Part shown: piece after piece, positions 1-64,000 of the stretch
Layout: the number at the start of each line of letters is the position of its first letter
Position numbering within the stretch: the first letter of the stretch is position 1
Source of the DNA: Escherichia phage Ge15
Sequence record: PP359696.1
DNA length: 64,000 bases
Reading direction: 5' to 3' (one strand)
Made by a program: the position numbers and the translations under genes
Notes under the pieces: generated by a model
The model's database searches: none
Told to the model about the DNA's origin: nothing
The model's input: the letters and a program-made list of their open reading frames with translations, nothing else

Positions 1-33
1 TCAAAGCCATCACTATACCTTCCAAGTGAACCT

Positions 34-390
34 GTGAAGTATGAACTAAAGCGTCAGCTAATTCCTACTGATGTATTAATAGGTCCTGTGACAGCTATAT
101 CATTTGTAATTCTATTGATTGTTGGAATGGTTATAGACTTTATGACTGATATTGAATCTGACGTAATATTTTTGTTAGTATTAATTCTTCCATTAGTAGT
201 TCCATTTTTATTGGTACCTGTAAATTGGGTAGGATATTGGTATCAAGGAAGGCATTATCGTAAACGTGTACGTGAATGGAAAGCTCAGTGTAAAAAGATT
301 AAAAAGGAACACCAGCTTAAACTAAATATGTATGAATTTAATGAAATTATGAAATTTGTTAAGGAATCACGATGCAAAAGCCAAAACTAA
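34..390 (+). CDS. Hypothetical small membrane protein (e.x cluster upstream of nudE)
   Basis: 118-aa ORF with long hydrophobic segments and basic C-terminus; position upstream of nudE/e as in T4 e.2-e.8 cluster. Confidence 0.45.
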   Translation: MKYELKRQLIPTDVLIGPVTAISFVILLIVGMVIDFMTDIESDVIFLLVLILPLVVPFLLVPVNWVGYWYQGRHYRKRVREWKAQCKKIKKEHQLKLNMYEFNEIMKFVKESRCKSQN

Positions 391-746
391 ATAAAGTCAA
401 ATATTCTTTTTCTGAGTCATTTTTAATTTTTGCTGTGGCGTTGGCTGCAGCTCTTGCTGGTAGTCTTATTGGATTAATGATTGACTGTATTATTTTAAAC
501 ATCCGCAGTAACGTCAGCGGTATAGTAGATATAATAGAAGTTTGGAGTGAACTTCATTATACTATAGCAATTTCATTATTTTCATTCTTTAGTATCATTT
601 TATATTTTCATTATGATAATTTTAAAATAAATTGGCAAAGAAAAAAGGATTACAAAATACAATTAAAAGAATATAATAACTACATGTCTTATATTGAAAA
701 TGAATCAATGAAAGAATTCGTGAATGATTGTAGGAAAATCAAATGA
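372..746 (+). CDS. Hypothetical membrane protein (e.x cluster)
   Basis: 124-aa ORF, hydrophobic N-terminal half; overlaps neighbours as in phage operons. Confidence 0.45.
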   Translation: MQKPKLNKVKYSFSESFLIFAVALAAALAGSLIGLMIDCIILNIRSNVSGIVDIIEVWSELHYTIAISLFSFFSIILYFHYDNFKINWQRKKDYKIQLKEYNNYMSYIENESMKEFVNDCRKIK

Positions 747-1231
747 TTTTAAAAACTCGCTGGTATGATTTAGATGATGGGGACGATGGCATTTCAGTCG
801 ATAGAGTTGACTGGAGCGGCTGTTCTGAAGATACAAAGAAACGATTAATTAGGGAGTTTAGAATGGGATATCAAGCAGTTAAGCCATCTACTGTAACAGA
901 TGATAAATTCGTGTGTATTCAAAATGGTCGTGCTAAGTTAACGAACGCTGATTGGTTCACAGATAAGAAGGTTATTCTGTGGTATATTATTAGTTTTCCT
1001 GTGACATCATTTGTATTTTGCTTCTTTGGAGAAAGTCCAGTAGGCAGAACGGAAGATTGGATTCTTTTAATTATACTTGTTAATATTTTTACAGCAGCAG
1101 TACTATCAGGAATATGGTGCGTGTTCATTGAAATGCCATGGCGGTTACGTAGGCAGCAAAAGATTTTTGATGAAAAGAAATATACTCAAAATTTAAATAA
1201 TTTTATCACTGAATGCAGGAAATTAAAATGA
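743..1231 (+). CDS. Hypothetical membrane protein (e.x cluster)
   Basis: 162-aa ORF, ATGA overlap with upstream ORF, hydrophobic central segments. Confidence 0.45.
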   Translation: MILKTRWYDLDDGDDGISVDRVDWSGCSEDTKKRLIREFRMGYQAVKPSTVTDDKFVCIQNGRAKLTNADWFTDKKVILWYIISFPVTSFVFCFFGESPVGRTEDWILLIILVNIFTAAVLSGIWCVFIEMPWRLRRQQKIFDEKKYTQNLNNFITECRKLK

Positions 1232-1668
1232 AAACATTATCAGCTGGTATTATCTTTATGACAGAAGATAAAGATTTATTTATGGGACGAGTTACTGGTT
1301 CTCGTAAGCCTGGAATGATGGCACATCGCTGGGATATTCCAAAGGGGCGTGTAGAAAATTCTGATTTAAGCGCATTAGATGCAGCACGAAGAGAATGCTC
1401 AGAAGAGACTGGTTTTAACAATTATAATCCAGACCTTCTAGAAGACCTAGGTGTATTTAAATATTCTAGTAATAAAGACTTACAGTTATTTTATTATACG
1501 ATTCCAGTAGAGCATGAGATGTTCAGAAATTGCCATTGCGAGTCTTATTTTGAAAATAAAGATGGTGTTATGATTCCAGAGATGGATGCTTTTGCCCTTA
1601 TTCCTCGTACTCAGTGGCAATATGTGATGGGTCCTTCACTTTACCGAATAATGAACAGCCTCTTTTAA
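1213..1668 (+). CDS. nudE: Nudix hydrolase
   Basis: Nudix box GRVENSDLSALDAARRECSEETG; sits immediately upstream of lysozyme gene e as T4 nudE (e.1); alternative start ATG at 1228 (ATGA overlap with upstream stop). Confidence 0.8.
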   Translation: MQEIKMKTLSAGIIFMTEDKDLFMGRVTGSRKPGMMAHRWDIPKGRVENSDLSALDAARRECSEETGFNNYNPDLLEDLGVFKYSSNKDLQLFYYTIPVEHEMFRNCHCESYFENKDGVMIPEMDAFALIPRTQWQYVMGPSLYRIMNSLF

Positions 1669-2199
<531 letters not shown>

Positions 2200-2240
2200 A
2201 GTTGTTTACTTTCTCCTAGAACTGTGATAGTATATTCACA
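2200..2240 (+). promoter_or_regulatory. T4-type early promoter upstream of denV
   Basis: GTTGTTTAC (-35 region) ... TGTGATAGTATATT (-10 region). Confidence 0.6.
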
Positions 2241-2258
2241 GTTACTTGGAGGGATAAA

Positions 2259-2675
2259 ATGACTCGTATTAATTTGACTTTAGTATCTGAACTTGCTGAT
2301 CAGCATTTAATCGCAGAATACCGTGAATTGCCACGTGTTTTTGGTATAGTTCGTAAACACGTGGCAAATGGTAAGCGGGTTAAAGATTTTAAAATATCTT
2401 CCGAGTTTATTTTAGGTTCTGGTCATGTTACGTTCTTTTACGATAAGTTAGAATTTTTGCGAAAGCGTCAATCAGACATTATAACGGAATGCTTAAAACG
2501 TGGGTTTAGTATAAAAGATACTGAAGTTCCTGACATCAGTGATATTCCAGCAGAATGGAAAAATGATTATAATCCATGCAAATCAGCTATTAAATTGAGT
2601 CAACAACGACTCGATGAAAAAATTTTAATGAAGCCACACTGGTACAAGTATTACGGCAAAAATATTTACATTTAA
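2259..2675 (+). CDS. denV: Endonuclease V, pyrimidine-dimer DNA glycosylase
   Basis: 138 aa, [17 protein letters not shown]...[11 protein letters not shown] matches T4 endo V N-terminus and length; early promoter upstream. Confidence 0.92.
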
Positions 2676-2684
2676 AGGAAACAT

Positions 2685-3002
2685 ATGAAAACGTATAAAG
2701 AATTTATTGCAGAATCTGCCGCAGGACAACGTGTAGAAGGCGGTTATATTTGGATTGAAGAAGTTGAGCCACCTAGTCGTACTTCTACTGGTAAATGGAA
2801 AATTACTGTCGATGGTCCTGGCGGAAAACGCAGAACTTTAAAAGAAATTAATGGATATTATAGTGAAGCTCTTTCAGACGCGGGCACTTATATGATGCAA
2901 ATTATGATTAAAAATCCAGAAAATCGTTTTGCAGCTAGAGTTTTCCGCCGCATTGGAAATAAACTTTACGATGCATATTCTAAAAATTTTCCTAAAGCAT
3001 AA
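2685..3002 (+). CDS. ipII: Internal protein II (capsid-targeted, injected protein)
   Basis: N-terminal capsid targeting sequence MKTYKEFIAE; order denV-ipII-ipIII as in T4. Confidence 0.7.
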   Translation: MKTYKEFIAESAAGQRVEGGYIWIEEVEPPSRTSTGKWKITVDGPGGKRRTLKEINGYYSEALSDAGTYMMQIMIKNPENRFAARVFRRIGNKLYDAYSKNFPKA

Positions 3003-3018
3003 AAATTAAAGGAAACAT

Positions 3019-3492
3019 ATGAAAACATATCAAGAATTTATTACTGAAGCAGCTATTAATTCTCAAATTATTGCTGAATCTTTTACTGATCTTTTGAAAT
3101 TTAAAAAAGGTCAAAAAATCACTGCTGTATTGGATGATGGTACAGAAGTTGAGATGGATGTACAGGGATATAATTATGCAGTAGATGGAAAACTGTATAA
3201 TAAATCTCATGCTAAATTTGATTCATTTGACGACTTTGTTAATACAGTTGAAGATGAAAAAACTCGTAGATCCATTGCAACTGGTGATGCTAAGGTTCTT
3301 ATGGCACACGGCCATGAACGCATTCGCGCTAAGCAGAATAAAATGGGCGAAGATAATTTCGCATTAGTTGGTTATCAATCTGGTAAACAAACTTATGGTT
3401 ATCAGCGTACTGCTACCATGTATAACAAAAATGGTAAAATCGCTTTCGTGAATAGTAAAGGTTCTGTTCAGTACGTTAAATCGTTCAAATAA
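3019..3492 (+). CDS. ipIII: Internal protein III (capsid-targeted, injected protein)
   Basis: N-terminal capsid targeting sequence MKTYQEFITE; basic protein; synteny. Confidence 0.7.
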   Translation: MKTYQEFITEAAINSQIIAESFTDLLKFKKGQKITAVLDDGTEVEMDVQGYNYAVDGKLYNKSHAKFDSFDDFVNTVEDEKTRRSIATGDAKVLMAHGHERIRAKQNKMGEDNFALVGYQSGKQTYGYQRTATMYNKNGKIAFVNSKGSVQYVKSFK

Positions 3493-3627
3493 TATGGGAA
3501 CAGCCTGGACCTCATTTGAGGTATTCCCGCCAACCTGTGATAAGGTCGAGCCAAAGCGCGGTAATGGGTAATGCAGGAATGGACAACTCATGTGCCATGG
3601 AATGGCCCAAAAATTAAGAGAGAAAAT

Positions 3628-4170
3628 ATGAAAACATTTTTAACTGGCCCGTATCTATCCCTGATGAATGCTTTTACACACCATTCTGATGCTAGAGTAG
3701 AAGAAATTTGTAAAAACGAATATATCCCGCCATTTGAAGAATTACTTAAACAGTACTGTACACTTCGTATAGATGGTGGACGTCAATCCGGTAAATCACT
3801 TGCTGTGACTAACTTTGCTGCTAATTGGCTGTATGATGGCGGAACAGTTATTGTTCTATCTAATACTTCAGCTTACGCTAAAATTTCTGCAAATAACATT
3901 AAAAAGGAATTTTCGCGTTATTCTAATGATGATATACGTTTTCGTTTATTTACTGATTCTGTGCGCAGTTTTATTGGTAATAGAGGTAGCAAGTTCAGAG
4001 GTTTATCGCTTTCACGAATTTTGTATATAATTGATGAGCCTGTTAAATCTCCTGATATGGATAAAATTTACGATATTCATATTGAAACTGTGCAACACTG
4101 TTGTCGAAGCTATAATGCTGAAACAGGTGAAACAGTTCGTCCTCAATTTTTTGTGATTGGAATGCAATGA
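3628..4170 (+). CDS. Hypothetical protein (vs-cluster position)
   Basis: ORF 3571..4170 in track; start placed at internal ATG 3628 because upstream part lies in GC-rich spacer without RBS. Confidence 0.45.
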   Translation: MKTFLTGPYLSLMNAFTHHSDARVEEICKNEYIPPFEELLKQYCTLRIDGGRQSGKSLAVTNFAANWLYDGGTVIVLSNTSAYAKISANNIKKEFSRYSNDDIRFRLFTDSVRSFIGNRGSKFRGLSLSRILYIIDEPVKSPDMDKIYDIHIETVQHCCRSYNAETGETVRPQFFVIGMQ

Positions 4171-4496
4171 TGACAGACACACAGCTTTTCGAATATCTTT
4201 ATTTTTCGCCAAAAACTATTAAAAATAAATTGGTGAATCATTTTGAAATTTTGGCAAATAACAACGTCTTGAGCGAATTTTATCCTAAGCAATACAAATT
4301 ACAAAAAGGCGTATTCAAAGGATGCAGAGTTTTGTGTACTGCTCCTAACGCGCAGTTAATGAATAAAATTCCATATTTTACCATGGAATTTATTGATGGA
4401 CCTTTTAAAGGACTAATCACCCAAAGTTTAATGGCATATGATTCTGAGCCATTTTTAATTAAAGAACAATCTTGGATAAATTTATTTTCTAATTGA
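4167..4496 (+). CDS. Hypothetical protein
   Basis: 109-aa ORF, ATGA overlap with upstream gene. Confidence 0.45.
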
Positions 4497-4503
4497 GGTT
4501 TAT

Positions 4504-4866
4504 ATGAAAGCATATCAAATTCTTGAAGGCACACATAAAGGTACTATTTATTTTGAAGATGGTATTCAAGCACGAATTATTGTCTCTAAAACCTTTAAAG
4601 AGGACTCTTTTGTAGACCCAGAAATTTTCTATGGTTTGCATGCCCGTGAAATTGAAATTGAGCAACAGCCTACAGTTAAAATTGAAGGTGGTCAACACCT
4701 GAACGTTAACGTTCTGCGTCGCGAAACTTTGGAAGATGCAGTTAAGCATCCGGAAAAATATCCGCAGCTGACCATCCGTGTATCCGGTTATGCAGTTCGC
4801 TTTAACTCTCTGACTCCGGAACAGCAGCGCGACGTTATTGCTCGTACCTTTACTGAGAGTTTGTAA
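4504..4866 (+). CDS. Autonomous glycyl-radical cofactor protein (GrcA/YfiD-like, PFL C-terminal domain homolog)
   Basis: C-terminal [25 protein letters not shown] glycyl-radical signature; GAGG RBS. Confidence 0.8.
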
Positions 4867-5087
4867 TGGCAAAGATAATTATTGAAGGTTCTAAAGATGT
4901 GCTAAATGCTTTCGCCGAGTGGTTTAGTAATTCAGGCGAACAGCAATTTAATGAAGCCTGGAATATGGGTGATATTGATGGAATTTATCCTACGACAGAA
5001 ATTTCTGTTCAAGGATATGGCATTCATGAACCTATTCGTTTAGTTGAATATGATTTATGTACTGGTGAGGAAGTCAAATATGATTGA
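4866..5087 (+). CDS. Hypothetical protein
   Basis: 73-aa acidic ORF, TAATG overlap. Confidence 0.45.
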   Translation: MAKIIIEGSKDVLNAFAEWFSNSGEQQFNEAWNMGDIDGIYPTTEISVQGYGIHEPIRLVEYDLCTGEEVKYD

Positions 5088-5346
5088 AGACATTAAAGGT
5101 TATAAGCCGCATACTGAAGAGAAAATCGGTAAAGTGAATGCTATTAAAGACGCTGAAGTTCGTTTAGGACTTATCTTTGACGCTTTATACGATGAATTCT
5201 GGGAAGCACTAGATAATTGTGAAGATGATGAACTCGCGAAGAATTATGCTGAAAGCCTCGATCAGTTAACTATTGCTAAAACGAAACTCAAAGAAGCCAG
5301 TATGTGGGCTTGTCGTGCAGTGTTCCAACCAGAGGAAAAATACTAA
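5080..5346 (+). CDS. Hypothetical protein
   Basis: Start at ATG 5080 (ATGATTGA overlap, GAGG upstream); ORF track frame 5044..5346. Confidence 0.45.
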
Positions 5347-5624
5347 TGGCTCAATTAAGTGCAGGGTTTGGTTATGAGTATTATACTGCACCTCGTCGTG
5401 TATCTGCCGCTCCTAAGAAAATTCAAAGTCTTGATGACTTCCAGGAAGTAGTCCGTAAAGCTTTTCAGGACTATGCACGTTATCTTAAAGAAGATTCACA
5501 GGACTGTCTCGAAGAAGATGAAATTGCTTACTATGAGCAGCGTCTTGAACAGCTTAAAAACTTACATGAGGTTCGTGCAGAAGTTTCAAAGTCTATGAAT
5601 AAATTGATTAGATTTAAAGAATAA
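5346..5624 (+). CDS. Hypothetical protein
   Basis: Start at TAATG overlap 5346; track ORF 5304..5624. Confidence 0.45.
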
Positions 5625-5660
5625 CTGTTTACTTTTCCTCTTGACTGTGGTATAATTTTT
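5625..5660 (+). promoter_or_regulatory. T4-type early promoter upstream of regB
   Basis: CTGTTTAC ... TGTGGTATAAT. Confidence 0.7.
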
Positions 5661-5683
5661 CTATCAGTTAAGAGGAGAATAAC

Positions 5684-6145
5684 ATGACTATCAACACAGA
5701 AGTTTTTATCCGTCGAAATAAGCTCCGTCGTCACTTTGAGTCGGAGTTTCGTCAAATTAACAATGAGATTCGTGAGGCATCAAAAGCAGCAGGGGTCTCA
5801 TCGTTTCATCTAAAATATTCTCAGCATCTTCTTGATCGTGCAATTCAACGGGAGATTGATGAGACATATGTTTTTGAATTATTCCATAAAATAAAAGATC
5901 ATGTTTTAGAAGTTAATGAATTCCTGAGTATGCCTCCGCGTCCTGACATTGACGAGGATTTTATTGATGGGGTTGAATATCGTCCTGGACGTTTAGAAAT
6001 CACAGATGGAAATCTTTGGCTTGGATTTACAGTTTGTAAGCCTAATGAGAAGTTCAAAAACCCGTCACTTCAATGCAGGATGGCAATTATCAACAGTCGT
6101 CGTTTACCAGGAAAGGCTTCTAAAGCAGTAATTAAAACTCAATGA
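5684..6145 (+). CDS. regB: RegB sequence-specific endoribonuclease
   Basis: 153 aa, MTINTEVFIRRNKLRRHFESEF... as recalled for T4 RegB; own early promoter and AGGAG RBS. Confidence 0.85.
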   Translation: MTINTEVFIRRNKLRRHFESEFRQINNEIREASKAAGVSSFHLKYSQHLLDRAIQREIDETYVFELFHKIKDHVLEVNEFLSMPPRPDIDEDFIDGVEYRPGRLEITDGNLWLGFTVCKPNEKFKNPSLQCRMAIINSRRLPGKASKAVIKTQ

Positions 6146-6152
6146 GGTAAAC

Positions 6153-6698
6153 ATGAGAAAAGCACTACTCGCTGGTCTATTGGCCATTTCAATGATGGCA
6201 CATAGCTCCGAGCATACTTTCAGTAATGTCCAACTCGATAACATGCGTTACGCGTATCAATTCGGGGAACAATTTTCTAAGGATGGAAAATATAAAACAC
6301 ACAAAAATATCCACAAGAGCGGATTAGGTCATATAATGGCTGCCATTTTATGGCAAGAAAGCTCTGGCGGAGTTAATTTAAAATCTAAACCAAAGCATCA
6401 CGCCTACGGAATGTTCCAAAATTATTTGCCTACTATGCGAGCAAGAGTTAAGGAACTTGGTTATAATATGACCGATGCTGAAATAAAAAGAATGTTGAAT
6501 AAACGGTCCAATTCAGCTTCCTGGGCGTACATTGAACTTTCTTATTGGTTAAATATACATAAGGGCGATATAAGAAAAGCAATATCCTCTTATAATTCGG
6601 GATGGAATGTTAAAGCAGGTTCTAAATATGCTTCTGAAGTCCTAGAAAAGGCTAATTACCTTAAAAATAATAAACTTTTGGAAATAGTAAATGACTAA
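6153..6698 (+). CDS. Secreted protein with lytic-transglycosylase-like (SLT) motif
   Basis: N-terminal signal peptide MRKALLAGLLAISMMAHS; ILWQESSG...AYGMFQ resembles SLT catalytic region. Confidence 0.5.
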   Translation: MRKALLAGLLAISMMAHSSEHTFSNVQLDNMRYAYQFGEQFSKDGKYKTHKNIHKSGLGHIMAAILWQESSGGVNLKSKPKHHAYGMFQNYLPTMRARVKELGYNMTDAEIKRMLNKRSNSASWAYIELSYWLNIHKGDIRKAISSYNSGWNVKAGSKYASEVLEKANYLKNNKLLEIVND

Positions 6699-7032
6699 AA
6701 TTTTGGTTTTATGTATAGGATTAATTTCATTTTCTGCGTTAGCAGATACATCATATACTGAAATTAGAGAGTATGTAAACCGTACTGCAGCGGATTATTG
6801 CGGGAAAAATAAAGCATGCCAAGCTGAATTTGCGCAGAAATTAATATATGCATATAAAGACGGAGAAAGAGATAAATCAAGCAGATACAAAAATGATACA
6901 TTGTTAAAACGATATGCTAAAAAGTGGAATACCTTAGAATGTTCAGTTGCGGAGGAGAAAGATAAAGCCGCTTGTCATTCAATGGTTGACCGTTTGGTAG
7001 ATTCTTATAATCGAGGATTGAGTACTAGATGA
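6691..7032 (+). CDS. Small secreted/periplasmic protein
   Basis: Signal peptide MTKILVLCIGLISFSALA; Cys-containing mature part. Confidence 0.45.
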   Translation: MTKILVLCIGLISFSALADTSYTEIREYVNRTAADYCGKNKACQAEFAQKLIYAYKDGERDKSSRYKNDTLLKRYAKKWNTLECSVAEEKDKAACHSMVDRLVDSYNRGLSTR

Positions 7033-7508
7033 TTGTAAAATATATCAAGGGCGATATTGTCGCCCTCTTTCTTGAAGGTAATATTATTGCGCACGGGTGC
7101 AATTGTTTTCATACAATGGGCAGTGGTGTAGCTGGTCAATTAGCAAGAGCCTATCCCAAAATTTTAGAAATAGATAAGACCACAACTGAATATGGTTCGC
7201 GTGAAAAACTCGGTGATATGTCTATTGTTTTTAAACATAAACCTAATGGTTTTGGCATATGTTATAACTTGTATACGCAATACGAACCAGGTCCTAATCT
7301 TGATTATGGTGCTTTAGTAAACTGCATGATAGAATTAAATCTACAGGCAGAAACCCTTTTGTTTAAACCGGTAATTTACATTCCACGCATAGGTTGTGGT
7401 ATTGCTGGCGGCGATTGGGATAAGGTTTCTAAATTAATCGACATGTTTACTCCTGATATTGATTTAATAGTGGTGGATTATGAAAGTGCATTACCCGCAT
7501 CCGTTTGA
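7029..7508 (+). CDS. Macro-domain-like protein (putative ADP-ribose binding/processing)
   Basis: GDIVALF..NIIAHGCNCFHTMGSGVAGQLARAYP and IPRIGCGIAGG resemble macro-domain signature blocks. Confidence 0.5.
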   Translation: MIVKYIKGDIVALFLEGNIIAHGCNCFHTMGSGVAGQLARAYPKILEIDKTTTEYGSREKLGDMSIVFKHKPNGFGICYNLYTQYEPGPNLDYGALVNCMIELNLQAETLLFKPVIYIPRIGCGIAGGDWDKVSKLIDMFTPDIDLIVVDYESALPASV

Positions 7509-7692
7509 TCCTAAAAACAAAGCAGTAATTATTCGTCAATGGGAACGCATTTGCCGTACTAAATGTCCAATTAATAGTCCACATGATGTAGATAAAGACT
7601 ACATTGGAACATTCGTTGAATATACCTTTATTGATAAGAAAGGTCGTAAACAACATGTAGAAGAATATTGCTTAAAGGTTACATGGTTATGA
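7480..7692 (+). CDS. Hypothetical protein
   Basis: 70-aa ORF overlapping upstream gene end. Confidence 0.4.
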   Translation: MKVHYPHPFDPKNKAVIIRQWERICRTKCPINSPHDVDKDYIGTFVEYTFIDKKGRKQHVEEYCLKVTWL

Positions 7693-7713
7693 GCCAAACT
7701 AGTATTCTTAAAA

Positions 7714-7896
7714 ATGCCCACTGTGAAAAGTGTAAGTGGCCGGTTGTTTTTTGCTTTATGCAACGATGAAATGGCTTGTGATTTCGATTATTGGTGCTAT
7801 TGTTCTAATAAAGGATGCATCAATCATAAAGGTGAAGGATTTTATTCAGGATTTTACCCTTATCCTGATTTCGTTAAAGAAGGTAAACCAAAATGA
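7714..7896 (+). CDS. Hypothetical Cys-rich small protein
   Basis: 60 aa with CxxxxxxC...CxC...C pattern. Confidence 0.4.
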   Translation: MPTVKSVSGRLFFALCNDEMACDFDYWCYCSNKGCINHKGEGFYSGFYPYPDFVKEGKPK

Positions 7897-8069
7897 ATGA
7901 TGATTTAAAATATCAATTATTACGTGAACTTGATGTTTTGATTGAACTTTCTGCACAAAAAGGATTTATAATTGGATCGGGTCAAAAAGACCCCAACGGT
8001 CATTCAATCGTAGCGGTTATGAATCAGAAACGAGTCATTTTAAAACTTTTGGGGATTGACATACTGTGA
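7893..8069 (+). CDS. Hypothetical small protein
   Basis: 58-aa ORF not in track (below 60 aa); ATGA overlap with upstream stop; fills the gap to next gene. Confidence 0.3.
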   Translation: MNDDLKYQLLRELDVLIELSAQKGFIIGSGQKDPNGHSIVAVMNQKRVILKLLGIDIL

Positions 8070-8251
8070 GCCTAAGCAAAGAACAAAAAGATAAATTGTT
8101 TGAGCTTATCCATGAACTTCTAGATGAGCATGCAGAAGCAAACACCTTTTATGATGAATACGGCCCGCTATCTCCCGAACAGCAGGAAGAATTTGCTGAT
8201 CGGTTTGATAAGAAAGAAAATGAATTAATAGCTTATGTGAATACGCTTTAA
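8066..8251 (+). CDS. Hypothetical acidic protein
   Basis: 61 aa, GTG start overlapping upstream stop. Confidence 0.4.
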   Translation: MSLSKEQKDKLFELIHELLDEHAEANTFYDEYGPLSPEQQEEFADRFDKKENELIAYVNTL

Positions 8252-8260
8252 GAAGGTGAT

Positions 8261-8842
8261 ATGGCGAGTTTAATTTTTACTTATGCAGCAATGAATGCTG
8301 GAAAATCTGCTTCTCTTTTGACTGCTGCACATAATTATAAAGAACGTGGAATGAGTGTATTAGTTCTTAAGCCTGCTATTGATACTCGCGATTCTGTCTG
8401 TGAAGTTGTTTCTCGCATTGGAATTAAACAGGAAGCGAATATTATTACAGATGATATGGATATTTTCGAGTTCTATAAATGGGCTGAAGCACAAAAAGAT
8501 ATTCATTGCGTATTTGTAGATGAAGCTCAGTTTTTAAAAACTGAACAGGTGCACCAATTAAGCCGAATTGTTGATACATATAATGTTCCTGTTATGGCTT
8601 ATGGATTAAGGACTGATTTCGCTGGAAAATTGTTTGAAGGTTCTAAAGAACTTTTAGCGATTGCAGATAAACTTATTGAACTAAAGGCAGTTTGTCATTG
8701 CGGCAAAAAAGCGATTATGACAGCTCGATTAATGGAAGATGGAACACCAGTTAAAGAAGGTAATCAAATCTGTATTGGTGATGAAATTTATGTTTCTTTG
8801 TGCAGAAAACATTGGAATGAATTAACTAAAAAGCTTGGTTAG
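8261..8842 (+). CDS. tk: Thymidine kinase
   Basis: 193 aa; P-loop AMNAGKS and overall similarity to type II TK (E. coli Tdk-like); AAGGTG RBS. Confidence 0.93.
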   Translation: MASLIFTYAAMNAGKSASLLTAAHNYKERGMSVLVLKPAIDTRDSVCEVVSRIGIKQEANIITDDMDIFEFYKWAEAQKDIHCVFVDEAQFLKTEQVHQLSRIVDTYNVPVMAYGLRTDFAGKLFEGSKELLAIADKLIELKAVCHCGKKAIMTARLMEDGTPVKEGNQICIGDEIYVSLCRKHWNELTKKLG

Positions 8843-8851
8843 TGCAAAAGT

Positions 8852-8859
8852 TATAAATA
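8852..8859 (+). promoter_or_regulatory. T4 late promoter upstream of rI region
   Basis: Exact TATAAATA. Confidence 0.6.
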
Positions 8860-8884
8860 GGTTTATCTAACTAAAGGGGTATAT

Positions 8885-9097
8885 ATGCTACAATTAACTG
8901 AAAAGCAACTTCGCAATCTTACTGTGCTTCAATTAGATGAAATTCGTAGGGAAGTTGGAAATATCATTTCAGCTTTGCGTCGAGAAGTATCACTCAACCA
9001 ATCTCCGGCAGACTATACTAGATTGCGAAATTTTGAAAAATACCTTGATAAAGTTAAGGCCGTGCATCGGCATAAAGTAAATACAGGACAAAAATGA
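8885..9097 (+). CDS. Hypothetical protein
   Basis: 70-aa ORF with late promoter TATAAATA and GGGG RBS upstream. Confidence 0.45.
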
Positions 9098-9109
9098 TAG
9101 GAGGCCTTT

Positions 9110-9403
9110 ATGGCCTTAAAAGCAACGGCACTATTTGCCATGCTAGGATTGTCATTTGTTTTATCTCCATCGATTGAAGCGAATGTCGATCCTCATTTTG
9201 ATAAATTTATGGAATCTGGTATTAGGCACGTTTATATGCTTTTTGAAAATAAAAGCGTAGAATCGTCTGAACAATTCTATAGTTTTATGAGAACGACCTA
9301 TAAAAATGACCCGTGCTCTTCTGATTTTGAATGTATAGAACGAGGCGCGGAGATGGCACAATCATACGCTAGAATTATGAACATTAAATTGGAGACTGAA
9401 TGA
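9110..9403 (+). CDS. rI: Lysis inhibition regulator RI (membrane-anchored periplasmic antiholin)
   Basis: 97 aa, N-terminal signal-anchor MALKATALFAMLGLSFVLSPSIEA as recalled for T4 RI; GGAGG RBS. Confidence 0.8.
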   Translation: MALKATALFAMLGLSFVLSPSIEANVDPHFDKFMESGIRHVYMLFENKSVESSEQFYSFMRTTYKNDPCSSDFECIERGAEMAQSYARIMNIKLETE

Positions 9404-9786
9404 AATTCAGCGACTTTTCACAAAGTGGAAAACCTTCAAAGGCAGATGAATACTTAGGTTTATTAATGGCTGCACAAGCTTATTTTCATTCTGCACATTT
9501 TGAAACTAAAAGTTATGCTAGACACAAAGCATACGATTTTATTTTCTCCGAGTTGCCAGATTTGATTGATAAATTTGGTGAGCAATATTTGGGGTATTCT
9601 GGTAGAAAATACACACCTTCAATTCCAGATGCCAGTAAACTTCCTACCGACACAATTAAAATGATTGATCACATACTAGACCAATCTAACAGCATTTATA
9701 AAGAAATGCCTCCAGCCATCCAAAGCACGATAGATGATATTACTGGAATGTTTTACCAGAGTAAGTATCTTCTTTCCCTCGAATAA
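9400..9786 (+). CDS. Hypothetical protein (rI.-1 position)
   Basis: 128-aa ORF, ATGA overlap with rI, followed by tetraloop terminator. Confidence 0.5.
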
Positions 9787-9790
9787 CATT

Positions 9791-9815
9791 AGTCTCCTTC
9801 GGGAGACTTTTTTCA
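9791..9815 (+). terminator. Intrinsic terminator (tetraloop hairpin + T-run)
   Basis: AGTCTCC-TTCG-GGAGACT followed by TTTTTT. Confidence 0.75.
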
Positions 9816-9821
9816 TTTTAC

Positions 9822-9858
9822 CGGTTTACTTTCCGTTTGAGCTGTGGTACTATACAAC
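9822..9858 (+). promoter_or_regulatory. T4-type early promoter
   Basis: GGTTTAC ... TGTGGTACTATACAACTATC. Confidence 0.7.
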
Positions 9859-9881
9859 TATCGGATAAAGAGGAGAACATC

Positions 9882-10070
9882 ATGAAAATTGAAGCACTCA
9901 ATCAAGAAGGAAATATCTACGTCATCATTAATGGTGATTTTTTCGTCGACATGGATGAAGTTACTAGTGAAGAACTTGTAGAATTTCTTAAGAAACGTTA
10001 TAATATGTGTGATGAAGTTGCAACTCACATGGCGTGTGCAATATTCTCTCTTTCATATGTGGTGGAATAA
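9882..10070 (+). CDS. Hypothetical small acidic protein
   Basis: Start moved to ATG 9882 after AGGAG RBS because track start 9837 lies inside the early promoter. Confidence 0.45.
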
Positions 10071-10273
10071 TGATTAGTATCGAACAAGCGGATAAAATTA
10101 AGGAATTGGTAGCTTTAATTCGTAAAGCAGATGAGGAACTTAGTGACTTTGCTTGGTTTTCGTCAGGCATTGCAAATAAAAGTATTGAAGAACTTGAAGC
10201 TAAAGTTGATAATGCTTTAGAAGCGTTAGATATGTTTCTTGATGAAATTATCGATCATAATACGAGAGTTTAA
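10070..10273 (+). CDS. Hypothetical small protein
   Basis: TAATG overlap start; 67 aa. Confidence 0.45.
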   Translation: MISIEQADKIKELVALIRKADEELSDFAWFSSGIANKSIEELEAKVDNALEALDMFLDEIIDHNTRV

Positions 10274-10275
10274 TT

Positions 10276-10470
10276 ATGCTAACACGTGAACAGTTTGAAA
10301 AAATCATTAAATTAGCACGTGATATTGAAATAGATTCATATCAATTAGCAGTTGAGCATTGTGAAGGATATTCATACGACGGTATAGAAGCAGCTAAAAG
10401 AGATTTGGATAAATCCAAAGCTAAGTTAGTTCAATATCTTGAAATGATTAGGTGGAATAATGAAAACTGA
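10276..10470 (+). CDS. Hypothetical small protein
   Basis: 64-aa ORF. Confidence 0.45.
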   Translation: MLTREQFEKIIKLARDIEIDSYQLAVEHCEGYSYDGIEAAKRDLDKSKAKLVQYLEMIRWNNEN

Positions 10471-10633
10471 AAAGCAGATGTTTTTAATGAAGCTAATTGA
10501 AGAATATGCTAATGCAGTTTCTGACTATGAGTATTCTGCTCGGGAAAGAGGTACAGCTTTCGCAAAAGAAGAAATGAAAATCATGGTTGATGCTCACACA
10601 AAGCTTCAGAATTTTATTGAAAACGTCATTTAA
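10460..10633 (+). CDS. Hypothetical small protein
   Basis: 57-aa ORF not in track; GGTGG RBS; overlaps upstream stop. Confidence 0.35.
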   Translation: MKTEKQMFLMKLIEEYANAVSDYEYSARERGTAFAKEEMKIMVDAHTKLQNFIENVI

Positions 10634-10670
10634 TGGTTTACAAGTTGGCAAGGTTATGGTATAGTAATCT
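10633..10670 (+). promoter_or_regulatory. T4-type early promoter
   Basis: GGTTTAC ... TATGGTATAGTAAT. Confidence 0.65.
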
Positions 10671-10797
10671 TGTCAACTGCCAAGGAGAAGAGAATGAAAG
10701 TTTTGTTTGTTGTGTATGTGGTGATTCAATATAATTACCCAATGTTTACTTATAATCTGGTGAACAACATTATTGATATGATTCAGAGGAGTATGTA

Positions 10798-11343
10798 ATG
10801 ACGGTAGCGGCGAAACGATTAGTATTAGAAGTTAGTTCACTTTTTGGTGAATTGGCTATAGAAAAAGTAAATAATATGTATCGTTTGACACAAGAAGACG
10901 ATATGCTGTATTTTACGCCTAGTGAAATCATTCATTTAACCAAAATTGAAAATCCTTATACTGATAAAATTGTAAGCATTAATGATGAGCATAAAATTCA
11001 TTTTTATTCTTCATGCCCAGGATTTAATATTGAAAGCGAGTCAATATGCTTATCAGTTATCCATTGGGATAGTTTTATAGATAAGATTAAATATTTTTAT
11101 TATTCTAATGAAAGAAAACATAGTTTAAAATGGTTTAAAAATTGCAATGCTATTATTACTAACGCTTGCAATCAGAATGATGAAACTGTTTTAAACGTAT
11201 CAAAATGTTATGAAGATGGAGATGTCTTAACTATTCGTCAAATTGATGATTTTCGAGCACATATTGTCACATTTACCAAAGACGAAGCTATTGCACTAAA
11301 GACTTATCTTGATTCTGTCATTCCAACTATGATTTCAAAGTGA
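10798..11343 (+). CDS. Hypothetical protein
   Basis: 181 aa, GGAG RBS, early promoter upstream. Confidence 0.5.
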   Translation: MTVAAKRLVLEVSSLFGELAIEKVNNMYRLTQEDDMLYFTPSEIIHLTKIENPYTDKIVSINDEHKIHFYSSCPGFNIESESICLSVIHWDSFIDKIKYFYYSNERKHSLKWFKNCNAIITNACNQNDETVLNVSKCYEDGDVLTIRQIDDFRAHIVTFTKDEAIALKTYLDSVIPTMISK

Positions 11344-11349
11344 GGAAAT

Positions 11350-11871
11350 ATGTTTATTTCAAGTGAAAGTGGTTTAATTCGTGTTGAATTTAAAAATGAC
11401 ATCTTTCTTATTCAAGGAGATGATATTATTAAAATGAGTTATGACGAAATCAAGAAAATTTGTCATGCTCTTGAAAGTCATGGAAAAGTGAACGCTGTTA
11501 TTGATATTGGCGATTTATGGGTGACACTTTATGAAGTATCCGAAGGATTTAACATTGAAGATGAAAATAACATTTTAGCTATTGATAAAAGAACTGATTT
11601 GCTTGATGTGTTAAAAGTTTATGAACAGTCAAACGGTGGAAGAAAAGCTGTATTGATTTATCAAAAACCGCATTCATGTGGAACTGCTTCAATCATTTCA
11701 AATATTGAAGGCGAAGTTGATACTTATATGTGTGTTTTAAAAGCTGGTGGTGACCGTCATCCGGATTTTATTTCTATTCGTCAAAACAATGGAGAAATTT
11801 CATTATCAAAATCAGAAGCTGAAGCTATGATTAAGTATTTAACAACCGTTACGCCTTCAATGAAAGGATAA
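11350..11871 (+). CDS. Hypothetical protein
   Basis: 173 aa, GAGG RBS. Confidence 0.5.
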   Translation: MFISSESGLIRVEFKNDIFLIQGDDIIKMSYDEIKKICHALESHGKVNAVIDIGDLWVTLYEVSEGFNIEDENNILAIDKRTDLLDVLKVYEQSNGGRKAVLIYQKPHSCGTASIISNIEGEVDTYMCVLKAGGDRHPDFISIRQNNGEISLSKSEAEAMIKYLTTVTPSMKG

Positions 11872-11873
11872 TT

Positions 11874-12335
11874 ATGATTATTAATGAAAACTCTTGGCAC
11901 TATAAATTATTCAAATTGTTTAACGATGAATGGCAACGACCTAAGACATTATGCGCATATTTTTGGTCTATTGCCATTCCTACATTTTTCGTTTCTATTT
12001 TTGGATGTGTTATACTCGTAGGGCTAACAATTATTTGTGCAGAAAGCCTACAACGTTGGCTTATTTTCGGTAGTTTATGGACTCTTCTTCCATCGGCATT
12101 TATACTTGCACTTTTGGTTGTTTTACTTATTATCGGTTCATTTGTTATTCCTGCACATTTGCGTGAAAAATATAAAGATTATAAATGGAAAAAGGATTAT
12201 GCTTTACACGTAGAAAATATTGATAGGGCGTATAAAGGTTTACCTCCTATTCAACCCAAGAAATCGGTTATCGTTGAATTTTTAAAAGCTCGTAAAGCTA
12301 AAGTATGTCCTGTTATTGAATATAAGGCTGAATGA
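11874..12335 (+). CDS. Hypothetical integral membrane protein
   Basis: 153 aa with 3 predicted TM segments. Confidence 0.5.
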   Translation: MIINENSWHYKLFKLFNDEWQRPKTLCAYFWSIAIPTFFVSIFGCVILVGLTIICAESLQRWLIFGSLWTLLPSAFILALLVVLLIIGSFVIPAHLREKYKDYKWKKDYALHVENIDRAYKGLPPIQPKKSVIVEFLKARKAKVCPVIEYKAE

Positions 12336-13345
12336 TGAAAACAGTAATGAAAAGCTATTTTGGTAGTCATCTTTATGGAACTTCTACCCCAGAATCTGAT
12401 GTAGATTTTAAAGAAATCTTTGTTCCTCCTGCTCGTGATATTCTTATCGGAAATGTTAAAGAGCATATGAGTAAAAATACCAACAACACATCATCTAAAA
12501 ACACTAAAGATGATATTGACCACGAATTGTATAGTCTTAAGTATTTCTTTAAATTAGCAGCAGATGGTGAAACTGTAGCATTAGATATGCTTCACACTCC
12601 ACCTGAACTAGTGGTTAAATCTGATTTGCCTGATGTGTGGAAGTTTATTCAAGACAACCGTTCTCGTTTTTATACGACTAACATGAAATCCTATTTAGGA
12701 TATGTCCGCAAGCAAGCTTCTAAATACGGTGTCAAGGGTTCTCGTTTGGCTGCATTACGCGATGTATTGAAAGTAGTTAATCAAATCCCTGAGCAATGGG
12801 TTGATTACCAAGAAGACGGTTCCATTAAGCAGCGTCGTACTAAAGTTGAAGATATTAAGCATCGTCTTCCAGAAAACGAATTCTGTGAATGGGTGTTCCA
12901 TAATCATGAGAAAACAGGTCCACAAACGTTCTATACAGTGCTGGGTCGTAAATATCAGACAACGCTTTCTCTTATTGAGCTTAAGCAGTCACTGAACAAA
13001 TTAGATGCTGAATATGGTGAACGTGCTCGTAAAGCCGAAGCTAATGAAGGTATTGATTGGAAAGCACTAAGTCATGCTTGTCGTGGTGGACTTCAACTAT
13101 TGGAAATTTACAAAACTGGCGACTTGATTTATCCACTCCAAGATGCTCCATTTATTCTCGACGTGAAGTTGGGTAAACATCCATTTAAAACAGTTCAAGA
13201 GTTTTTGGAAGATGTGGTCGATCAAGTAGAAGCAGCATCTACTGAAGCTTCTAAGAACGGTATGCAGCAAAAAGTAGACATGGGTTTCTGGGATGACTTC
13301 CTTGAGAAGGTCTATCTTGAAAACCACCGAAGTTATTATAAATGA
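12332..13345 (+). CDS. Nucleotidyltransferase-fold protein (Pol-beta superfamily-like)
   Basis: N-terminal GSHLYGTSTPESDVDF matches GS-x(9-13)-DhD nucleotidyltransferase signature; followed by terminator. Confidence 0.5.
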   Translation: MMKTVMKSYFGSHLYGTSTPESDVDFKEIFVPPARDILIGNVKEHMSKNTNNTSSKNTKDDIDHELYSLKYFFKLAADGETVALDMLHTPPELVVKSDLPDVWKFIQDNRSRFYTTNMKSYLGYVRKQASKYGVKGSRLAALRDVLKVVNQIPEQWVDYQEDGSIKQRRTKVEDIKHRLPENEFCEWVFHNHEKTGPQTFYTVLGRKYQTTLSLIELKQSLNKLDAEYGERARKAEANEGIDWKALSHACRGGLQLLEIYKTGDLIYPLQDAPFILDVKLGKHPFKTVQEFLEDVVDQVEAASTEASKNGMQQKVDMGFWDDFLEKVYLENHRSYYK

Positions 13346-13347
13346 TA

Positions 13348-13372
13348 GGGAGCCTTCGGGCTCCCTTTTTTA
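13348..13372 (+). terminator. Intrinsic terminator
   Basis: GGGAGCC-TTCG-GGCTCCC + TTTTTT. Confidence 0.8.
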
Positions 13373-13393
13373 TTTCAAAAATTTTTCACAAAG

Positions 13394-13432
13394 TTGTTTA
13401 CAAGCATAAAGCTTTATGGTACTATACAACTA
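13394..13432 (+). promoter_or_regulatory. T4-type early promoter
   Basis: GTTGTTTAC ... TATGGTACTATACAACTATC; palindrome ATAAAGCTTTAT in spacer. Confidence 0.7.
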
Positions 13433-13463
13433 TCAAAACAAATGAGTAAATTGGAGATACAAA

Positions 13464-13664
13464 ATGACTACTTTGAATAAACGTTTCGGTAAAGCTAAAT
13501 CTGGGTGTGCAGCTGAACGTCGTTATGTTTTCGCTCAGTTAGAAGATGTAGAGTATCAGATTAATCAAGTTCACATTACTGGTATCGAGCCTATGTGTGG
13601 CCTTGAAGCTCTTCGTGAAGTTCGTGACGGGTATCGTCGTGACATCGAAGAAATGTCAAAATAA
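13464..13664 (+). CDS. Hypothetical small protein
   Basis: 66 aa; early promoter and GGAG RBS upstream. Confidence 0.45.
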   Translation: MTTLNKRFGKAKSGCAAERRYVFAQLEDVEYQINQVHITGIEPMCGLEALREVRDGYRRDIEEMSK

Positions 13665-13721
13665 GTATACAAACTGATAGGACTATGTTATAGTAGTCCT
13701 ATCAAATCAAAGGAGAATAAA

Positions 13722-14690
13722 ATGAAAACTGTAACTATCAATAAGGGTATCTACTTTGGCAAAGAAATCTCTGGAACTTTTGAGCTCTTAGGCGAATGGT
13801 TCCCAGATAATGCTCCGGTAGATGCACAAGGAGATGGTAAAGTTTTTGTTGAAATTGACGGTAAACGTCGCGGTGTTTGGGTTTACAAATCAGATATTTC
13901 ATATGATGGTGTAAAAGTTGAAGAAGTTAAAGAATCGTATGAAGATATGAAAACCCGCATTAATAAAAGATTTAATGTTATGGGAATGATGACGAATGGT
14001 ATTATTAATGGAAATATTCGTTCATTAATTATCTCTGGCGCAGCAGGTATTGGTAAAACGTATTCTTTAGATAAAGCTTTAAATAAAGCAAATGATATTG
14101 GATACATTGAATATAAAAGCATTAATGGTAAAATCTCTGGTATCGGTCTTTATGAACAGCTTTGGAATAATCGTGAAGAGAATTCTGTCCTTTTGATTGA
14201 TGATGTGGATGTTTTCTCTGATATGGACATTCTTAATCTTCTGAAAGCTGCTCTGGACACCGGAGAGACCCGCAAAGTCTGCTGGAGCACTGCATCTTCT
14301 TACTTAGAAGAAAAAGGCATTGAGCGTGAGTTTGAATTTAAAGGAACGATTGTTTTTATCACAAACGTTGACATTGACCGCGAATTAGACCGTGGTACTA
14401 AACTTGCTCCACATTTACAAGCATTAGTTTCCCGCTCGGTTTATTTAGATTTGGGTGTTCACACTAATGAAGAAATTATGGTCAGGGTTGAAGATGTTAT
14501 TCTTTCAACTGACATGATGCAAAAACGCGGTCTTTCTGATGAAGAAACTTATAAAGCATTATCATGGATGAAAGTCAATGTTAATCGTTTACGCAATGTT
14601 TCACTGCGTACTGCACTTTATCTTGCTGACTTTATTATGACCGACAAAAACGGTTGGGAAGAAATCGCTGAGGTTACTCTTCTGAAATAA
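13722..14690 (+). CDS. AAA+/P-loop ATPase
   Basis: Walker A GAAGIGKTY and Walker B VLLIDDVD; AAGGAG RBS. Confidence 0.6.
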   Translation: MKTVTINKGIYFGKEISGTFELLGEWFPDNAPVDAQGDGKVFVEIDGKRRGVWVYKSDISYDGVKVEEVKESYEDMKTRINKRFNVMGMMTNGIINGNIRSLIISGAAGIGKTYSLDKALNKANDIGYIEYKSINGKISGIGLYEQLWNNREENSVLLIDDVDVFSDMDILNLLKAALDTGETRKVCWSTASSYLEEKGIEREFEFKGTIVFITNVDIDRELDRGTKLAPHLQALVSRSVYLDLGVHTNEEIMVRVEDVILSTDMMQKRGLSDEETYKALSWMKVNVNRLRNVSLRTALYLADFIMTDKNGWEEIAEVTLLK

Positions 14691-14779
14691 TTCATAAGAG
14701 GCCTTCTATGACAAAAAGGCAGTTCAGAAATAGATTATATGGACTGCCATCAAAAAGATGACTAGAATTAAACTAGTAA

Positions 14780-15094
14780 ATGGAGGTAATGATGTTATAC
14801 TCAAAGGCTCGTGAAATTTACGAAACTAAAATTAAAGAAGCAGTATTTCAGTTCGCAACAACGATGCGATGGACAAATGACTGGGAGTATTCAAAAAATC
14901 ATAAGAAGCCCTTGGTGACAAGAAAGGCTCATATGTTAGTGTTAATAGACCGTGAGCAGATTAAAGCCCGAGAAGCCCTCCAGAATCATAAAAAGGCTGC
15001 CTTTGAATGGTTTATGGATAATACTGCTCCTGAGACTAAGAAAGCGGTCAGCGCATGGTTCAGTGGAAAAAATTGTGAAAGAAGTTTCTTTTAG
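14780..15094 (+). CDS. Hypothetical protein
   Basis: 104-aa ORF; GGAGG RBS favours start at 14789/14792. Confidence 0.45.
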   Translation: MEVMMLYSKAREIYETKIKEAVFQFATTMRWTNDWEYSKNHKKPLVTRKAHMLVLIDREQIKAREALQNHKKAAFEWFMDNTAPETKKAVSAWFSGKNCERSFF

Positions 15095-15132
15095 TTGTTT
15101 ACAAGACCGTTCCTCTGTGGTACTATACAACT
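15095..15132 (+). promoter_or_regulatory. T4-type early promoter
   Basis: GTTGTTTAC ... TGTGGTACTATACAACTATC. Confidence 0.7.
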
Positions 15133-15154
15133 ATCAACTACGGAGGAACACAAA

Positions 15155-15682
15155 ATGAACGCTAAAGATATTTTCAACCTGGTAAATTACAACGATGGTA
15201 AATTTAAATCAGAAGCACAAAGCAAGTTCTTTAATGACATCTCAATCGGAGGTGAAATCACGGTTGATGGAGGACAAATTTACAAATCCCGTTGGAATTG
15301 GATCGTTATTATTGATGAGATTGGTATCGTAGAAATTTATAAAAATACGAATAAAAATCGTACATTACACTGGTCTCGTGATACTAACGAACAGTACAAA
15401 AAGGATAAAGCATCTAAATTATCTCGTGTAACTCAAGAAGATATTGAGTTCATCAAGAAAGATATTTTGATGTATGATAACTTAATTGCTGAAGAGCAAG
15501 CTGTTATTGATAAATTTGACGAGATTAAAGCTTCTCGTGAAATTCCTGATTTTATGAAAGAATCAGTAAATGAACGATACACTCTCATTTCAGAGCGTAT
15601 TGAAACTTACAAAAAGCAAAGAGCTGAACGCCAGAATACTCTTCGGAAGTTTGAAGAACGGTTAAAGACGGTACTCGCATAA
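15155..15682 (+). CDS. Hypothetical protein
   Basis: Start at ATG 15155 after GGAGG RBS, downstream of early promoter (track ORF 15095 begins inside promoter). Confidence 0.5.
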   Translation: MNAKDIFNLVNYNDGKFKSEAQSKFFNDISIGGEITVDGGQIYKSRWNWIVIIDEIGIVEIYKNTNKNRTLHWSRDTNEQYKKDKASKLSRVTQEDIEFIKKDILMYDNLIAEEQAVIDKFDEIKASREIPDFMKESVNERYTLISERIETYKKQRAERQNTLRKFEERLKTVLA

Positions 15683-15685
15683 CCG

Positions 15686-15715
15686 CTTTATACCAAGGAT
15701 GGTATAATGGTTCTA
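15686..15715 (+). promoter_or_regulatory. Possible MotA-dependent middle promoter
   Basis: CGCTTTA (Mot-box-like, one mismatch) + 12-nt spacer + TATAAT. Confidence 0.35.
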
Positions 15716-15737
15716 AGCCCTTTTAATTGAGATTATT

Positions 15738-16139
15738 ATGAAACAGTTGATAATTAAAAGATTGAATTTATTGATATGTTGTTTATGTATAGTAATTGCA
15801 TATGGTTATTACGTAATTAATGATTATATGCATTATAAAGATTATGATGTTACTGTAGTTAATACCATTACAGGAACACAAGGAAAAGGGTCTAGTTTAT
15901 CGTTTATTGCTGTATATGAACTCAAAGACGGTTATAGATTTAGTGAATATATTTCCCCAGAGATGTATTCTTCAATAGAAAAAGGTGATAATATTACTGT
16001 AAGTTTACGTCCTTTCGACGTAAAACAGACATGGTTTGATAATATTGTTTGGTTCTTTGGAATGGCATTAGTTCAGTCTATATGTGGTACTTATATAGTT
16101 TGTTCAATCTTATTCCGCGTAATTAATAAAATTGAGTGA
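15738..16139 (+). CDS. Hypothetical membrane protein
   Basis: 133 aa with N- and C-terminal TM segments. Confidence 0.5.
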   Translation: MKQLIIKRLNLLICCLCIVIAYGYYVINDYMHYKDYDVTVVNTITGTQGKGSSLSFIAVYELKDGYRFSEYISPEMYSSIEKGDNITVSLRPFDVKQTWFDNIVWFFGMALVQSICGTYIVCSILFRVINKIE

Positions 16140-16146
16140 GGAAAAT

Positions 16147-17034
16147 ATGTCAGTAGTAATTAATAATGTCAATGCAGTAATTAAATCTTTAGTTAATAAA
16201 AAATTGAATGAATGGACTGTACTTCGTCGTGGAGAGCCAGATAAATTTTTTCATAGATTTAACCCAACTTTGGATTTGAATGTTATTGACAGAGATGTTC
16301 ATGCTGAAATTTTAGATAAATTTAAAGTTGATATTGGGTTTGGATTAGATAAACATTTACAACGAACAAACGGGTCTGGAATGGGTTTATCTAATCGCAT
16401 TATGAAAGCCCTTAATAAAATTGGAGCATTGTCTCGTATTAACGCGAGTGAAATCCTTCGTAATTATAATAAAGGATATGACCTTTACGGTCGACTAATG
16501 CCGAAATTATCATTTGACCAAATGATCGCAGATTTGTGGGAAAATCAACGACGATTATTAGCATTAGGCGCTAGATTAGCTAAAGGTCTAGATAAACAAA
16601 TGATTTTTAAGACCAATAATACAGAAGACCTTAAATGCTTTAAATTTAGTATTCGCGGCGATGATTATTACGTCAGAGCTCGCTCTACAGATTATGTTAA
16701 TATGGGGCATCATCTCTGTTTAGCTTTTGAAGTTTTAAAAGAAGCCGGAACATTAGAATATGTGTCTGGTGCTAAATGCCCGATTGGTTCAAGTTGTATT
16801 TTAATTTATCGCCCGGATGAATCCAGTTTAACTAAATTGCCTACAAAACCTGTACCAGTTCGTAGTAATGAAAAATATTCCGAGCAAATTGATTATTTTA
16901 ATAAGCAAATTGAAGAGCTGAATATTTCTATTCAACAGTATGACGATGAAATTTTCAGACTATCTGGATTGAGTAGTAAAGCTAAATCTGAGCGTGAAAA
17001 ATTAATTAAAATTGTTGATTTACTTAAATCTTAA
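16147..17034 (+). CDS. Hypothetical protein, member of coiled-coil-tailed paralog array
   Basis: ATG 16147 after GAGG; C-terminal approx 45-aa heptad/coiled-coil tail. Confidence 0.5.
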   Translation: MSVVINNVNAVIKSLVNKKLNEWTVLRRGEPDKFFHRFNPTLDLNVIDRDVHAEILDKFKVDIGFGLDKHLQRTNGSGMGLSNRIMKALNKIGALSRINASEILRNYNKGYDLYGRLMPKLSFDQMIADLWENQRRLLALGARLAKGLDKQMIFKTNNTEDLKCFKFSIRGDDYYVRARSTDYVNMGHHLCLAFEVLKEAGTLEYVSGAKCPIGSSCILIYRPDESSLTKLPTKPVPVRSNEKYSEQIDYFNKQIEELNISIQQYDDEIFRLSGLSSKAKSEREKLIKIVDLLKS

Positions 17035-17042
17035 GGAACACT

Positions 17043-18068
17043 ATGAAAACTCGTTCTCAAATTGAAGATATGGTTCGTAATGCCAGCTATACCCGTAATG
17101 TTATGACATTTTTGTGCCAAAATAATTTAGACCCTGATAAAGTTAATCGTGATATTCACTTTAAGTATATGAATAGCAGTGAATGGTTACGTCATTTTAA
17201 TGAAGCAGGGTATATTACTCAAATGACTGCTCGTGAGCAGCTCACCGATTTCTGTAAAACTATTGATTATAAAAATCCTCTATTTGTTCAAGGCGTTGGT
17301 CAAAGTAAGGTCGATTTATCATCTGGATTTTTCAATCCGAATCATTATCGTATTGAATGGAGATTTATTGCTCTGTTCCGTAGACAATTAAAGCAAATTT
17401 TGTCTACTGCTAGTCGATTAAAAGGCTCTGATATTAACTTAAAGAACCTGAAATTTGATGGTTATACTCTTCAGATGGAAGTAAGACCATTAAAAGAAAA
17501 TAATAGAACTGCACGAATTAGCTTTAAACCTAATACAAAAAATTCTCTTTCAATTTGTGAATGCCTTAAATCACAGTTGACAGAAGCATTTAAGTATATG
17601 GATGTTGTTGCTGCTGTTCAATCTAAGATTTTACCTCGTTTTGAACGATTTAAGTTAGATACAACATCATATGAACTTGATATGATCGTTTCATTTAAAT
17701 ACGATTTTTTGAGAAAGGACGAAGTCCCGCAAGAGAAAAAGCAGGAAGTACAAGATAACTTAAATTTAAATTTATCCAATTACTTATCAAACGATCCTAA
17801 ATTTTGGATGTATAGTTCAGGTAATAAAGATGCATGGAAATTTAATAAAGTGAATTTTCTTCCTATTGAAAATCCGAGTCTTAAACCTGTTGAAAAATGG
17901 CATGCAGATGCAATTGAGAAGTCTATCAAGGCAGTAGATGATGAACTCGTTAAAGCAACTAATGAAGTGCTAGAAGCTGAAAAGATGTTGGAAAAAGCTC
18001 AAGAAAAAGTCAAAAATCTTACGAAGCAACGTTCTAAACTGAACAATGCACTAAATGCACTGAACTAG
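17043..18068 (+). CDS. Hypothetical protein, member of coiled-coil-tailed paralog array
   Basis: 341 aa, N-terminus MKTR..., C-terminal coiled-coil tail ending ALNALN. Confidence 0.5.
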   Translation: MKTRSQIEDMVRNASYTRNVMTFLCQNNLDPDKVNRDIHFKYMNSSEWLRHFNEAGYITQMTAREQLTDFCKTIDYKNPLFVQGVGQSKVDLSSGFFNPNHYRIEWRFIALFRRQLKQILSTASRLKGSDINLKNLKFDGYTLQMEVRPLKENNRTARISFKPNTKNSLSICECLKSQLTEAFKYMDVVAAVQSKILPRFERFKLDTTSYELDMIVSFKYDFLRKDEVPQEKKQEVQDNLNLNLSNYLSNDPKFWMYSSGNKDAWKFNKVNFLPIENPSLKPVEKWHADAIEKSIKAVDDELVKATNEVLEAEKMLEKAQEKVKNLTKQRSKLNNALNALN

Positions 18069-18100
18069 TTTACATTGCCACAAGGATGTGGTATAATGTT
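18064..18100 (+). promoter_or_regulatory. T4-type early promoter
   Basis: TAGTTTAC ... TGTGGTATAAT. Confidence 0.7.
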
Positions 18101-18125
18101 CTTACTTTCTACTGAGGAGATTATT

Positions 18126-19127
18126 ATGACTCGTAACGAATATATCAAATCATTCAATAGCGTTATTGATGATAAAGCTATACCGATGTTTGGTCAAAAT
18201 ATCATTCTTTCTATTATCAATCAATGGCTCAATAGTGTTGATGCAAGTATTGTTTCTTCTGCTAAATTTATTCATGAAATTCGTAAAATTTCTAGCCGTG
18301 TAGATAAAGATGTTATCAAGAAAACTTTTAAAGAGTCTCGTCTTCTTTCATATTTGGTTAATCGGGATATTCTTGGTAATTTTGGGAAAGAAATTAAACG
18401 AACCAAAGATGTAGTAGGATATAATTGGTTCGGTGATGTTAATTCTTATCATCTTAATAATAAAGAAGACCCTGAGAATATTTTTACTCGTCGTTGGATT
18501 AGTAATTTCAGACTTTTCAAAGGACAAATTCTAAAATCAGCTTCTAAATTATGTTATGGCGATTATCGTCAAATTCATCCTTTGGCTTCTGATATGATTA
18601 TCGTAAAAGAATATGAGCTTGATGAAAATAAAGTAGCTATTTTTGTGAATTATGGATTTTTTACACCAAACGCTAACCAAAAGAATATTAATAAATTTTT
18701 CTCAATTGCTAGCACTATAACTCGTCAGTTAGAGACTGCATTACTTTGTATGGAAACAGTAGAAAATATTCATACATATCCTTTTAAGAATATATGCGGA
18801 TGGGAAGGATATAAAATTATAATTAGCCTTCGTGAAGTGAAACGTACGTACTCACCGACTGATAAAGAAATTTACCAACAAAAATGTGATGAAATTGTGA
18901 ATACTCCTAAAGAAGAAACTACCCTTGAAGAACTAATGGAATGTCTTGACGATTCGCCTGAACCGATAGAAATTCGTCCAGAAGTTATTGCACTAGAAAA
19001 AGCTTATAAAGAAGTTCTAGAAATTTCTAATAAAGCGCAGAAAGAATATGAGAAGGCTAAAAGGATTTGGGAAGAATCTGTTAATCGCCTTGATCGTTTG
19101 GAACAAGCTTTACAGTTAATTAAGTAA
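18126..19127 (+). CDS. Hypothetical protein, member of coiled-coil-tailed paralog array
   Basis: Start ATG 18126 after GAGGAG RBS and early promoter; C-terminal coiled coil ending ALQLIK. Confidence 0.5.
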   Translation: MTRNEYIKSFNSVIDDKAIPMFGQNIILSIINQWLNSVDASIVSSAKFIHEIRKISSRVDKDVIKKTFKESRLLSYLVNRDILGNFGKEIKRTKDVVGYNWFGDVNSYHLNNKEDPENIFTRRWISNFRLFKGQILKSASKLCYGDYRQIHPLASDMIIVKEYELDENKVAIFVNYGFFTPNANQKNINKFFSIASTITRQLETALLCMETVENIHTYPFKNICGWEGYKIIISLREVKRTYSPTDKEIYQQKCDEIVNTPKEETTLEELMECLDDSPEPIEIRPEVIALEKAYKEVLEISNKAQKEYEKAKRIWEESVNRLDRLEQALQLIK

Positions 19128-19179
19128 TTTAAAGCCAAGGATGGCTCGGAGTATAAATCATTAACCAAGTGAGAAGAAC

Positions 19180-20109
19180 ATGAAAACTCGTAAACATTAT
19201 ATTGATTATTTTGACAGTCTTATTATTAAACACCGTAATTATCAGATCGGACACAGAGCAGTAATCAATAATATTCTTCGTGATTTCCTTCAATATGTTG
19301 GCCAGGAAAATCATATCTGTAAAGATACTCAAAACGCTTATTCTCATTCGTTGGGCAATTTGCTTCAATGGTTTAAACGTTCTCGTATGTTATCTTCTAC
19401 TGTAGCTCGCGATAACATTAAAAACTTTATGAAGCCGAGCTTTATTAAATCTGAGACATCTATAACTGATTTGGTTGAATTTACTATTGTTAACGATGTT
19501 AAAAAGACCCATTTGGCTGATTGGTTATCTACCATTCCTGAAACTAAATTTGCTGATAAATTTGCTTGTCAATTCAATGACCAAGTGAATATGCTTTTTA
19601 AGCATGCTCGCAAACTATTTACCGCGGGCGATGACCGTACAAATACAGTTCATGTTAAGGACTGGGTTATTGCTGATGAAGTAACACACAAGCCAGGTGG
19701 TTCATCAGTATTAATTAATATCCAGGTTCCTTATTATTACTCACGTAATCTCGGCACCATGAACTCTAGAGAAATTAATAAGCACAACAAAACTATTCGT
19801 TCGTTATCTTATAAACTCCGCATGATGTTAAAAATCATGGACGTAGTAGAAATGTATGACGAAACCGAAGATAATGGTTCAATGTTATACAGTTCACGCA
19901 TTTTAATTAAACTGAAGAACCCTAATACATATAAGACAGTTGTAAAAGAGCCTAAAGTAGAAAAGATTGATAACTTGAGCGAAGAACGTGAATACCTCAA
20001 ATCTCGACTAGTTGAAGTTGAAGCTCAGATTGCCGAACACACTAAATTGTTAAAAGCTCTTAATGCAAAAGCAAATGGTTTACGTAATGCTATTGAGGTA
20101 TTGAAATGA
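19180..20109 (+). CDS. Hypothetical protein, member of coiled-coil-tailed paralog array
   Basis: 309 aa, N-terminus MKTRKHYIDYF, C-terminal coiled coil ending AIEVLK. Confidence 0.5.
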   Translation: MKTRKHYIDYFDSLIIKHRNYQIGHRAVINNILRDFLQYVGQENHICKDTQNAYSHSLGNLLQWFKRSRMLSSTVARDNIKNFMKPSFIKSETSITDLVEFTIVNDVKKTHLADWLSTIPETKFADKFACQFNDQVNMLFKHARKLFTAGDDRTNTVHVKDWVIADEVTHKPGGSSVLINIQVPYYYSRNLGTMNSREINKHNKTIRSLSYKLRMMLKIMDVVEMYDETEDNGSMLYSSRILIKLKNPNTYKTVVKEPKVEKIDNLSEEREYLKSRLVEVEAQIAEHTKLLKALNAKANGLRNAIEVLK

Positions 20110-20495
20110 AAAAGCGTCTATTAGAAGATATTGCAGCTTCAAGTAATTCCAGTCTAATTAAAATTATTATGGCTGGTGAAGAAGACGATCTGGAAATGCG
20201 CGGAAAGATTCATGGTTGTGATGATTTAGATTTTAAACCTCCAGCCTGGGATGCTATTATGGTTATGGTTGAACGTCGCGAAAGGGCTTCTAAAAACGTT
20301 CCTAATTGTCCTGAATGCGGTACTGAACAAGTTCAATTGATTAACTGGCGTAAACCGGAACTTGAATATAAATGCCGTCATTGCAAACATAAATTTAGTA
20401 AGCATGCTCCGGAAATGGTTAAATTACCTGACTCTACTGAGTTCTTTAAAGAACTTGCGAGTGTTCAACCAATGCCTAATAATATTTTGGATTAA
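20106..20495 (+). CDS. Zinc-ribbon protein
   Basis: CPECG...(17 aa)...CRHCKHKF four-Cys ribbon; ATGA overlap. Confidence 0.5.
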
Positions 20496-20496
20496 A

Positions 20497-20739
20497 ATGA
20501 CAAAGCGTAAAGAATATATGGAGACTGCTGAAAAGGCAGTCCGTGAATTAGCAATAGCGTATTATAATGAACATGGTAAATTTCCTGATAGATATAGCGT
20601 GCTTAAATCTGCTTTAACTCGTTCATATAAAAATATGCTATCAGAAGTAAGTGATATTATATACAAACATAAAGAACAAACAGGTCAAAGTCTTGATTAC
20701 GACGAGACTTTTAAACAAGTACTAGGAATTAAGGAATAA
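20497..20739 (+). CDS. Hypothetical protein
   Basis: 80 aa from ATG 20497 (track ORF 20362 frame). Confidence 0.45.
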
Positions 20740-20740
20740 T

Positions 20741-21004
20741 ATGTTTAAAGTATATGGTTATGATAGCAACATCCATAAATGTGTGTATTGCGATAATGCA
20801 AAACGTCTCTTGACTGTGAAGAAACAGCCATTTGAATTTATCAACATTATGCCGGAAAAAGGTGTTTTTGATGATGAGAAAATCGCTGAGCTTCTGACGA
20901 AACTAGGTCGTGATACTCAAATTGGTTTGACAATGCCACAAGTATTTGCTCCTGATGGAAGTCATATTGGTGGATTTGACCAACTGCGAGAATATTTTAA
21001 ATGA
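20741..21004 (+). CDS. nrdC: Phage thioredoxin (glutaredoxin-like)
   Basis: 87 aa, MFKVYGYDSNIHKCVYCDNAKRLL with CVYC active site, as recalled for T4 NrdC. Confidence 0.93.
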   Translation: MFKVYGYDSNIHKCVYCDNAKRLLTVKKQPFEFINIMPEKGVFDDEKIAELLTKLGRDTQIGLTMPQVFAPDGSHIGGFDQLREYFK

Positions 21005-21216
21005 TGCTCGAAGGAAATGACTATATTCATGATTACCGCGGAAGCGCGGTATATGTAGGTGATGAAGTTGCAGTTTATTATGGGTATGGAACTTTGATGA
21101 CAGCAAAGGTTATTCAAATTAAAAATAATCGTGCTAAACTCGAAGTTTATTATTCTAATGGTGAAAAGTCTATTTCTAAGTGGAAATACGGCGATTGTAT
21201 GGTTAAATTGGGGTAA
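21001..21216 (+). CDS. Hypothetical protein
   Basis: 71-aa ORF overlapping nrdC stop. Confidence 0.45.
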   Translation: MMLEGNDYIHDYRGSAVYVGDEVAVYYGYGTLMTAKVIQIKNNRAKLEVYYSNGEKSISKWKYGDCMVKLG

Positions 21217-21218
21217 AT

Positions 21219-21389
21219 ATGATTTACGATATTAATGTATCACGAGCTCCGTCAATGGTTACTATTCCTGCTGAAGAACTAGATCGTCTTCATAAAATTG
21301 AAGAACTTCTTTGGGAAATTGAATGTGCCCTGCCATCAGGACTAGAATCCTGGATTGATGATGAAGAACTTAATAAATTGCGAAATTAA
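21219..21389 (+). CDS. Hypothetical small acidic protein
   Basis: 56-aa ORF not in track, fills gap. Confidence 0.3.
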   Translation: MIYDINVSRAPSMVTIPAEELDRLHKIEELLWEIECALPSGLESWIDDEELNKLRN

Positions 21390-21399
21390 TTGGTGAAAA

Positions 21400-21720
21400 A
21401 TGACTATTGAAAATAAATTAGATGTTGATGCAGTTCTGAGCGAAATCATTGAAGACCATGATGCATTTTCGGAAAACTATGATTTCGATTTTTCCGATTA
21501 TCTTAAACCTGTCGAAATAGAAGACTGGGTGCAAGATGGTAAATGTCAATATCGTCAGTGTGTTTACTTTAGTCCAAAACATAATGTACATGTGGCTGTA
21601 AATGAATCTCGCTCAGGTTCTTACCATTCTGACTGGTATTATGCAGTTCCGACTGTTGAACTAGTCGAGCCCCATGAACGTGTAGTAACTCAGACAGTAC
21701 GAGAATGGATTACGCTATAA
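21400..21720 (+). CDS. Hypothetical acidic protein
   Basis: 106-aa ORF. Confidence 0.45.
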   Translation: MTIENKLDVDAVLSEIIEDHDAFSENYDFDFSDYLKPVEIEDWVQDGKCQYRQCVYFSPKHNVHVAVNESRSGSYHSDWYYAVPTVELVEPHERVVTQTVREWITL

Positions 21721-21843
21721 AACCTTGGTGGGCGGCTAGATGGGAAACTGTAGAGCCAGAGCCGGAAGAACCGGTTTACACTGATGAAGAAACAATATAT
21801 AATGAACCAACGATAAATGACTTAATTGATATGGAGATGGGAC

Positions 21844-22329
21844 ATGATTACAGTAGATAAGTGGTTTAGAATTAATCGTGCTGATACAGGGCTGTGTAAT
21901 TACTGGCCGGAACTTAGTGCAGGTACTGTCTTTAAAGTTCGTGAACTTGCAAAAGAATGTGAAGATGATATAGAGCCTGATACTGGAATTATTGAAATTG
22001 AACTTTCTGATGGAAAGATTATTAACATCTACGATAAGCCAATTACGTATTGGTGCTTGTGGAATACTGAATCAGTAGAAAATGGCGAAATTGAAGAAGT
22101 TGTAGATAGAACTAATCAAGTTGTTCAGAAGCCTAAAGCTGATTTTCAAGGTGAACGTATTTCATATGCATTAGCTAAATTAGCTGCACAAGAAAATAAC
22201 GATGGCTATGAAGGAAATTTGATGCAAGCTGCGGCAGAATATATTGAATGGCTTGAAACCCAAATTTCTTTTTCTGACCAAAAGATTCGGCAATATAAGC
22301 GATTGAATCAAATGTTTTACAATACTTGA
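21844..22329 (+). CDS. Hypothetical protein, possibly Pin (Lon protease inhibitor)
   Basis: 161 aa from ATG 21844, directly upstream of gene 49 where T4 pin maps; identity not verifiable from motif. Confidence 0.4.
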   Translation: MITVDKWFRINRADTGLCNYWPELSAGTVFKVRELAKECEDDIEPDTGIIEIELSDGKIINIYDKPITYWCLWNTESVENGEIEEVVDRTNQVVQKPKADFQGERISYALAKLAAQENNDGYEGNLMQAAAEYIEWLETQISFSDQKIRQYKRLNQMFYNT

Positions 22330-22340
22330 AAATAATAAAT

Positions 22341-22370
22341 ACCCTTATCTATTTAAGGTAAGGGTTTATT
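22341..22370 (+). promoter_or_regulatory. RNA hairpin sequestering the gene 49 ribosome-binding site
   Basis: ACCCTTA-(11 nt loop)-TAAGGGT stem; the AAGGG Shine-Dalgarno 6 nt upstream of ATG 22371 lies in the 3' arm. Confidence 0.5.
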
Positions 22371-22844
22371 ATGTTATTGACTGGCAAATTATACAAAGAA
22401 GAAAAACAGAAATTTTATGATGCACAAAACGGTAAATGCTTAATTTGCCAACGAGAACTAAATCCTGATGTTCAAGCTAATCATCTTGATCATGACCATG
22501 AATTAAATGGACCAAAAGCAGGAAAGGTGCGTGGATTGCTTTGTAATCTCTGCAATGCCGCAGAAGGTCAAATGAAACATAAATTTAATCGTTCTGGCTT
22601 AAAGGGGCAAGGTGTTGATTATCTTGAATGGTTAGAAAATTTACTTACTTATTTAAAATCCGATTACACCCAAAATAATATTCATCCTAACTTTGTTGGA
22701 GATAAATCAAAGGAATTTTCTCGTTTAGGAAAAGAGGAAATGATGGCTGAGATGCTTCAAAGAGGATTTGAATATAATGAATCTGACACTAAAACACAAT
22801 TAATAGCTTCATTCAAGAAGCAGCTTAGAAAGAGTTTAAAATGA
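22371..22844 (+). CDS. 49: Endonuclease VII (Holliday junction resolvase)
   Basis: 157 aa; MLLTGKLYKEEKQKFYDAQNGKCLICQREL... with Zn-binding Cys cluster and HLDHDH motif as in T4 endo VII. Confidence 0.95.
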   Translation: MLLTGKLYKEEKQKFYDAQNGKCLICQRELNPDVQANHLDHDHELNGPKAGKVRGLLCNLCNAAEGQMKHKFNRSGLKGQGVDYLEWLENLLTYLKSDYTQNNIHPNFVGDKSKEFSRLGKEEMMAEMLQRGFEYNESDTKTQLIASFKKQLRKSLK

Positions 22845-24658
22845 CAATTGAAAAAGAAATTGAAGGATTGATTCATAAAACTAATAAAGACCTTTTAAAC
22901 GAGAATGCTAATAAAGATTCTCGTGTTTTTCCAACTCAACGGGACCTTATGGCTGGTATTGTGTCTAAACACATTGCCAAAAATATGGTCCCGTCTTTTA
23001 TTATGAAAGCGCATGAAAGCGGAATTATTCATTTCCATGATATTGATTATTCCCCTGCTCTTCCATTTACTAATTGCTGTTTAGTAGATTTAAAAGGAAT
23101 GCTTGAGAACGGATTTAAGCTTGGTAATGCACAGATTGAAACTCCTAAATCAATTGGCGTTGCTACTGCAATTATGGCACAAATTACTGCACAGGTTGCT
23201 TCCCATCAATACGGCGGAACGACTTTTGCTAATGTAGATAAAGTACTTTCTCCTTATGTTAAACGCACCTATGCAAAACATATTGAGGATGCAGAAAAAT
23301 GGCAAATCGCTGATGCGTTGAATTATGCTCAATCTAAAACAGAAAAAGATGTATACGATGCATTCCAAGCTTATGAATATGAAGTAAATACTCTCTTTAG
23401 TTCAAACGGACAAACACCTTTTGTAACAATTACATTTGGTACAGGAACTGACTGGACTGAACGAATGATTCAGAAAGCAATTCTGAAAAATCGTATTAAA
23501 GGTCTCGGTCGTGATGGGATAACTCCTATTTTCCCTAAGCTTGTTATGTTCGTTGAAGAAGGTGTTAATCTTTATAAAGACGATCCGAACTACGATATTA
23601 AGCAGCTTGCTCTAGAGTGCGCAAGCAAAAGAATGTATCCTGATATTATTTCAGCTAAGAACAATAAAGCTATCACCGGCTCATCTATTCCTGTTTCTCC
23701 AATGGGTTGCCGTAGTTTCTTGAGCGTATGGAAAGATTCGACTGGTAATGAAATTCTTGATGGACGTAATAATCTCGGTGTTGTAACACTGAATCTTCCT
23801 CGTATCGCATTAGATTCTTATATTGGAACACAGTTCAATGAACAGAAATTTATCGAATTATTTAATGAACGAATGGATTTATGTTTTGAAGCTTTGATGT
23901 GTAGAATTAGTTCCTTAAAAGGAGTTAAAGCTACTGTTGCTCCTATTCTTTACCAAGAAGGTGCATTCGGGGTTCGTCTTAAACCTGATGACGACATAAT
24001 TGAGTTATTTAAAAACGGTAGAAGTTCAGTGTCTTTAGGATACATTGGTATCCACGAATTGAATATTCTTGTCGGACGTGATATTGGACAAGAAATTTTA
24101 ACTAAAATGAATGCTCTTCTTAAACAATGGACTGAAAGAACTGGGTTTGCTTTTAGCTTGTATTCTACACCTGCTGAAAACTTGTGTTATCGCTTCTGTA
24201 AACTCGATACAGAAAAATATGGAAGTGTAAAAGATGTTACAGATAAAGGCTGGTACACTAATAGTTTCCATGTTTCAGTAGAAGAAAATATTACTCCGTT
24301 TGAAAAGATTTCTCGTGAAGCGCCATATCATTTCATTGCGACAGGTGGTCACATTTCTTATGTTGAACTTCCTGATATGAAAAATAACTTAAAGGGTCTT
24401 GAGGCCGTATGGGATTATGCTGCACAACATTTAGATTATTTTGGTGTTAATATGCCAGTAGATAAATGTTTTACATGTGGAAGTACTCATGAAATGACTC
24501 CTACTGAAAACGGATTTGTTTGTTCTATTTGTGGAGAAACTGATCCTAAAAAGATGAACACAATAAGAAGAACATGTGGTTATTTGGGAAATCCGAACGA
24601 ACGCGGATTTAATCTCGGTAAAAATAAAGAAATCATGCATAGGGTTAAACACCAATGA
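22841..24658 (+). CDS. nrdD: Anaerobic ribonucleoside-triphosphate reductase (class III RNR)
   Basis: 605 aa, C-terminal Zn/glycyl-radical region CFTCGSTHE...CSICGE...RRTCGYLGNP; continuous ORF (no intron). Confidence 0.95.
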   Translation: MTIEKEIEGLIHKTNKDLLNENANKDSRVFPTQRDLMAGIVSKHIAKNMVPSFIMKAHESGIIHFHDIDYSPALPFTNCCLVDLKGMLENGFKLGNAQIETPKSIGVATAIMAQITAQVASHQYGGTTFANVDKVLSPYVKRTYAKHIEDAEKWQIADALNYAQSKTEKDVYDAFQAYEYEVNTLFSSNGQTPFVTITFGTGTDWTERMIQKAILKNRIKGLGRDGITPIFPKLVMFVEEGVNLYKDDPNYDIKQLALECASKRMYPDIISAKNNKAITGSSIPVSPMGCRSFLSVWKDSTGNEILDGRNNLGVVTLNLPRIALDSYIGTQFNEQKFIELFNERMDLCFEALMCRISSLKGVKATVAPILYQEGAFGVRLKPDDDIIELFKNGRSSVSLGYIGIHELNILVGRDIGQEILTKMNALLKQWTERTGFAFSLYSTPAENLCYRFCKLDTEKYGSVKDVTDKGWYTNSFHVSVEENITPFEKISREAPYHFIATGGHISYVELPDMKNNLKGLEAVWDYAAQHLDYFGVNMPVDKCFTCGSTHEMTPTENGFVCSICGETDPKKMNTIRRTCGYLGNPNERGFNLGKNKEIMHRVKHQ

Positions 24659-25125
24659 ATTACGATAGATTTTATCCCTGTGATTTTGTGAATGGCCCTG
24701 GATGCAGGGTCGTTCTTTTCGTTACAGGTTGTTTGCATAAATGCGAAGGGTGTTATAATAAATCGACATGGAATGCTAGAAATGGTGTTCCATTCACTGG
24801 TGAAACACTAGAACAATTAATTGAATGTTTGAATAATGATTATATAGAAGGATTGACTATAACCGGAGGTGACCCTCTCTATCCTGATAACAGAGACGTG
24901 ATTCACTCTGTGGTTCAAACTATTAAAAATCTTTATCCCAATAAAAGCATTTGGTTGTGGACAGGATATAAGTTTGAAGATATTAAACAACTAGAAATGC
25001 TTAAATATGTTGATGTTATTATTGATGGGAAGTATGAGAAAAATCTTCCGACCAAAAAGCTGTGGCGAGGATCAGATAATCAGCGACTTTGGTCAAATAC
25101 CGATGGGGTGTGGACACATGATTAA
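24655..25125 (+). CDS. nrdG: Anaerobic RNR activating enzyme (radical SAM)
   Basis: 156 aa, CLHKCEGC radical-SAM CxxxCxxC motif, ATGA overlap with nrdD. Confidence 0.93.
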   Translation: MNYDRFYPCDFVNGPGCRVVLFVTGCLHKCEGCYNKSTWNARNGVPFTGETLEQLIECLNNDYIEGLTITGGDPLYPDNRDVIHSVVQTIKNLYPNKSIWLWTGYKFEDIKQLEMLKYVDVIIDGKYEKNLPTKKLWRGSDNQRLWSNTDGVWTHD

Positions 25126-25240
25126 ATTGAATTACATTATGGATACTATAAATGATATGATTTTTCATTTTGGTCCAGAATTTTATTCGCAATATAGTTT
25201 AGTGCTTATCAATGCTTGGTTAATCAATTAAGGGTAAAAT

Positions 25241-25456
25241 ATGTATAAATTTCGTAAAGGTTTAGCTGATTTTCTTACAACTGTAACGTTCTTTTTGTTT
25301 ATGGCAGTTGGTGCTATTTTTCTTATTCCTTTTATTGCTATATTTTTCGTGATTAGCTTAATTTCTCCAGAAAAAGGCTTATCTTCTAGCGAGTTCAATG
25401 AGCGTCTGGATAAAATTACTAACAAACTGAATGCTGTTCTTGATAAAAAGGCCTAA
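25241..25456 (+). CDS. Hypothetical small membrane protein
   Basis: 71 aa, one long hydrophobic helix. Confidence 0.45.
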   Translation: MYKFRKGLADFLTTVTFFLFMAVGAIFLIPFIAIFFVISLISPEKGLSSSEFNERLDKITNKLNAVLDKKA

Positions 25457-25458
25457 TT

Positions 25459-25770
25459 ATGATTAGTTTTGAGCGATATGTGGTAGAGAGTTGGAAGGGT
25501 TTTGATATGTTCGGTAATGACTATTATTTCTATGAATGTAGTCTAAATCCTAGTTTTTGGGCTGGACGAGAACGAGAACTTGAAGAAATTAATAACCGTG
25601 CTGAATTGTTAGGTGAATTACCTACGGTTTATTTTACCTTTGATGCATCTGGATTTGTTATCCAGGTTTATTTTCCTGAAGAAAATTCTGGCGATGATTC
25701 TGTTAACCCGCCATACTGGGCTTATCAAGGAATTATTTCTCGTGGAACAAAACTCGAACTTAAAGAATAA
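25459..25770 (+). CDS. Hypothetical protein
   Basis: 103-aa ORF, AAGG RBS. Confidence 0.45.
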   Translation: MISFERYVVESWKGFDMFGNDYYFYECSLNPSFWAGRERELEEINNRAELLGELPTVYFTFDASGFVIQVYFPEENSGDDSVNPPYWAYQGIISRGTKLELKE

Positions 25771-26065
25771 GATTGAAGTCTATGGAATTCCAGATGAAGT
25801 AGGTCGTTGTCCTGGATGTCAATCAGTTACAAAACTTCTAAAGGAGCTTAATGCTCCTTTTACTTTCTATAAAGTTCTTACAAATAATGGTAAGATTGAG
25901 TATGATCGTCCACTGATTGTATCTCTTGCTAAACGCGCTGGATTCACATCTCTTAACATTCGTTATCCAGTCATTTTCATCAATGATTCTAGACAAAAGA
26001 ACATTAAACACTTCAAAGAAACTCTCATTTCACTTGGATATGATAGAGATATCATAGAAGACTAA
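25694..26065 (+). CDS. Glutaredoxin-like protein (CPGC active site)
   Basis: Thioredoxin-fold sequence KIEVYGIPDEVGRCPGCQSV; start uncertain (ATG 25694 overlaps upstream ORF; GTG 25742 has AAGGA RBS). Confidence 0.55.
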   Translation: MILLTRHTGLIKELFLVEQNSNLKNKIEVYGIPDEVGRCPGCQSVTKLLKELNAPFTFYKVLTNNGKIEYDRPLIVSLAKRAGFTSLNIRYPVIFINDSRQKNIKHFKETLISLGYDRDIIED

Positions 26066-26090
26066 GGCGGGCCCTCTGGGCCTTTCTTTC
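26066..26090 (+). terminator. Putative intrinsic terminator
   Basis: GGCCC-TCT-GGGCC hairpin followed by TTTCTTTCTT. Confidence 0.5.
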
Positions 26091-26159
26091 TTACATTCTG
26101 TATATTACCATTCTAAGCTATCGTTCCTTTCTTATCATTCCCTAAAATATTTTTCACAA

Positions 26160-26197
26160 AGTTGTTTACAACAAGCTCAAACTGTGGTATTATTAAC
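26160..26197 (+). promoter_or_regulatory. T4-type early promoter
   Basis: GTTGTTTAC ... TGTGGTATTATTAAC. Confidence 0.65.
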
Positions 26198-26223
26198 ACA
26201 TGAATTGCCTTTGAGGAATTGAT

Positions 26224-26406
26224 ATGGTTGTGGTTGATAAAGAAATTAAAAAGGGGCAGTATTATCTCATTAATGGTAATGCTGTTCGTGTTACTCATGT
26301 AAATAGTTTTGAAGTTTGCTATATTATACTCAAGTTACATAAACGCATGATTTGCGATCGTGCTGCATTTAGTTCAGTTGCTAAGGAAATTAAACTCCAT
26401 GGGTAA
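26224..26406 (+). CDS. Hypothetical small protein
   Basis: 60 aa, GAGG RBS, early promoter upstream. Confidence 0.4.
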   Translation: MVVVDKEIKKGQYYLINGNAVRVTHVNSFEVCYIILKLHKRMICDRAAFSSVAKEIKLHG

Positions 26407-26692
26407 AACGTATCGTCGTAAAGATTTAAAAGTACGTGATTATGACTATTTCGGAAAGCGTAAAGCTCCTGATGGGGTAAGTCATAAAGATATGGTTGAA
26501 AACATTTTTCGCTCAGATAAATGGCGTAGAATGAAAGGTATTGATTCAGAAGTTAAAGATGAGCTAAATCGCCAATTACGTGGTGAAGTAAGAAAGTTGA
26601 AAAAATCAGTTTACATTGACGATGATTTTGATTATAATACTTCTCAACGAGTTGCTAAACGTAAATCAAACGAGTGTTATCGTTACAGCTGA
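26399..26692 (+). CDS. Hypothetical highly basic protein
   Basis: 97 aa from ATG 26399; Lys/Arg-rich. Confidence 0.45.
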   Translation: MGKTYRRKDLKVRDYDYFGKRKAPDGVSHKDMVENIFRSDKWRRMKGIDSEVKDELNRQLRGEVRKLKKSVYIDDDFDYNTSQRVAKRKSNECYRYS

Positions 26693-26699
26693 GGAAATT

Positions 26700-26831
26700 A
26701 TGAATATCAAACGAATGCTTTTTAAGCAGGGGTTATACACTTTAAATGTTACTCCAAAAGGTGATACAACTAAGTGGTCAGTAAATGACTGGATTAAATT
26801 TATTGATGAAAACGGTAACTGGAAAATTTAA
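26700..26831 (+). CDS. Hypothetical small protein
   Basis: 43 aa from ATG 26700 (track ORF 26616 frame), GAGG RBS. Confidence 0.3.
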   Translation: MNIKRMLFKQGLYTLNVTPKGDTTKWSVNDWIKFIDENGNWKI

Positions 26832-27032
26832 ATGAATCCTGAATCTAAATTATCACAACGAATTGCCGAATCTCGTCGTCAGTTCTTTGAAAATATGATA
26901 GCCCAAGGTATTGATGATGAAGTTTTTCTAAACTGGTTTTGGAATCACAAATATTCAAGTTGCTCAGGAGCAATATTAATATCAGCCGCAATGATGTATG
27001 AAGGCTGGAAGGGTGCCAAACAGTTTAGCTAA
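26832..27032 (+). CDS. Hypothetical protein
   Basis: 66 aa, followed by tetraloop terminator. Confidence 0.4.
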   Translation: MNPESKLSQRIAESRRQFFENMIAQGIDDEVFLNWFWNHKYSSCSGAILISAAMMYEGWKGAKQFS

Positions 27033-27050
27033 GGGCTTCGGCCCTTTTTG
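27033..27050 (+). terminator. Intrinsic terminator
   Basis: GGGC-TTCG-GCCC + TTTTT. Confidence 0.75.
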
Positions 27051-27084
27051 GATAATAAAATTTTAACGCAATTGAGGATAATGT

Positions 27085-27411
27085 ATGACTATTCAAATTA
27101 AAAACGCCATCAATTCTTATGCATATGATAAAGTAGTCTCTTTGCTAGAAAAAGGCAATATTGTAACTCCTCAAATTTTGGATAAATGGGAAAAAGAGCT
27201 TCATCAGACGATGAAACAGAATGATCAGAAAATTGGGCGCAATACTGTCCGTGAATTGTTGGTTCAATATATCTTGTCAGAATTTGATGTTAAAGCTTTT
27301 GGTGTAGAATCTAAAGCTTATCAAAAGCATGAAATTTCCGATAAAACTATTCGTCGTATGAAAAACCAACGCAAGAAAAAATTTGCTGACCTGAAAATTG
27401 CTAAGGTATGA
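27085..27411 (+). CDS. Hypothetical protein
   Basis: 108 aa, GAGG RBS. Confidence 0.45.
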   Translation: MTIQIKNAINSYAYDKVVSLLEKGNIVTPQILDKWEKELHQTMKQNDQKIGRNTVRELLVQYILSEFDVKAFGVESKAYQKHEISDKTIRRMKNQRKKKFADLKIAKV

Positions 27412-27629
27412 ATATGAACGAAGCTCTTATTAACGATTTACGTCTTGCCGGATATGAAGTAAATACAAATGGCATTGGTTTAACTCAAATTGAGGGAAAT
27501 GGATTCATCCTTGAGTATGAATTTAGCCAATGGTGGTTATATGCCAATTACGGCGAATTGATTGAATACGTTGACCAATTTGATTCACTAGATGCAGCTC
27601 TTGAAGCGGCTAAGTTGATGAATGTATGA
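27408..27629 (+). CDS. Hypothetical acidic protein
   Basis: 73 aa. Confidence 0.45.
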   Translation: MNMNEALINDLRLAGYEVNTNGIGLTQIEGNGFILEYEFSQWWLYANYGELIEYVDQFDSLDAALEAAKLMNV

Positions 27630-27895
27630 AATTTATTAATATTTCTATTACTATTGAAAATTATGGCATTTTCTATGTTGACCAATACATGAAAATTTCA
27701 TTTTTCCCAAATAAGACTGGTGTTGGATATTGGGAAAGCCATGTTTCTGAATTAAATGAAAGTGAATATGTTAGTACACATGAAAAGTTTTTAGACTTTT
27801 TATATCATGCTGATCTAACTAGTCATTATATAGATATTCATGAATTTAAAAAGATGATGGAGAAAGTGTTTCAAGCATACTGTTTACTTAGATAA
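27626..27895 (+). CDS. Hypothetical protein
   Basis: 89 aa. Confidence 0.45.
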   Translation: MKFINISITIENYGIFYVDQYMKISFFPNKTGVGYWESHVSELNESEYVSTHEKFLDFLYHADLTSHYIDIHEFKKMMEKVFQAYCLLR

Positions 27896-27973
27896 CTGAT
27901 ATCCTCTATGCTTTAAGATAGATCTTCAAATATTATGATATAATAGATCTATGAATTGAGCTAAGAGGTGAAA

Positions 27974-28531
27974 ATGTCAGAAACTAAGCCTAAATATAAT
28001 TACGTAAACAATAAAGAGCTTTTACAAGCTATTATTGATTGGAAAACAGAATTAGCAAATAATAAAGACCCAAATAAAGTAGTTCGTCAGAATGATACTA
28101 TCGGATTAGCCATTATGCTTATTGCAGAAGGCTTATCTAAACGTTTCAACTTTTCAGGATACACCCAGTCTTGGAAACAAGAAATGATTGCAGATGGTAT
28201 AGAAGCTTCTATTAAGGGGCTTCACAATTTTGATGAAACGAAATATAAAAACCCACATGCATATATAACTCAAGCTTGTTTTAATGCATTCGTCCAGCGT
28301 ATTAAAAAAGAACGTAAGGAAGTTGCAAAGAAATATAGTTACTTCGTTCACAATGTCTATGACAGCCGTGACGACGATATGGTTGCGTTAGTAGATGAAA
28401 CTTTTATTCAAGACATCTATGATAAAATGACGCATTACGAAGAATCAACCTATAGAACACCGGGGGCTGAAAAGAAAAGTGTTGTAGACGATTCTCCTAG
28501 TTTGGATTTTTTATATGAGGCTAACGATTAA
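27974..28531 (+). CDS. 55: Late-transcription sigma factor gp55
   Basis: 185 aa from ATG 27974 ([24 protein letters not shown]...) as recalled for T4 gp55; AAGAGG RBS. Confidence 0.93.
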
Positions 28532-28733
28532 CCTCTCCGGATTCTTGGAAGAAATACCTGAAGTTGAAGCTATTCCCTATTTACTTAAAATGTATCTCAG
28601 GGAAGTTTTAGCTCTTGACATTGATATTGATCCAGAAAATCCGTATGATACCGCTTTTAAATCTAATGGTGTAGAATTAAACTATCGGTATCATTTAACA
28701 GATGATGATTTTTATTTTATATTAGAGAAATAA
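28515..28733 (+). CDS. Hypothetical protein
   Basis: 72-aa ORF overlapping end of gene 55. Confidence 0.4.
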
Positions 28734-28734
28734 T

Positions 28735-29052
28735 ATGACTGATAAACCCGAAATTAATGATGAAGTGGAAAAGCTTATTTCTTCTATTGAAGAAAAGAAC
28801 CGTCTTGAAGCAGAAAGAAAAGCAAATAAGTTATTGTCTAAAAACAAACGCGAATTGAACCGTCTTTATAAGCACGCTCAGATTGCAGCTGAAAACAATA
28901 ATTTTGCTCAATACGAATATGCTATCAAGAAAAGTCGGGATATTCTAAAACAGCCATATAACGATGAACTCATTAGTATTCTTTGGAAGACTACTAGATC
29001 GCAGATTGAGGATATGATTGATGCTTACACACGTAAAATTCAAGCGTCTTAA
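28735..29052 (+). CDS. Hypothetical protein
   Basis: 105 aa, predicted helical. Confidence 0.45.
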   Translation: MTDKPEINDEVEKLISSIEEKNRLEAERKANKLLSKNKRELNRLYKHAQIAAENNNFAQYEYAIKKSRDILKQPYNDELISILWKTTRSQIEDMIDAYTRKIQAS

Positions 29053-29224
29053 AATTAATGCAGGATTTACTGAATCTTTGAATGGTCATCTTTGTGTGAA
29101 AATTTCTGAAAAAGAATACCATGATAGTTCAATTAAAGAAGTTAATCCTCCTATTGTAAGAGCAGACCCTAATATGAAAGTGTGGGTTGATTCTTATCAA
29201 GTTAAAAAATGGTGGCAACTGTGA
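29021..29224 (+). CDS. Hypothetical protein
   Basis: 67 aa, GAGG RBS 9 nt upstream of ATG 29021; overlaps upstream ORF. Confidence 0.35.
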   Translation: MLTHVKFKRLKINAGFTESLNGHLCVKISEKEYHDSSIKEVNPPIVRADPNMKVWVDSYQVKKWWQL

Positions 29225-29227
29225 AAG

Positions 29228-29401
29228 ATGAACATCCAGACTTCTGAAATAGATTATAATAAAATTCGTTCCTCTAAAGTAGAAATGATGAGACTCTTTA
29301 AAGAGTCTCATGATAAAGCTAAAGCAGAAGGAACTATAACATATAAGCGTATAAAATTTAGAAGCTCTAATGAGCCTCTGTATGGTGTATTATGCGGATA
29401 G
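29228..29401 (+). CDS. Hypothetical small protein
   Basis: 57-aa ORF not in track. Confidence 0.3.
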   Translation: MNIQTSEIDYNKIRSSKVEMMRLFKESHDKAKAEGTITYKRIKFRSSNEPLYGVLCG

Positions 29402-29415
29402 GAGCTTCGGCTCCT

Positions 29416-29445
29416 ATATTGCTTTATAAATTTTTGGTAAAATAA
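29416..29445 (+). promoter_or_regulatory. MotA-dependent middle promoter upstream of alpha-gt
   Basis: Mot box ATTGCTTTA, 11-nt spacer, -10 TAAAAT. Confidence 0.5.
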
Positions 29446-29467
29446 ACCAAAACAATGAGGATATTAA

Positions 29468-30670
29468 ATGAAAGTATGTATTTTTATGGCTCGAGGTCTT
29501 GAAGGTTGCGGCGTAACTAAATTTTCTCTCGAGCAGCGTGATTGGTTTATTAAAAATGGTCATGAAGTAACTTTGGTTTATGCTAAAGATAAATCATTTA
29601 CTCGTAATTGCGCGCATGATTATAAATCATTTTCAATTCCGGTTTTATTGGCAAAAGAATACGATAAAACACTTAAGCTGGTAAATGATTGTGATATTCT
29701 AATTATCAATTCAGTTCCTGCTACTTCAGTAGAAGAAGACACTATTAATAACTATAAAAAAATTATTGATAACATTAAACCTTCGGTTCGTGTTGTAGTT
29801 TATCAACATGACCATTCTTCTCTTTCTTTGCGCCGAAATTTGGGATTAGAAGAAACTGTTCGTCGAGCTGATGTTATTTTTAGTCATTCTGATAATGGCG
29901 ATTTTAATAAAGTTTTGATGAAAGAATGGTATCCAGAAACAGTTTCTCTGTTTGATGATATTGAAGAAGCACCGACTATATACAACTTTCAGCCTCCTAT
30001 GGATATTGCGAAGGTTCGATCAACATACTGGAAAGATGTTTCTGAAATTAATATGAATGTCAACCGTTGGATTGGTCGTACGACTACATGGAAAGGCTTT
30101 TATCAGATGTTTGATTTTCATGAAAAACATCTTAAACCTGCAGGACTAAGTACTATTATGGAAGGTCTGGAACGTTCTCCAGCGTTCATTCCTATTAAAG
30201 AAAAAGGAATTCCATACGAGTATTATCGTCTTCATCAAGTAGACCAAATTAAAATTGCTCCTAATTTACCAACGCAAATTCTCGATCGTTATGTAAATAG
30301 CGAAATGCTTGAACGTATGAGTAAATCCGGATTTGGTTATCAGTTGAGTAAGTTGGATAAAAAATATCTACAACGTTCTTTAGAATATACTCATCTCGAG
30401 CTTGGTGCATGTGGAACAATTCCGGTATTTTGGAAATCTACTGGCGAAAATTTAAAATTCCGTGTTGATAATACTCCTTTGACCTCGCATGATAGCGGTA
30501 TCATTTGGTTTGATGAAAATGATATGGAATCAACATTCGAGCGTATTAAAGAACTGTCATCTGACCGAGCTCTTTATGACCGTGAGCGAGAAAAAGCGTA
30601 TGAATTTTTGTATCAACATCAAGATTCAAGCTTCTGCTTTAAAGAACAGTTTGACATTATTACAAAATAA
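29468..30670 (+). CDS. agt: DNA alpha-glucosyltransferase (hmC alpha-glucosylation)
   Basis: 400 aa; length, position between 55 and 47 and N-terminus MKVCIFMARGLEGCGVTKF consistent with T4 alpha-gt as recalled; MotA-type middle promoter upstream. Confidence 0.88.
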   Translation: MKVCIFMARGLEGCGVTKFSLEQRDWFIKNGHEVTLVYAKDKSFTRNCAHDYKSFSIPVLLAKEYDKTLKLVNDCDILIINSVPATSVEEDTINNYKKIIDNIKPSVRVVVYQHDHSSLSLRRNLGLEETVRRADVIFSHSDNGDFNKVLMKEWYPETVSLFDDIEEAPTIYNFQPPMDIAKVRSTYWKDVSEINMNVNRWIGRTTTWKGFYQMFDFHEKHLKPAGLSTIMEGLERSPAFIPIKEKGIPYEYYRLHQVDQIKIAPNLPTQILDRYVNSEMLERMSKSGFGYQLSKLDKKYLQRSLEYTHLELGACGTIPVFWKSTGENLKFRVDNTPLTSHDSGIIWFDENDMESTFERIKELSSDRALYDREREKAYEFLYQHQDSSFCFKEQFDIITK

Positions 30671-30686
30671 AGGGCTTCGGCCCTTT
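30671..30686 (+). terminator. Intrinsic terminator after alpha-gt
   Basis: GGGC-TTCG-GCCC + TTT. Confidence 0.65.
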
Positions 30687-30712
30687 AGCTTTATATGGAG
30701 TTTGATATAATG
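30687..30712 (+). promoter_or_regulatory. Possible middle promoter upstream of gene 47
   Basis: AGCTTTA (Mot-box-like) + 12 nt + TATAAT. Confidence 0.4.
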
Positions 30713-30850
30713 ATATTTCTTGGATATGTGATACTTTTTCTTGCATTTTATCTATTCACTAGAGCGTGCTGGATTGGGTTCTTTAGCACACCAGATGGGT
30801 TTATTTCAATAATTTTATTTTGCATTTCAATGACGGTTCTTGATATATGA
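30710..30850 (+). CDS. Hypothetical small membrane protein
   Basis: 46-aa hydrophobic ORF not in track; overlaps the -10 of a putative middle promoter so uncertain. Confidence 0.3.
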   Translation: MIFLGYVILFLAFYLFTRACWIGFFSTPDGFISIILFCISMTVLDI

Positions 30851-31866
30851 AAATTTTAAATTTAGGTGATTGGCATTTAGGCGTTAAAGCCGATGATGAG
30901 TGGGTTCAATCCATTCAGTTGGATGGAATTAAACAAGCAATAGAATATTCTAAGAAAAATGGAATTACTACCTGGATTCAATACGGCGATATTTTTGATG
31001 TGCGAAAAGCAATCACACATAAAACTATGGAGTTTGCTCGTGAAATAGTTCAAATGCTTGATGATGCTGGTATTACCCTACATACTGTTGTAGGAAACCA
31101 TGATATGCACTTTAAAAATACTTTAACTCCAAATGCCTCTACTGAGCTTTTGGCTAAATATCCTAATGTTAAAGTATATGATAAGCCTACTACAGTCGAT
31201 TTTGACGGATGTTTAATTGATTTAATTCCTTGGATGTGCGAAGAAAATACTGGTGAAATTCTTGAGCACATCAAAACTTCATCTGCTTCTTTTTGTGTTG
31301 GTCACTGGGAACTGAATGGATTTTATTTTTATAAAGGAATGAAATCTCACGGTCTTGAACCTGATTTCCTTAAGACTTATAAAGAGGTGTGGTCTGGTCA
31401 CTTCCATACTATCTCTGAGGCTGCTAACGTCAGATATATTGGGACACCATGGACACTAACTGCAGGTGACGAGAATGACCCTCGTGGGTTCTGGATGTTT
31501 GATACAGAAACAGAACGAATGGAATTTATTCCAAACAATACTACCTGGCATCGTAGAATTCATTATCCATTTAAAGGAAAAATTGACTATAAAGATTTTA
31601 CAAATCTATCAGTACGTGTTATAGTAACTGAGGTAGACAAAAATCTGACGAAGTTCGAATCTGAACTAGAAAAAGTTGTGCATTCATTACGAGTTGTGTC
31701 AAAAATTGATAACTCTGTCGAGTCAGATGAAAGTGAAGAAGTTGAAGTTCAATCTCTTCAGACGTTGATGGAAGAATACATTAATGCAATTCCAGACATC
31801 ACTGATTCTGACCGTGAAGCACTTATTCAATATGCGAATCAGCTATATGTAGAGGCAACACAATGA
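30847..31866 (+). CDS. 47: Recombination endonuclease subunit gp47 (Mre11/SbcD-like)
   Basis: 339 aa, phosphoesterase motifs LGDWHLG, GNHD; ATGA coupling. Confidence 0.93.
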   Translation: MKILNLGDWHLGVKADDEWVQSIQLDGIKQAIEYSKKNGITTWIQYGDIFDVRKAITHKTMEFAREIVQMLDDAGITLHTVVGNHDMHFKNTLTPNASTELLAKYPNVKVYDKPTTVDFDGCLIDLIPWMCEENTGEILEHIKTSSASFCVGHWELNGFYFYKGMKSHGLEPDFLKTYKEVWSGHFHTISEAANVRYIGTPWTLTAGDENDPRGFWMFDTETERMEFIPNNTTWHRRIHYPFKGKIDYKDFTNLSVRVIVTEVDKNLTKFESELEKVVHSLRVVSKIDNSVESDESEEVEVQSLQTLMEEYINAIPDITDSDREALIQYANQLYVEATQ

Positions 31867-32126
31867 CTTTTGATGAATTTAAAAATGTTATGATGAGTCA
31901 GCATTTTGAATGCGAAGTAAAAGATGATATTGGGCATAAAGAAATTATTGAATATTGGTTTGAACCGCTAGAGGTTGAAGATAATTGTATTAAAAAGGTC
32001 ACGGTCTGCACTGACTGGGCTGTATCTTTTAACTTCAACATTTTAGATAATGACACACCTAAATCATTACAAGATATGGCTGTATCTTGTATTAAGGATG
32101 CATACTGTGAAGTTTTCGACATTTGA
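31863..32126 (+). CDS. Hypothetical protein
   Basis: 87 aa, ATGA overlap with gene 47. Confidence 0.45.
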   Translation: MTFDEFKNVMMSQHFECEVKDDIGHKEIIEYWFEPLEVEDNCIKKVTVCTDWAVSFNFNILDNDTPKSLQDMAVSCIKDAYCEVFDI

Positions 32127-32313
32127 CATTAACGATGAATTCATAGCAAATATTGATTACACCGAAGAAGATTCTAGATATGTTGGAATAATTTATATCA
32201 CATCAAAAGCAGCACAAGGTGTTGTTTGCATGGCTGAATTTGATGAATACTTTTTAGATTATGATGATATGATAGAATGGTCTAAAAGATACATTAAAAG
32301 GAATCTTTTGTGA
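32098..32313 (+). CDS. Hypothetical protein
   Basis: 71 aa from ATG 32098; start uncertain. Confidence 0.35.
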   Translation: MHTVKFSTFDINDEFIANIDYTEEDSRYVGIIYITSKAAQGVVCMAEFDEYFLDYDDMIEWSKRYIKRNLL

Positions 32314-33992
32314 AGAATTTTAAACTAAACCGAGTTAGGTATCAAAATATAATGTCAGTAGGTGGAAATCCTATTGACATTCAACTAGATAAGGTTCAAA
32401 AAACTCTTATTACTGGACGAAATGGCGGTGGTAAGTCTACTATGTTAGAAGCCATCACATTTGGGCTTTTTGGCAAGCCATTTCGTGATGTAAAGAAAGG
32501 TCAATTAATAAACAGCACAAATAAGAAAGAACTTTTAGTTGAACTGTGGATGGAATATGATGAGAAAAAGTACTATATCAAAAGAGGACAAAAACCAAAC
32601 GTTTTCGAAATCACCGTTAACGGTACACGTCTTAATGAATCTGCCAGCAGTAAAGATTTCCAAGCAGAATTTGAACAGCTTATCGGAATGTCATATGCCA
32701 GTTTCAAGCAGATTGTTGTCCTTGGTACAGCAGGGTATACCCCTTTCATGGGTTTGTCGACCCCTGCGCGAAGAAAGCTTGTGGAAGACCTGCTCGAGGT
32801 AGGAACATTAGCTGAAATGGATAAGCTTAATAAAGCACTAATACGTGAATTAAATTCACAAAACCAAGTGCTTGACGTTAAAAAAGATAGTATTATCCAA
32901 CAAATTAAAATATATAATGATAACGTTGAACGCCAGAAAAAATTAACCGGTGATAACCTTACTCGTCTGCAGAATATGTATGATGATTTGGCTAAAGAAG
33001 CACGTTCATTAAAGTCCGAAATAGAAGAAGCCAATGAAAGATTAGTTAATATTGTTTTGGATGAAGACCCGACTGATGCATTCAATAAAATAGGTCAAGA
33101 AGCATTTTTAATTAAATCAAAAATTGACTCATATAATAAAGTCATTAATATGTATCACGAAGGTGGATTATGTCCAACCTGTTTGTCACAATTAAGTTCC
33201 GGTGATAAAGTTGTTTCTAAAATTAAAGATAAAGTTTCTGAATGCACACATTCGTTTGAACAGCTTTCAGCACACCGTGATAATTTAAAAGTTCTTGTTG
33301 ATGAATATCGAGATAATATCAAGACTCAGCAGTCATTGGCAAATGATATTCGCAATAAAAAGCAAACTTTAATTACTACAGTCGATAAAGCTAAAAAAGT
33401 TAAAGCAGCTATAGAAAAAGCATCTTCTGAGTTTATTGACCATGCTGATGAAATAGCACTGCTTCAAGAAGAACTTGATAAAATTGTTAAGACAAAAACT
33501 AATTTAGTAATGGAAAAATACCACCGAGGAATTTTGACTGATATGCTCAAAGATTCTGGTATTAAAGGTGCTATTATTAAAAAGTACATTCCATTATTTA
33601 ATAAGCAGATTAACCATTATCTTAAAATAATGGAAGCGGATTATGTGTTTACATTAGATGAAGAATTTAATGAGACAATTAAATCCCGTGGTCGTGAAGA
33701 TTTTAGTTATGCTTCATTTAGTGAAGGTGAAAAGGCAAGAATTGATATTGCTCTTTTATTTACTTGGCGTGATATTGCTTCTATTGTATCTGGTGTTAGT
33801 ATTAGTACATTAATACTCGATGAAGTGTTTGATGGGTCATTTGACGCCGAAGGTATTAAAGGTGTAGCTAATATTATAAATTCAATGAAAAACACTAATG
33901 TTTTTATAATTTCGCATAAAGACCATGACCCGCAAGAATATGGTCAGCATCTTCAAATGAAGAAAGTTGGTCGATTTACTGTAATGGTTTAA
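32310..33992 (+). CDS. 46: Recombination endonuclease subunit gp46 (Rad50/SbcC-like ATPase)
   Basis: 560 aa, Walker A GRNGGGKST, central coiled coil with CPTC hook, C-terminal signature/Walker B LILDEVFDG. Confidence 0.93.
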   Translation: MKNFKLNRVRYQNIMSVGGNPIDIQLDKVQKTLITGRNGGGKSTMLEAITFGLFGKPFRDVKKGQLINSTNKKELLVELWMEYDEKKYYIKRGQKPNVFEITVNGTRLNESASSKDFQAEFEQLIGMSYASFKQIVVLGTAGYTPFMGLSTPARRKLVEDLLEVGTLAEMDKLNKALIRELNSQNQVLDVKKDSIIQQIKIYNDNVERQKKLTGDNLTRLQNMYDDLAKEARSLKSEIEEANERLVNIVLDEDPTDAFNKIGQEAFLIKSKIDSYNKVINMYHEGGLCPTCLSQLSSGDKVVSKIKDKVSECTHSFEQLSAHRDNLKVLVDEYRDNIKTQQSLANDIRNKKQTLITTVDKAKKVKAAIEKASSEFIDHADEIALLQEELDKIVKTKTNLVMEKYHRGILTDMLKDSGIKGAIIKKYIPLFNKQINHYLKIMEADYVFTLDEEFNETIKSRGREDFSYASFSEGEKARIDIALLFTWRDIASIVSGVSISTLILDEVFDGSFDAEGIKGVANIINSMKNTNVFIISHKDHDPQEYGQHLQMKKVGRFTVMV

Positions 33993-34004
33993 TTTATAAG
34001 AGAT

Positions 34005-34030
34005 TATGCTTTAATTTATTAGAGTATAAT
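34005..34030 (+). promoter_or_regulatory. MotA-dependent middle promoter
   Basis: TATGCTTTA Mot box, 11-nt spacer, TATAAT. Confidence 0.55.
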
Positions 34031-34047
34031 CTCTATGGAGGAAAAAC

Positions 34048-34236
34048 ATGGAATATTCAACTGGACAGCATTTATTAACTTTTCCTGAAATAAAACGATA
34101 TATTCTGAGAAATAATTTTTCTAATGAAGAGCATATAGTTACTGAATCTATGCTTAGGAATGCATTTAAAGCAGAATATACAAAAATAATGTCCAATAGA
34201 AATGAAGCTTGGACTGTTACTGATTATTATGACTAA
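34048..34236 (+). CDS. Hypothetical protein
   Basis: 62 aa, GGAGG RBS, middle promoter upstream. Confidence 0.45.
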   Translation: MEYSTGQHLLTFPEIKRYILRNNFSNEEHIVTESMLRNAFKAEYTKIMSNRNEAWTVTDYYD

Positions 34237-34245
34237 AGGTGTATT

Positions 34246-34635
34246 ATGACTAAAATTACTGTGAATTATACTGTTGATGTAAAAGATATTCAGCCAAAAC
34301 ACGTGCGTTCTGAATCAAATCCACAAAACCAAAATAAAATTCGTCGCGCATGGGTTTTGTCTCTTTCTGATAACGCAATGGAAGTTATTCAGAACAAAAT
34401 TAAATCTGCACCTGCTCGTCATGCGTATTATGAAGCTATCGATCGTGAAGTAAGTAATAAATGGATTGAACTAATGCGCAAACATACTGCAGAATCCCTA
34501 AACGCCGGTGCTAAATTTATTATGACTTCATGTGGTGAACGCCTTGAAGATGAATATTGCGGTAATGCAGATGAACGCCTAATTGTTGCTGCTCAAATTG
34601 TTGCTGAAACAATTGCGGCTGATTTTAATCGTTAA
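34246..34635 (+). CDS. rpbA: RNA polymerase-binding protein RpbA (putative)
   Basis: 129 aa ORF in the 46-45 interval, matching T4 rpbA size and position. Confidence 0.55.
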
Positions 34636-34660
34636 TTGCTTTATTAAATTAGTTATAAAA
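34634..34660 (+). promoter_or_regulatory. Middle promoter upstream of gene 45
   Basis: AATTGCTTTA Mot box, 10-nt spacer, TATAAA. Confidence 0.5.
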
Positions 34661-34690
34661 TTAAATCTCATTTGAATTGAAGGAAATTAC

Positions 34691-35377
34691 ATGAAACTGT
34701 CTAAAGATACTACTGCTTTGCTTAAAAATTTCGCTACTATTAACTCCGGTATTATGCTTAAATCTGGTCAATTTATTATGACTCGTGCAGTTAATGGTAC
34801 AACTTATGCGGAAGCAAATATTTCTGACGTTATTGATTTTGATGTAGCAATTTACGATTTGAACGGTTTTCTCGGTATTCTGTCGCTAGTTAATGATGAT
34901 GCAGAAATTTCCCAGTCAGAAGATGGAAATATTAAAATTGCTGATGCTCGTTCAACAATTTTTTGGCCAGCAGCCGATCCGAGTACAGTAGTTGCTCCTA
35001 ATAAACCAATTCCATTTCCGGTAGCATCTGTTGTTACTGAAATTAAAGCTGAAGACCTTCAACAACTGTTGCGTGTATCTCGTGGTCTGCAAATTGATAC
35101 AATTGCTATCACGGTAAAAGAAGGTAAAATCGTAATTAACGGTTTTAATAAAGTAGAAGATTCTGCTCTGACCCGTGTTAAATATTCTTTGACTCTTGGT
35201 GATTATGATGGTGAAAATACATTTAATTTCATTATCAATATGGCAAATATGAAAATGCAACCAGGAAATTATAAACTTCTGCTCTGGGCAAAAGGTAAAC
35301 AAGGTGCTGCTAAATTTGAAGGTGAACATGCGAATTATGTAGTAGCTCTTGAAGCTGATTCTACCCACGATTTTTAA
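34691..35377 (+). CDS. 45: Sliding clamp gp45
   Basis: 228 aa, MKLSKDTTALLKNFATINSGIMLKSG... as recalled for T4 gp45; middle promoter upstream, terminator downstream. Confidence 0.95.
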   Translation: MKLSKDTTALLKNFATINSGIMLKSGQFIMTRAVNGTTYAEANISDVIDFDVAIYDLNGFLGILSLVNDDAEISQSEDGNIKIADARSTIFWPAADPSTVVAPNKPIPFPVASVVTEIKAEDLQQLLRVSRGLQIDTIAITVKEGKIVINGFNKVEDSALTRVKYSLTLGDYDGENTFNFIINMANMKMQPGNYKLLLWAKGKQGAAKFEGEHANYVVALEADSTHDF

Positions 35378-35380
35378 TAG

Positions 35381-35397
35381 AGGGCTTCGGCCCTTTA
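35381..35397 (+). terminator. Intrinsic terminator after gene 45
   Basis: GGGC-TTCG-GCCC + TTT. Confidence 0.65.
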
Positions 35398-35428
35398 TAA
35401 TTTACACTAAAACTTGAATGAGGAAATT

Positions 35429-36388
35429 ATGATTACCGTAAATGAAAAAGAACACATTCTTGAACAGAAATATCGTCCATCTACTATCGATGAATGTATT
35501 CTTCCCGCCTTTGATAAAGAAACCTTTAAATCTATTACAAGTAAAGGTAAGATTCCACATATTATTCTTCATTCTCCTTCTCCAGGAACAGGTAAAACAA
35601 CTGTAGCAAAAGCATTGTGTCATGATGTAAATGCTGATATGATGTTTGTAAATGGATCAGACTGTAAAATTGATTTCGTTCGTGGTCCTTTAACTAATTT
35701 TGCGAGTGCAGCTTCATTTGATGGTCGTCAAAAAGTAATCGTTATTGATGAATTTGACCGCTCAGGTTTAGCAGAATCTCAGCGACATCTTCGTTCCTTT
35801 ATGGAAGCTTATAGTTCAAACTGTAGTATTATTATTACTGCTAACAATATTGATGGTATTATTAAACCACTTCAGTCACGCTGCCGAGTTATTACGTTCG
35901 GTCAACCGACCGATGAAGATAAAATTGAAATGATGAAGCAGATGATTCGTCGATTGACTGAAATCTGTAAACATGAAGGTATTGCTATAGCTGATATGAA
36001 AGTTGTAGCAGCTTTGGTTAAAAAGAATTTTCCTGATTTTCGTAAAACTATTGGCGAGCTCGATAGTTATTCATCTAAAGGTGTTTTGGATGCTGGTATT
36101 TTATCACTGGTTACTAACGATCGTGGTGCTATTGATGATGTTCTTGAGTCTCTCAAAAATAAAGATGTTAAACAACTCAGAGCTTTAGCACCAAAATATG
36201 CGGCTGATTATTCGTGGTTCGTTGGTAAACTTGCCGAAGAAATCTATACACGCGTAACTCCACAAAGTATTATTCGTATGTATGAAATTGTTGGTGAAAA
36301 TAACCAGTATCACGGAATTGCGGCTAATACGGAATTACATTTAGCATATCTTTTCATTCAATTGGCATGCGAAATGCAGTGGAAGTGA
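35429..36388 (+). CDS. 44: Clamp loader large subunit gp44 (AAA+)
   Basis: 319 aa from ATG 35429; Walker [11 protein letters not shown], Walker [12 protein letters not shown] motif. Confidence 0.95.
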
Positions 36389-36389
36389 T

Positions 36390-36953
36390 ATGAGCTTATT
36401 TGAAGATGATATTCAATTAAACGAGCATCAAGTTGCTTGGTATTCAAAAGATTGGACAGCTGTCCAATCTGCTGCTGATTCTTTTAAAGAAAAAGCTGAA
36501 AATGAGTTTTTTGAAATAATTGGAGCTATTAATAATAAAACTAAATGCTCTATTGCTCAAAAAGATTATTCAAAATACATGGTTGAGAATGCATTATCAC
36601 AATTTCCTGAATGCATGCCAGCTGTATATGCTATGAATTTAATTGGATCAGGTTTAAGCGATGAAGCCCATTTTAATTACCTGATGGCTGCTGTTCCTCG
36701 GGGTAAAAGATATGGTAAATGGGCAAAACTGGTCGAAGATTCTACTGAAGTATTGATTATTAAGTTACTTGCTAAGCGGTATCAAGTTAATACAAATGAT
36801 GCAATTAACTATAAATCAATTCTTACTAAAAATGGAAAACTTCCTTTAGTATTAAAAGAACTAAAAGGTTTAGTCACGGATGATTTTTTAAAAGAAGTGA
36901 CTAAGAATGTAAAAGAACAGAAACAACTCAAAAAACTAGCATTGGAATGGTAA
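36390..36953 (+). CDS. 62: Clamp loader small subunit gp62
   Basis: 187 aa directly after gene 44, as in T4 44-62-regA operon. Confidence 0.92.
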
Positions 36954-36954
36954 A

Positions 36955-37323
36955 ATGATTGAAATTACTCTTAAAAAACCTGAAGATTTTCTGAAAGTAA
37001 AAGAAACTTTGACTCGTATGGGAATTGCTAATAATAAAGATAAAGTTCTGTATCAGTCCTGCCACATTCTTCAGAAAAAAGGACTATACTATATCGTTCA
37101 TTTTAAAGAAATGCTTCGTATGGATGGCCGTCAGGTTGAAATGACAGAAGAAGATGAAGTTCGTCGTGATTCGATTGCGTGGCTGTTAGAAGATTGGGGA
37201 CTGATTGAAATCGTTCCTGGTCAAAGAACTTTTATGAAAGATTTAACCAATAACTTCCGAGTTATTTCTTTTAAACAAAAACATGAATGGAAACTCGTTC
37301 CTAAATATACGATTGGTAATTAA
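36955..37323 (+). CDS. regA: Translational repressor RegA
   Basis: 122 aa, MIEITLKKPEDFLKVKETLTRMGIANNKDKVLYQSCHILQKKG as recalled for T4 RegA. Confidence 0.93.
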   Translation: MIEITLKKPEDFLKVKETLTRMGIANNKDKVLYQSCHILQKKGLYYIVHFKEMLRMDGRQVEMTEEDEVRRDSIAWLLEDWGLIEIVPGQRTFMKDLTNNFRVISFKQKHEWKLVPKYTIGN

Positions 37324-37324
37324 T

Positions 37325-37546
37325 ATGACTGCTATAACTCCGCAAGAATACATGGCGTCTCTTAAAGAAAAATATAATCTTTCTGCAACAGAAACACTTT
37401 TTGATTTACCAGAAAACCTCCAACTAAAATTTCAGGTAGAATTTCAAAAATTAGTTCACCCAGAACAAAAACACTTTACCGCAGTGGTTAAGTCAATTAA
37501 TGCAGATGGATTAACAATTTTTCACCGACAACTGGTATTAATTTAA
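37325..37546 (+). CDS. Hypothetical protein
   Basis: 73 aa from ATG 37325; followed by tetraloop terminator. Confidence 0.45.
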   Translation: MTAITPQEYMASLKEKYNLSATETLFDLPENLQLKFQVEFQKLVHPEQKHFTAVVKSINADGLTIFHRQLVLI

Positions 37547-37549
37547 GCA

Positions 37550-37570
37550 AGGGGCTTCGGCCCCTTATTT
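37550..37570 (+). terminator. Intrinsic terminator upstream of gene 43
   Basis: GGGGC-TTCG-GCCCC + TTATTT. Confidence 0.65.
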
Positions 37571-37624
37571 GGAGTATAATATATCAAGAGCCTAATAACT
37601 CGGGCTATAAACTAAGGAATATCT

Positions 37625-40321
37625 ATGAAAGAATTTTATATCTCTATTGAAACAGTCGGAAATAACATTGTTGAACGTTATATTGATGAAAACGGAAAGG
37701 AACGTACCCGTGAAGTAGAATATCTTCCGACTATGTTTAGGCATTGTAAGGAAGAGTCAAAATACAAAGACATCTATGGTAAAAACTGCGCTCCTCAAAA
37801 ATTTCCATCAATGAAAGATGCTCGAGATTGGATGAAGCGAATGGAAGACATCGGTCTCGAAGCTCTCGGTATGAACGATTTTAAACTCGCTTATATCAGT
37901 GATACATACGGTTCAGAAATTGTTTATGACCGAAAATTTGTTCGTGTAGCTAACTGTGACATTGAGGTTACTGGCGATAAATTTCCTGACCCAATGAAAG
38001 CAGAATATGAAATTGATGCTATCACTCATTACGATTCAATTGATGATCGTTTTTATGTTTTCGACCTTTTGAATTCAATGTACGGTTCAGTATCAAAATG
38101 GGATGCAAAGTTAGCTGCTAAGCTTGACTGTGAAGGTGGTGATGAAGTTCCTCAAGAAATTCTTGACCGAGTAATTTATATGCCATTCGATAATGAGCGT
38201 GATATGCTCATGGAATATATCAATCTTTGGGAACAGAAACGACCTGCTATTTTTACCGGTTGGAATATTGAGGGATTTGACGTTCCGTATATCATGAATC
38301 GCGTTAAAATGGTTCTCGGTGAACGTAGTATGAAACGCTTCTCTCCAATCGGTCGAGTAAAATCTAAATTAATTCAAAATATGTACGGTAGCAAAGAAAT
38401 TTATTCTATTGATGGCGTATCTATTCTTGATTATTTAGATTTGTACAAGAAATTCGCTTTTACTAATTTGCCGTCATTCTCTTTGGAATCAGTTGCTCAA
38501 CATGAAACCAAAAAAGGTAAATTACCATACGACGGTCCTATTAATAAACTTCGTGAGACTAATCATCAACGATACATTAGTTATAACATCATTGACGTAG
38601 AATCAGTTCAAGCAATTGATAAAATTCGCGGGTTTATCGATCTAGTTTTAAGTATGTCTTATTACGCTAAAATGCCTTTTTCCGGTGTAATGAGTCCTAT
38701 TAAAACTTGGGATGCTATTATTTTTAACTCATTGAAAGGTGAACATAAGGTTATTCCTCAGCAAGGTTCGCATGTTAAACAGAGTTTTCCGGGTGCATTT
38801 GTGTTTGAACCTAAACCAATTGCTCGTCGATATATTATGAGTTTTGACTTGACGTCTCTGTATCCGAGCATTATTCGTCAGGTTAACATTAGTCCTGAGA
38901 CTATTCGTGGACAGTTTAAAGTTCATCCAATTCATGAATATATCGCAGGAACAGCTCCTAAACCGAGCGATGAATATTCTTGTTCTCCGAATGGATGGAT
39001 GTATGATAAGCATCAAGAAGGTATCATTCCAAAGGAAATCGCTAAAGTATTTTTCCAACGTAAAGATTGGAAAAAGAAAATGTTCGCTGAAGAAATGAAT
39101 GCCGAAGCTATTAAAAAGATTATTATGAAAGGCGCAGGGTCTTGTTCAACTAAACCAGAAGTTGAACGATATGTTAAGTTCAATGATGATTTCTTAAATG
39201 AATTATCGAATTACACTGAATCTGTTCTTAATAGTCTGATCGAAGAATGTGAAAAAGCAGCTACACTTGCTAACACAAATCAGCTAAACCGTAAAATTCT
39301 TATCAACAGTCTTTATGGTGCTCTTGGTAATATTCATTTCCGTTACTATGATTTGCGAAATGCTACTGCTATCACAATTTTCGGCCAAGTTGGTATTCAG
39401 TGGATTGCTCGTAAAATTAATGAATATCTGAATAAAGTATGCGGAACTAATGGCGAAGATTTCATTGCAGCAGGTGATACTGATTCGGTATATGTTTGTG
39501 TAGATAAAGTTATTGAAAAAGTTGGTCTTGACCGATTCAAAGAGCAGAACGATTTAGTTGAATTCATGAATCAATTCGGTAAGAAAAAGATGGAACCTAT
39601 GATTGATGTTGCATATCGTGAGTTATGTGATTATATGAATAACCGCGAGCATCTGATGCATATGGACCGTGAAGCTATTTCTTGCCCTCCACTTGGTTCA
39701 AAGGGCGTTGGCGGATTTTGGAAAGCGAAAAAGCGTTATGCTCTGAACGTATATGATATGGAAGATAAGCGATTTGCTGAACCGCATCTAAAAATCATGG
39801 GTATGGAAACTCAGCAGAGTTCAACGCCTAAAGCGGTCCAAGAAGCTCTCGAAGAAAGTATTCGTCGTATTCTTCAGGAAGGTGAAGAGTCTGTCCAAGA
39901 ATATTACAAGAACTTCGAGAAAGAATATCGTCAACTTGACTATAAAGTTATTGCTGAAGTAAAAACTGCGAACGATATAGCGAAATATGATGATAAAGGT
40001 TGGCCAGGATTTAAATGTCCGTTCCATATTCGTGGTGTGCTAACTTATCGTCGAGCTGTTAGCGGTTTAGGTGTAGCTCCAATTTTGGATGGAAATAAAG
40101 TAATGGTTCTTCCATTGCGTGAAGGAAATCCATTTGGTGACAAATGCATTGCTTGGCCGTCGGGTACAGAACTTCCAAAAGAAATTCGTTCTGACGTACT
40201 GTCTTGGATTGACTACTCAACTTTGTTCCAAAAATCGTTTGTTAAACCGCTTGCAGGCATGTGTGAATCGGCTGGTATGGACTATGAAGAAAAAGCTTCG
40301 TTAGACTTCCTGTTTGGCTGA
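37625..40321 (+). CDS. 43: DNA polymerase gp43 (family B, with 3'-5' exonuclease)
   Basis: 898 aa; exo motifs (DIE, YNIIDV) and pol motifs (DxxSLYPS, YGDTDS) as in T4 gp43. Confidence 0.97.
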   Translation: MKEFYISIETVGNNIVERYIDENGKERTREVEYLPTMFRHCKEESKYKDIYGKNCAPQKFPSMKDARDWMKRMEDIGLEALGMNDFKLAYISDTYGSEIVYDRKFVRVANCDIEVTGDKFPDPMKAEYEIDAITHYDSIDDRFYVFDLLNSMYGSVSKWDAKLAAKLDCEGGDEVPQEILDRVIYMPFDNERDMLMEYINLWEQKRPAIFTGWNIEGFDVPYIMNRVKMVLGERSMKRFSPIGRVKSKLIQNMYGSKEIYSIDGVSILDYLDLYKKFAFTNLPSFSLESVAQHETKKGKLPYDGPINKLRETNHQRYISYNIIDVESVQAIDKIRGFIDLVLSMSYYAKMPFSGVMSPIKTWDAIIFNSLKGEHKVIPQQGSHVKQSFPGAFVFEPKPIARRYIMSFDLTSLYPSIIRQVNISPETIRGQFKVHPIHEYIAGTAPKPSDEYSCSPNGWMYDKHQEGIIPKEIAKVFFQRKDWKKKMFAEEMNAEAIKKIIMKGAGSCSTKPEVERYVKFNDDFLNELSNYTESVLNSLIEECEKAATLANTNQLNRKILINSLYGALGNIHFRYYDLRNATAITIFGQVGIQWIARKINEYLNKVCGTNGEDFIAAGDTDSVYVCVDKVIEKVGLDRFKEQNDLVEFMNQFGKKKMEPMIDVAYRELCDYMNNREHLMHMDREAISCPPLGSKGVGGFWKAKKRYALNVYDMEDKRFAEPHLKIMGMETQQSSTPKAVQEALEESIRRILQEGEESVQEYYKNFEKEYRQLDYKVIAEVKTANDIAKYDDKGWPGFKCPFHIRGVLTYRRAVSGLGVAPILDGNKVMVLPLREGNPFGDKCIAWPSGTELPKEIRSDVLSWIDYSTLFQKSFVKPLAGMCESAGMDYEEKASLDFLFG

Positions 40322-40333
40322 TAGAATAAATCT

Positions 40334-40356
40334 AGGGACCTCCGGGTCCCTTTTTC
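40334..40356 (+). terminator. Intrinsic terminator after gene 43
   Basis: GGGACC-TCCG-GGTCCC + TTTTT. Confidence 0.8.
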
Positions 40357-40435
40357 ATACAAGTAATATAAATCTATACTTATGAAAAACAGATGATTCT
40401 GGACCTTTAGAATTCCCTAAAAAATTTTCACAAAA

Positions 40436-40475
40436 CTGTTTACAAGACTGTTCTTCCATGGTACTATACAACTAT
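40436..40475 (+). promoter_or_regulatory. T4-type early promoter
   Basis: CTGTTTAC ... CATGGTACTATACAACTATC. Confidence 0.7.
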
Positions 40476-40501
40476 CAACTAATACGGATTTGGAGAATAA
40501 A

Positions 40502-40738
40502 ATGAAAATTGTTATGGGATGCTTAGCAGTTTGTTTAGTTGCATTAGCAGCAGTTCCATTTGTTAGTGTTGAAAATGATACTCAACCTGTGATTGAATCT
40601 AGCACCGTTATTCACACTAATGGTAAAATATCAGTTAAAATTGATGATAATCTTCATGTGAATACAAATGGATCTTTAGGTGTGCAAATGGGTAATACCT
40701 GCATAAGCACTACTGGAGTAATTACTACTTGCATTTGA
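40502..40738 (+). CDS. Hypothetical secreted/membrane-anchored small protein
   Basis: 78 aa from ATG 40502; N-terminal hydrophobic signal MKIVMGCLAVCLVALAAVPF; Thr/Gly-rich. Confidence 0.45.
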   Translation: MKIVMGCLAVCLVALAAVPFVSVENDTQPVIESSTVIHTNGKISVKIDDNLHVNTNGSLGVQMGNTCISTTGVITTCI

Positions 40739-40748
40739 GGAAATTATT

Positions 40749-41129
40749 ATGAAAATCGCTATTTTGGTTATTGCATTAGGTCTTACTGGTTGTGTAGCTC
40801 AAGGACCGGTAGTAAATCAGTCTGATGTAGGAAAAATTGTAAACTGTTCAAGCAAATTTTATAATCCTAATGTCAAGTGTTATAAAGAAGCTCCAAAACA
40901 GACAGTAGAACAGATGCAGGCGAATTTTGACGAAGCTATTCGCCCAGATGAATCTGCTCAAGCATATCGTAATTCAGATGTAATTACACGCGAAGAAAAA
41001 ATTGAAAACTACTGCGCTGAGCTTTGGGCCAATTGGGCTAATAATTACCAATGGCGTACAGGTAAAAATGCTCCGATGGAGTATGTAGTGAATTCTTATA
41101 ATTCATGTGTAAAAAATTTGACTAAGTGA
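40749..41129 (+). CDS. Putative lipoprotein
   Basis: Signal peptide with lipobox LTGC (MKIAILVIALGLTGC); 126 aa. Confidence 0.5.
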   Translation: MKIAILVIALGLTGCVAQGPVVNQSDVGKIVNCSSKFYNPNVKCYKEAPKQTVEQMQANFDEAIRPDESAQAYRNSDVITREEKIENYCAELWANWANNYQWRTGKNAPMEYVVNSYNSCVKNLTK

Positions 41130-41136
41130 GGAAAAC

Positions 41137-41388
41137 ATGGAAACTTTAGTAGCAGGTTCAATTTTTATGGTTTTAGTTTCAGGCGTGTTGGCTATTATTA
41201 TATACATGCTTCCGTGGTTCATCGCCTTGATGCGTGGGTCAAAATCGACAGTAGGAATCTTTTTCACATCTTTACTGTTTAACTGGTCAATCATTGGTTG
41301 GTTTATTACTTTTATTTGGTCAATTGCGGGTGAAACTAAAAAATCTGTACAGCAAAATCAAGTAATTATCATCAGAGAGAAGGAATGA
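41137..41388 (+). CDS. imm: Membrane protein, probable Imm (immunity to superinfection)
   Basis: 83 aa, two TM helices, located between 43 and 42 as T4 imm; size matches. Confidence 0.55.
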   Translation: METLVAGSIFMVLVSGVLAIIIYMLPWFIALMRGSKSTVGIFFTSLLFNWSIIGWFITFIWSIAGETKKSVQQNQVIIIREKE

Positions 41389-41534
41389 AAAGCAAAATTT
41401 TAGCAGTATTGCTTTTAATCTTGATGATTATAATAAGTATATACTATAGCGTAACAGTTCCTCTTATGATTCCGCCACTTATTATAGGTTGGAGTTTATT
41501 ACTGTTACAAATTAAATATGAATGCATCAATTGA
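41385..41534 (+). CDS. Hypothetical small hydrophobic protein
   Basis: 49-aa ORF not in track, ATGA overlap with upstream stop, two hydrophobic stretches. Confidence 0.3.
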   Translation: MKSKILAVLLLILMIIISIYYSVTVPLMIPPLIIGWSLLLLQIKYECIN

Positions 41535-41541
41535 GGTTTAA

Positions 41542-42282
41542 ATGATTAACGATTATATGACAGTTGAAGAAATCCGTCTTCATTTGGGGCTTGCATTAAA
41601 GGAAAAAGATTTCGTAGTTGATAAAACTGGCGTTAAAACTATTGAAATTATTGGCGCATCATTTGTAGCAGATGAACCATTTATTTTTGGCGCTCTTAAT
41701 GATGAATACATTCAGCGTGAACTTGAATGGTATAAATCTAAAAGTTTGTTTGTTAAAGATATTCCAGGTGAAACACCGAAGATTTGGCAACAGGTAGCAT
41801 CTTCTAAAGGCGAAATTAACTCGAATTATGGTTGGGCCATCTGGTCAGAAGATAACTATGCCCAGTATGATATGTGTTTAGCTGAACTTGGTCAAAATCC
41901 TGATTCTCGACGCGGTATCATGATTTATACTCGTCCATCCATGCAGTTTGACTACAATAAAGATGGTATGTCAGATTTCATGTGTACGAATACAGTACAG
42001 TACCTGATTCGTGATAAGAAAGTCAATGCAGTAGTGAGCATGCGTTCAAATGACGTTGTCTTCGGATTCCGTAATGATTATGCATGGCAAAAATACGTAC
42101 TAGATAAATTAGTATCTGATTTGAATGCAGGTGATTCAACTCGTCAGTATAAAGCAGGTTCTATTATATGGAATGTTGGAAGTCTTCATGTATATTCTCG
42201 TCATTTTTACTTGGTTGATCATTGGTGGAATACTGGCGAAACTCATATTGTGAAAAAAGATTATAATGGTGAGTGGAAATGA
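41542..42282 (+). CDS. 42: dCMP hydroxymethylase gp42
   Basis: 246 aa; thymidylate-synthase-like fold; near-identical to T4 gp42 as recalled (TVEEIRLHLGLALKEKDFVVDKTGVKTIEIIGASF...). Confidence 0.95.
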   Translation: MINDYMTVEEIRLHLGLALKEKDFVVDKTGVKTIEIIGASFVADEPFIFGALNDEYIQRELEWYKSKSLFVKDIPGETPKIWQQVASSKGEINSNYGWAIWSEDNYAQYDMCLAELGQNPDSRRGIMIYTRPSMQFDYNKDGMSDFMCTNTVQYLIRDKKVNAVVSMRSNDVVFGFRNDYAWQKYVLDKLVSDLNAGDSTRQYKAGSIIWNVGSLHVYSRHFYLVDHWWNTGETHIVKKDYNGEWK

Positions 42283-43121
42283 TTCAATTCGTAATTCCAA
42301 GCTATCAACGCGTAGGGGCAGTTTCTGCCCTTGATATGTTTCCGACTGATTATGAACCTCATATTGTAGTACGTGAACACGAAGAAAAAGCTTATTATGA
42401 CGCTTACGGGTCTAAAGCCAAAATTATAACTATTCCTGATGATGTTAATGGAATTGCTGGTACTCGTAAAGCAATTACTGATATGTATGCAGGTCAACGA
42501 ATCTGGATGATTGATGATGATACTACTATTCGTATGAGTTCAATGCGAAAGAAAGATGATCGTCGCTGTGTAGATAAAATTAATCAATTAACTCGTGAAC
42601 AGTTCTATGAATTGATTCAATACGTTGAAGATGCCATGGATTGTGGGTATTATCATGGTCATGCTCGTTTACCAATTTTTAAAATTACTTCATCTTGGGG
42701 TAATTATCGTGAAAATTCATATGGATTCACGAATACTTGGTATGACCTTGGAAAACTTACGACAGAACAAATTGGGTATGGAAAAATTGATTTATGCGAA
42801 GATATGTATGCATTTCTCAATTTAATTAATCAAGGTTATCCGCATTTGGCCTTGTTCAAATATCTAGTTGTATCTGGAAAAGCACAAGCTCCTGGCGGGT
42901 GTAGTTCAATTCGTAGTAATTCTAAACATAATAGAGCGCTTGAGCAAATCAATAGAGAGTTTCCAGAGCAAGCTCGTTGGAAAACATCGAATATTGAAAA
43001 ACGAAAATCGTTGGGTGAAGAAGATGAACCACTAAAGGTTCTTCGCATGTGTGTTTCGCGTAAAGAAAAATCAGAAGCATTTCATAAGTTTAATGCTATT
43101 CATCCAATAGCAGTTGATTAA
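42273..43121 (+). CDS. Putative glycosyltransferase occupying the beta-gt locus (not T4 beta-gt)
   Basis: 282 aa between 42 and uvsX; contains acidic WMIDDDTTIR (DxD-like) motif; does not resemble T4 beta-gt sequence as recalled. Confidence 0.4.
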   Translation: MEMIQFVIPSYQRVGAVSALDMFPTDYEPHIVVREHEEKAYYDAYGSKAKIITIPDDVNGIAGTRKAITDMYAGQRIWMIDDDTTIRMSSMRKKDDRRCVDKINQLTREQFYELIQYVEDAMDCGYYHGHARLPIFKITSSWGNYRENSYGFTNTWYDLGKLTTEQIGYGKIDLCEDMYAFLNLINQGYPHLALFKYLVVSGKAQAPGGCSSIRSNSKHNRALEQINREFPEQARWKTSNIEKRKSLGEEDEPLKVLRMCVSRKEKSEAFHKFNAIHPIAVD

Positions 43122-43198
43122 TGCCTAAATTTATTGTGTTATAATTACTCTATCTTTAACCAGTGAGGAAAATATAATGATGCCTATGGAAAAAATGA

Positions 43199-44380
43199 AT
43201 GTCTATTGCAGATTTAAAATCCCGTTTGATTAAAGCTTCCACTTCTAAAATGACTGCTGAACTGACTACATCTAAATTCTTTAATGAAAAGGATGTAATC
43301 CGTACAAAAATCCCAATGCTTAATATCGCTATTTCTGGTGCGATTGATGGTGGTATGCAGTCTGGTTTAACCATTTTTGCAGGTCCTTCTAAACACTTTA
43401 AATCAAATATGTCTTTGACTATGGTTGCGGCGTATTTGAACAAATATCCTGACGCGGTTTGTCTATTCTATGATAGCGAATTTGGTATTACTCCAGCTTA
43501 TTTGCGATCCATGGGAGTTGACCCGGAACGAGTAATTCATACACCAATCCAGTCAGTTGAACAACTGAAAATTGATATGGTGAATCAGCTTGAAGCTATT
43601 GAGCGCGGTGAAAAAGTTATTGTATTCATCGACTCAATTGGTAATATGGCTTCTAAGAAAGAAACGGAAGATGCCTTGAATGAAAAATCTGTGGCAGATA
43701 TGACTCGTGCTAAATCACTGAAGTCATTATTCCGTATTGTTACTCCTTATTTTAGCATTAAAAATATTCCATGCGTTGCGGTTAACCATACAATTGAAAC
43801 AATTGAAATGTTTAGTAAAACCGTGATGACAGGTGGTACAGGCGTAATGTATTCGGCTGATACTGTATTCATTATCGGTAAACGCCAGATTAAAGATGGT
43901 TCTGATCTTCAGGGGTATCAATTTGTTCTAAATGTAGAAAAATCTCGTACCGTTAAAGAAAAAAGTAAATTCTTTATTGATGTTAAATTTGACGGCGGTA
44001 TCGATCCTTATTCTGGATTGTTAGATATGGCTCTTGAATTAGGATTTGTAGTAAAACCTAAAAATGGCTGGTATGCTCGTGAATTTCTTGATGAAGAAAC
44101 CGGCGAGATGATTCGCGAAGAAAAATCTTGGCGTGCAAAAGATACCAACTGTACTACATTCTGGGGTCCTTTATTTAAGCATCAACCATTCCGAGATGCT
44201 ATTAAACGTGCTTATCAGTTAGGTGCTATTGATAGTAATGAAATTGTTGAAGCTGAAGTTGATGAATTGATTAACTCAAAGGTTGAAAAATTTAAATATC
44301 CAGAAAGTAAAAGTAAATCAGCAGCTGATTTAGAAACTGACCTAGATCAGTTAAGTGATATGGAAGAATTTAATGAATAA
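43199..44380 (+). CDS. uvsX: UvsX recombinase (RecA/Rad51 family)
   Basis: 393 aa; Walker A GPSKHFKS; highly similar to T4 UvsX as recalled. Confidence 0.95.
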   Translation: MSIADLKSRLIKASTSKMTAELTTSKFFNEKDVIRTKIPMLNIAISGAIDGGMQSGLTIFAGPSKHFKSNMSLTMVAAYLNKYPDAVCLFYDSEFGITPAYLRSMGVDPERVIHTPIQSVEQLKIDMVNQLEAIERGEKVIVFIDSIGNMASKKETEDALNEKSVADMTRAKSLKSLFRIVTPYFSIKNIPCVAVNHTIETIEMFSKTVMTGGTGVMYSADTVFIIGKRQIKDGSDLQGYQFVLNVEKSRTVKEKSKFFIDVKFDGGIDPYSGLLDMALELGFVVKPKNGWYAREFLDEETGEMIREEKSWRAKDTNCTTFWGPLFKHQPFRDAIKRAYQLGAIDSNEIVEAEVDELINSKVEKFKYPESKSKSAADLETDLDQLSDMEEFNE

Positions 44381-44717
44381 AGATGATTTGGATTTAGATC
44401 TAGAAATTATCGACGAATCCCCCTCTTCGGAGGGGGAAGAAGAAAGAAAAGAACGTCTTTTTAATGAATCTCTTAAGATAATTAAATCTGCCATGGAAAA
44501 TGTTATCCAGGAGATTGTCATTAAACTAGAAGACGGTTCTACACACATTGTGTATGTGACAAAATTAGATTGGGTTGATGGAAAAGTCGTAATGGACTTT
44601 GCTGTTCTTGACCAAGAAAGAAAAGCTGAGTTAGCTCCTCATGTAGAAAAATGTATTACAATGCAACTACAAGATGCATTTAATAAAAGGTCAAAGAAAA
44701 AATTTAAATTCTTTTAA
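44373..44717 (+). CDS. 40: gp40 head vertex assembly chaperone (putative)
   Basis: 114 aa from ATG 44373 overlapping uvsX stop; position uvsX-40-41 as in T4. Confidence 0.6.
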   Translation: MNKDDLDLDLEIIDESPSSEGEEERKERLFNESLKIIKSAMENVIQEIVIKLEDGSTHIVYVTKLDWVDGKVVMDFAVLDQERKAELAPHVEKCITMQLQDAFNKRSKKKFKFF

Positions 44718-44726
44718 GGAGTAAGT

Positions 44727-46154
44727 GTGGTAGAAATTATTCTTTCTCATCTCATATTTGATCAAGCTTATTTTTCAAAAGTTTGGCCATATATGGATTC
44801 AGAATATTTTGAAAGTGGTCCAGCTAAAAATACATTCAAATTAATTAAATCTCATGTTAATGAGTACCATAGCGTTCCATCTATTAATGCGTTAAATGTT
44901 GCATTAGAAAATAGTTCATTTACTGAAACAGAATATTCTGGTGTAAAAACACTTATTTCAAAACTAGCCGATTCTCCGGAAGACCATAGTTGGTTAATAA
45001 AAGAAACAGAAAAATATGTTCAGCAAAGGGCGATGTTTAACGCCACATCTAAAATAATTGAAATTCAAACTAATGCTGAGCTTCCTCCGGAAAAACGAAA
45101 TAAGAAAATGCCGGATGTTGGTGCTATTCCTGACATCATGCGCCAAGCATTATCAATTTCATTTGATAGTTACGTTGGTCATGATTGGATGGATGACTAC
45201 GAAGCACGTTGGCTATCTTATATGAATAAAGCTCGTAAGGTTCCATTTAGACTCAAAATTCTAAATAAAATTACTAAAGGCGGAGCTGAAACTGGAACAC
45301 TGAACGTTTTAATGGCTGGTGTTAACGTTGGTAAGTCATTAGGATTGTGTTCATTGGCAGCAGATTATTTGCAGCTTGGTCATAACGTTCTTTATATCTC
45401 CATGGAAATGGCAGAAGAAGTCTGCGCTAAACGTATTGATGCTAATATGCTCGATGTTTCTCTTGACGATATTGATGATGGACATATTTCTTACGCCGAG
45501 TATAAAGGAAAAATGGAAAAATGGCGTGAGAAATCTACTCTCGGTCGTTTAATCGTTAAACAGTATCCTACTAGTGGAGCAGACGCTAATACATTCAGGT
45601 CTCTCTTGAATGAATTGAAGCTCAAAAAGAATTTTGTTCCAACAATCATTATTGTTGACTATCTAGGTATTTGTAAATCTTGCCGCATCAGAGTTTATTC
45701 AGAAAATAGTTACACAACTGTTAAAGCTATTGCAGAGGAATTGCGTGCTCTGGCTGTTGAAACCGAAACCGTTCTTTGGACTGCAGCACAGGTTGGTAAG
45801 CAAGCTTGGGACTCTTCTGATGTTAACATGAGCGATATTGCAGAATCTGCCGGGCTTCCAGCAACAGCCGATTTTATGCTTGCGGTCATTGAAACCGAGG
45901 AGCTAGCAGCTGCTGAACAACAACTAATTAAGCAAATCAAATCACGATATGGTGATAAGAATAAATGGAATAAGTTTTTGATGGGTGTTCAAAAAGGAAA
46001 TCAGAAATGGGTAGAAATTGAACAAGATTCTACTCCAACTGAAGTGAGTGAAGTAGCAGGTTCACAGCAGATTCAGGCTGAACAGAATCGCTATCAAAGA
46101 AACGAATCTGCTCGAGCCCAGTTAGATGCTTTGGCAAATGAATTAAAATTTTAG
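44727..46154 (+). CDS. 41: Replicative DNA helicase gp41 (DnaB family)
   Basis: 475 aa, GTG start after AAGGAG, Walker A GVNVGKS, DnaB-like motifs. Confidence 0.95.
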   Translation: MVEIILSHLIFDQAYFSKVWPYMDSEYFESGPAKNTFKLIKSHVNEYHSVPSINALNVALENSSFTETEYSGVKTLISKLADSPEDHSWLIKETEKYVQQRAMFNATSKIIEIQTNAELPPEKRNKKMPDVGAIPDIMRQALSISFDSYVGHDWMDDYEARWLSYMNKARKVPFRLKILNKITKGGAETGTLNVLMAGVNVGKSLGLCSLAADYLQLGHNVLYISMEMAEEVCAKRIDANMLDVSLDDIDDGHISYAEYKGKMEKWREKSTLGRLIVKQYPTSGADANTFRSLLNELKLKKNFVPTIIIVDYLGICKSCRIRVYSENSYTTVKAIAEELRALAVETETVLWTAAQVGKQAWDSSDVNMSDIAESAGLPATADFMLAVIETEELAAAEQQLIKQIKSRYGDKNKWNKFLMGVQKGNQKWVEIEQDSTPTEVSEVAGSQQIQAEQNRYQRNESARAQLDALANELKF

Positions 46155-46188
46155 TTTACAAGCCGACAAGACTATGGTATAGTAGTCT
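46152..46188 (+). promoter_or_regulatory. T4-type early promoter upstream of dmd-like ORF
   Basis: TAGTTTAC ... TATGGTATAGTAG; inverted repeat ACAAGACT/AGTCTTGT flanks the -10. Confidence 0.65.
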
Positions 46189-46212
46189 TGTTGGTTAAAT
46201 GAGGAGATTGTT

Positions 46213-46395
46213 ATGGAATTGGTAAAGGTAGTTTTTATGGGGTGGTTTAAGAATGAAAGCATGTTTACTAAAGAAATCACAATGATGAAAGATGACGTTC
46301 AATGGGCTACTACTCAATATGCTGAAGTTAATAAAGCATTAGTTAAAGCTTTCATTGATGACAAGAAAGTGTGCGAAGTGGATTGCCGAGGATAA
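46213..46395 (+). CDS. dmd: Dmd-like antitoxin (discriminator of mRNA degradation), putative
   Basis: 60-aa ORF immediately downstream of gene 41 behind an early promoter, matching T4 dmd (61.5) size and position. Confidence 0.55.
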   Translation: MELVKVVFMGWFKNESMFTKEITMMKDDVQWATTQYAEVNKALVKAFIDDKKVCEVDCRG

Positions 46396-46396
46396 T

Positions 46397-46654
46397 ATGC
46401 ATATTGTTTTATTTAAACCTACTCCGTATAACGTCAGGAAAAATACTCAATTCAAAGCACTTATTGCAGATACGTGGGAATTGGTGTTAGATATTCCAGC
46501 AGAAGAAAGTCCTCCATTTGGTCGAGTGGAATTTATTAAGTTTGCTGTACGTCCTACGAAGAGGCAGATTCGTCAGTATAAAAGGTATTTTCGTAAAATC
46601 GTTAAGCTAGAGAAACATTTTGTAACATGTGATTACGCAGAAGTTTTAAAATAA
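46397..46654 (+). CDS. Hypothetical protein (61.4 position)
   Basis: 85 aa from ATG 46397 after GAGGA RBS. Confidence 0.45.
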   Translation: MHIVLFKPTPYNVRKNTQFKALIADTWELVLDIPAEESPPFGRVEFIKFAVRPTKRQIRQYKRYFRKIVKLEKHFVTCDYAEVLK

Positions 46655-46692
46655 CTGTTTACTTTTGTTGGAAATTGAGATACTATATAAAC
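46655..46692 (+). promoter_or_regulatory. T4-type early promoter upstream of sp-like ORF
   Basis: CTGTTTAC ... GATACTATATAA. Confidence 0.6.
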
Positions 46693-46714
46693 ATAAACTA
46701 CTGAGGAGATTATC

Positions 46715-47008
46715 ATGAAAAAATTTATCTTTGCTACAATTTTTGCTTTAGCTTCTTGTGCTGCTCAGCCTGCTATGGCAGGTTATGATAAAGATTTGTG
46801 CGAATGGTCTATGACTGCTGATCAGACTGAGGTTGAAACTCAAATTGAAGCGGATATTATGAATATTGTTGAGCGCGATCGTCCTGAAATGAAAGCTGAA
46901 GTGCAAAAACAGCTTAAGTCTGGTGGTGTAATGCAGTATAATTATGTTCTGTATTGCGATAAAAACTTTAATAACAAAAATATCATCGCTGAAGTGGTAG
47001 GTGAATAA
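46715..47008 (+). CDS. sp: Spackle-like periplasmic protein (putative)
   Basis: 97 aa with cleavable signal peptide MKKFIFATIFALASCAAQPAMA; size/position match T4 sp (61.3); own early promoter. Confidence 0.55.
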   Translation: MKKFIFATIFALASCAAQPAMAGYDKDLCEWSMTADQTEVETQIEADIMNIVERDRPEMKAEVQKQLKSGGVMQYNYVLYCDKNFNNKNIIAEVVGE

Positions 47009-47634
47009 TGCTTTATCAAATGCACAAGTGCAAAGATACATACAAATATAAAGGTGCCCAGTGTTATATCATTAATCGTGAAAACGCGGGTCCAGGTCAT
47101 TCGCATCAATCACGGTTTGTATTCGTTAAAAACAATGAAATTATAGCAGTTGCTAATTACATGCTTGTGACTAATGATGTTAATCCGGTGCCTTTTACAT
47201 ATTATAATCTAATGGATTTGGCGTACGATTATAATTGGTTTAATCATGACACTTTGGCTCATATCGAAGGCGTAGGATTTGACATCTCTTATTCTAGTTA
47301 CTCGTTGTGTCCTATGAGCCGAGCTCATAAAGAGCCTGAATATTTTTCATTTCGTCGGCGTGTAGACTTTAAACGCAGTACAGAGTATGTCGGTGGAATA
47401 TTTGTTAAAGATAATCGAATTACTCGCATTATTTATCCTTTGGGCTGTGGTCAAAAAGATATTGATGTTGATTTAGACTTTACTGAAAACATCATTAATC
47501 ATATTGCTTCTGTGTATTTTGATATTGATCACAAAATTGTGATATGTGGATATGAATTACCATCAGAAAAACAGTCTAAAGTAAATGTTTCTATTGATGA
47601 CCAAATTTTTAATGCTTTTATGAATAAAGGTTAA
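47008..47634 (+). CDS. Hypothetical protein (61.2 position)
   Basis: 208 aa; C-terminal tail SIDDQIFNAFMNKG shared with next ORF. Confidence 0.5.
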   Translation: MLYQMHKCKDTYKYKGAQCYIINRENAGPGHSHQSRFVFVKNNEIIAVANYMLVTNDVNPVPFTYYNLMDLAYDYNWFNHDTLAHIEGVGFDISYSSYSLCPMSRAHKEPEYFSFRRRVDFKRSTEYVGGIFVKDNRITRIIYPLGCGQKDIDVDLDFTENIINHIASVYFDIDHKIVICGYELPSEKQSKVNVSIDDQIFNAFMNKG

Positions 47635-47635
47635 T

Positions 47636-47992
47636 ATGTATAGTTCTGAATTTTCATATTTAAAAATGGAAAAAATTTCATACGATTTTATAGATGAAAA
47701 GGTTTATTACAGTTTCCATGAACCACGTTTTAATAGTGAGGTTGGGTTTATTGTAGTAAAAGACAATTTCATTTTAAAGATATATTCAGCATTAAAGGAT
47801 TTTCACTACGAAAATATTAACCTAAAATTTGATAAAGAAAACGTTCGTAATTGTGCAGTAACAATTACAGGAAATAAAGGCACATGTGTTATGCTATCTG
47901 ATGAAATTAATGATTTGCTAAATGATGCCGAAAAGGTTGCTATTCCATCTATTGATGACCAAATTTTTAATGCTTTTATGAATAGAGGTTAA
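47636..47992 (+). CDS. Hypothetical protein (61.1 position)
   Basis: 118 aa; C-terminal tail SIDDQIFNAFMNRG duplicated from upstream ORF. Confidence 0.5.
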   Translation: MYSSEFSYLKMEKISYDFIDEKVYYSFHEPRFNSEVGFIVVKDNFILKIYSALKDFHYENINLKFDKENVRNCAVTITGNKGTCVMLSDEINDLLNDAEKVAIPSIDDQIFNAFMNRG

Positions 47993-47993
47993 T

Positions 47994-48158
47994 ATGAAAA
48001 CATATAAAGAATTTATTAAAGAAGATATGGTAGCTGGAGATTCAGGTGGTAATCCTGAAAATATCTCTACTGGAACAACGTCAGGTGCTGTAGTAAATAA
48101 AGGTCCTGAACAGATTCCTAAAAAGAAAAAAGAGGAATCTAAAGAAAAAGAAGAGTAA
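47994..48158 (+). CDS. Small capsid-targeting-sequence (CTS) protein, candidate internal protein
   Basis: 54-aa ORF not in track; N-terminus MKTYKEFIKE matches ipII/ipIII CTS; Lys/Glu-rich C-terminus. Confidence 0.4.
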   Translation: MKTYKEFIKEDMVAGDSGGNPENISTGTTSGAVVNKGPEQIPKKKKEESKEKEE

Positions 48159-48160
48159 AA

Positions 48161-49189
48161 ATGTCATCAATACCTTGGATTGATAATGAGTTTGCATACC
48201 GTGCATTGGCTCATTTACCTAAATTCGCACAAGTAAATAATAGTTCAACTTTTAAATTACGGTTTAGATGCCCTGTTTGTGGAGATTCAAAAACCGACCA
48301 AAATAAAGCCCGTGGATGGTATTATGGTGATAATAATGAAGGAAATATTCATTGTTATAACTGTAACTATCATGCACCAATCGGAATATATTTAAAGGAG
48401 TTTGAACCTGATTTATATCGTGAGTATATCTTTGAAATAAGAAAAGAAAAAGGTAAAAGTCGTCCAGTAGAAAAACCTAAAGAACTTCCTAAACAACCCG
48501 AGAAGAAAATAATTAAATCTCTTCCGTCATGTGTTAGATTAGATAAACTGACGGAAGACCATCCAATTATAAAATACATAAAAGCTCGCTGTATTCCAAA
48601 GGATAAATGGAAATATCTTTGGTTTACAACTGAATGGCCTAAATTAGTTAATAGCATAGCGCCGGGAACATATAAAAAGGAAATACCTGAGCCTCGTCTT
48701 GTTATTCCAATTTATAATGCTAATGGAAAAGCTGAGTCGTTTCAAGGACGTGCATTAAAGAAAGATGCTCCTCAAAAATATATCACCATCAAAGCTTATC
48801 CTGAAGCAACAAAAATCTATGGAGTCGAACGGGTTAAAGATGGTGATGTATATGTTCTAGAAGGACCTATAGATTCACTTTTTATTGAAAATGGTATAGC
48901 TATTACGGGTGGTCAATTAGACCTAGAAGTTGTTCCATTTAAAGATAGACGCGTGTGGGTTTTAGATAATGAACCTCGTCACCCTGACACTATTAAGCGA
49001 ATGACTAAATTAGTTGATGCAGGAGAAAGGGTTATGTTTTGGGACAAATCTCCCTGGAAATCAAAAGATGTTAATGATATGATTAGAAAGGAAGGTGCAA
49101 CCCCTGAACAAATTATGGAATATATGAAAAATAATATTGCGCAGGGGTTGATGGCTAAAATGCGGCTATCTAAATATGCTAAGATTTAA
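48161..49189 (+). CDS. 61: DNA primase gp61
   Basis: 342 aa; N-terminal zinc ribbon CPVCGDS...CYNCNYH, Toprim-like C-terminal region. Confidence 0.93.
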   Translation: MSSIPWIDNEFAYRALAHLPKFAQVNNSSTFKLRFRCPVCGDSKTDQNKARGWYYGDNNEGNIHCYNCNYHAPIGIYLKEFEPDLYREYIFEIRKEKGKSRPVEKPKELPKQPEKKIIKSLPSCVRLDKLTEDHPIIKYIKARCIPKDKWKYLWFTTEWPKLVNSIAPGTYKKEIPEPRLVIPIYNANGKAESFQGRALKKDAPQKYITIKAYPEATKIYGVERVKDGDVYVLEGPIDSLFIENGIAITGGQLDLEVVPFKDRRVWVLDNEPRHPDTIKRMTKLVDAGERVMFWDKSPWKSKDVNDMIRKEGATPEQIMEYMKNNIAQGLMAKMRLSKYAKI

Positions 49190-49386
49190 ATTAACCCAAC
49201 TAAAGCAAATGCTAAATCTACGAATGTATCAAGAGTAATTACTGGAATATTAACACCATGAGCAATAGCAATTGGTGATAAAACAAAATTCCAGAGTAAA
49301 ATTCCTACCATAGCAGAAATAGTAAAAGCTATACGTTTTTTATTACCTTTTATGGCATTAACAAGTGCCATTAATTTTTGTACCAT
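49186..49386 (-). CDS. Hypothetical small membrane protein (reverse strand)
   Basis: 66 aa, two hydrophobic helices; GGAGGA RBS 4 nt upstream of ATG on minus strand; lies in the 61-56 intergenic space rather than inside a + strand gene. Confidence 0.4.
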   Translation of the reverse strand: MVQKLMALVNAIKGNKKRIAFTISAMVGILLWNFVLSPIAIAHGVNIPVITLDTFVDLAFALVGLI

Positions 49387-49399
49387 ATGTCCTCCTTAT

Positions 49400-49423
49400 T
49401 GCTTTATATATTTATTGTATAAT
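49400..49423 (+). promoter_or_regulatory. MotA-dependent middle promoter upstream of gene 56
   Basis: Mot box TATTGCTTTA, 11-nt spacer, TATAAT. Confidence 0.55.
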
Positions 49424-49457
49424 TAATCTACTAACCCATGAATTGAAAGGAAAAATA

Positions 49458-49976
49458 ATGGCATACTTTAATGAATGTTCACAACTGATCGAAGGCGCTG
49501 ATAAAGCTCAAAATGAATACTGGGATATTCTCGGTGATGAAAAAGACCCACTACAGGTTATGCTTGATATGCAGAAATCTTTGCAGGTTCGTTTAGCTAA
49601 AGATAAACCTGAATATAACCGTCATCCTGATGATTTGGCTACTGCAGGCGAAGTTGTTGATTGGCTGCGTAATCAAAAAGATTATATTGACGATGAATTC
49701 CGTGAACTTCTGACTTCTCTTGGCGGCATGAGCAATGGTGAAAAAGATGCATCTGCTGTATGGAAGCCTTGGAAAGCTCAACATGGTGAACGCCGTGAAA
49801 CTCTAATTACTGATTTGTCTCCGCAAGATCAGTTGGAAATTAAATTCGAAATGATTGATATTCTTCATTTCGTTCTGAACATGTTCCAAGGTCTTGGTCT
49901 TACGGCTGAAGAAATCTTTAAACTTTATTATCTGAAAAATGCTGAAAACTTCGCTCGTCAAGACCGAGGTTATTGA
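49458..49976 (+). CDS. 56: dCTPase/dUTPase gp56 (dCTP pyrophosphatase)
   Basis: 172 aa from ATG 49458; MotA-box middle promoter upstream; MazG-like all-alpha NTP pyrophosphatase features; position after 61. Confidence 0.85.
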   Translation: MAYFNECSQLIEGADKAQNEYWDILGDEKDPLQVMLDMQKSLQVRLAKDKPEYNRHPDDLATAGEVVDWLRNQKDYIDDEFRELLTSLGGMSNGEKDASAVWKPWKAQHGERRETLITDLSPQDQLEIKFEMIDILHFVLNMFQGLGLTAEEIFKLYYLKNAENFARQDRGY

Positions 49977-50176
49977 TGGCTCGTTTAAATAAACGCCAGC
50001 TTAAGAAAGCCCGCAAGAAACGTATTGACCAGCTATTTAAAAATTATGATAAGGAGCTCGTATGTGAGCTCTTATCTAATCAGCTTCGTGTGGTTGATTG
50101 GGTTGTAGAAGAAGGTCCTGATGAAATTTTTGTCAGCGAAGAAGCCTTAAAATTAATTATAGAACATTCAAAATGA
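49973..50176 (+). CDS. Hypothetical basic protein
   Basis: 67 aa, N-terminal KRQLKKARKKR. Confidence 0.4.
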   Translation: MMARLNKRQLKKARKKRIDQLFKNYDKELVCELLSNQLRVVDWVVEEGPDEIFVSEEALKLIIEHSK

Positions 50177-50346
50177 AAATATCCAAAGAAGAATTTATTA
50201 GACGTCAAAAAGCTTTAATTAATTTATACGAGTGGTATGCTTATCAGCTTAAAGTAGATAGCTCTAATATAAATGCTGTAATGGCTTTATATAAACAAAT
50301 TCAAGATGAACACGAATTCCTGGCACAAGTTTTCATTGAAGACTGA
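50173..50346 (+). CDS. Hypothetical small protein
   Basis: 57-aa ORF not in track; ends immediately before soc late promoter. Confidence 0.3.
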   Translation: MKISKEEFIRRQKALINLYEWYAYQLKVDSSNINAVMALYKQIQDEHEFLAQVFIED

Positions 50347-50354
50347 TATAAATA
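50347..50354 (+). promoter_or_regulatory. T4 late promoter of soc
   Basis: Exact TATAAATA about 30 nt upstream of soc ATG. Confidence 0.8.
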
Positions 50355-50385
50355 CACCTGTAATTAAACAATAAAGGAGTTTATT

Positions 50386-50622
50386 ATGGGTGGTTTCGTT
50401 AACATCAAGACCTTTACTCATCCAGCAGGTGAAGGCAAAGAAGTTAAAGGTATGGAAGTTTCTGTAGCATTTGATGTATATTCAAATGAACACCGTATTG
50501 CAGATTCTCATTATCAAATCTTTCCGTCAGAAAAAGCAGCTTATTCTGATGTAGTTTCCGATGCAGCAACTTGGAAAACTAAGAATGCTGCAATGTTTAC
50601 ACCTACAGAAATAGGTGGTTAA
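50386..50622 (+). CDS. soc: Small outer capsid protein Soc
   Basis: 78 aa; VNIKTF...SVAF...FPSEKAAYS matches T4 Soc as recalled; TATAAATA late promoter and AAAGGAG RBS; terminator downstream. Confidence 0.85.
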   Translation: MGGFVNIKTFTHPAGEGKEVKGMEVSVAFDVYSNEHRIADSHYQIFPSEKAAYSDVVSDAATWKTKNAAMFTPTEIGG

Positions 50623-50628
50623 TAATTC

Positions 50629-50656
50629 AAGGACTCCCTAGGGAGTCCTTTTTTCA
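50629..50656 (+). terminator. Intrinsic terminator after soc
   Basis: GGACTCCC-TA-GGGAGTCC + TTTTTT. Confidence 0.8.
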
Positions 50657-50662
50657 TTTTAC

Positions 50663-50697
50663 CGGTTTACTTTCCAAAATGAGTATGGTATAATAGA
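50663..50697 (+). promoter_or_regulatory. T4-type early promoter
   Basis: CGGTTTAC ... TATGGTATAAT. Confidence 0.7.
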
Positions 50698-50720
50698 ATT
50701 ATCTTATAGAGGAGAGCACT

Positions 50721-50927
50721 ATGTTAAATCGTTGGATTAAACCAAATGAAGATTTAGATATTATCATTTCACGGCATGTAATGAAGAAATATGAACTACA
50801 GCCATGGTCTACAGAAGTTGTTGTGCATTCATTTATGATGTACGCAGATGGTTCTGTCGAATTTAATGCAGAGATTCGGTATGATTATGGTGAGAAGCAA
50901 GTCGAATTCAAAAGAGGCTTTTTGTAA
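50721..50927 (+). CDS. Hypothetical protein
   Basis: 68 aa after early promoter, GAGGAG RBS. Confidence 0.4.
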   Translation: MLNRWIKPNEDLDIIISRHVMKKYELQPWSTEVVVHSFMMYADGSVEFNAEIRYDYGEKQVEFKRGFL

Positions 50928-51268
50928 TGTTTATCTTTAATTGGTTTAAAAGTTTCTTTACGGATTTTTTCTCTACGACTCCTGGGGAAGGTGTAGTTCC
51001 TATTTCAAATGACTACCTTCCTTTAACTGTAGTTGAATATGTTTATATGGGAGATGGAACAGTAGAAGCAGTTACTATGACTTATGAAGAAGCCCAAGAA
51101 TATTATAAAAATCCTTGGCGCTGGTCAACACCTACTACATCATCTAACACACAGAATACACAGTCTAGTTCTGATTCATATGATACAAATGTTCCTGTTC
51201 ACGTATGGGCAGGTGATTCATGTGGAAGTTCTTGTGATTCTAGTTGTTCATCTACATCTTGTGATTGA
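50927..51268 (+). CDS. Hypothetical protein with Ser/Cys-rich C-terminal tail
   Basis: 113 aa; C-terminus [18 protein letters not shown]. Confidence 0.45.
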
Positions 51269-51762
51269 GGAAAATTATGGAAGCAATTTTGTTTGAAATG
51301 TCTATCAATAGTATTAGTATGGCGTTTGTCAAGGATGTTCCAATTACCGTAGCAGTAATGATTGATAAAAGATATGACAATAACATGTATCTAGTAGAAG
51401 ATTTTATTTCAATGCCAGTTCCAGAAGATGTTGAAATAAAACTTAAAAAGATCGGAATTATTGAAACTGTACAAAATTCTCCATTTATGGCAATTCAAGC
51501 ATTTACTAAATCTAACTATATTGATGTTGCTGAAGCATATTATAATAATAAACCATTATCCTTCTATTCATATGATTCAATACATGATTGGAAAATAGAT
51601 AAAGGAAATAAATTTATAATTACAGACGAAAGTGCGCTATCATATTTTATTACCTCTTTATGGAATAATTTAAATCCAAATTTGCTAAAAATTCATAAAT
51701 TTGACGATGCTCCTACTGTCGTTTTAGGTAAAACAAATGAAAGTTCTGAAGAAAATACTTGA
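51265..51762 (+). CDS. Hypothetical protein
   Basis: 165 aa. Confidence 0.45.
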
Positions 51763-51940
51763 ATGGTTTAGTAGACCAAACTCAATGTACATTGATGATG
51801 GTTGGGTTGAACAAGCAAATAAAGAAATGCAGAACGAATCGGAAGAATGGATGAAATCAATGATTAGTGCTGAGAAAGAAAAGAAATTAGAACGCTCAGC
51901 GCTTAAATTGATGAGAGACATCTATGGTGATAAATCATGA
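51737..51940 (+). CDS. Hypothetical protein
   Basis: 67 aa, overlaps upstream ORF by 26 nt. Confidence 0.4.
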
Positions 51941-52101
51941 ACAAAGATATGACGCTGGAAGAGGCTAAAGCAAAAGCAAATGAAGCCTTAGATTTGCTTC
52001 TTAAAATTGGCAGTAAAATGATGGAAGAAAATGAGAAATATATCCAGGAAAACAAAATTCCTGACGGCCCATTAGTAGGCAAGAGGAAATCACATGATTG
52101 A
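51937..52101 (+). CDS. Hypothetical small protein
   Basis: 54-aa ORF not in track; ATGA overlaps at both ends. Confidence 0.3.
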
Positions 52102-52564
52102 AGTAGCAAAACATTATTCAATAGAATTTATGTCCAAAGAAGGTAAATCAGTAAATACACTTGATAAAAAATGCTCGTTAATTATTCCTTTAGCAGAAAA
52201 TCCGGATATTTTAATTAAAGATATAAAAGAAAGAAAATATCCAGAAAATGTTATTCTAATTATAAAGCATACTGAAGATATTTTGCAGAATACTGATTCA
52301 CCATTTTCTTCTTCTGAAGCTTTAACTATTAAAGGCTATAAAAGAGCTCATGAATATGGTCTTTTTGACCTGTTTGAAGACGATAAAGTTAAATTAGTTA
52401 GTCAACCTTCTAAAAGTAAAACATTCATTATTGAAGATATTAAAGATATAAATGCATTTGTTAAGATGGTCTGGGCTCATTTTGATGTTGGACTACGCTG
52501 GAGAATGTCCGAAGAAGAAAGAAAGATTATTGAAGCTAATCGTCAATTTGGTTTTTATCGCTAG
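52094..52564 (+). CDS. Hypothetical protein
   Basis: 156 aa. Confidence 0.45.
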
Positions 52565-52572
52565 GAATTAAT

Positions 52573-52755
52573 ATGGATTTATTTGAGATGTTAGAAGATA
52601 ATCATTCTACGAATATCCAGAATGATTCTAGTGATTATAAGAAAGAGTACCGTATAGTATTACAGAATTATGGAATTGAAGCCCCAGATGCTCTTCTAGA
52701 AGAACTAGCTTCATACCATCTTGACCCTCCGCCTTGGGCTCCCTGGGCAAAATAA
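52573..52755 (+). CDS. Hypothetical acidic protein
   Basis: 60 aa. Confidence 0.4.
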   Translation: MDLFEMLEDNHSTNIQNDSSDYKKEYRIVLQNYGIEAPDALLEELASYHLDPPPWAPWAK

Positions 52756-52763
52756 TTCAAAAA

Positions 52764-52798
52764 GTTGTTTACTTTCCTTCCTAACAATGATATGATAG
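52764..52798 (+). promoter_or_regulatory. T4-type early promoter upstream of modB
   Basis: GTTGTTTAC ... TGATATGATAG. Confidence 0.6.
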
Positions 52799-52822
52799 CT
52801 TCTGAAGTATATGGAGGCTATC

Positions 52823-53446
52823 ATGATTATTAATCTTGCAGATGTTGAACAGTTATCTATAAAAGCTGAAAGCGTCGATTTTCAATATGATATGTATAAA
52901 AAGGTCTGTGAAAAATTTACGGACTTTGAACAGTCAGTTCTTTGGCAATGTATGGAAGCCAAAAAGAATGAAGCTCTTCATCGGCAGTTGAATAAAATCG
53001 TTAAAAATCATTTAACTAAATCACCTTATCAGCTATATCGTGGTATATCAAAATCGACAAAAGAACTTATTAAAGATTTACAAGTTGGAGAAGTGTTTTC
53101 AACGAACAGGGTAGATTCATTTACTACTAGTTTGCATACAGCATGCGGTTTTTCTTATGTTGAATATTCCACTGAAATAATATTTCGCTTAAAAACTGAT
53201 AAAGCTTTTAATTATTCTGACCATATCAGCGATATTATACTTTCTTCTCCTAATACTGAGTTTAAGTATACATATGAAGATACTGATGGATTAGATTCAG
53301 AACGTACTGATAACTTAATGATGATTGTACGTGAACAAGAATGGATGATTCCAATTGGAAAGTATAAAATAACTTCTATTTCAAAAGAAAAATTACACGA
53401 TTCGTTTGGAACATTTAAAGTGTATGATATTGAGGTAGTTGAATGA
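52823..53446 (+). CDS. modB: ADP-ribosyltransferase ModB (putative)
   Basis: 207 aa from ATG 52823; R-S-ExE type ART motifs (YRGIS, FTTS, EQEWMIP); adjacent paralog; position before srd/dda. Confidence 0.6.
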   Translation: MIINLADVEQLSIKAESVDFQYDMYKKVCEKFTDFEQSVLWQCMEAKKNEALHRQLNKIVKNHLTKSPYQLYRGISKSTKELIKDLQVGEVFSTNRVDSFTTSLHTACGFSYVEYSTEIIFRLKTDKAFNYSDHISDIILSSPNTEFKYTYEDTDGLDSERTDNLMMIVREQEWMIPIGKYKITSISKEKLHDSFGTFKVYDIEVVE

Positions 53447-54045
53447 AATATTCAGCAATGCAATTAAAAGATTTTAAAATCAAATCAATGGATGCATCGG
53501 TGCGTGCTTCTATTCGTGAAGAATTACTTTCTGAAGGATTTAATTTATCCGAAATTGAACTTTTAATTCATTGTATTACTAATAAACCAGACGATCATTC
53601 TTGGTTAAATGAAATAATCAAATCTCGTTTGGTTCCAAACGATAAACCTCTTTGGAGAGGTGTTCCAGTTGAGACTAAGCAGGTGTTAAATCAAGGAATT
53701 GATATTATTACATTTGATAAAGTAGTATCAGCTTCATATGATAAAAATATAGCTCTACATTTTGCTTCTGGATTAGAATACAACACACAAGTTATTTTTG
53801 AATTCAAAGCTCCTATGGTGTTTAATTTCCAGGAGTATGCTATAAAAGCTCTACGCTGTAAAGAATATAGTCCAAGTTTTAAGTTTCCAGATAGCCATCG
53901 TTATCGCAATATGGAATTAGTTTCAGATGAACAAGAAGTAATGATACCAGCTGGAAGTGTATTTAAAATTGCAGATAGATATGAGTACAAAAAGTATTCA
54001 ACATACACTATCTATACTCTTGATTTTGAAGGATTTAATCTATAA
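53443..54045 (+). CDS. modA: ADP-ribosyltransferase ModA (putative)
   Basis: 200 aa; ART motifs (LWRGV, SASY, EQEVMIP). Confidence 0.6.
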   Translation: MKYSAMQLKDFKIKSMDASVRASIREELLSEGFNLSEIELLIHCITNKPDDHSWLNEIIKSRLVPNDKPLWRGVPVETKQVLNQGIDIITFDKVVSASYDKNIALHFASGLEYNTQVIFEFKAPMVFNFQEYAIKALRCKEYSPSFKFPDSHRYRNMELVSDEQEVMIPAGSVFKIADRYEYKKYSTYTIYTLDFEGFNL

Positions 54046-54099
54046 TGGAAGGACTTAGATTCATTATACCATGAAATTTTTAAAGCATTTTTACATAAA

Positions 54100-54138
54100 G
54101 TTGTTTACAAGTTAAAGTAAAAATGTTATAGTATAGTA
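54100..54138 (+). promoter_or_regulatory. T4-type early promoter upstream of srd-like ORF
   Basis: GTTGTTTAC ... TGTTATAGTATAG. Confidence 0.65.
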
Positions 54139-54167
54139 GTCAATCGTCCGTAAGATGTGAGAAAAAT

Positions 54168-54914
54168 ATGAAACTGTCTAATAATCAAATTCGTAAAATT
54201 AAACGTCGTTTAGAGCATACTCAGGCATCTGCAAAAAGACGTTCTAAAGATTTTAACTTAGACTTCAATTACATTAAGAACATTTTAGATCAGAAAGTTT
54301 GCGCTTACTCGGGAGAACCTTTTGATAATCGTATTGAAGGAGAGAAATTATCATTAGAACGTTTTGATAATAACATTGGATACATTAAAGGGAATGTTAT
54401 TGCAGTAAAGAAAAAGTATAATACATTTCGTTCTGATTATACTTTAGAAGAGTTGATTGAAAAACGGGATTTATTTGCTTTGCGAATTGGTCGTTCATCT
54501 GCGAAAAAAGTTCATAAACTAAATTTAGATGAAAAGAAATGGGCTAAAATCAAAAAGACTTATAATCAAATTAAAGCTATACAGAAAAAACGTGAAAACC
54601 GAATTGAGCACATTTCTCAGCTTTCTAAATCAAAACAGACCTCTGACATTAAGCTAAGGATTATAGCACTTAAAGCTCGTATTGATGGTTCTCGCATAGC
54701 AGAAGGCGCTGAAGTTGTTAAACTGAACGTTCTTCTTAAAGGCTCGGATTGGAAAACTGTGAAAAAGTTGTCAGAAGCAGAAATGCAATATGATATGTGT
54801 GATAAAATTATTCAAGGTGTAGAGCGGTATCAAAACTTGTCTTTTATTGATAAACTTAAACTGAAAAGAGGATATCCGCTGAATTGTTCAATTTTTAAAC
54901 TTATCCGAGGATAA
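54168..54914 (+). CDS. srd: Srd-like protein (putative sigma-factor-related early protein)
   Basis: 248-aa basic protein between modA and dda, own early promoter; assignment by size/position only. Confidence 0.45.
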   Translation: MKLSNNQIRKIKRRLEHTQASAKRRSKDFNLDFNYIKNILDQKVCAYSGEPFDNRIEGEKLSLERFDNNIGYIKGNVIAVKKKYNTFRSDYTLEELIEKRDLFALRIGRSSAKKVHKLNLDEKKWAKIKKTYNQIKAIQKKRENRIEHISQLSKSKQTSDIKLRIIALKARIDGSRIAEGAEVVKLNVLLKGSDWKTVKKLSEAEMQYDMCDKIIQGVERYQNLSFIDKLKLKRGYPLNCSIFKLIRG

Positions 54915-54915
54915 T

Positions 54916-55227
54916 ATGGTTTATGTATATGCGATAGTTTACCGAGACAAAGACGGATTTACGGCGCCAGTTCCGCTTGATGAACATCGTCCTGCTGTAT
55001 TTTTTGAATGGAATATTGCTGATAAAGTATTTACTACTCTTAAAGAGCAGTATCGATTAGCTTTAGGTAAAGGAATTCCAAGATTAGTTGAGACTCCACG
55101 CAAGTTTTGGTTTAATAAAATAGAAGTTAAACATGTTAAGCCTGATGTAGACACACAAAGATTATATCGGCGAATTTTAGATACTGGGCGTATTGTTAGT
55201 ATACCAATTGCAGGGAATTTACGATGA
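54916..55227 (+). CDS. Hypothetical protein (dda.1 position)
   Basis: 103 aa. Confidence 0.45.
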   Translation: MVYVYAIVYRDKDGFTAPVPLDEHRPAVFFEWNIADKVFTTLKEQYRLALGKGIPRLVETPRKFWFNKIEVKHVKPDVDTQRLYRRILDTGRIVSIPIAGNLR

Positions 55228-56543
55228 CATTTGATGATTTGACTGAAGGCCAGAAAAATGCCTTTAACATTGTTATGAGGGCTATTAAAGAAAAGAAACA
55301 TCATGTAACTATTAATGGACCTGCTGGTACTGGTAAGACTACTCTTACTAAGTTCATCATTGAAGCCTTAATATCTACGGGCGAAACTGGCATTATTTTA
55401 GCAGCTCCTACTCATGCAGCTAAAAAGATTCTTTCAAAACTATCAGGGAAAGAAGCGAGTACTATTCACAGTATTCTCAAAATTAACCCGGTAACATATG
55501 AAGAAAATGTCCTCTTTGAGCAGAAGGAAGTACCAGATTTAGCTAAATGCAGAGTATTAATCTGCGATGAAGTGTCAATGTATGATAGAAAGCTATTTAA
55601 AATTCTGCTTTCAACTATCCCGCCGTGGTGTACTATAATTGGAATAGGTGATAATAAGCAAATTAGACCTGTTGACCCAGGAGAAAACACTGCTTATATC
55701 AGTCCATTCTTTACACATAAAGATTTTTATCAGTGTGAACTCACTGAAGTTAAACGCAGTAATGCTCCTATTATTGATGTAGCTACTGATGTTCGTAACG
55801 GTAAGTGGATTTATGATAAAGTTGTTGACGGGCATGGAGTACGTGGATTTACTGGTGATACCGCTTTACGCGATTTTATGGTAAATTATTTTTCAATCGT
55901 CAAATCTTTAGATGATTTGTTTGAAAATCGCGTAATGGCATTTACGAATAAATCTGTTGACAAGTTAAATAGCATTATTCGTAAAAAGATTTTTGAAACT
56001 GATAAAGATTTTATTGTCGGTGAAATTATTGTAATGCAGGAACCATTAATTAAAACATATAAAATTGATGGAAAGCCTGTGTCAGAAATTATTTTTAATA
56101 ATGGACAATTAGTTCGTATTATAGAAGCAGAGTATACATCAACGTTTGTTAAAGCTCGTGGTGTTCCTGGAGAATACTTAATTCGTCATTGGGATTTAAC
56201 AGTAGAAACTTACGGCGATGATGAATATTATCGTGAAAAGATTAAAATAATTTCATCTGATGAAGAATTGTATAAGTTTAACCTATTTTTAGGTAAAACA
56301 GCAGAAACTTATAAAAATTGGAATAAAGGCGGAAAGGCTCCGTGGAGTGATTTTTGGGATGCTAAATCACAGTTTAGTAAAGTGAAAGCACTTCCTGCAT
56401 CAACATTCCATAAAGCACAGGGTATGTCTGTAGACCGTGCTTTCATCTATACGCCTTGTATTCATTATGCAGATGCTGAATTAGCTCAGCAACTTCTTTA
56501 TGTAGGTGTCACTCGTGGTCGTTATGATGTGTTTTATGTGTGA
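55224..56543 (+). CDS. dda: Dda DNA helicase (SF1B)
   Basis: 439 aa; Walker A GPAGTGKTT, Walker B ICDEVSM. Confidence 0.93.
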   Translation: MTFDDLTEGQKNAFNIVMRAIKEKKHHVTINGPAGTGKTTLTKFIIEALISTGETGIILAAPTHAAKKILSKLSGKEASTIHSILKINPVTYEENVLFEQKEVPDLAKCRVLICDEVSMYDRKLFKILLSTIPPWCTIIGIGDNKQIRPVDPGENTAYISPFFTHKDFYQCELTEVKRSNAPIIDVATDVRNGKWIYDKVVDGHGVRGFTGDTALRDFMVNYFSIVKSLDDLFENRVMAFTNKSVDKLNSIIRKKIFETDKDFIVGEIIVMQEPLIKTYKIDGKPVSEIIFNNGQLVRIIEAEYTSTFVKARGVPGEYLIRHWDLTVETYGDDEYYREKIKIISSDEELYKFNLFLGKTAETYKNWNKGGKAPWSDFWDAKSQFSKVKALPASTFHKAQGMSVDRAFIYTPCIHYADAELAQQLLYVGVTRGRYDVFYV

Positions 56544-56549
56544 GGATAT

Positions 56550-56810
56550 ATGATTAACATCAATTCAAAATATTTAAATCGTCTAATAGATGGTATAAGG
56601 AAGCATACTAATAAGCAAGATAATCTTAATGTTATGGTAACAGGAGCTGAGCTCCTTCATAAGCTTTATCTTATAAGTGATACTATATTAGCAATTAAAC
56701 GAATTGAAAAACAATCATATCACAGTAATACAGATACGGTAATTACACTAGATGAAAGTGTCTGTAAATTACTAATTAAATTTGAGGAAGCTATTCGTGG
56801 AAATAACTAA
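56550..56810 (+). CDS. Hypothetical protein (dexA.x paralog family)
   Basis: 86 aa. Confidence 0.45.
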   Translation: MININSKYLNRLIDGIRKHTNKQDNLNVMVTGAELLHKLYLISDTILAIKRIEKQSYHSNTDTVITLDESVCKLLIKFEEAIRGNN

Positions 56811-57042
56811 AGATCAGTTTTATCTTCTTCAGGATAAAGTTAGCGAAATTTATGAAATTGCTCATGGTAAAAATCGTGAAACTGTAAAAATTGAATCTAG
56901 TAAGTTGATGCTTCAATTAGAAGAAATTGAACGAGATTTAATTGCGTTAGAATTCTTTTGTGGTGAAGTGAAAACTGTTACAATTAATGATTATGTTTTA
57001 GGCGAAATTAGCTATCTTTATGAGGCGATTATTAATGATTGA
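56797..57042 (+). CDS. Hypothetical protein (dexA.x paralog family)
   Basis: GTG 56797 after GAGGAAG; similar to next ORF (LEEIERDL/LEEIQKDI, INDYVLGEI/IQDYTVGQI). Confidence 0.4.
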   Translation: MEITKDQFYLLQDKVSEIYEIAHGKNRETVKIESSKLMLQLEEIERDLIALEFFCGEVKTVTINDYVLGEISYLYEAIIND

Positions 57043-57277
57043 ATTAAGTTGGTACCAATTTAAATCTCTTATGACAAATGTTAAAGCTGTCATTGAAGAA
57101 AATCAGGGTCCTGAAAATATTACTACTCGCGAAAAAGCTTTAAAGATAGTATACAGTCTTGAAGAAATACAAAAAGACATTGAATCTATGGCAAAATTTA
57201 TTGATGAGCCTATCAATAAAGTTTATATTCAAGACTATACTGTAGGTCAAATTCGTGATTTAGCGAGGAAAATTTAA
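57035..57277 (+). CDS. Hypothetical protein (dexA.x paralog family)
   Basis: ATG 57035 (ATGATTGA overlap). Confidence 0.4.
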   Translation: MIELSWYQFKSLMTNVKAVIEENQGPENITTREKALKIVYSLEEIQKDIESMAKFIDEPINKVYIQDYTVGQIRDLARKI

Positions 57278-57960
57278 TGTTTGATTTTATTATAGATTTT
57301 GAAACAATGGGAAGCGGTGAAAAAGCAGCTGTTATTGATTTGGCTGTAATTGCTTTTGACCCTAACCCAGAAGTAGTTGAAACGTTTGATGAATTAGTTT
57401 CACGTGGCATTAAAATCAAATTTGATTTAAAAAGCCAAAAAGGACATCGTCTTTTTACTAAAAGCACTATCGAATGGTGGAAAAATCAATCTCCTGAAGC
57501 TCGAAAAAATATTGCACCATCCGATGAAGATGTAAGCACTATCGACGGTATTGCAAAATTTAATGATTACATCAATGCACATAATATCGATCCTTGGAAA
57601 TCTCAAGGCTGGTGCCGTGGAATGTCGTTTGATTTTCCAATTTTAGTCGATCTCATTCGTGATATTCAACGTCTTAATGGTGTTTCTGAGAATGAGCTTG
57701 ACACATTTAAGTTAGAACCATGTAAATTCTGGAATCAGCGTGATATTCGTACCAGAATTGAAGCACTTCTGCTTGTTCGTGATATGACAACATGTCCTCT
57801 TCCAAAGGGAACCTTAGATGGATTCGTTGCGCATGATTCTATTCATGACTGTGCGAAAGACATCCTGATGATGAAGTATGCTTTGCGATACGCTATGGGT
57901 CTTGAAGATGCTCCGTCAGAGGAAGAGTGCGATCCTCTGTCTCTTCCAACAAAACGATAA
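57277..57960 (+). CDS. dexA: Exonuclease A (3'-5' DEDDh-type)
   Basis: 227 aa; MFDFIIDFETMGSGEKAAVIDLAVIAFD exo I motif; size and position as T4 DexA. Confidence 0.88.
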   Translation: MFDFIIDFETMGSGEKAAVIDLAVIAFDPNPEVVETFDELVSRGIKIKFDLKSQKGHRLFTKSTIEWWKNQSPEARKNIAPSDEDVSTIDGIAKFNDYINAHNIDPWKSQGWCRGMSFDFPILVDLIRDIQRLNGVSENELDTFKLEPCKFWNQRDIRTRIEALLLVRDMTTCPLPKGTLDGFVAHDSIHDCAKDILMMKYALRYAMGLEDAPSEEECDPLSLPTKR

Positions 57961-57962
57961 AA

Positions 57963-58000
57963 AGTTGTTTACTTCCTCGGTTAGTTGTGGTATTATAACA
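57963..58000 (+). promoter_or_regulatory. T4-type early promoter
   Basis: GTTGTTTAC ... TGTGGTATTATAAC. Confidence 0.65.
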
Positions 58001-58023
58001 CCATAGCTACTGAGGATAATAAA

Positions 58024-58527
58024 ATGAAAATTTATCGTGTTGAATCATCATTTAGTATTCTTAATTATGAAGATGCTATAACAATACGTCGAGATCTTTG
58101 TGTTCAAATAACTCCGTACAGGAGTATAATAGATTCATGGAGTGAAGAGTGGTTATTACACGTAGGTTATGACAGACCTAATTTTATGCATCATAGTAAT
58201 GATAATAAAAGAATTCCTGTGCCGCATGAAGACAAATTATTAGTTAAAAATGCTAATATAGCAATTAATACTAATTTTGAGAAAGAAGAATATGTAGGCG
58301 TAGATCACTATATTCCAGGATGGTTTATAGCTCTTTATCATTTTGCTTTCGCTAGCGAATATGATATGATGAGATGGTTCACACGAGAAGAGCGTGAAGA
58401 ATTAGCTTCTAAAGGATTTTATCTCGCTGTATACGAAGTACCTGATGACCAAGTTATCATTGGCGGTCATCAAGTAATGTTCCGCAAGTCACATGCCGAA
58501 TTAAAAGGCTTTATTACCTTAGATTAA
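58024..58527 (+). CDS. Hypothetical protein
   Basis: 167 aa from ATG 58024 downstream of early promoter. Confidence 0.45.
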   Translation: MKIYRVESSFSILNYEDAITIRRDLCVQITPYRSIIDSWSEEWLLHVGYDRPNFMHHSNDNKRIPVPHEDKLLVKNANIAINTNFEKEEYVGVDHYIPGWFIALYHFAFASEYDMMRWFTREEREELASKGFYLAVYEVPDDQVIIGGHQVMFRKSHAELKGFITLD

Positions 58528-58539
58528 GGGGAAAACATC

Positions 58540-59034
58540 ATGAATATCAGTACTACAGCTACTTACATCCTGAAAGACGAAAAGCAAATCAACTGGTATG
58601 GTGCTTCAGTGCGAGCTTATGAAAAGTTTTGTGAAATTTTAGGCGCCACTCAAGGTAATAGTTTCACTATTGTTAACTTCATCAAACAAGCTGAAGGCCC
58701 TTGGTTATTCTTAGAAATTAAAAATTCATACGGTACAATTTCTACTACCGCCCTTCCAAGCACCGACTTTGAACTGTTGATTGAAGAAGTAGAACCCGTT
58801 AAAGACATCTGTATTGATATGGATATCGCTTGTATGTACGGTACTCTGGTTAAGCCTATTGCGCCTACTGATTTGTTGTGTAAAGCTGTTTCAATTCGAC
58901 GTCCGTTCGCAGGTCCAGTGAGTGGATGGGTAACTGATCAGTGGATTGAAGACGGTGTTGAACTTCTGAACGTTGTTCATGCAGGTGATTTTAGTGTAGT
59001 TCCACGTAGTGCAGTAATTAATATCCTTAATTAA
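58540..59034 (+). CDS. MotB-family-like protein (paralog 1)
   Basis: 164 aa; C-terminal block GWVTDQWIEDGVELLNVVHAGDFSVV shared with next two ORFs. Confidence 0.45.
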   Translation: MNISTTATYILKDEKQINWYGASVRAYEKFCEILGATQGNSFTIVNFIKQAEGPWLFLEIKNSYGTISTTALPSTDFELLIEEVEPVKDICIDMDIACMYGTLVKPIAPTDLLCKAVSIRRPFAGPVSGWVTDQWIEDGVELLNVVHAGDFSVVPRSAVINILN

Positions 59035-59106
59035 GTTTACTTTATAGAGAGCCTGTTATAATGGCTCTCATGGAGAATAAATCTTAACAACAAAGAGAGA
59101 AAAATT

Positions 59107-59580
59107 ATGATTACTATCGGTGAAATTAAGCGTGTATCGTCTGCATCTCGTTCTAAAGCTGCAGGTCGTCTAGTTGAAGTGGTAGGACTTCGTACTAATG
59201 GTACTGGTCGTGTTATAGAAGTTAAAGTTCGAATCATTCCTAGTTCTGGAAAAACTGAAACTCAGTACGCTTACGTAAGTCCTAAATTTCTGGAAACTCG
59301 TGTTAGCTCTCATTTTGCTTCTGTTGAAGAAGTTGAATCCACTGAGTCTAATGCACAATTTAAATGGGCGTTGTGTAAAGGCGTTGAATTTGTAACTGAT
59401 GAAGAATTCGATTATATTGATGATTTCGCTGGTCCAAGTAAAACTGATAGGATGTGTGGCTTCATCACAGACCAATGGGTTGAAGATGGTGAAAAGCTCT
59501 ACAATATCGTATTCTTAGGTGACTTCCGGGTTGTTGAAGAATCTGAAATCACTCGTTATGCTTCTCCTCGTAAAGCTTAA
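59107..59580 (+). CDS. MotB-family-like protein (paralog 2)
   Basis: 157 aa; N-terminal VSSASRSKAAGRLVEVVG and C-terminal GFITDQWVEDGEKLYNIVFLGDFRVV. Confidence 0.45.
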   Translation: MITIGEIKRVSSASRSKAAGRLVEVVGLRTNGTGRVIEVKVRIIPSSGKTETQYAYVSPKFLETRVSSHFASVEEVESTESNAQFKWALCKGVEFVTDEEFDYIDDFAGPSKTDRMCGFITDQWVEDGEKLYNIVFLGDFRVVEESEITRYASPRKA

Positions 59581-59589
59581 GGAATTATT

Positions 59590-60009
59590 ATGAATATTGT
59601 AAATCTCTCTACTGGTGATTACGTATATGTATCCGTTGCTTCTCGTTCTAAAGTTGCAGGAAAGCTGGTTGAAGTTCTTTCTGTAAGTGATCCAGTTTTT
59701 GGTCGTAACGAGGTTAAAGTTCGTGACGCTGATGGTAACATTGGTTATGTCTCAAGTCAGTTCATTGAGCCAGAAGAAAGCGCATTTAAATGGAAACTTT
59801 GTTCTTCAGTTTTAGTTGTAAAAGACCATAAATTCACAATTGCGGCGGCAACAGATGGAACTCCATGGACAACGAATCAAGTCGCTGGTTTTATTTCGGA
59901 CCGTTGGGTAGAAGATGGTGTCAAGCTCTACAATATTGTTTTTGCAGGCCAGTTCATGGTAGTTCCTGAATTCCAAATTAAAAAATGGTGCGAAGCAGCT
60001 TTAGCATAA
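59590..60009 (+). CDS. MotB-family-like protein (paralog 3)
   Basis: 139 aa; VSVASRSKVAGKLVEVL and GFISDRWVEDGVKLYNIVFAGQFMVV. Confidence 0.45.
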   Translation: MNIVNLSTGDYVYVSVASRSKVAGKLVEVLSVSDPVFGRNEVKVRDADGNIGYVSSQFIEPEESAFKWKLCSSVLVVKDHKFTIAAATDGTPWTTNQVAGFISDRWVEDGVKLYNIVFAGQFMVVPEFQIKKWCEAALA

Positions 60010-60039
60010 ATTTGCATAAAGTTTAAAATTTTTTCATAA

Positions 60040-60090
60040 AACTATATACATCAGTAGTTGATTATGGTACTATATCAATATCAACTACTG
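60040..60090 (+). promoter_or_regulatory. Promoter-like element embedded in an 11-bp-arm palindrome
   Basis: CAGTAGTTGAT-TATGGTACTATATCAAT-ATCAACTACTG; -10 like other early promoters but weak -35. Confidence 0.4.
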
Positions 60091-60116
60091 ATACAGAAAA
60101 CAACTTGGAGAATAAA

Positions 60117-60386
60117 ATGGAAAATTTAATTATCATCGAGCAATCTTTCAATGATTATGGTATGGCTTACGGTTATCGTGCGATAATGGAAGATTCTCGT
60201 GGATGTGTTATCGATATTGCTGAATGTAAAGATTTACTGCAGCTTTTGAAGATTGTTCGCAAAAATTGGGATTGTGAAAACATTAAAGCTCGTGTTGTAA
60301 CGGAAGAAGAAACTGTTTTTCATGATGTAAAATTTGCCAAAGGTGCTGCTACTCTTCTGAAACGCATCGCTCCACTGTTCAATTAA
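60117..60386 (+). CDS. Hypothetical protein
   Basis: 89 aa from ATG 60117 after GGAG; promoter with palindrome upstream. Confidence 0.4.
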   Translation: MENLIIIEQSFNDYGMAYGYRAIMEDSRGCVIDIAECKDLLQLLKIVRKNWDCENIKARVVTEEETVFHDVKFAKGAATLLKRIAPLFN

Positions 60387-60399
60387 TGAGGAAATTGTA

Positions 60400-60615
60400 A
60401 TGAAACGTAAAATTGTTCAGAACTGCACTAATGACGAATTTGAAGATGTATTATTCGATCCAGATTTGGTAGTAGTTCAAAAGGAACATACCGTTAAGTT
60501 TACTCACTTGACTTCGGTTTATGTGTATGAAAAGGTTGGTGATAAACAACCAATTTACGGTGTATTTCGTGAAATTACTGAAGATGGCACAACTTACTGG
60601 AAGGAAATTTATTAA
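60400..60615 (+). CDS. Hypothetical protein
   Basis: 71 aa. Confidence 0.4.
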
Positions 60616-61034
60616 TGGCTATTAAATTTGAAGTTAATAAATGGTATCAATTTAAAAATAAACAAGCTCAAGAAGCTTTTATTAAAGACCATACTGATAA
60701 CGGAATTTATGCACGACGTTTAGGTATGCATCCTTTTAAAATTTTAGATGTTGACCATCTTGGTCGTCCTACTAAAATTATGTCATTTACTGGCACAATT
60801 GGATATGCAACACATGGTGATATCCTTGACGAAAACTTTATCTGGCTCTCTACTAACGAAGCTGAGTTCTTTGATGAAGTGGAAAATCCATATCAGGCAG
60901 CTGAAGAGCAAGAGCAGGAAGAGCAAGAACAAATAGAAGATTTCACAGAATTTCCTGTCATGAAAGTTACTATTGAAAATAATGAACAGGCATGGTCCTT
61001 GTATCAAATGCTGAAAGCACACTTTAAGGAATAA
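60615..61034 (+). CDS. Hypothetical protein with acidic EQEQEEQEQ repeat
   Basis: 139 aa. Confidence 0.45.
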
Positions 61035-61036
61035 TT

Positions 61037-61213
61037 ATGCCAATGTATGATTATAAATGCCAATCCGAAGATTGCGGGCATGAATATGAAAAAATTAAAA
61101 AGATTTCTGAACGAGAAAATGATGTTTGCCCTAAATGTCATCGTTTGTCTACTCGTCGGCCTTCTGCTCCTAAGCATGTGAATGGCGGATTTTACGACTT
61201 ACTTAAAGGATAA
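61037..61213 (+). CDS. Small zinc-ribbon protein (FmdB-like)
   Basis: 58-aa ORF not in track; MPMYDYKCQSEDCGHEYE...CPKC pattern typical of FmdB-family Zn ribbons. Confidence 0.35.
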   Translation: MPMYDYKCQSEDCGHEYEKIKKISERENDVCPKCHRLSTRRPSAPKHVNGGFYDLLKG

Positions 61214-61215
61214 TT

Positions 61216-61587
61216 ATGTTTAAAATCGGTAAGAAGTATCGTATTCGCAAAGGCGAAGAAAAGAAATATCTAATGTCTGCTATTTATAGGAATGGTTCTA
61301 TTAATGCTGTAATATCTACAAGCGAATTTATCGTTGAAGATATGAAAGGTCATAATGTTACAATGATTAGTACAGCATCCGGAAATGATGGAAAAATTCT
61401 TCACAGTTTTCAGAGTAATGTTCTAATTTATGATGAAGAATTTGACTTCTTTGAAGAAGTCACAGAAGATTTTGATTTTGAATGCACTATTACCATGAAA
61501 TCTGGCGACCCTCTTTCTTTTACAGTTAAAGATGAAAGAAGCCGTTTAAGAATTATTAGTCTCCTTCAAGCCATTAAATTTAAGTGA
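61216..61587 (+). CDS. Hypothetical protein
   Basis: 123 aa. Confidence 0.45.
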   Translation: MFKIGKKYRIRKGEEKKYLMSAIYRNGSINAVISTSEFIVEDMKGHNVTMISTASGNDGKILHSFQSNVLIYDEEFDFFEEVTEDFDFECTITMKSGDPLSFTVKDERSRLRIISLLQAIKFK

Positions 61588-61799
61588 AAATTATGAAATA
61601 TGTTAATCGTTCTATCGCAGCATTAGTATTAGCAGTATCTTTAGTAGGATGTACTGATGCTGATAATGCAACTAAAATTTTATCATCAAGTGGTTTTTTA
61701 CTAATATTGAAATCACTGGATATAACTGGTTCGGTTGCTCTGAAAATGATTTCCAACATACTGGATTTCGTGCTATTGGACCTACCGGGCAGAAAGTAG
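61584..61799 (+). CDS. Putative small lipoprotein
   Basis: 71 aa; signal peptide with lipobox-like LVGC. Confidence 0.4.
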   Translation: MKIMKYVNRSIAALVLAVSLVGCTDADNATKILSSSGFLLILKSLDITGSVALKMISNILDFVLLDLPGRK

Positions 61800-61855
61800 A
61801 AGGAACAGTATGTTCTGGGTTGTTCTTTAAGGATTCAACTATTCGTTTTAAATAA

Positions 61856-61873
61856 AAGGCCTTCGGGCCTTTA
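61856..61873 (+). terminator. Intrinsic terminator upstream of gene 39
   Basis: AGGCC-TTCG-GGCCT + TT. Confidence 0.6.
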
Positions 61874-61897
61874 GCTTTATGATTACTGGAGTATAAT
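61873..61897 (+). promoter_or_regulatory. Possible middle promoter of gene 39
   Basis: AGCTTTA (Mot-box-like) + 12 nt + TATAAT. Confidence 0.4.
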
Positions 61898-61924
61898 ATT
61901 CCCGAAACCAAACGAGGATAAGTG

Positions 61925-63742
61925 ATGATTAAGAATGAAATTAAAATTCTGAGCGATATTGAACATATCAAAAAGCGTAGCGGCATGTACATTGGCTCTT
62001 CAGCTAATGAAATGCATGAGCGCTTTCTGTTTGGTAAATGGGAAAGTGTTCAGTATGTACCTGGTCTTGTTAAGCTTATTGATGAAATTATCGATAACTC
62101 AGTAGATGAAGGTATTCGTACTAAGTTTAAATTCGCAAATAAAATTAATGTTACTATTAAAAATAATCAAGTAACAGTTGAAGATAACGGTCGTGGTATT
62201 CCACAGGCGATGGTTAAAACACCTACCGGTGAAGAAATTCCTGGTCCTGTTGCTGCGTGGACTATTCCAAAAGCAGGTGGTAACTTCGGTGATGATAAAG
62301 AACGCGTCACCGGTGGTATGAATGGTGTTGGTTCTAGTTTGACAAACATTTTTTCTGTGATGTTTGTCGGTGAAACTGGTGATGGTCAAAATAATATTGT
62401 AGTTCGTTGTTCAAACGGCATGGAAAATAAATCATGGGAAGATATTCCTGGAAAATGGAAAGGAACCCGTGTTACTTTCATTCCTGATTTTATGTCATTT
62501 GAAACTAATGAGCTGTCCCAAGTTTATCTTGACATTACACTAGATCGTCTCCAAACACTTGCTGTTGTTTATCCTGATATTCAATTTACCTTTAATGGTA
62601 AAAAGGTTCAGGGTAATTTTAAGAAATACGCACGCCAATATGATGAACATGCTATCGTTCAAGAACAAGAAAATTGTTCTATTGCGGTTGGTCGTTCACC
62701 GGATGGTTTTCGTCAATTAACATACGTCAATAACATTCATACTAAGAATGGTGGCCATCACATTGACTGTGTTATGGATGATATTTGTGAAGACCTTATT
62801 CCACAAATCAAACGTAAGTTCAAAATTGATGTAACTAAAGCACGCGTTAAAGAATGTTTGACTATCGTTATGTTTGTTCGTGATATGAAAAACATGCGAT
62901 TTGATTCTCAAACTAAAGAGCGTTTGACTTCTCCATTTGGCGAAATTCGTAGTCATATTCAACTTGACGCTAAAAAGATTTCACGCGCTATTCTAAATAA
63001 TGAAGCAATTCTGATGCCGATTATTGAAGCTGCTTTGGCTCGTAAATTGGCGGCAGAAAAAGCAGCAGAAACTAAAGCAGCTAAAAAGGCCTCTAAAGCT
63101 AAGGTTCATAAACATATTAAAGCGAATCTTTGCGGTAAAGACGCTGACACTACTCTTTTCTTGACTGAGGGTGATTCTGCTATCGGATATCTTATTGATG
63201 TTCGTGATAAAGAACTTCATGGCGGTTATCCATTACGTGGTAAAGTTCTTAATAGCTGGGGTATGTCATATGCCGATATGCTTAAAAACAAAGAACTGTT
63301 TGACATTTGCGCAATCACTGGATTAGTTCTTGGTGAAAAGGCTGAAAACTTGAATTATCATAATATTGCTATTATGACCGATGCTGACCACGATGGTCTA
63401 GGAAGCATTTATCCTTCTCTGCTCGGATTTTTTAGTAATTGGCCAGAACTGTTTGAACAAGGAAGAATTCGCTTCGTCAAAACTCCTGTAATCATCGCTC
63501 AGGTCGGTAAAAAACAAGAATGGTTTTATACAGTCGCTGAATATGAGAGTGCCAAAGATGCTCTACCTAAACATAGCATCCGTTATATTAAAGGACTTGG
63601 CTCTTTGGAAAAATCTGAATATCGTGAGATGATTCAAAATCCAGTATATGATGTTGTTAAACTTCCTGAGAACTGGAAAGAGCTTTTTGAAATGCTCATG
63701 GGAGATAATGCTGACCTTCGCAAAGAATGGATGAGCCAGTAG
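61925..63742 (+). CDS. 39: DNA topoisomerase II large subunit gp39, full-length (39+60 fused form)
   Basis: 605 aa from ATG 61925; GHKL ATPase motifs (EIIDNSVDE, GRGIP, GGNFGDD) plus Toprim-like C-terminal part (EGDSA, DHDG) in one ORF. Confidence 0.93.
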   Translation: MIKNEIKILSDIEHIKKRSGMYIGSSANEMHERFLFGKWESVQYVPGLVKLIDEIIDNSVDEGIRTKFKFANKINVTIKNNQVTVEDNGRGIPQAMVKTPTGEEIPGPVAAWTIPKAGGNFGDDKERVTGGMNGVGSSLTNIFSVMFVGETGDGQNNIVVRCSNGMENKSWEDIPGKWKGTRVTFIPDFMSFETNELSQVYLDITLDRLQTLAVVYPDIQFTFNGKKVQGNFKKYARQYDEHAIVQEQENCSIAVGRSPDGFRQLTYVNNIHTKNGGHHIDCVMDDICEDLIPQIKRKFKIDVTKARVKECLTIVMFVRDMKNMRFDSQTKERLTSPFGEIRSHIQLDAKKISRAILNNEAILMPIIEAALARKLAAEKAAETKAAKKASKAKVHKHIKANLCGKDADTTLFLTEGDSAIGYLIDVRDKELHGGYPLRGKVLNSWGMSYADMLKNKELFDICAITGLVLGEKAENLNYHNIAIMTDADHDGLGSIYPSLLGFFSNWPELFEQGRIRFVKTPVIIAQVGKKQEWFYTVAEYESAKDALPKHSIRYIKGLGSLEKSEYREMIQNPVYDVVKLPENWKELFEMLMGDNADLRKEWMSQ

Positions 63743-63773
63743 TTTACTTTACCACAAGGATGTGGTATAATTA
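63741..63773 (+). promoter_or_regulatory. T4-type early promoter
   Basis: TAGTTTAC ... TGTGGTATAAT. Confidence 0.7.
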
Positions 63774-63796
63774 ATTGGGCAAATGAGGATATTGAA

Positions 63797-64000
63797 ATGA
63801 AATCATATAAAGTAAATTTAGAACTTTTTGATAAAGCAGTTCATCGAGAATATAGAATCATTCAACGCTTTTTCGATATGGGAGAAGCCGAAGAGTTTAA
63901 AAACCGCTTTAAGGATATTAGAGATAAAATTCAATCAGACACCGCAACTAAAGATGAACTACTAGAAGTTGCTGAAGTTATTAAACGCAATATGAATTAA
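63797..64000 (+). CDS. Hypothetical protein (rIIA.1 position)
   Basis: 67 aa, early promoter upstream; ends at window edge with stop codon. Confidence 0.45.
   Translation: MKSYKVNLELFDKAVHREYRIIQRFFDMGEAEEFKNRFKDIRDKIQSDTATKDELLEVAEVIKRNMN

Follow-up and report, generated by a model that had tools for sequence, protein, structure and literature searches.

The 54-codon open reading frame at positions 47994..48158 (+ strand) of the window, the 64,000-nucleotide stretch of Escherichia phage Ge15 DNA (PP359696.1) analysed here, is gene 61.1, a real protein-coding gene common to T4-like phages. Read from its sequence, the product gp61.1 is a three-part protein, composed of a 10-residue propeptide of the capsid targeting sequence (CTS) type, a 28-residue gp23*-like segment and a short Lys-rich tail. 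It is, in effect, a free-standing copy of residues 55-98 of gp23, the major capsid protein, carrying the cut site of the prohead protease gp21 and the N-fist, and it probably belongs to the class of gp21-processed, prohead-targeted proteins. In the literature searched, no paper was found that treats the function of 61.1 or ties it to a CTS, and this CTS-plus-N-fist architecture appears undescribed there.

The gene encodes 54 amino acids plus a stop codon from an ATG start (ORF list), with the translation MKTYKEFIKEDMVAGDSGGNPENISTGTTSGAVVNKGPEQIPKKKKEESKEKEE. A Shine-Dalgarno GAGG can be read directly from the sequence at 47985..47988 (+), 5 nt before the ATG, and the stop codon of the preceding ORF lies 1 nt 5' of this ATG. 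Over residues 1-54 of 54 the protein matches phrog_1823, the short form of the family (E 7e-34), and it also matches phrog_2086, the long form (E 2.6e-16). Many Tequatrovirus genomes match the region at 98-99% identity, and the name 61.1 has already been given to the orthologous ORF in the RB51, T2, RB14, AR1 and T4 records, the RB51 record labelling it '61.1, gp61.1 hypothetical protein'. T4 gp61.1 (MKTFKEFIKEDMVAGDSGGNPENISIGTTSGAVVNKGPEQIPKKKKEESKEKEE) begins MKTFKEFIKE. The original prediction had presented the ORF as new and unannotated, which is wrong since it is annotated as gene 61.1 in all five phages; as that prediction also remarked, a 54-aa ORF is missing from an ORF track with a 60-aa cut-off, and it is missing nowhere else.

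Upstream and on the same strand lies gene 61.2, or adfA, encoding anti-DarT factor A (47008..47634; Pfam PF23813, E 1.7e-136; PMC9391042). It is followed at 47636..47992 (+) by a 118-aa ORF of the RB32ORF033c type, a truncated AdfA/gp61.2 paralogue by the RB51 annotation and by a PF23813 match over residues 22-118 (E 2.3e-8); the label '61.1-position gene' formerly attached to this ORF was mistaken. A 49-nt direct repeat (+), with copy 1 at 47590-47638 and copy 2 at 47948-47996, marks a tandem partial duplication of 61.2, and copy 2 takes in the final 13 codons and the stop codon of the upstream ORF together with the 61.1 ATG. The repeat stops precisely with the ATG, which leaves the CTS codons beyond it, and T4 has a 61.1 start of the same type without the extra RB32ORF033c-type ORF; the CTS is therefore not a by-product of the duplication. 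The scenario in which the CTS-like start derived from the duplicated junction, offered earlier as one that might refute the prediction, is excluded on both grounds. Downstream, the ORF list and genome comparison place the DNA primase gene 61 (48161..49189, +), a conserved neighbour of 61.1. Gene 61.1 closes the dmd-tifA-sp-adfA cluster, in a region of early replication and anti-toxin genes away from the head gene cluster.

Codons 11-38 (DMVAGDSGGNPENISTGTTSGAVVNKGP; 48024..48107, +) are the most conserved part of 61.1 in the family alignments and are homologous to gp23* residues 66-93, which comprise the 'N-fist' (residues 66-91; PMC7136217) and the start of the N-arm. BLASTP comparison of gp61.1 residues 2-38 with gp23 residues 57-93 of RB51, a phage nearly identical to the window in this region, gave an ungapped alignment with 43% identity and a pairwise E of 1e-8. 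From residue 57, gp23 reads QAFGSFLTE↓AEIGGDHGYNATNIAAGQTSGAVTQIGP and, from residue 2, gp61.1 reads KTYKEFIKE↓DMVAGDSGGNPENISTGTTSGAVVNKGP, where the arrow marks the gp21 cut in gp23. Glu10 of gp61.1 falls on gp23 Glu65, the residue preceding the gp21 maturation cut (LTE↓AE). Among PDB sequences, gp23 was the sole significant match, with E 0.0085 for the single sequence and 1.2e-5 for the family profile. In hhalign, against a gp23 profile built from the N-termini of six genera, the gp61.1 family scored 97.6% (E 4.6e-12; 44 columns, residues 1-43 versus 55-98) and the long-form family 97.9% (E 4.4e-13). A tblastn search with the 54 residues also returned one distant match inside gene 23 of Acinetobacter phage 133.

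This relationship has limits of detection and of extent. An exhaustive HMMER search of 1.84 billion representatives recovered 50 family members with no full-length gp23 among them, so that it takes a smaller search space or a profile-profile comparison to reveal the gp23 link. Against Pfam, gp61.1 gave no match at E <= 1, the Gp23 domain (PF07068) included, because the Gp23 model begins at gp23 residue 88; it covers residues 88-517, and gp61.1 corresponds to residues 55-98 alone. The two proteins have a Glu in the same register and share the pattern G-D-x-G-x-N-x-x-N-I-x-x-G-x-T-S-G-A-V-x-x-x-G-P. Unlike gp23, gp61.1 has no HK97-fold body, and a Lys/Arg-rich tail stands where gp23 has the rest of its N-arm. 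Without an HK97-fold body or a Pfam Gp23 match it cannot be a capsid subunit, and the 'major capsid protein' names that several database records give to 61.1 homologues are mis-annotations. AlphaFold2 predicts gp61.1 to be disordered (mean pLDDT 59.5), with a lone helix at residues 4-13. The description of the remainder of the protein as short, flexible and Lys/Glu-rich thus held as far as disorder is concerned, but this remainder is no generic filler, residues 11-38 matching gp23. The Lys-rich tail itself is encoded by codons 39-54 (EQIPKKKKEESKEKEE; 48108..48155, +).

The first ten codons, MKTYKEFIKE (47994..48023, +), specify a CTS-like propeptide with a putative gp21 site, I-K-E↓D, and align with gp23 residues 56-65 (AQAFGSFLTE). 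Exactly three ORFs in the 64-kb window start with M-K-T-Y-[KQ]-E-F-I-x-E: 61.1 and two ORFs of the ipIII/ipII locus, one of 105 aa at 2685 and one of 157 aa at 3019, the latter a PHROG 'internal virion protein' with DUF7412. By our own rough reckoning, the number of such starts expected by chance would be far below one per window. Suppressor genetics of IPIII assigned CTS positions 4 and 7 to targeting and positions 8 and 10 to processing (Mullaney and Black 1996, via PMC9026906). When sequences are compared, Y4, F7, I8 and E10 of gp61.1 are identical to the residues of IPIII and of the window's two ip-position ORFs, and at this level the CTS-like start announced by the original prediction is borne out. 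The same four positions align with gp23 F59, F62, L63 and E65; in gp23 aligned across six genera, F59 and E65 are invariant, while position 62 is F or S and position 63 is L or I. Since gp61.1 aligns with both the CTS determinants and the gp23 junction, it bridges the internal-protein CTS and the gp23 cleavage junction, and the CTS would seem to be an element of the same kind as the end of the gp23 propeptide. The three-way alignment of internal-protein CTS, gp61.1 and gp23 56-65 suggests an origin for the CTS.

The tag is also found beyond these proteins. A scan of IMG/VR for M-x-x-FKQFVE, the start of Krischvirus 61.1, yielded 79 loci, mostly genuine starts of unrelated small ORFs, and N-termini of the MK[TS]FKQFVE type stand at the front of dozens of unrelated small ORFs on IMG/VR contigs. 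Fronting so many unrelated ORFs, the N-terminal tag is therefore portable, modular and widespread. In Krischvirus-sized IMG/VR contigs the scan matched at 61.1 alone, and it is uninformative on co-variation between the CTS of 61.1 and that of ip genes.

Homologues of gp61.1 were detected by tblastn with the 54 residues in 1,396 phage records, spanning Tequatrovirus, Mosigvirus, Krischvirus, Pseudotevenvirus and phages of Acinetobacter and Aeromonas; 356 records are at least 99% identical over aligned query residues 1-42. Records with gp61.1 versus records with primase numbered 610 versus 640 for Escherichia, 276 versus 321 for Klebsiella, 65 versus 71 for Acinetobacter and 63 versus 81 for Aeromonas. 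The gp23 junction and N-fist occur in 1,493 records of the same genera, and the primase in 2,386. In cyanophages and Ackermannviridae, gp61.1 and the gp23 junction/N-fist were both undetected though the primase is present. Across genera, 12-19 of 25 positions of the 28-residue core are identical. Between T4-type and RB43-type phages, identity of the core is 54% over residues 5-41, near the identity of about 50% between the primases of T4-type phages and a distant Klebsiella T4-like phage. Such conservation in the alignments shows gene 61.1 to be evidently under purifying selection.

We assembled the family from the HMMER members, to which loci of RB43, Ac42, a Krischvirus and an Aeromonas phage were added. 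Its common module consists of hydrophobic-x-Glu, [DEA]-[MV]-[VT]-[AGS]-G-D-x-G-G, N-I-A-x-G-x-T-S-G-A-[IV], G-P and a K/R-rich tail, and gp61.1 of the window conforms to it. Motifs were counted in 51 representatives of 50%-identity clusters. In all 51 a Glu precedes the [AGS]-G-D core by 3-4 residues, and 46 of the 51 have L, I, F, M or V two positions ahead of this conserved Glu, against a background hydrophobic frequency of 0.28. The tails of these representatives contain a median of 7 K/R versus 2 D/E, and in most lineages other than that of the window the tail is polybasic (KKKRK-type).

The front end of the protein is far less constant. Short forms begin with a CTS-like front peptide of 10-25 residues, often MK[TS]F-x-[ED]-F-[VIL]-x-E, and long forms (phrog_2086) with a helical front domain of ~100 residues, giving proteins of 166 aa in RB43, 150 aa in Ac42 and 159 aa in KVP40; the long forms carry a second invariant N-L-T-E. 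A swappable front end joined to a retained cut site and core would be expected if a propeptide takes its protein to the prohead core and is cut off there. The AlphaFold2 model of the long-form N-domain is of moderate confidence, with pLDDT 80-88 from about residue 10 to residue 70. With this domain Foldseek found no match in the PDB and only uncharacterised phage homologues in BFVD. The C-terminal extensions of the fused members P0040, P0054 and P0058 have no functional PHROG match.

Our favoured reading, held tentatively, is that gp61.1 may be recruited to the prohead core and cut there by gp21. Prohead protease gp21 recognises hydrophobic-x-Glu, in T4 usually with L or I (PMC9026906, PMC5694885), and at the motif level gp61.1 has a predicted cut site, I-K-E↓D, after Glu10. 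Residues 66-105 of gp23, which include the counterpart of the gp61.1 core, are disordered inside the unexpanded head, where they probably touch the scaffolding core (PMC9546572), and after expansion they are externalised, touch four neighbouring subunits and help to build the Soc site (PMC9546572, PMC9958956). We infer that gp61.1 would bind the scaffolding core through the contacts used by the gp23 junction and the internal-protein CTS, that shell formation would enclose the core-bound protein and that gp21 would then cut it after Glu10 to release a disordered peptide of 44 residues. This peptide might later stay with the DNA, exit through capsomer pores or modulate contacts between gp23 and the core. 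A mature peptide produced by this cut would have a net charge of -2 (7 Lys versus 9 Asp/Glu). The prohead core proteins gp67 and gp68 offer a parallel: both are small, both go into the core, and gp21 cleaves them to short peptides; they differ from gp61.1 in being acidic and encoded in the late head cluster 20-67-68-21-22-23, and no similarity was seen when the RB43 gp67 and gp68 sequences were read side by side with gp61.1.

In weighing prohead targeting, we counted for it the IPIII-like CTS residues, the gp23 homology with Glu10 on Glu65 and the conserved gp21 motif, together with the swappable front end, the portable tag, the location of gp23 66-105 inside the unexpanded head and the phyletic range shared with the N-fist. 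Counted against it were non-detection in the T4 proteome, the lack of an exact late promoter, the early gene cluster and the lack of co-variation with gp23, as well as the net charge of -2 of the mature peptide, unlike the basic internal proteins.

Co-variation was sought in five genomes (RB51, RB43, Ac42, Makalu and Aeromonas 60AhydR15PP) by pairing gp61.1 with gp23. No lineage-specific signal was found, with 12-16 of 25 positions identical within genomes and 10-16 of 25 between genomes. As identities within a genome are no higher than those between genomes, there is neither a co-variation signal nor a sign of recent gene conversion, and gp61.1 and gp23 are not demonstrably co-evolving in these five pairs.

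A more specific, and distinctly improbable, version of a head role would make gp61.1 a 'spare N-fist' acting in trans, in which the gp21-cut peptide would occupy or compete for N-fist and scaffold sites and thereby tune the size, expansion or stability of the prohead. Candidate sites could lie beside the gp24 pentons, which are without an N-fist, at the portal with its five disordered gp23 N-fists, or on gp22, where the N-terminus of gp23 has a part in determining capsid length. As a corollary, the internal-protein CTS could have evolved from the gp23 cleavage junction, with gp61.1 as a surviving intermediate.

No exact copy of the late promoter TATAAATA was found in window region 44000-48000, which holds one-mismatch variants only. 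In T4, the 61.1 transcript is classed as 'early' and gp61.1 was undetected at every time point of an infection proteome (Class_P = NA; PMC9697503 Table S2). The same study classes gene 40, a head vertex chaperone gene of the same early region, and ipII/ipIII as having an 'early' transcript and a 'late' protein (PMC9697503), so that an early transcript is compatible with a head role. Nine processed T4 head proteins are discussed in a mass-spectrometry study, and gp61.1 is not among them (PMC5694885). In the literature searched, no detection of gp61.1 in virions was found. A K-rich peptide of 5 kDa is easily missed by shotgun proteomics. The tryptic peptide of the uncut form is EDMVAGDSGGNPENISTGTTSGAVVNK, and the semi-tryptic form expected after a cut at Glu10 is DMVAGDSGGNPENISTGTTSGAVVNK.

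The main rival, which we consider rather unlikely, holds that gp61.1 is an early cytoplasmic protein that is never packaged and acts in trans as a mimic of the gp23 junction. A host factor that senses the N-terminal region of new gp23, such as a capsid-sensing defence or a host protease, could be its target, with gp61.1 as decoy or antagonist, or else gp61.1 could compete from outside the head and so adjust the interactions of gp23 with the scaffold or with gp21. The early T4 transcript, the lack of an exact late promoter and the lack of reported virion detection agree with this explanation, as does a homology to gp23 that reaches well past the 10-residue tag. The location of 61.1 agrees with it too, at the end of a dmd - 61.4 (tifA) - sp - 61.2 (adfA) cluster that has been called an anti-toxin island and whose other genes are considered 'attractive anti-toxin candidates' (PMC9391042). 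The likeness to these neighbours is one of setting, all being small genes of the same early-region cluster that were formerly 'hypothetical'. The products of dmd, tifA and adfA are cytoplasmic and act against toxin-antitoxin systems, whereas gp61.1 has no sequence kinship with them and no link to a toxin; with no functional match in Pfam or PHROG, its sole connection to counter-defence is proximity to adfA, tifA and dmd. We know of no defence system that senses gp23 residues 56-98. Anti-defence genes are usually patchy in distribution, but 61.1 is near-universal in its clade. If a decoy never met gp21, a strict hydrophobic-x-Glu in the gp23 register would serve no obvious need, nor would the second invariant NLTE of the long forms, although copying an uncleaved gp23 junction could explain the first of these motifs. 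Mimicry of the Gol/Lit trigger was set aside, the Lit-activating Gol peptide lying, as we take it, just C-terminal to the gp23 stretch homologous to gp61.1.

Prohead targeting can also be read in the classical manner, with gp61.1 as an internal protein that is packaged through its CTS, processed and injected with the DNA as an anti-restriction or anti-defence effector like IPI*. We regard this as improbable. The CTS match and the conserved cut site speak for it, as do the anti-defence neighbourhood and the Lys-rich tail, lysines of internal proteins being in contact with packaged DNA (PMC3012670). IPI, IPII and IPIII indeed resemble gp61.1 in their starts (MKTYQEFITE and MKTYKEFIAE in the window versus MKTYKEFIKE), in their hydrophobic-x-Glu and in being Lys-rich. 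In contrast to them, gp61.1 is much smaller, predicted to be disordered, near-universal and without an exact late promoter; its gene adjoins that of the primase instead of lying at the ip loci, and its 'cargo' reproduces a segment of the capsid protein. Internal proteins have a mature part that is polymorphic, lineage-specific, folded and basic, whereas gp61.1 belongs to the quasi-core of these genomes, with 12-19 of 25 core residues identical across genera, at least 99% identity in the 356 records mentioned above and a net charge of -2. A processed product of 44 aa, disordered and with this charge, offers nothing that resembles a folded effector such as IPI*, and a conserved part that copies a gp23 structural element points to assembly and not to a host target. 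The absence of an exact late promoter, the non-detection in the T4 proteome and the lack of a virion report in the literature searched weigh against an injected effector as well. The original prediction had implied that 61.1 would be as polymorphic as ip genes, and instead the gene is highly conserved, and nearly universal, among T4-like genera whose gp23 carries an N-fist; its further suggestion of an injected anti-defence protein finds no support in a near-universal gene with an early T4 transcript and a protein undetected in the T4 infection proteome.

Slightly less probable still is a role in replication or in primase expression, either as a basic DNA-binding accessory of the 41/61 primosome or as a leader coupled to gene 61, the likeness to gp23 then being a relic. 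Gene 61.1 lies directly 5' of gene 61 in T4-type phages, RB43, Ac42 and KVP40, and 2 nt separate its stop codon from the start of gene 61, whose ribosome-binding region is overlapped by the final codons of 61.1; the polybasic tail of most lineages would also suit such a function. In Krischvirus and Tulanevirus, however, one or two other ORFs stand between 61.1 and gene 61, and the coupling is therefore not conserved. Conservation lies in the gp23-like core and the Glu motif and not in the tail, and 61.1 was not detected in cyanophages or Ackermannviridae, although these carry the same primase.

That 61.1 is a chance ORF or a functionless by-product of local duplication, as its shortness (54 aa) and the adjoining 49-nt direct repeat might suggest, has next to no likelihood: the chance ORF is effectively refuted by an intact frame in about 1,400 phage records of several genera and by a core whose conservation is close to that of the primase in the pairings given above, and the duplication artefact is rejected by a repeat that stops at the ATG and by the presence of 61.1 in T4 without the duplication.

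The assembly of the T4 head is among the best-studied assembly pathways, and foreign proteins are loaded into phage heads by means of its CTS. If gp61.1 is never packaged, it would offer a rare instance of a phage copying its own capsid protein in trans. Were it packaged and cut instead, a near-universal gene of 54 aa would prove to be an overlooked player in T4 head assembly.

Two of the gp61.1 family representatives recovered by the HMMER search, and a number of database names, call for caution. P0018 and P0039 correspond to gp61.1 in which T>I, S>F/L, P>F and A>V substitutions occur systematically (MKIFKEFIKEDMVVGDLGGNFENIFIGIILGVVVNKGFEQIFKKKKEEFKEKEE), the pattern expected from reading every C as T. 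Rather than real variants, both are probably artefacts of sequencing or assembly, such as cytosine conversion or modification could produce. On the side of nomenclature, many of the GenBank/UniRef entries for 61.1 homologues bear the name "major capsid protein" or "major capsid domain-containing protein"; a single entry is labelled "methyltransferase". Since the similarity of the misnamed homologues to gp23 is limited to a segment of about 40 residues, covering the cleavage junction and N-fist, these names are mis-annotations.

The genomic surroundings of 61.1 in phage Ge15 present several particularities. Upstream, an extra 118-aa ORF (47636-47992, + strand; Pfam PF23813 over residues 22-118) separates 61.1 from 61.2 (adfA); RB51/RB32-type phages carry this ORF and T4 lacks it. 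It is a truncated paralogue corresponding to the C-terminal half of AdfA. Bounded by the two copies of a 49-nt direct repeat (47590-47638 and 47948-47996), it thus represents a tandem partial duplication of the anti-DarT gene. Downstream, a hydrophobic 66-aa ORF (49186-49386, - strand) is placed between genes 61 (primase) and 56 (dCTPase), on the strand opposite to gene 61, whose 3' end it overlaps by 4 nt. This ORF is the counterpart of RB32ORF030w, of phrog_2024 (unknown function), and has the appearance of a small membrane protein. Downstream of 61.1, the closest exact match to the late-promoter consensus (TATAAATA) is found past genes 61 and 56, at about 50347 on the + strand; by analogy with RB51, where the genes run 61, 56, soc, this promoter is probably situated just upstream of soc. 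The gp23 N-fist forms part of the site to which the soc product binds, but the nearness of the promoter to 61.1 is probably coincidental.

The ipIII/ipII locus of the window carries two ORFs with a capsid targeting sequence (CTS), both on the + strand: one of 105 aa (2685-3002; phrog_3966, unknown function) and one of 157 aa (3019-3492; phrog_3155 "internal virion protein", DUF7412). Neither has the length of T4 ipIII or ipII, whose genes measure 582 and 303 nt, respectively (PMC9697503 Table S2), a difference that fits the known polymorphism of internal-protein repertoires.

Going beyond single modules, in the family members P0040, P0054 and P0058 the reading frame extends past the gp61.1 module and the basic tail attached to it, through a second CTS-like motif (…KKKVKRK-MNEVSNFKQFVEGLE…) and then another domain, about 100 aa long and of unknown function. 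This layout resembles a polyprotein of prohead-protease substrates. In the uncultivated viral contigs of IMG/VR, dozens of unrelated small ORFs start with an MK[TS]FKQFVE-type sequence (loci L012-L090), and sometimes several adjacent ORFs of one contig all bear such N-termini, as at locus L069 (240-416, 1871-2080 and 3033-3233, all on the - strand). Some of these tagged ORFs share a gp61.1-like layout, with the tag, a Gly/Ala-rich stretch and a basic tail (e.g. MKTFKQFVEEAGVAINAVGAGNVQGIGFGPKGEPGGRKAIMNKMLKRKPV). The occurrence of these starts on so many ORFs suggests that tagging of the CTS type extends far beyond the internal proteins of T-even phages.

Follow-up and report, generated by a model that had tools for sequence, protein, structure and literature searches.

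The closest described counterpart of the locus studied here is the Tequatrovirus gene between the primase and dCTPase genes that belongs to PHROG 2024; it is the same gene, in the same position and orientation, and we see no difference between the two. In phage T4 this interval also houses dam, which sits between genes 61 and 56, and the small open reading frame (ORF) lies in the 309 bp that separate gene 61 from dam, where the T4 reference has nothing annotated. More distant relatives are the 'b-type' ORFs (VR25_032, CPT_Marfa_028, PM2_030) of Gapriver-, Dhaka-, Kanagawa-, Mosuguk- and Marfavirus, which encode 63-69 aa from the same convergent primase-side position. Two further sets of phage genes bear comparison: T4 late genes such as soc, which likewise have a TATAAATA-type octamer closely followed by a strong Shine-Dalgarno site, and small single-pass lysis proteins (holins and the antiholin T4 RI), which the product of the small ORF resembles in size, predicted membrane insertion, probable late timing and polar membrane-span residues. 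T4 early and middle transcripts share one polarity, and late transcripts may have either (PMC2988020).

Here we analyze this interval in a 64,000-nucleotide stretch of Escherichia phage Ge15 (PP359696.1), the whole of which we call the window, following an earlier note that had seen in it an unusual antisense membrane ORF standing in place of dam. We consider it likely that the small ORF is a true gene, conserved among T-even-type phages, and no dam substitute, putatively transcribed late and with a predicted inner-membrane product.

Results

Organization of the interval between genes 61 and 56

The interval and its flanking genes contain the following features:

48161-49189, plus strand: gene 61 (DNA primase), a 342-aa ORF matching PHROG 47 DNA primase at E=1.6e-106
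49186-49386, minus strand: the small ORF, 66 aa, ATG start, matching PHROG 2024 at E=5.4e-31
49352-49381, plus strand: terminator-like hairpin and T-run within the opening codons of the small ORF, picked up in both the window and T4 by a pattern scan (weak evidence)
49390-49395, minus strand: Shine-Dalgarno site GGAGGA, read from the sequence, 3 nt upstream of the small-ORF ATG
49400-49423, plus strand: gene 56 middle promoter, with MotA box TGCTTTA at 49400-49406 and -10 element TATAAT at 49418-49423
49409-49416, minus strand: late-promoter-like octamer AATAAATA, which is TATAAATA with A at -13, ending 22 nt before the small-ORF ATG
49458-49976, plus strand: gene 56 (dCTPase/dUTPase), matching PHROG 173 NTP pyrophosphohydrolase at E=1.1e-46 and homologous to T4 gene 56

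Much of what the earlier note had read from the letters is borne out by this layout. The end of gene 61 at 49189 and the start of gene 56 at 49458 both match ORF coordinates, the latter being taken as the ATG internal to a longer GTG-started ORF, and the 66-aa minus-strand ORF that it described is present between them. The claimed convergence and stop overlap with gene 61 amount to 2 shared nucleotides, the small ORF ending in 49186-49188 and gene 61 in 49187-49189; T4 gp61 is almost identical to the window gene 61 product. The small ORF was also described as the sole convincing minus-strand ORF of the window, and it is indeed alone in being free-standing: all the other minus-strand ORFs of at least 55 aa lie largely within plus-strand ORFs, the lowest overlap among them being 40%, against 13% for the small ORF. 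A minus-strand ORF at 26113-26298 was considered as a second candidate and rejected as hydrophilic, without supporting features and partly overlapping plus-strand ORFs. The GGAGGA site is where the note had put it except that its distance from the ATG is 3 nt, not 4. The MotA-box middle promoter of gene 56, claimed to be near the 5' end of the small ORF, lies directly upstream of that end; it aligns with the T4 dam-56 intergenic region and is homologous to T4 P(M)16.53, whose mot-box and -10 element are marked in the T4 annotation and whose transcript is named as oriA primer RNA.

Absence of dam and history of the locus

The absence of dam from the window was confirmed by tblastn with T4 Dam, for which the best window match had E=0.68 and the positive control on T4 had E=8e-177, and by the lack of a DPPY motif in all frames of the window, where matches to [DNS]PP[YFW] are confined to ORFs of at most 107 aa. 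In Shigella phage SH-2, the closest complete genome (~94-98% identical to the window), a genome-wide search returned no Dam (best E=1.0). The position of T4 dam in the 56-61 interval, which the earlier note gave, agrees with the T4 annotation.

The further step taken in that note, namely that Ge15 acquired a small antisense membrane ORF in place of dam, draws on this absence from the window and from the closest complete genome, and on the fact that the small ORF fills most of the gene 61-56 gap. The T4 genome contradicts it: an orthologue with 62 of 66 residues identical to the window ORF lies at NC_000866 17738-17938 (4239-4439 in L001), beside dam. The same pairing occurs in T2 and other dam-positive phages, and the other genera examined all have the ORF without dam at the site. 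Moreover, the intergenic sequence of the window corresponds to two T4 pieces, the beginning of the ORF-dam spacer and, directly after it, the dam-56 spacer in full, as if the dam cassette were removed. Because the small ORF is present in T4, locus replacement is refuted, and we give it virtually no credence. A sequencing artefact is an unlikely source of the T4 copy, since the ORF is also found in T2, RB51 and many dam-positive genomes.

T4 differs at the locus only by a ~0.9 kb dam cassette, which lies between the upstream signals of the small ORF and the gene 56 middle promoter and so separates the ORF's promoter motif from that promoter; the cassette occupies the same intergenic interval as the small ORF and is a separate, optional insertion beyond the latter's promoter motif. 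T4-type Dam at ≥90% identity occurs in ~182 records, compared with ~502 records with the Tequatrovirus-type small ORF, and the contiguous arrangement seen in the window occurs in 319 records. Judged by these record counts, absence of dam is the majority state in Tequatrovirus and dam is an optional cassette. The common and probably ancestral layout consists of the primase gene and the small ORF converging on each other, followed by the gene 56 middle promoter; T4 and about one third of Tequatrovirus genomes have an inserted ~0.9 kb dam cassette with its own early promoter. At the dam insertion site, two unrelated genes are found in phage Marfa.

As a side observation, the site between the small ORF and gene 56 is a small hot spot for accessory cassettes, with dam in T4 and other genes in Marfa and Kosakonia phage 305.

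Conservation and coding character of the small ORF

The PHROG 2024 profile, described as a Tevenvirinae small membrane protein, matches the product over its full length (residues 2-66 against profile positions 1-65 of 65), and ime09 and SHFML-26 encode copies with 100% identity to the window protein. Annotated counterparts such as RB32ORF030w (RB51) and UCR75184.1 (vB_EcoM_C2-3) carry the names 'hypothetical protein' or 'putative membrane protein', the records of T4, T2 and JS98 that were examined leave the ORF without annotation, and no NCBI or UniProt accession was found for the exact T4 product sequence. The earlier note had called an antisense ORF at this place unusual; this is contradicted by 692 phage records that carry the small ORF, 686 of them at ≥80% of its length, and by a diverged subfamily in 130 records. 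At least some Gaprivervirus records have both types, and VR25 has the two in tandem.

The small ORF adjoins the primase 3' end in Tequatro-, Mosig-, Gapriver-, Dhaka-, Kanagawa-, Mosuguk- and Marfavirus and in two metagenomic lineages, with diverged relatives in the same convergent primase-side position in at least eight genera of T4-like phages. It converges with the primase gene at every locus examined, the 3' ends overlapping in most lineages, and the arrangement in which it faces the primase gene and lies upstream of gene 56 is common to C2-3, T4, ST0, VR25, L009 and L011. The 'b-type' ORF shares its architecture and the invariant W-N...P...G...P residues with the window ORF, from which it differs in its low sequence identity (~23% only) and its less hydrophobic C-terminus; this wider subfamily was reached only via the tandem paralogue in VR25. 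A profile HMM search of 1.84 billion representative proteins returned only 6 matches, and an IMG/VR search with the single protein returned only two related loci.

Could the small ORF nonetheless be spurious, its frame open by chance in AT-rich intergenic DNA and kept for reasons other than coding? The frame is short, and it is missing from the annotation of the T4, T2 and JS98 records examined. It stays open, however, in more than 800 records over many genera, and the substitution pattern is that of coding DNA: between lineages dN/dS is 0.11-0.43, and the differences between the window and Mosigvirus phage ST0 at codon positions 1/2/3 number 29/12/42. A 12-sequence alignment that extends down to 23% identity is nearly gapless, with one or two single-residue gaps only in the shared region, and W32, N33, P38, G44 and P48 are invariant across it. 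The conservation of the Shine-Dalgarno site and promoter motif described below likewise speaks against a chance frame. On these comparisons the small ORF is under purifying selection, and we hold the spurious-frame reading to be very improbable. In the literature on T4-like phages we found no report of transcription, translation or phenotype for the small ORF.

Upstream signals and putative late expression

A GGAG-type site lies 3-7 nt upstream of the ATG in 10 of the 11 other copies compared, the exception being the tandem second copy in VR25 (VR25_b), which has GGTGGA. Farther upstream, TATAAATA or a one-base variant of it stands 14-23 nt before the ATG in every first-in-line copy examined (11 lineages). 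The canonical TATAAATA is found upstream of the ORF in Marfa, Q7622 and Kosakonia 305, AATAAATA in the window, ST0, JS98 and L011, GATAAATA in T4 and PM2, CATAAATA in VR25 and TH40, and TATTAATA in L009. The first-in-line 'b-type' copies thus share late-promoter motifs with the window ORF, three of them canonical; the second of the tandem VR25 copies lacks a late-promoter motif of its own.

The window octamer matches the consensus at 7 of 8 positions, compared with 8 of 8 in three other genera. It is the first base that departs in the window and T4. Set against T4 late genes with the gp55-dependent TATAAATA, the motif of the small ORF is a candidate promoter; A(-13) is the commonest late-promoter variant, present in 9 of 50 T4 late promoters listed (PMC2988020). 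The ATAAATA 7-mer is rare in the 64-kb window, with 5 occurrences per strand and 10 on both strands, and the window's late gene soc, whose ATG is at 50386, is preceded at a distance of 39 nt by a TATAAATA that starts at 50347. Every early and middle gene in the window lies on the strand opposite to the small ORF. The ORF's place on the late-only strand together with a late octamer ~20 nt upstream of the ATG leads us to expect gp55-dependent transcription, and the conservation of the motif points the same way; from these features of the DNA we infer late expression. Transcription by gp55-RNA polymerase would set in after replication onset, from a start near 49403, and would give an mRNA leader of ~17 nt carrying the strong Shine-Dalgarno site. 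As to a sigma-70 promoter, a single weak minus-strand match lies far upstream inside gene 56 and was set aside in favor of the late motif.

The earlier note had guessed at a late-expressed membrane effector or toxin-like peptide. The late-membrane part of this guess is indirectly supported by the conserved late motif and strand polarity, and we found nothing in support of the toxin-like part.

Convergent transcription and the gene 56 promoter

A pattern scan found no terminator-like site on the minus strand downstream of the small ORF, and because no terminator follows the ORF on its strand, the late transcript would probably run on antisense into gene 61. A transcript of the opposite strand that overlaps the small ORF would be the 3' end of the gene 61 mRNA or its read-through. 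These relations raise the question of whether the main role of the locus lies in RNA or DNA, with the peptide secondary: a late antisense transcript might silence the primase mRNA, or the segment might serve as a terminator or spacer before the gene 56/oriA promoter. The convergence with gene 61, with 3' ends overlapping in most lineages examined, and the missing minus-strand terminator would suit such a role, as would the gene 61-strand terminator-like hairpin within the small ORF and the position of the minus-strand late motif, which in the window falls between the MotA box and the -10 element of the gene 56 middle promoter.

The hairpin itself (49352-49371) has a fold energy of -8.9 kcal/mol (z=-2.2) and is confined to Tequatrovirus, being not conserved in Mosigvirus or Gaprivervirus; with this distribution and its modest fold, we rejected it as the cause of the ORF's conservation. 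Rfam contains no known RNA family matching the small-ORF region. The protein sequence is under purifying selection at down to 23% identity and retains invariant residues, and a purely RNA-level role is insufficient because it leaves this selection unexplained. We therefore regard a main role in RNA or DNA as quite improbable; an RNA-level role and a protein function could coexist.

Predicted product

The AlphaFold model of the 66-aa product, built on a shallow alignment of 9 sequences, has helices at residues 2-12, 16-42 and 52-63 (pLDDT 76). The product is hydrophobic, with a hydrophobic core at approximately residues 19-42; five Lys/Arg fall in residues 4-18, no basic residue follows position 18, and the C-terminus reads ...DLAFALVGLI. 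We propose an inner-membrane protein whose basic amphipathic N-terminal helix would lie in the cytoplasm, as is expected from the positive-inside rule with five Lys/Arg in residues 4-18. This helix would be followed by one transmembrane helix (~19-42) with the invariant Trp-Asn and a Pro five residues on, and by a short acidic, hydrophobic C-terminal helix putatively on the periplasmic side. Of the two hydrophobic helices claimed in the earlier note, the one at ~19-42 is thus a clear transmembrane helix, and a second of full length is not borne out, the helix at 52-63 in the AlphaFold model being short.

Searches for relatives outside the family were negative. Pfam, NCBIfam and PADLOC gave no match for the product even at E up to 10; a sequence profile search of the PDB yielded NqrE alone, as a match by chance (E=0.03); Foldseek found no match to the model in the PDB and, in BFVD, family members only, plus weak matches to small helical proteins.

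A further reading is that of a holin-like or toxin-like hole-former, a late protein that would oligomerize in the inner membrane and depolarize or permeabilize it. The product is small, its transmembrane helix carries the polar Asn33 and its C-terminal helix Asp52 and Asp56, a late-promoter motif lies upstream, and UniProt labels one family member, from phage OE5505, 'Holin', apparently by automated naming. No Pfam or NCBIfam holin model matches, however, and the product, which is without a sequence or profile match to holins or antiholins, differs from them in being charged N-terminally rather than C-terminally: it ends in a hydrophobic GLI without a charged tail, and its putative periplasmic part comprises only ~24 residues. 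The gene also lies outside any lysis cassette, adjoining no lysis gene; its neighbors are the primase and dCTPase genes, and no endolysin or spanin gene is next to it. T4-like phages already encode the holin T. Taken together, these points make a hole-former unlikely.

Discussion

The small ORF is a gene of an ordinary kind that had been catalogued before, and the mild surprise lies only in its omission from the T4 reference annotation. Rather than forming holes, its predicted product would most plausibly have an accessory part in modulating a late process at the envelope, for example lysis timing or lysis inhibition, which we put forward tentatively as a reading of the modeled protein; the polar Asn in mid-membrane suggests that the protein acts through contacts between helices, either its own or those of another membrane protein. 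On a bolder and rather doubtful reading, the T4 annotation would be missing a conserved late inner-membrane protein with a real late role, such as tuning the holin T/antiholin RI pair or another membrane step, and its transcript could also silence primase mRNA.

For the T4 relatives as a group, lacking dam is a common polymorphism, and the antisense ORF belongs among the hypothetical genes already catalogued and is no new insertion. The records of NC_000866 (T4), T2 and JS98 are without annotation of a gene that is real by comparative evidence, under selection and probably expressed late, and the small ORF would be a cheap knockout target for a lysis or membrane phenotype.

Locus layout and absence of dam

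The window belongs to a T4-like phage, genus Tequatrovirus, and a 461-bp query across the locus matched 503 phage records, with Shigella phage SH-2 as the top match at 99.8% identity. The gene ends, the minus-strand ORF, the overlapping stop codons and the gene 56 promoter were read from the window sequence and the ORF listing, and they lie as the earlier note had described them:

48161-49189, plus strand: gene 61 (primase), from the ORF listing and a PHROG match
49186-49386, minus strand: small ORF of 66 aa, between gene 61 and gene 56
49400-49406 (TGCTTTA) and 49418-49423 (TATAAT): gene 56 promoter, directly past the small ORF 5' end
49458-49976, plus strand: gene 56 (dCTPase), from the ORF listing and a PHROG match

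The stop codons of the small ORF and gene 61 overlap by two bases. A GGAGGA Shine-Dalgarno site precedes the ATG as reported, at a measured spacing of 3 nt rather than 4 nt. Among minus-strand ORFs of at least 55 aa in the window only the small ORF is not mostly buried in plus-strand genes, in keeping with its description as the sole convincing ORF on that strand. Two small ORFs (67 aa, 49973-50176; 57 aa, 50173-50346) occupy 49973-50346 between gene 56 and soc; T4 carries the homing endonuclease gene segF at this position downstream of gene 56, and Tequatrovirus vB_EcoM_C2-3 (C2-3) is arranged like the window. The adjacent ORFs 47008-47634 (208 aa, equal in length to T4 61.2) and 47636-47992 (118 aa) share the terminal motif SIDDQIFNAFMN(K/R)G, suggestive of a partial duplication in tandem; in phage C2-3 the 118-aa form alone occupies this place.

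The reported absence of dam was borne out, as a T4 Dam query found no homologue in the window (best E=0.68) and all of its frames lack a DPPY motif. Whether dam lies elsewhere in the genome was checked on the relative SH-2, whose complete genome was assembled from its consecutive segments and shares ~94-98% identity with the window throughout; no Dam homologue was found anywhere in it (best E=1.0; T4 control E=8e-177). The dam-less arrangement is the majority state in Tequatrovirus, since T4-type Dam at ≥90% identity occurs in ~182 phage records, against ~502 with the Tequatrovirus-type copy of the small ORF, and 319 records have a contiguous dam-less arrangement exactly like that of the window.

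Comparison with T4

In the T4 reference (NC_000866), dam (16846-17625) and gene 61 (17935-18963) are separated by 309 bp without annotation, within which positions 17738-17938 on the plus strand (4239-4439 of L001, the T4 locus from that record) hold a 66-aa ORF orthologous to the small ORF, on the strand opposite to gene 61. It is identical to the window ORF at 62 of 66 residues, and its stop likewise overlaps that of gene 61. The ORF likewise lacks annotation in X01416, the original record of 1984, neither NCBI nor UniProt has an accession for the exact T4 product, and the copies in T2 (NC_054931), the T4 strain record KJ477684 and JS98 carry no annotation. The first part of the 71-bp window spacer aligns with the beginning of that between the ORF and dam in T4 (Shine-Dalgarno site and ATATTTAT motif) and the rest with the whole T4 dam-56 spacer (MotA box, -10 element and gene 56 Shine-Dalgarno site). 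We therefore read T4 as differing by a ~0.9 kb cassette, comprising dam and its own early promoter P(E)17.40, whose insertion separates the signals upstream of the small ORF from the middle promoter of gene 56. The proposal that the small ORF is a new antisense replacement for dam was rejected, as T4 has both genes and the window spacer equals the T4 spacers without the cassette.

At the small-ORF/gene 56 site dam is absent in Mosig-, Gapriver-, Dhaka-, Kanagawa- and Mosugukvirus, and phage Marfa has two unrelated hypothetical genes there. On the simplest reading the dam-less layout is the ancestral one and this site a minor hot spot for insertions. Insertions between the small ORF start and gene 56 (window 49387-49457) comprise T4 dam and the Marfa genes (L019 371-1472); Kosakonia phage 305 (L022 544-1478) has two pieces annotated NTP pyrophosphohydrolase with a homing endonuclease gene between them, and phage Q7622 (L020 1166-1393) an extra short ORF, also so annotated.

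Conservation of the small ORF

The rival reading that the ORF is spurious has to be weighed against its distribution and coding pattern. By tblastn it is present in 692 phage records (≥80% of its length in 686), including T2, T4 (unannotated), RB51 (RB32ORF030w) and ~190 from Mosigvirus and Gaprivervirus at <60% identity; all examined copies adjoin the primase gene, and two metagenomic lineages (68% and 52% identity) share the layout of the window. Between lineages dN/dS is 0.11-0.43 (Nei-Gojobori), and the window and Mosigvirus phage ST0 differ in the manner of coding sequence, with 29 changes at first, 12 at second and 42 at third codon positions. The protein matches PHROG 2024, which has no assigned function (E=5e-31).

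Gaprivervirus VR25 carries two tandem copies (L004 2495-2692 and 2701-2901) that are ~23% identical, the second of which defines a diverged b-type subfamily of 130 records from Gapriver-, Dhaka-, Marfa-, Kanagawa-, Mosugukvirus and others, adjoining the primase 3' end in all loci examined. The b-type was the only type found in Dhaka-, Kanagawa-, Mosuguk- and Marfavirus (L018-L022), and in Gaprivervirus TH40 the second copy appears degraded. An alignment of twelve representatives needs no more than one or two gaps, each of a single residue, across the region they share; W32, N33, P38, G44 and P48 are invariant, and an acidic residue lies near position 52 in all but one copy. By these comparative measures the small ORF is a real gene, and we consider it likely to be a conserved gene, independent of dam, for a membrane protein that is probably made late.

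Predicted late expression

The early and middle genes lie on one strand and the small ORF on the other. All T4 early and middle transcripts run in a single direction, and late ones alone may have either polarity (Geiduschek and Kassavetis, PMC2988020); T4 late promoters are TATAAATA, with 32 of 50 listed sites perfect and nine carrying A at -13 (PMC2988020). Two features bear on expression:

49416-49409, minus strand: late-promoter motif AATAAATA, ending 22 nt before the ATG
49352-49381, plus strand: terminator-like hairpin (49352-49371) and T-run on the gene 61 strand, within the small ORF first codons

The late-promoter motif sits inside the gene 56 middle promoter. T4 has GATAAATA at an equal distance from the ATG; AATAAATA recurs upstream of the small ORF in ST0, JS98 and one metagenomic lineage (L011), with the variants CATAAATA in VR25 and TH40, GATAAATA in PM2 and TATTAATA in the other lineage (L009), and the canonical TATAAATA in Marfa, Q7622 and Kosakonia 305. 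All of these end 14-23 nt before the ATG; the motif keeps its spacing relative to the ATG rather than to the MotA box, and the surrounding sequence has diverged. The second tandem VR25 copy lacks a separate motif. Each strand of the 64-kb window has only five copies of the heptamer ATAAATA, and the late gene soc (50386-50622), an internal control, has TATAAATA starting at 50347. From polarity and the conserved motif we predict that late, gp55-dependent transcription starts near 49403. The minus strand of the window has a single canonical TATAAATA (61281-61288), inside the plus-strand ORF 61216-61587 and with no free-standing minus-strand ORF downstream; it may have arisen by chance or act as a late promoter in antisense.

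Because no terminator-like site was found downstream on the minus strand, the transcript probably runs on into gene 61 in antisense. A second rival is a role mainly at the RNA level (antisense to primase, or terminator), to which this read-through and the hairpin (stem ATGGCATT-AACA-AGTGCCAT, then TAATTTTTGT) are relevant. The hairpin is also present in T4 and absent in Mosigvirus and Gaprivervirus, and the region matched no Rfam family.

Predicted product and role

An AlphaFold model (9-sequence alignment, pLDDT 76) places helices at residues 2-12, 16-42 and 52-63. Since five Lys or Arg fall within residues 4-18 and none follow position 18, the positive-inside rule predicts a cytoplasmic N-terminus and ~24 periplasmic residues at the end. 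Of the two hydrophobic helices originally proposed, the transmembrane helix stands; the C-terminal helix is short, in the b-type only moderately hydrophobic, and likelier to be interfacial than a second span. Midway along the transmembrane helix, the invariant Trp-Asn and the Pro that follows it suggest that the protein associates, helix to helix, with itself or a partner.

Profile, structure and defence-system libraries gave no functional lead. The third rival, a hole-former or toxin, recalls the sole UniProt 'Holin' label in the family, on a phage OE5505 entry with no visible experimental basis; unlike holins, the protein has neither a charged C-terminal tail, nor a lysis-cassette position, nor a holin-model match. 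We favor a late-expressed, single-pass inner-membrane accessory protein, N-terminus inside, that would act by association of its transmembrane helix. The likeliest target would be a late step at the envelope, such as lysis timing, and we give this specific role low confidence.

The original sequence observation was thus correct, and the gene is not unusual, being on record in PHROG 2024 and in hundreds of 'hypothetical protein' entries, widespread in T4-like phages and ordinary in kind. Of modest interest are its omission from the T4, T2 and JS98 records examined and its conserved late-promoter motif, nested in the window within the gene 56 middle promoter.
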